This document shows, one piece after another, positions 1 through 5,170 of a stretch of DNA of 5,170 nucleotides. Made by a program: the position numbers and the translations under genes. Origin of the DNA: a virus (Duplodnaviria > Heunggongvirae > Uroviricota > Caudoviricetes); the IMG/VR virus record IMGVR_UViG_2778261151_000013. One strand, written 5' to 3'. Numbering within the stretch: the first letter of the stretch is position 1; every line of letters starts with the position of its first letter. The notes under the pieces are model-generated. The model was not told the origin of the DNA, searched no databases, and worked only from the letters and a program-made list of their open reading frames with translations.

Positions 1-1
1 C

Positions 2-133
2 ATTGAGCGACATAATCTGAATCTGAGACAACATCTGGCAAGGCTGGGACGGAAGTCACTGTCGTTCTCAAAATCGGTGGAGCTGCATGACAAGGTCATC
101 GGGCATTATCTGAACATAAAACACTATCAGTAA
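2..133 (+). CDS. insB: IS1 transposase InsB (or InsAB' fusion), C-terminal 43 codons plus TAA stop; 5' part lies left of the window
   Basis: Only open frame across 1-133 on either strand; translation ends …[13 protein letters not shown], stop TAA at 131-133. Partial, so absent from the supplied ORF track. Confidence 0.75.
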
Positions 134-148
134 GTTGGAGTCATTACC
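126..148. repeat. IS1 right terminal inverted repeat (IRR)
   Basis: ATCAGTAAGTTGGAGTCATTACC resembles the remembered IS1 end (…ATCAATAAGTTGGAGTCATTACC) with one difference. The partner IRL lies outside the window. Confidence 0.7.
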
Positions 149-307
149 TTTACCGCCTTTGCCTGTTTGACGGGGATCTTCCCGAAAATGGAAGCCTTCA
201 CCGCAGAGTGGACCTTCCAGTTGGCGCTCAATGTTGCAACGCCGTTTGTGCTGGTTGGATTAGGACTGATATTCCCGCTGCTAGCGCGTAAAGCGAATAG
301 CAAATAA
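149..307 (+). pseudogene. ycaM: 3' fragment (52 codons + stop) of an inner-membrane transporter gene, apparently severed by the IS1 insertion; position matches ycaM
   Basis: Frame-2 translation FTAFACLTGIFPKMEAFTAEWTFQLALNVATPFVLVGLGLIFPLLARKANSK* is a hydrophobic helix with a basic tail and host-like codon usage (CTG, CCG, GCG, ACC, TTC). Stop TAA at 305-307 directly abuts the ycaN stop. The ycaM assignment is by synteny only. Confidence 0.5.
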
Positions 308-1216
308 TTATTGTGGTCGGTGACGCTGACTCTGGCAGATCTGACCCGTTTTTACATAATCGAGAAATGCGCGCAAGCCGCAGGACATATACTGGCGGTT
401 TGGATAATAGATCTGGAAGCCTGGACGCTCTGTGCTCCAGTCTCCCAGTACACATTCTAAACGACCAGTATCAAGGTACTCCTTGATCTGTTCATAGAGC
501 AGATACCCGATACCAGCACCCATCAAAACGGCCTCCAGTTCAGCATCAATATCATCCAGAATGATATTTCCTGCGACAGCAATTTCCAGCTCCTTTGCAA
601 ATTGCCAGTGGAAAGGTTTGCCGCTGGGATAACGAAAAACAACACATTGATGATTAAGCAGATCATGAGGATGGCGGGGTTTGCCATATCTTGCAAAGTA
701 CTCTGGCGTTGCTGCTACACATAATTTCACTGGCGGGCCGATCGCCACGCTGATCATATCTTTTTCGACGATGCCACTAAGTCGAACGCCAGCGTCAAAG
801 CCCTGTTGGACGATATCGACAAGAGAGTCGTCAGTTGTGAGCTCGACTTTAATATCAGGATATTCACGTGTGAAACCAACCAGTAAAGGCATTAAAAATA
901 TACGTGCAGCTACCCGGGCGGCATTGATTTTGAGCGTTCCTGTCGGTGTCAGACGAAAATCATTCATCTCATCTAACATGATCTGAATTTCGTCGAAAGC
1001 TGGGCGCAATCGTTCATAGAGATTAGAACCCGCTTCCGTTAACGATACGCTTCGGGTTGTCCGATTGAATAAGCGAATTTTAAGACGTTGTTCCAGTGTT
1101 TTAATACTATGGCTAATGGCGGACGAGGATAAGCCTAATTCATCGCCCGCTGCACGAAAGCTTTGATTACGGGCCACGGCAAAGAAAGTGGCAAAGTCAG
1201 ACATATTCATCCGCAT
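308..1216 (-). CDS. ycaN: LysR-family transcriptional regulator
   Basis: 302-aa ORF with an N-terminal HTH region (MSDFATFFAVARNQSFRAAGDELGLSSSAISHSIKTLEQRL) and a LysR substrate-binding-type C-terminal domain. Diverges from ycaK across 99 bp. Start at ATG 1214-1216 has AAGGA 9 nt upstream; in-frame ATGs at 1210 and 1204 are alternatives. Confidence 0.9.
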   Translation of the reverse strand: MRMNMSDFATFFAVARNQSFRAAGDELGLSSSAISHSIKTLEQRLKIRLFNRTTRSVSLTEAGSNLYERLRPAFDEIQIMLDEMNDFRLTPTGTLKINAARVAARIFLMPLLVGFTREYPDIKVELTTDDSLVDIVQQGFDAGVRLSGIVEKDMISVAIGPPVKLCVAATPEYFARYGKPRHPHDLLNHQCVVFRYPSGKPFHWQFAKELEIAVAGNIILDDIDAELEAVLMGAGIGYLLYEQIKEYLDTGRLECVLGDWSTERPGFQIYYPNRQYMSCGLRAFLDYVKTGQICQSQRHRPQ

Positions 1217-1231
1217 TAGTGAAAATCCTTC

Positions 1232-1248
1232 ATTAACTCATCCTGAAT
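1232..1248. promoter_or_regulatory. Candidate LysR-type T-N11-A motif in the ycaN/ycaK divergent intergenic region
   Basis: ATTAACTCATCCTGAAT = ATT-N11-AAT with partial dyad symmetry, between the two divergent start codons. Such motifs occur by chance. Confidence 0.25.
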
Positions 1249-1255
1249 CATCACG

Positions 1256-1284
1256 TTTACAGGATTATGCCGCCTGCGTAAAGT
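1256..1284 (+). promoter_or_regulatory. Candidate sigma70 promoter for ycaK
   Basis: TTTACA (1256-1261), 17-bp spacer, TAAAGT (1279-1284), about 30 bp upstream of the ycaK ATG. The ycaK start has GGAGG 8 nt upstream. Confidence 0.3.
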
Positions 1285-1315
1285 GCGCTCCAGAACTTAA
1301 CGTGGAGGTAAAATT

Positions 1316-1906
1316 ATGCAGTCTGAACGTATTTATTTGGTATGGGCCCATCCTCGTCATGATTCATTGACCGCACATATTGCTGATGCGATCCATCAGC
1401 GGGCAATGGAGCGGAAAATACAGGTGACGGAACTCGATTTATATCGGCGTAATTTCAACCCAGTGATGACGCCGGAAGATGAACCAGACTGGAAGAATAT
1501 GGATAAACGTTATTCTCCAGAGGTTCATCAGCTTTATTCAGAGCTGCTTGAACATGACACGTTAGTGGTGGTTTTTCCTCTCTGGTGGTACAGCTTCCCG
1601 GCAATGCTAAAAGGATATATTGACAGAGTATGGAATAATGGGCTGGCTTATGGAGATGGGCAGAAATTACCATTCAATAAAGTTCGTTGGGTGGCGCTGG
1701 TTGGAGGAGACAAAGAATCATTTGTCCAGATGGGCTGGGAAAAAAATATAAGCGATTATTTGATAAATATGTGCAGTTATCTTGGTATTGAAGATGCCGA
1801 TGTCACTTTCTTGTGTAATACAGTGGTATTCGATGGGCAAGAACTTCATGCGAGCTATTATCAGTCGTTATTATCTCAGGTACGGGATATGGTAGATGCA
1901 CTATAA
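1316..1906 (+). CDS. ycaK: Flavodoxin-like fold NAD(P)H dehydrogenase (quinone) family protein
   Basis: 196-aa ORF with ATG start and strong SD. Sequence (…LVVVFPLWWYSFPAMLKGYIDRVW…) is typical of the NQO/MdaB/KefF-like flavoprotein family. Gene order ycaN-ycaK-pflA matches the E. coli arrangement. Confidence 0.9.
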   Translation: MQSERIYLVWAHPRHDSLTAHIADAIHQRAMERKIQVTELDLYRRNFNPVMTPEDEPDWKNMDKRYSPEVHQLYSELLEHDTLVVVFPLWWYSFPAMLKGYIDRVWNNGLAYGDGQKLPFNKVRWVALVGGDKESFVQMGWEKNISDYLINMCSYLGIEDADVTFLCNTVVFDGQELHASYYQSLLSQVRDMVDAL

Positions 1907-1949
1907 AATGTGTTAAAAACGCTGTAGCAGAATGAAGCGCGGAATAAAA

Positions 1950-1977
1950 AAGCGGCAACTCAATAAAGTTGCCGCTT
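1950..1977. terminator. Bidirectional rho-independent terminator between convergent ycaK and pflA
   Basis: Perfect 11-bp inverted repeat AAGCGGCAACT / AGTTGCCGCTT around a 6-nt loop (CAATAA). An A-run on the left gives a U-tract for the pflA transcript; a shorter T-run on the right serves the ycaK transcript. Confidence 0.6.
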
Positions 1978-1987
1978 TACGGGGAAA

Positions 1988-2785
1988 TTAGAACATTACC
2001 TTATGACCGTACTGCTCAAGAATGCCTTTCACGCGTTCCATGGTCTCTTTCTTAGGTGGTTTAACACCGTCGAGTTTGTACTCTTCACCCATTGCCACCC
2101 ATTTGTGTTTGCCCAGCTCGTGGTAGGGGAGGAGTTCGATTTTCTCAACGTTGCCCATATCACGGGTAAATTCACCGAGGCGATGCGCTGAATCGTCATC
2201 GTCAGACCAGCCTGGGACAACAACGTAGCGGATCCACACCTTCACATTTTTGTTCGCCAGATATTTGGCGAACTCCAGCGTGCGGTGGTTGGAAACTCCA
2301 ACCAGATTTTGGTGGATCTCGTCGTTCATCTGTTTGAGATCGAGCATTACCAGGTCGGTTACTTCCAGCAGTTCATCAATCACCGGATCGTAACGACGAA
2401 CAAAACCGTTGGTGTCCAGACAGGTATGAATGCCTTCTTTTTTGCAGGCGCGGAACCAGTCACGAACAAACTCAGCTTGTAGGATTGCCTCACCGCCGGA
2501 TGCGGTAACGCCGCCGCCGGAAGCGTTCATAAAGTGGCGATAGGTCACCACCTCTTTCATTAAATCTTCAACGGTAACTTCTTTACCGCCATGCGTATCC
2601 CAGGTGTCGCGGTTATGACAATACAGGCAGCGCATCAGGCAGCCCTGGAAAAAGGTGATAAAGCGAATACCCGGGCCGTCTACGGTTCCACAGGATTCAA
2701 AGGAGTGAATGCGACCAATAACTGACTTGGTAGCCCCCGCCGTAGCGGTATTTTCTGTTGTATTACAATTAGTTAAATTACTCAT
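1988..2785 (-). CDS. pflA: Pyruvate formate-lyase activating enzyme (glycyl-radical enzyme activase, radical SAM)
   Basis: From residue 21 the ORF reads [42 protein letters not shown]…GHKVMF, with the CxxxCxxC radical-SAM motif; I recognise this as E. coli PflA. End coordinate is the first in-frame ATG (2783-2785), because the position expected for the normal initiator (2726-2728) reads AAG here. True start is unresolved; the conserved 246-codon body is 1988-2725. Confidence 0.9.
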
Positions 2786-2816
2786 ATCGCTTCAATTGGC
2801 TCTAGTTAACTCTGGT
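2729..2816. other. Candidate prophage-chromosome junction (attL region) between int stop and the conserved pflA body
   Basis: Integrase stop (2817-2819) and the conserved pflA sequence (from 2725 down) are separated by only about 90 bp, where a prophage-free E. coli locus has (from memory) a longer pflB-pflA intergenic region. Core not identifiable without the other prophage end. Confidence 0.4.
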
Positions 2817-3812
2817 TTATGGACGCATTATGGACATTCCTGACACCGGGTTAAGAGTCACTGCATCTTGTAAGAAATCCGGTGCAAAGTGTGCGTAGGT
2901 CATAGTTTGCTGAATGTTAGAATGACCCAGGATGCGCTGCAATGTGATTATGTTACCTCCATTCATTATAAAATGTGTGGCAAATGTATGCCTCAAAACA
3001 TGCACTGCCTGTCCGTCAGGTAAATCGGGTTTTACTTCCCTGAGAGCGTTGCGCACTTTGTAGTAACTGGCATTAAAAAGCCTGCCTGAATTTTTGGTCT
3101 TGATCCGTTTAATCAGGTCCTGCGAAACGGGAATTGTCCTGCGCTTTCCGTTTTTAGTTTTCATAAACGTAACCATCTGGTTAATGATGTGTTCAGCTTT
3201 TAAATTAGACACTTCACTCCAGCGTCCACCAGTAGAAAGGCAGACCAGAGTCGCATTTAATTCATCACCATCGAGCATGGATAACAGCCGTGTAATCTCT
3301 TCACTGGACAAAAAAGCCATTTCTGTAACAGCTTCACGTAATCGCTTAACCTCACGGAACGGGTTGTGAGAATGGTATTCACCGGCGTCAATTAACTTGG
3401 TGAACATCCCGCTCATTATTGCCAGATGCCGATTTACGCTGGCTGGTTTTAGACCATCGTTCATCATTACAACGCGATAATCAGTTATCGTTTTCTTTGT
3501 TAGCTGGTCAGCTCTGGACACTCCCATTTCTGCAAATTTGGCGATTATTGTCGTCAAACGCCCCCGTTCAATATCTCCACGCTCATGTGATTTTCCGTGA
3601 TATATCCACCATCTGCCTAACAACTCTGTAAGAGTTCGGCGGTCGGCTGGCTTCTCCAGCCACTCTTTGTTGTGGTAGTTAACCAGTACATGACGTTCGA
3701 ATGCTTGAGCTTCACCTTTAGTTTTAAATTTCCGCCTGATACGTTTTCCATCTGCACCCTGCGGTCTGACGTCCACTTCATAACGACCATCATCGAGCTT
3801 TTTAATAGACAT
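2817..3812 (-). CDS. int: Tyrosine site-specific integrase, P2 Int family
   Basis: 331-aa ORF. N-terminus MSIKKLDDGRYEVDVRPQGADGKRIRRKF closely resembles P2 Int (MAIKKLDDGRYEVD…). C-terminal catalytic signature present: GGRWSEV (Arg), HVLRHTFATHF (His/Arg box), LGHSNIQQTMTYAHF (Tyr nucleophile). ATG start with GGAGGG 5 nt upstream. Confidence 0.93.
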   Translation of the reverse strand: MSIKKLDDGRYEVDVRPQGADGKRIRRKFKTKGEAQAFERHVLVNYHNKEWLEKPADRRTLTELLGRWWIYHGKSHERGDIERGRLTTIIAKFAEMGVSRADQLTKKTITDYRVVMMNDGLKPASVNRHLAIMSGMFTKLIDAGEYHSHNPFREVKRLREAVTEMAFLSSEEITRLLSMLDGDELNATLVCLSTGGRWSEVSNLKAEHIINQMVTFMKTKNGKRRTIPVSQDLIKRIKTKNSGRLFNASYYKVRNALREVKPDLPDGQAVHVLRHTFATHFIMNGGNIITLQRILGHSNIQQTMTYAHFAPDFLQDAVTLNPVSGMSIMRP

Positions 3813-3905
3813 AAAGCCCTCCGATGACGCTGTTTACTTCTACTACTTGAAAATTAATGCAATTTTCTTTCGTACATTTACTGCATACATATGCTGAATA
3901 AATCG

Positions 3906-4217
3906 TCAGCCAGTCTTTTGGTCTGAGTGGTGCAAGGTTGTTGAGTCTTGCCCAATGTGCGCGAGCGCCGGGGCTATTTGTCCGCCAGCGGGATCAGTTT
4001 CATCAAACATGAACCAGTCACGGTACTTGCGAAATCTTTCAGGCTTGAAAAATTTCATGCCTGCGTCAAAAGACATCTTTACTTTTCCCTGCTCATATCC
4101 AGCATAGGTGTTGTAGTTAATTCCAGTTAATTCAGCAACTTGCTTCCTTGTCATTCTTTCTGACTCCCGAATAAGTGCGAGTTTCTCTGCTTGAGATGTG
4201 ATTTGTGTATTTGACAT
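3906..4217 (-). CDS. Prophage immunity repressor, P2 C-like (HTH)
   Basis: 103 aa from ATG 4215-4217: MSNTQITSQAEKLALIRESERMTRKQVAELTGINYNTYAGYEQG…GGQIAPALAHIGQDSTTLHHSDQKTG. The C-terminal tail resembles P2 C (…SGQIAPALAHFGQNETTSPHSGQKTG). The ORF track's longer version starts at an upstream TTG (4265) and is less likely. Confidence 0.85.
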   Translation of the reverse strand: MSNTQITSQAEKLALIRESERMTRKQVAELTGINYNTYAGYEQGKVKMSFDAGMKFFKPERFRKYRDWFMFDETDPAGGQIAPALAHIGQDSTTLHHSDQKTG

Positions 4218-4265
4218 GAATTGTCGTATCTCGTAATTTATGTTGTATGCGACACACCAGAACAA
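4203..4265. promoter_or_regulatory. Lysis-lysogeny switch region between divergent C and cox: candidate face-to-face promoters and phased repeats (candidate operators)
   Basis: Three related 8-mers at exact 19-bp phasing: TTGTGTAT (4203-4210), TGTCGTAT (4222-4229), TGTTGTAT (4241-4248). Rightward promoter candidate: perfect -35 TTGACA (4211-4216), 17-bp spacer, TAATTT (4234-4239). Leftward candidate on the minus strand: TTGTTC (4265-4260), 17-bp spacer, CATAAA (4242-4237). Assignments are tentative. Confidence 0.4.
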
Positions 4266-4321
4266 CGCAGAGCGGCTTCAAATAGCTCTGGTTGAATGGC
4301 ACCAAAGTTGAGGATATCAAA

Positions 4322-4678
4322 ATGAGTATTGGATCAGAAATGAATAACGATGTTGGAGAAAAAGTATCTGATCTCACAAAAAGTAAAAAATGTGACATCA
4401 AACTTGCAGCCGCACCGTCGGATTTGCTCTCGAAAGAGGGATTTGCTCTTTACATCGGTAAGACGCCTCGTGCTGTTGCTGAAATGGCGAAAGCAGGCAA
4501 GTTACCAGCCTTTTATATGACGGACCCATTAAAGCCGGGCGGTCATGCTGAGTTATGGATTAATCGCCGTGAGTGGGACAAGTACGCAGCCCAACTAGTT
4601 GATGAAGCTCCGACAGAATGGCATGACTGGAAAAATCGCATTAGTTACAGCAAATCAAGACATGGCCGTGCGGCTTAA
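4322..4678 (+). CDS. cox: Cox-like excisionase / transcriptional regulator (P2 Cox family)
   Basis: Central region …FALYIGKTPRAVAEMAKAGKLPAFYMTDPLKPGGHAELW… aligns by eye with P2 Cox (…FAKLIGKSTGAVRRMIDKGKLPVIDMTDP…). Divergent from C as in P2. Start chosen at ATG 4322 (GAGGA 7 nt upstream); alternatives are TTG 4292 (no SD) and ATG 4340. Confidence 0.75.
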   Translation: MSIGSEMNNDVGEKVSDLTKSKKCDIKLAAAPSDLLSKEGFALYIGKTPRAVAEMAKAGKLPAFYMTDPLKPGGHAELWINRREWDKYAAQLVDEAPTEWHDWKNRISYSKSRHGRAA

Positions 4679-4688
4679 GGTGGAAAGG

Positions 4689-4859
4689 ATGAACGAGCCT
4701 CGTTGTATTGCTCAGTTATTGCGTAACGAAAGCCCCAGGGCGATTGACTTCACCATTACCCACGGTAAGGGGCGTAAGGGAATCATTATCCGCACCAAAA
4801 AACAGAGTCCGTTAAAAAAGGCTCTGACCTTTCTGAAAAGCCGGAGGGTATGGAAATGA
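4689..4859 (+). CDS. Small basic hypothetical protein (56 aa), in the position of P2 orf78
   Basis: ATG 4689 preceded by strong SD AAGGTGGAAAGG. Lys/Arg-rich C-terminus (…GKGRKGIIIRTKKQSPLKKALTFLKSRRVWK). Its stop overlaps the next gene's start (ATGA). Longer readings from 4599, 4602, 4623 or 4662 overlap the cox 3' end and lack an SD. Confidence 0.5.
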   Translation: MNEPRCIAQLLRNESPRAIDFTITHGKGRKGIIIRTKKQSPLKKALTFLKSRRVWK

Positions 4860-5170
4860 CAGTGATGACGCTCAATCTCGTTGAAAAACAACCAGCAACT
4901 ATGCGCCGGATAATTGGTAAGCATCTTGCCGTCCCTCGCTGGCAGGAGACATGTGATTATTATAATCAGATGATGGAGCGCGAACGGCTAACGGTTTGCT
5001 TCCATGCACAGTTAAAACAGCGTCATGCAACGATGCGTTTTGAAGAAATGAACGACGTCGAACGTGAACGGCTGGTTTGTGCAATTGATGAATTGCGTGG
5101 GGCATTCTCAAAACGCCGTCAGGTCGGTGCAAGTGAGTATGCATATATTAGCTTTTTAACTGTCAGTCAG
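4856..5170 (+). CDS. Prophage early gene in the position of P2 B (replication-associated), 5' partial: first 105 codons, continues beyond window
   Basis: ATG 4856-4858 with GGAGGG 7 nt upstream; open to the window end (MTVMTLNLVEKQPATMRRIIGKHLAVPRWQETCDYYNQMMERERL…). Not in the ORF track because no stop is in the window. Called B-like by position after cox/orf; sequence similarity not verified. Confidence 0.6.
   Translation, partial: MTVMTLNLVEKQPATMRRIIGKHLAVPRWQETCDYYNQMMERERLTVCFHAQLKQRHATMRFEEMNDVERERLVCAIDELRGAFSKRRQVGASEYAYISFLTVSQ

Follow-up and report, generated by a model that had tools for sequence, protein, structure and literature searches.

The window, a stretch of 5,170 nt, carries at positions 2714-2836 one end (attL) of a P2-like (Peduovirus) prophage, which, judging from sequence comparison, most likely belongs to the PhiD145 integration class. 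At this junction, the 5' end of pflA is replaced by phage DNA. The phage supplies an in-frame ATG and a leader; hence, pflA most likely still works in the lysogen. As a whole, we consider it probable that the prophage arm at attL repairs pflA, which would be transcribed together with C and int and translated from the new ATG.

Organization of the window

The window contains the int-C-cox module of P2-type phages in its usual order and orientation, and the PGAP annotation of lysogen NZ_CP027587 agrees with this assignment. The genes and the terminator are as follows.

1949-1978, minus strand: terminator of native pflA; in the lysogen, no terminator-like site precedes it downstream of C and int
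1988-2785, minus strand: fused pflA ORF of 265 codons (ORF list), phage-derived codons 1-20 followed in frame by native codons 2-246
2817-3812, minus strand: tyrosine integrase of the P2 type, 331 aa (Pfam Int_N and Phage_integrase)
3906-4217, minus strand: immunity repressor C with an HTH domain (Pfam HTH_3/HTH_31), a PGAP CDS in the lysogen, on the same strand as int and pflA
4322-4678, plus strand: Cox, divergent from C (Pfam Phage_Cox, E = 1.9e-29), a PGAP CDS

The native genes ycaK and ycaN are next after pflA in the window.

Beyond the 5170-base window, the prophage of NZ_CP027587 encodes portal, terminase, scaffold, capsid, and tail proteins, gpD, and, at its far end, ogr. The int gene and the arm DNA are 98-99.7% identical in sequenced free Peduovirus phages, among them pro147, pro483, P24A7b, and several Peduoviruses plated on Yersinia pestis. 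A scan of IMG/VR with the integrase alignment returned 80 near-identical copies, most of which end at the int stop, and no new junction. GenBank records named as phages that match the pflA part were considered as a second phage type and rejected; these records are mis-delimited prophages containing the host focA-pflB-pflA genes.

The junction itself consists of the following elements.

2714-2726, minus strand: 13-bp core GTCAGTTATTGGT, equal to nt 3-15 of native pflA and common to all four att sites
2726-2728, minus strand: AAG (Lys) where native pflA has its ATG; the AA is phage-derived (attP ...accAAGTCAGTT versus native ...gcaATGTCAGTT)
2729-2782, minus strand: leader codons 2-19, rich in T, N, and A, phage-encoded and open in all junctions
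2783-2785, minus strand: substitute start ATG from the phage attP arm, found in the free phage
2786-2816, minus strand: 31-nt spacer that separates the new ATG from the int stop, within the int-side attP arm
2818-2836, minus strand: two direct arm-type repeats, TGTCCATA (2836-2829) and CGTCCATA (2825-2818), overlapping the int 3' end and stop; putative integrase-binding sites

Rereading of the sequence reproduced exactly the coordinates given in a preliminary description of the window, namely, on the minus strand, the int TAA at 2819-2817, the ATG at 2785-2783, the AAG at 2728-2726, and a spacer of 31 nt. That description had also placed the AAG immediately 5' of the codons for Ser-Val-Ile-Gly-Arg and the next in-frame ATG inside the cluster motif. 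Both statements hold: the AAG is followed by TCA GTT ATT GGT CGC, no in-frame ATG, GTG, or TTG lies between the AAG and the CX3CX2C motif, and the first later ATG encodes the Met of CLMRCLYC.

Attachment sites of the prophage

According to the preliminary description, the pflA start might lie within the attachment site, with phage DNA as the source of the substitute 5' end and the prophage separating pflA from pflB. The four att sites were compared, with attR found beside pflB in the lysogen.

attB, K-12-like empty site: ctggagaaacaccgcaAT-GTCAGTTATTGGT-cgcattcactcc (in context, ...caccgcaAT GTCAGTTATTGGT cgcattcac)
attP, free Yersinia phage vB_YpM_46 (MT374857): ggcgggggctaccaA-GTCAGTTATTGGT-gacattttttga (in context, ...ggggctaccaA GTCAGTTATTGGT gacattttttga)
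attL, window: ggcgggggctaccaA-GTCAGTTATTGGT-cgcattcactcc, phage left arm, core, and host right side
attR, lysogen NZ_CP027587, adjoining pflB and ogrK: ctggagaaacaccgcaAT-GTCAGTTATTGGT-gacattttttga, host left side with the native ATG, core, and phage right arm

The 13-bp core is the sole block common to attB, attP, attL, and attR, and it corresponds to pflA nt 3-15, in agreement with the proposed overlap. attL is made of the left part of attP and the right part of attB. Above 2726 the window is phage DNA, identical upstream of the core to the attP of the free phage, and below 2714 it is native pflA; the phage is thus the source of the new 5' end. The separation of the two genes was also borne out. 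In NZ_CP027587, whose junction is 100% identical to the window over the 501-nt query, a complete P2-type prophage lies between them, and pflB is ~33 kb from pflA on the far side of ogr. The pflB-pflA spacer, with the GGAG ribosome-binding site and the AT of the native start codon, is at attR, ~33 kb off, where this host remnant heads an 8-codon stub, MSVIGDIF*.

The arm consensus of P2-type phages is tgTGGaCa (PMC3448106). Compared with it in reverse complement, the repeat at 2836-2829 has one mismatch (by scan) and that at 2825-2818 has two (by eye). A second pair of arm repeats lies on the ogr side of attP, at 2739-2746 and 2750-2757 of the free-phage locus (L004). An inverted repeat, ACCAA...TTGGT, flanks the core and was considered as the source of the AAG; it was dropped because it is not kept in the phages of Scandinavium and Pectobacterium.

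Judged from these sites, the integrase recombines a 13-bp core that coincides with pflA nt 3-15. Integration shifts the native promoter, the ribosome-binding site, and the start-codon AT of pflA to the remote attR by pflB. The int-side attP arm would repair pflA, as it carries an ATG and 19 open codons running in frame through the core into pflA codon 2.

Frequency of the junction in E. coli

A 501-nt junction query matched all 5426 complete E. coli genomes. Its phage-side 132 nt were present in 405 of them (7.5%), in a single copy each, and were annotated as 'pflA | integrase' in all matches listed. By identity, 388 of the 405 junctions were at >=99%, 6 at 95-99%, and 11 were of a diverged type at 80-90%. 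A query of the empty site from a K-12-like strain found it intact in 5021 of the 5426 genomes. Since 5021 and 405 add up to 5426, the site in complete E. coli is either empty or taken by this arm family. In the genomes outside the 405, similarity ended at window position 2729 in all matches listed, with only the sequence from there downward matched. Prophage-free genomes carrying the sequence of 2727-2816, which would have marked it as native host DNA, were looked for among the complete E. coli genomes, and none was found.

The fused pflA gene and its product

The in-frame ATG followed by 19 codons into pflA codon 2 means that the lysogen encodes a PflA extended by 20 residues. PGAP gives the identical 798-nt CDS in NZ_CP027587 (WP_000067979.1). 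The product contains the Pfam domains Radical_SAM (PF04055, E = 4.6e-28) and Fer4_12 and the CX3CX2C cluster motif. Apart from the change of Met1 to Lys, its body after residue 20 is identical to K-12-type PflA at 245 of 245 positions. Residues 21-265 match PDB 3C8F. Because the solved PflA chains (3C8F/3CB8) start at Ser2, the whole mature enzyme is retained in the fusion.

In the AlphaFold2 model, leader residues 1-18 have pLDDT <50 and lack secondary structure, and the fold begins at residue 24. The leader is therefore probably, as predicted by the model, a disordered N-terminal extension of ~20 residues in which the former Met1 is now Lys20. A native precedent exists: Providencia-type PflA has a T/S/A/P-rich extension of comparable length, with its own GGAG site and directly 3' of pflB. 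By analogy with this protein, and from the Ser2 starts of the solved chains, PflA would be expected to tolerate an N-terminal extension. A protein search with the 40-residue N-terminus gave 40 candidates, mainly fragments, which added one fused variant (Citrobacter) and one native extended PflA. The protein collection contains other fused variants as well, one of them a cluster of 6565 members that bears a Salmonella name.

Translation and transcription signals

Two further signals were located near the new start.

2734-2738, minus strand: GGGGG run, Shine-Dalgarno-like, 5 nt 5' of the AAG, with an anti-SD duplex of -8.6 kcal/mol
2827-2854, minus strand: weak promoter-like match TTAACC-16-CATAAT within the int 3' end

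The new ATG has no Shine-Dalgarno sequence; its duplex of -2.1 kcal/mol equals the background mean, compared with -6.4 for the native site. Its context is 32% GC and almost free of structure (MFE -2.7 kcal/mol, versus -13.2 ± 5.3 for random 63-mers of the locus). A start at the new ATG would rely on this unstructured AT-rich context or on ribosomes coming from int. In the phages of Rahnella and Serratia, a run homologous to GGGGG sits before a retained ATG.

The terminator scan of the window found no terminator-like site in the minus-strand stretch that links C, int, and pflA. In the free phage (L004), the first terminator on the int strand is at 2766-2789, 79 nt past the core, in a stem-loop common with ogr. 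This C-int terminator lies past the core, so integration carries it to attR. With no terminator from C through int to pflA, the simplest model is a C-int-pflA transcript from the lysogenic promoter, in which pflA would close the lysogenic C-int operon and would be translated from the new ATG. Initiation at this ATG, a transcript spanning C, int, and pflA, and a functional extended PflA are all inferred.

The promoter-like match within int was discarded as a source of pflA transcription; the scan gave 2 matches, with 4.3 expected by chance, and in 6 of 12 junctions of other hosts the match was absent (<8 of 12 positions). A consensus scan for the lysogenic promoter Pc found none in the window, and a search of Rfam found no family there.

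Conservation of the leader ORF among related junctions

In the free phage, the ATG 31 nt past int opens a 27-codon ORF across the core; on integration, its first 20 codons join pflA codon 2 in frame. Related junctions were collected by a scan of species-representative genomes and from contigs coding for diverged integrases. The resulting 12 junctions are from E. coli (two Int types), E. albertii, three Scandinavium species, Pseudescherichia, Citrobacter, Rahnella, Serratia, Dickeya, and Pectobacterium (ECA29). They span nine genera and Int identities of 74-100%, with the second E. coli type at 78%.

All 12 have int directly 5' of pflA, no indels from the arm repeats to the core, and an in-frame upstream ATG, which is 19 codons before the native start position in 11 junctions and 17 in Serratia. 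The codon at the native start position is mostly AAG; the second E. coli type has CCG there, and Rahnella and Serratia have ATG. All 11 complete pflA genes are intact ORFs of 265 codons; the Citrobacter contig ends within the gene.

These data bear on whether integration inactivates pflA, with the upstream ATG unused or yielding too little protein and lysogens tolerating the loss of pyruvate formate-lyase activation. We regard this as unlikely. It accords with the displacement of the native promoter, SD, and start codon to attR, with the absence of an SD at the new ATG, and with a review that names ECA29 as a prophage that disrupted pflA. Nevertheless, the in-frame ATG and open frame occur in 12 junctions from nine genera and not in the pyrE-targeting sister clade described below, and every complete lysogen pflA is an intact 265-codon ORF, with the E. 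coli protein identical to the K-12 type. The 7.5% share of complete E. coli genomes with the junction and the lack of a terminator between int and pflA likewise argue against loss of function. In sequence, the pflA of ECA29 is also an intact fused ORF of 265 codons, which contradicts its description as a disrupted gene.

Over the 12 junctions, the leader frame has 0 stops, whereas the other two frames have 32 and 38; for a single sequence, the frame would be open by chance with a probability of 0.13-0.43. The codon signature of the leader is weak. Codon-position entropy is 0.61/0.83/0.82, a weak periodicity, and among codons that differ by a single base, a share of 0.39 of the differences is synonymous versus 0.22 expected, from pairs that are non-independent. 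Thus, selection seemingly acts on the ATG, the open frame, and small polar residues rather than on residue identity, and the predicted disordered tail fits such selection. The upstream ATG and open leader kept in nine genera suggest that these phages have been selected to keep pflA working.

The sister Int clade (69-71% identity; Yersinia, Hafnia, and Erwinia) has its prophage end upstream of pyrE. Its corresponding arm has immediate stops in two of three loci. The third has a short ORF of differing, hydrophobic composition, which is not fused to a host gene; no ORF is conserved across the clade.

The ATG, its spacing, and the open frame might alternatively be by-products of constraints on the attP arm as DNA (Int arm sites, bending-protein or Cox sites, and AT-richness) rather than of selection on the fusion. 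The absence of any indel from the arm sites to the core and the weak third-position bias point in this direction, as do one pyrE-type phage with ATG...AATTGT at a similar place and the Rahnella and Serratia phages, which retain the upstream ATG despite an ATG at the native position. The fixed arm length may reflect attP architecture instead of the reading frame, and TGT and GAA, which do not vary, may be sites recognized in the DNA. This alternative is nonetheless very unlikely: leader codons 12-20 are strongly diverged in DNA yet stop-free, with 32 and 38 stops in the other frames, stops follow at once in the equivalent arm of two of the three sister-clade loci, and the leader is small and polar in composition throughout. 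Moreover, a scan of attP found no IHF consensus within one mismatch.

A point mutation of ATG to AAG or a sequencing error in native DNA, which the preliminary description kept as a fallback since the start codon itself differs by one base only, can be discarded with near certainty, because the DNA upstream of 2726 does not resemble the native pflB-pflA spacer and matches the free-phage attP, and the identical junction recurs in 388 genomes at >=99% identity.

Comparison with known phages and elements

The current MG1655 record places pflA at 950340-951080, consistent with an older numbering that we take to be 949563-950303 (an offset of 777 nt), in which position 950293 would be nt 11 of pflA, within the core. 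PhiD145 and PhiD160 are listed as integrating at MG1655 position 950293, and ECA29 has matching site identity (Nilsson et al. 2011, PMC3448106). Since this position, in the older numbering, falls within the 13-bp core, the integration site has already been described. PhiD145 and PhiD160 share with the window the P2-type integrase, arm repeats of the tgTGGaCa type, and, in the older numbering, an attB in the 5' end of pflA. The late genes of PhiD145 are 97.7% identical to those of the prophage of a lysogen with the window's junction; the class assignment is by site and late genes. ECA29 of Pectobacterium atrosepticum SCRI1043 has an Int 74% identical to that of the window, adjoins pflA, and has the same succession of ATG, 19 open codons, AAG, and SVIGRIH, and differs in its leader sequence, MNNSNTCFSTEKPDIAEAVK.

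Phage P2 shares the int-C-cox switch, the far-end ogr, the attP between ogr and int, and the arm repeats flanking the core. The targets of P2-type integrases are mostly intergenic (PMC3448106). Distinct from P2, the class of the window has another Int specificity, inserts at the very start of a coding sequence, and has an ORF in its arm that would repair the gene.

Replacement of a gene 5' end by an integrating element, possibly with the protein kept functional, is known from dusA-specific integrases and islands (Farrugia et al. 2015, PMC4482086). Those islands resemble the present case in their tyrosine recombinase, their crossover in the 5' coding region, and their element-borne new in-frame start. 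They belong to another integrase family with another target, and a structural beta-strand is replaced there, whereas PflA gains a leader predicted to be disordered and is untouched from Ser2 onward. At torS, prophage HK022 replaces the native promoter of the adjacent host gene by phage-driven transcription (PMC13492144). In both systems the prophage displaces the native promoter of an adjacent host gene; up-regulation was demonstrated experimentally for torS, whereas phage-driven transcription of pflA is our inference.

Discussion

Both the integration site and the replacement of a gene 5' end by integrating elements are already known. Among the papers covered by a literature search on pflA and prophages, none describes a replaced N-terminus, a substitute start, or a leader. 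As the element and its attachment site are in the literature, the main value of the present analysis is clarification. In ~7.5% of complete E. coli genomes, pflA appears to start with AAG because a prophage junction lies there, and neither a mutation nor faulty annotation is involved; the 265-aa PflA of RefSeq is a hybrid of phage and host sequence. The cross-genus evidence for a phage arm that keeps pflA translatable is a modest addition.

More tentatively, the leader ORF may be an evolved gene-repair device, with PflA and the activation of PflB, and likewise of TdcE and GrcA, dependent on the C-int transcript and an SD-less phage start; we regard this stronger version as possible rather than likely. 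If the gene-repair reading is true, phage control of PflA would revert on excision, and ECA29 would have been wrongly described as a prophage that disrupts pflA.

The pflA junction is a simple system in which to test whether a host metabolic gene can draw its transcription from a phage and be translated without an SD. Integration vectors built on the PhiD145 site may delete the native pflA start unless the leader arm is included. If the gene-repair reading is true, ~7% of E. coli, together with lysogens from eight or more further genera of enterobacteria, would have a central step of anaerobic metabolism under phage control and dependent on a variant protein.

Codon at the native pflA start position

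The start region was compared across phages of the pflA-targeting class at the following positions.

Window 2726-2728 (minus strand): AAG codon at the native pflA start position
Window 2734-2738: G-run before the AAG codon (cf. the junctions in L010 and L101)

At this position, AAG (or CCG), one base short of the native ATG, is found in most phages of the class, and these phages still have the Shine-Dalgarno-like G-run before it. The Rahnella and Serratia phages have ATG at the native start position with the G-run, plus the upstream leader ATG.

Extended PflA in other bacteria

L098/L099 3028-3825: pflA beside prophage ECA29, Pectobacterium atrosepticum
L093 3985-4150: native extended PflA, Providencia type (proteins P0145, P0150 and P0002)

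According to a review, ECA29 has disrupted pflA; in the sequence of L098/L099, the adjacent pflA is an intact 265-codon ORF, of which the ATG and leader MNNSNTCFSTEKPDIAEAVK are phage-supplied. The Providencia-type PflA has a native N-terminal extension of 17-21 residues, T/S/A/P-rich and similar in composition to the phage leader. Its gene has its own GGAG site and lies directly downstream of pflB, without an integrase.

Sister integrase clade

Yersinia, Hafnia, and Erwinia contigs carry a sister integrase clade with 69-71% identity to the window integrase. The prophage end lies upstream of pyrE, in a pyrE-slmA-dut neighbourhood.

L102 2996-3230; L104 3011-3190; L105 2990-3135: sister-clade prophage ends

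The pyrE-side junction reads ...AGTCGCCTTTTTT, a sequence that resembles the tail of a terminator or attenuator. Stops occupy the pflA-type leader position in two of the three arms compared (L102, L104, and L105); the remaining arm has a short hydrophobic ORF, which is not fused to a host gene.

Variation among prophages and the attR side

L007-L009, L012 about 3460-3500: arm-type repeats, Scandinavium and Pseudescherichia phages
L002 12102-13934: DUF7380 gene (610 aa), reference-lysogen prophage, between portal and replication genes
L003 about 10650-10790: attR, lysogen NZ_CP027587

Scandinavium and Pseudescherichia phages have three arm-type repeats (CTGTCCAAAATGTCCAGAATGTGTCCACAA), not two, and an int gene that is five codons longer and ends just 16 nt before the leader ATG. 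The site of the DUF7380 gene is a frequent place of variable cargo or defence genes in P2-like phages.

At attR, the promoter region of native pflA, with its ribosome-binding site, now precedes an 8-codon stub, MSVIGDIF*, that is oriented towards ogrK. A GC-rich stem-loop, GCCCCTC-gact-GAGGGGC, stands between the stub and ogrK and, judged from its sequence, could terminate transcription bidirectionally.

Database records

Among the 405 int-pflA junctions in complete E. coli genomes, three were found in plasmid-labelled records, and a pflA fragment is also present on the 73.7-kb 'plasmid' record NZ_CP148399.1; these records may be mislabelled chromosome pieces. Host focA-pflB-pflA-ycaD DNA is included in the GenBank 'phage' records ON470599.1 (L005), ON470623.1, and PV468777.1, which are mis-delimited prophage predictions. 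Such records (e.g. ON470599.1) can give rise to false 'phage-encoded pflA' matches.

What the first reader, a model, noticed from the sequence alone, without database searches (positions are those of the whole stretch)
1988..4217. pflA is co-oriented with and directly downstream of the prophage C-int lysogenic operon, allowing read-through expression
C (4217->3906), int (3812->2817) and pflA (2785->1988) are all on the minus strand in that order. The int-pflA gap is 31 bp with no hairpin or U-tract, and the first strong terminator in this direction is after pflA (1950-1977). If the native pflA promoter was displaced by integration, pflA transcription would depend on the repressor promoter (active in lysogens) or an unidentified promoter inside int. 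That would couple the glycyl-radical activase for pyruvate formate-lyase to prophage state.
Basis: inference. Interest (0 to 1): 0.5.

Follow-up and report, generated by a model that had tools for sequence, protein, structure and literature searches.

The report
Prophage replaces pflA promoter and start
A P2-like prophage has inserted into the first codons of the E. coli gene pflA (activator of a central fermentation enzyme), carrying off its promoter and start codon and supplying phage-made replacements; fossil copies in Salmonella suggest the replacement works without the phage repressor operon.

Summary
In detail: C, int and pflA are co-oriented, the int-pflA gap is 31 bp and unstructured, and the only terminator-like site on that strand follows pflA. 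This is attL of a PhiD145-type P2-like prophage, a known att site, and its 13-bp core overlaps the pflA start codon. Integration moves the native promoter, 5' UTR, SD and ATG (now AAG) about 30 kb away to attR. The phage arm supplies an in-frame ATG plus 19 extra codons, giving a 265-aa PflA. About 7% of complete E. coli genomes carry this junction, and the same geometry occurs in seven further genera. Read-through from C-int is structurally unavoidable, because int's own terminator lies beyond attP in the free phage. It is probably not required, however. Salmonella enterica and three other taxa carry fossil junctions that lack C and most of int but keep int's last 50-80 codons plus the leader. 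In Salmonella the 206 nt upstream of the leader ATG are more conserved than pflA synonymous sites. The best explanation is a phage-borne promoter and 5' UTR inside the int 3' end, as with HK022-torS. No transcript data were available.

The parts
1949..1978 (-). Intrinsic terminator after pflA, shared with the convergent gene ycaK. It is the first terminator-like site downstream of C-int on this strand.
   Evidence: 13-bp stem with 6 GC pairs, followed by TTTATT.
1988..2785 (-). pflA ORF as it exists in the lysogen (265 aa). Residues 21-265 are host-encoded PflA; residues 1-20 are phage-encoded.
   Evidence: Residues 21-265 are 100% identical to the crystallised E. coli PFL-AE (3C8F/3CB8). PGAP annotates the same 265-aa CDS in lysogens. 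This exact protein is seen on at least 1000 contigs.
2714..2726 (.). attL common core ACCAATAACTGAC (crossover region). It overlaps the G of the former pflA start codon and codons 2-5.
   Evidence: Three-way alignment of attB, attL and attR. The same core is present in the attP of free phages.
2727..2785 (-). Phage-derived leader: ATG (2785->2783) plus 19 codons, [20 protein letters not shown]. The last codon, AAG (2728->2726), replaces the native ATG. The leader contains an IHF-core-like motif, TTAA-N4-TTG, at 2776->2766.
   Evidence: An in-frame leader of exactly 20 codons is present in all 8 divergent variants, while the other two frames hold 2-5 stops each. The IHF-like pattern comes from the gap-free alignment and is an inference.
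2786..2816 (-). 31-nt int-pflA spacer. It has no hairpin or U-tract and only a weak purine-rich SD (GAAG) 4 nt before the ATG.
2817..2835 (-). Direct repeats GTCCATAA-N3-GTCCATAA with an 11-bp period, overlapping the int stop codon. They are probably Int arm-type sites of the attP P arm.
   Evidence: TGTCCA...GTCCA is invariant in the 8 variants aligned. The functional assignment is an inference from P2-type attP architecture.
2827..2854 (-). Promoter-like site TTAACC-16-CATAAT at the int 3' end. This is a weak candidate.
   Evidence: 9 of 12 matches; the count is not above shuffles. It is the sigma70-like hit that best keeps its position across sequences in a PWM scan. The region is poorly conserved among the fossils, and L104 has deleted it.
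2950..2973 (-). Most conserved block upstream of pflA, TTTTATAATGAATGGAGGTAACAT (perfect TATAAT at 2970->2965), lying inside int codons 279-287. It is the candidate core of a phage-borne pflA promoter or the 5' edge of the constrained 5' region.
   Evidence: Pairwise identity among the 4 fossils is 0.85 against a 0.48 background, and 0 of 5000 permutations reach it. It is one of the two strongest spots of synonymous-site invariance in int among the lysogen types. It coincides with the -206 conservation boundary between the two Salmonella lineages. Its function is not shown.
2817..3812 (-). int, a P2/PhiD145-type tyrosine integrase of 331 aa. It reads outward as the last prophage gene before the host junction.
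   Evidence: The int-C module is 94-99% identical at the DNA level to that of sequenced Peduovirus phages pro147, pro483, S164, P24A7b, 11W and vB_YpM_46.
3906..4217 (-). [quoted passage not shown] A 93-nt gap with no terminator-like site separates it from int.
   Evidence: The operon logic comes from P2/WPhi (PMC1904263).
4322..4678 (+). cox, which marks the divergent early operon. The Pe/Pc switch region lies in 4218-4321.
   Evidence: Pfam Phage_Cox, E = 1.6e-29; annotation.

Best explanation
The window contains attL of a PhiD145-type P2-like (Peduovirus) prophage that integrates into the first codons of pflA.

Shown: integration transfers the native pflA promoter, the roughly 66-nt 5' UTR, the SD and the ATG to attR about 30 kb away, and the start codon becomes AAG. 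The phage arm joins the int 3' end, a 31-nt spacer, an ATG and 19 extra codons in frame to pflA codon 2. In the free phage, int's own terminator lies beyond attP.

Inferred: in lysogens PflA is made as a 265-aa protein from the phage ATG at 2785, on transcripts that start inside the prophage and end at the pflA/ycaK terminator. The main driver is probably a constitutive promoter and 5' UTR lying within roughly the last 200 bp of int. The conserved block at 2973->2950 is the best candidate for its core or its upstream edge. Read-through of the C-int (Pc) transcript adds to this but is not required. On this view the prophage is a functional 5'-end replacement that keeps PFL activation working, and it is not a switch tied to lysogeny.
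For: 1. Junction anatomy. K-12 reads ...GGAGAAACACCGCA ATG TCA GTT ATT GGT. The window reads ...GCT ACC AAG TCA GTT ATT GGT.
2. The K-12 pflA promoter and TSS lie in the pflB-pflA intergenic region. An RNase III site at 951147 is one nt from the mapped TSS, and the ATG is at 951080 (PMC5371410). All of this ends up on the attR side.
3. The attP of free phages already carries the ATG and leader as a 27-codon mini-ORF, followed by the ogr/int bidirectional terminator.
4. The junction is in 394-405 of 5426 complete E. coli genomes, with pflA annotated as an intact CDS in every listed record.
5. The same int, 31-nt spacer, ATG and 20-codon geometry occurs in E. albertii, Scandinavium (3 species), Pseudescherichia, Citrobacter and Rahnella, with Int 76-100% identical. 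A Klebsiella pneumoniae PflA carries the identical leader. The pflA frame is open in all 8 aligned variants, while the other two frames contain 2-5 stops.
6. Fossil junctions lacking C and most of int keep a decayed int C-terminal fragment plus the leader and pflA: Salmonella L100 and L106, and L102, L104 and L098.
7. Between the two Salmonella lineages, positions -206 to -1 upstream of the leader ATG are 87-97% identical. pflA 4-fold sites are 72% identical, the leader 77%, and positions -236 to -450 are 33-77% identical with indels.
8. The conserved block is an outlier among the fossils and in synonymous-site invariance among the lysogen types.
9. Native N-terminal leaders of 17-24 residues exist in Providencia PflA, so such extensions are tolerated.
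10. A precedent exists in HK022-torS, which has the same outward-int architecture, displaced native promoters and a mapped phage-arm promoter (PMC6814406).
Against: No transcript, TSS or protein data were available for any lysogen or for Salmonella pflA. No convincing -35/-10 pair could be placed. The TATAAT in the block has no acceptable -35, and neither the int-3'-end candidate nor the Salmonella scan hit is conserved in the fossils. The block encodes the most conserved catalytic motif of Int, so part of its conservation among fossils could be coding constraint inherited from divergent ancestral phages. The sharp conservation boundaries in Salmonella could also be recombination breakpoints, since synonymous identity differs between pflA (0.72), pflB (0.84) and the SopD-family gene (0.91). 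The fixed length of the leader, and some of its conserved bases, are confounded by attP arm geometry (IHF-like motif). The SD before the phage ATG is weak. One fossil (L098) shows an apparent frameshift in pflA. A review describes the Pectobacterium prophage ECA29 at this site as having disrupted pflA.
Confidence: 0.62

Rival explanations
1. pflA in lysogens is transcribed only, or mainly, by read-through of the Pc-C-int lysogenic transcript. PFL activation is therefore coupled to repressor-promoter activity and to prophage state.
For: There is no terminator-like site on the minus strand from C to the end of pflA. The junction RNA is unstructured. In the free phage the first int-strand terminator lies beyond attP, so read-through is the default outcome. 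[quoted passage not shown]
Against: Fossil junctions in Salmonella and three other taxa retain pflA with the phage leader but have no C, no Pc and only the int tail. The upstream neighbours there are on the opposite strand or unrelated. The retained non-coding tail is under constraint in Salmonella. Pc is described as a weak promoter in P2. In HK022-torS the int promoter was not needed.
Confidence: 0.22
2. Integration simply inactivates or strongly silences pflA, as the ECA29 literature describes it. Lysogens would then be PFL-deficient, or would rely on other glycyl-radical activases, until the phage excises.
For: The native promoter, SD and ATG are all removed. The SD before the phage ATG is weak. 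A review states that ECA29 integration disrupted pflA in Pectobacterium. One fossil (L098) shows an apparent pflA frameshift.
Against: An in-frame ATG and an open 20-codon leader are maintained in every variant across at least 8 genera, although the leader's residues diverge and the other two frames are full of stops. pflA is annotated as an intact CDS in every listed record among the roughly 400 E. coli lysogens. The leader-bearing form is the only pflA at this locus in two divergent Salmonella lineages, with a conserved upstream region. From general knowledge, Salmonella makes formate and gas through PFL.
Confidence: 0.08
3. Translation does not start at the phage ATG (2785). It starts near the native position instead, using the G-rich SD-like run GGGGG 5 nt before the AAG, or the ATT at codon 24. 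In that case the leader is not part of the protein.
For: SD-like G-runs (GGGGG, GGGG, AGGAG, GAGG) sit 5 nt before the AAG/ATG position in the E. coli, Scandinavium, Pseudescherichia and Rahnella variants. Rahnella-type phages keep a true ATG there.
Against: The Citrobacter variant and Salmonella lack the G-run. From general knowledge, AAG is an extremely poor initiation codon in E. coli. The upstream ATG is invariant and in frame in all variants.
Confidence: 0.06

Closest known systems
Coliphages PhiD145 and PhiD160, and Pectobacterium prophage ECA29 (P2-like phages sharing one att site)
   Same: Nilsson et al. 2011 (PMC3448106) place the PhiD145/PhiD160 attB at MG1655 coordinate 950293 and assign ECA29 the same integration-site identity. 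ECA29 is reported to lie in pflA. The core found here maps to NC_000913.3 951066-951078. By my recollection of the roughly 777-bp offset between genome versions, that is about 950289-950301 in the older numbering, so it is the same site. The gene order ogr-attP-int-C-cox is the P2 type.
   Different: The accessible literature treats the site as an att locus or as a gene disruption. I found no description of the replaced start codon, the conserved in-frame leader or the fossil junctions. Karlsson 2006 and Mandali 2010 could not be read.
HK022 prophage and torS (Carey et al. 2019, eLife, PMC6814406)
   Same: An outward-reading int is the last prophage gene, lying tens of bp from the junction. 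The native promoters of the adjacent host gene are ablated or moved across the prophage. The host gene is then transcribed from within the prophage, independently of the int promoter. The site is occupied in about 5% of E. coli genomes there and about 7% here.
   Different: HK022 is lambdoid and integrates upstream of torS, leaving the torS coding sequence and start codon intact. Here the crossover lies inside the start codon, so the phage must also supply the start codon and adds 19 residues. The HK022 promoter is mapped experimentally, whereas nothing is mapped here.
Integrases and islands that target the 5' end of dusA (Farrugia et al. 2015, PMC4482086)
   Same: Both are tyrosine-recombinase elements that insert within the 5' end of a protein-coding housekeeping gene. 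From my recollection of that paper (only its abstract was seen here), the gene keeps an open 5' end supplied by the element.
   Different: The integrase family and the target gene are different. Here the element-supplied 5' end is not a copy of the host sequence beyond the 13-bp core; it is a longer, unrelated leader.
Lambda sib retroregulation and Bertani's P2 'split-operon' idea (int expression changed because attP separates int from flanking signals)
   Same: The int transcript crosses attP in the free phage and meets its terminator only on the other side. Integration therefore gives the int mRNA a different 3' end, which here is pflA plus its terminator.
   Different: No RNase III site or sib-like hairpin was found. 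The consequence of interest here concerns the host gene, not int. This comparison rests on my own knowledge of lambda and P2 and was not tested here.

Membership tests
P2-like (Peduovirus) prophage, PhiD145-type att site | P2-type lysogeny module with cox divergent from C-int and int adjacent to att | tested here: met
   Pfam hits for Phage_Cox, HTH, and Int_N plus Phage_integrase. The order and orientation were confirmed. The module is 94-99% identical to that of sequenced Peduovirus genomes.
P2-like (Peduovirus) prophage, PhiD145-type att site | A complete P2-like prophage bounded by attL and attR that share a core with the empty attB | tested here: met
   NZ_CP027587.1 is 100% identical to the window over positions 1900-4300 (the query). 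It carries about 30.5 kb of P2-type genes from int to ogr between pflA and pflB. The core ACCAATAACTGAC is shared by attL, attR and K-12 attB.
P2-like (Peduovirus) prophage, PhiD145-type att site | The attB position equals the published PhiD145/PhiD160 site (MG1655 950293) | tested here: met
   Table 1 of PMC3448106. The core lies at NC_000913.3 951066-951078. Converting to the older coordinates uses an offset recalled from memory.
P2-like (Peduovirus) prophage, PhiD145-type att site | Int sequence identity to PhiD145 Int | not tested
   The PhiD145 records (AM158280, AM159077, AJ298559) are not in the searchable collections.
Prophage-encoded outward promoter that replaces a host promoter (HK022-torS type) | The host gene lies directly downstream of, and co-oriented with, the last prophage gene, and its native promoter is separated from it by integration | tested here: met
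Prophage-encoded outward promoter that replaces a host promoter (HK022-torS type) | A transcription start inside the prophage arm, independent of the int or repressor promoter | tested here: inconclusive
   The support is indirect. Fossils lacking C and Pc keep the int tail in front of pflA. The region from -206 to -1 is constrained in Salmonella. No consistent -35/-10 pair was found.
Prophage-encoded outward promoter that replaces a host promoter (HK022-torS type) | Host gene expression is abolished by a terminator placed at the junction, or a TSS is mapped experimentally | not testable with these tools
   This requires wet-lab work or RNA-seq data.
Integrative elements that regenerate the end of the gene they target (tRNA/icd 3' ends, dusA 5' end) | attP carries a surrogate gene end, so an intact ORF exists after integration | tested here: met
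   The mini-ORF in free-phage attP becomes the pflA 5' end. The 265-aa ORF is open in all variants.
Integrative elements that regenerate the end of the gene they target (tRNA/icd 3' ends, dusA 5' end) | The surrogate end is a homologous copy of the displaced host sequence | tested here: not met
   Beyond the 13-bp core (19 bp with two mismatches) the phage leader has no similarity to the native pflA upstream region. It also adds 19 residues.

The most novel reading that the evidence does not exclude
The 3' end of a phage integrase gene has been co-opted as the promoter and 5' UTR of a core metabolic gene, and a phage att arm as its start codon and N-terminus. This is transient in E. coli and Klebsiella lysogens. 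It is fixed in Salmonella enterica, where the sopD2-type effector gene sits in what remains of the same prophage between pflB and pflA. On this reading, regulation of PFL activation in these bacteria is of phage origin and may differ from the K-12 paradigm.
Probability: 0.45. Interest if true: 0.65.

Novelty: new member of a known kind. Interest (0 to 1): 0.5.

Why it matters
PflA is required to switch on pyruvate formate-lyase, the main route from pyruvate to acetyl-CoA and formate during enterobacterial fermentation in the gut. About 7% of complete E. coli genomes, many Klebsiella contigs and several other genera carry this prophage. In all of them pflA no longer has its own promoter, UTR or start codon. 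If expression comes from phage signals, lysogens may differ from K-12 in the level and regulation of PflA and make a protein with 19 extra N-terminal residues. The fossil junctions would also show how a prophage remnant becomes permanent host regulatory DNA. They would tie the Salmonella sopD2 locus to an old P2-like insertion. In practice, annotation pipelines and metabolic models should treat the 265-aa form as a chimeric gene, and curing the phage restores the native gene.

Tried and rejected
1. A conserved internal SD (the G-run before the AAG) as the true ribosome-binding site. It is present in most variants but absent in Citrobacter and Salmonella, so it is not a general feature.
2. Selection on the leader peptide (the MSNLxxC motif). 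The invariant bases form TTAA-N4-TTG, whose complement matches the IHF core consensus, and the variable codons fall on the Ns. Between the two Salmonella lineages the leader is only 77% identical. The conservation is better explained by attP arm architecture.
3. The promoter-like TTAACC-16-CATAAT at 2854->2827 as the pflA promoter. It overlaps the putative Int arm repeats, its -35 is not conserved in the OkiPb01710 variant, the region has decayed in the fossils, and L104 has deleted it.
4. TTTACA-17-TATGGT in Salmonella L100. It is not conserved in the second Salmonella lineage.
5. A hidden hairpin or attenuator at the junction. None was found.
6. A protein search with the 60-aa N-terminus returned only short fragments. 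The full-length search was the informative one.
7. Most IMG/VR prophage contigs are trimmed at the int stop and so say nothing about the junction.
8. Four papers could not be retrieved: Karlsson 2006, Mandali 2010, and Kroger 2012 and 2013. The search produced an irrelevant hit, in which 'pflag' matched 'pflA'.
9. A sigma54-like GG-N-GC motif just upstream of the block has the wrong spacing and is absent in Salmonella (by eye).
Full report
WHAT IS IN THE WINDOW

The ORFs and Pfam hits give this gene order:
- an IS1 end (1-148);
- the ycaM 3' end;
- ycaN (308-1216, minus strand);
- ycaK (1316-1906, plus strand);
- pflA (1988-2785, minus strand; Radical_SAM);
- a P2-type integrase (2817-3812, minus strand);
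- an HTH repressor, C (3906-4217, minus strand);
- cox (4322-4678, plus strand).

Positions 1900-4300 are 100% identical to E. coli 2013C-4974 (NZ_CP027587.1). In that genome a complete P2-like prophage of about 30.5 kb lies between pflA and pflB, running int-C-cox...ogr. The junction RNA has no significant structure (z = 0.21).

I aligned K-12 attB, the window's attL and attR. The crossover core is ACCAATAACTGAC (2714-2726), and it overlaps the pflA start codon. K-12 reads GGAGAAACACCGCA-ATG-TCA-GTT-ATT-GGT, whereas the window reads GCT-ACC-AAG-TCA-GTT-ATT-GGT.

Integration therefore removes the SD and changes ATG to AAG, in addition to removing the promoter. In K-12 the promoter has its TSS about 66 nt upstream of the ATG (PMC5371410). 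The ORF stays open only because the phage arm provides an in-frame ATG at 2785 plus 19 further codons ([20 protein letters not shown]). This gives a 265-aa protein whose residues 21-265 are identical to the crystallised PFL-AE.

At attR, the native promoter, SD and ATG now precede an 8-codon ORF that runs into the ogr terminator.

THE FREE PHAGE

Sequenced Peduovirus genomes share this int-C module at 94-99% DNA identity (pro147, pro483, S164, P24A7b, 11W, vB_YpM_46). Their attP reads: int stop, 31 nt, an ATG opening a 27-codon mini-ORF that mimics pflA codons 2-6, and then the ogr/int bidirectional terminator. The first int-strand terminator therefore lies beyond attP. After integration, C-int transcripts have nothing to stop them before the pflA terminator, so read-through is structurally unavoidable.

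IDENTITY OF THE SITE

Nilsson et al. 2011 list the PhiD145/PhiD160 attB at MG1655 coordinate 950293 and give prophage ECA29 of Pectobacterium the same site identity. A review describes ECA29 as lying in pflA and having 'disrupted' it. The core found here maps to the same place once the genome-version offset is allowed for. The att site is therefore already known.

HOW COMMON AND HOW CONSERVED

The junction is in 394-405 of 5426 complete E. coli genomes.

Int relatives that are 76-100% identical sit directly upstream of pflA in E. albertii, three Scandinavium species, Pseudescherichia, Citrobacter and Rahnella. A Klebsiella pneumoniae PflA with the identical leader is seen on 336 contigs.

Eight variants align without a single gap. 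The ATG is invariant, and the pflA frame is open in all of them, whereas each of the other two frames has 2-5 stops.

The leader residues themselves diverge. The invariant bases form TTAA-N4-TTG, whose complement matches the IHF core consensus. The repeats GTCCA-N6-GTCCA, which overlap the int stop, look like Int arm-type sites. The fixed length of the leader, and part of its conservation, are therefore best attributed to attP architecture and not to the peptide. The evidence that pflA translation is under selection comes down to the open frame and the in-frame ATG. Rahnella-type phages even retain a true ATG with a GGGGG SD at the native position.

NATURAL EXPERIMENTS

A full-length protein search found leader-bearing pflA genes with no integrase gene upstream:
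- In Salmonella enterica (L100, L101) the order is pflB, a 319-aa SopD-family gene on the opposite strand, a 570-nt gap, then pflA.
- A second, divergent Salmonella lineage (L106) has the same arrangement.
- Three other loci (L102, L104, L098) have different upstream neighbours.

tblastn with the window's Int shows that each of these loci keeps only a decayed fragment of the Int C-terminus, starting between residues 254 and 281 and ending between 306 and 331, directly before the spacer and leader. These are fossil attL junctions. C, Pc and most of int are gone, yet the phage-derived 5' end of pflA persists.

Between the two Salmonella lineages:

| Region | Identity |
|---|---|
| Non-coding -206 to -1 upstream of the leader ATG | 87-97% |
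| pflA 4-fold synonymous sites | 72% |
| The 60-nt leader | 77% |
| -236 to -450 | 33-77%, with indels |

Across the four fossils (one Salmonella lineage plus L102, L098 and L104) the most conserved segment is TTTTATAnTnAATrGAGGTAAnAT, which corresponds to window 2973->2950 and contains a perfect TATAAT at 2970->2965. Its pairwise identity is 0.85 against a 0.48 background, and 0 of 5000 permutations reach that value. Among the lysogen types, the same codons are one of the two strongest spots of synonymous invariance in int.

INTERPRETATION

Together these results indicate a functional promoter and 5' UTR for pflA inside roughly the last 200 bp of int, able to work without the lysogenic promoter. 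HK022-torS is the precedent, with an outward int, displaced native promoters and a mapped phage-arm promoter that does not need the int promoter.

Caveats:
- There are no transcript data.
- No convincing -35/-10 pair could be placed. The scan hit at 2854->2827 and the Salmonella scan hit are not conserved in the fossils.
- The block encodes Int's catalytic motif, so inherited coding constraint may contribute to its conservation.
- Mosaic recombination could mimic the Salmonella conservation boundaries.
- One fossil shows a possible frameshift in pflA.

The leader is probably harmless, because Providencia PflA naturally carries N-terminal leaders of 17-24 residues.

VERDICT

This is a new example of two known kinds of event at once. 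One is a prophage that replaces the promoter of a neighbouring host gene. The other is an element that regenerates the end of the gene it targets. It occurs at a known att site, with the unusual feature that the start codon itself is replaced. The Salmonella fossil next to the sopD2-type gene is the most interesting by-product.

Noticed in passing
window 1-148 (IS1 end), with ycaM resuming at 149-307: The left end of the window is the terminal part of an IS1 copy, with the inverted repeat ATCAGTAAGTTGGAGTCATTACC at 126-148, inserted in ycaM just upstream of ycaN. No complete E. coli genome has this exact junction at high identity; five cover at least 80% of the query, at 90-95% identity.
   Followed up: partly
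L100 and L101 (Salmonella enterica GCA_010400525.1 and GCA_011237615.1) 894-2501; L106 (GCA_025579025.1) 1860-3480: In Salmonella a 319-aa SopD-family gene (probably sopD2, judged from memory of its size and locus) lies between pflB and pflA. An int pseudogene remnant and the phage-type leader lie in front of pflA. The effector gene therefore sits in the remains of a PhiD145-type prophage, and Salmonella pflA has a phage-derived 5' end. The gene caller chose a later start in L106, although the 20-codon leader is open there.
   Followed up: partly
L102 2279-2500; L104 1949-2117; L098 1800-2042: Three further fossil attL junctions from unidentified taxa (Logan assemblies) keep only an int C-terminal fragment plus the leader in front of pflA, each with a different upstream neighbour. 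In L098, pflA shows an apparent 1-nt insertion, which could be either a frameshift or an assembly error.
   Followed up: partly
L001 33648-33800 (attR of NZ_CP027587.1): At attR the displaced native pflA promoter, SD and ATG now precede an 8-codon ORF (MSVIGDIF*). The ogr/int bidirectional terminator follows it and would shield the prophage late region from host transcription coming from pflB and pflA.
   Followed up: no
P0127, P0132, P0256 and P0265 (Providencia and relatives); L096 2859-3147: Some Morganellaceae PflA proteins have native Ser/Thr-rich N-terminal leaders of 17-24 residues, with pflB directly upstream and no prophage. Extensions before the xxGRIHS motif are therefore naturally tolerated.
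   Followed up: partly
window 3786-3753 (int codons 9-20, RYEVDVRPQGAD): This is a second hotspot of synonymous-site invariance in int among divergent phages, and it persists when more distant Ints are added. The cause is unknown. It could be a translation or regulatory element of the int mRNA, or a recombination hotspot.
   Followed up: no
E. coli genome search results: Three of the 405 matches to the junction lie on records labelled as plasmids instead of chromosomes. I did not inspect them.
   Followed up: no
L001 9788-11620: The prophage carries a 610-aa DUF7380-domain gene between the replication gene and the portal gene. From memory, that position is a cargo or defence hotspot in P2-like phages. 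I did not examine it.
   Followed up: no
L003 2070-2121 (phage P24A7b): In a related phage of a different immunity type, the scan finds overlapping face-to-face promoter-like sites between C and cox: GTCACA-16-TATAAT on the C strand and TTGACA-17-AATTAT on the cox strand. This fits the convergent Pc/Pe layout of P2. The same scan thresholds find no equivalent in the window's own C-cox spacer (4218-4321).
   Followed up: no
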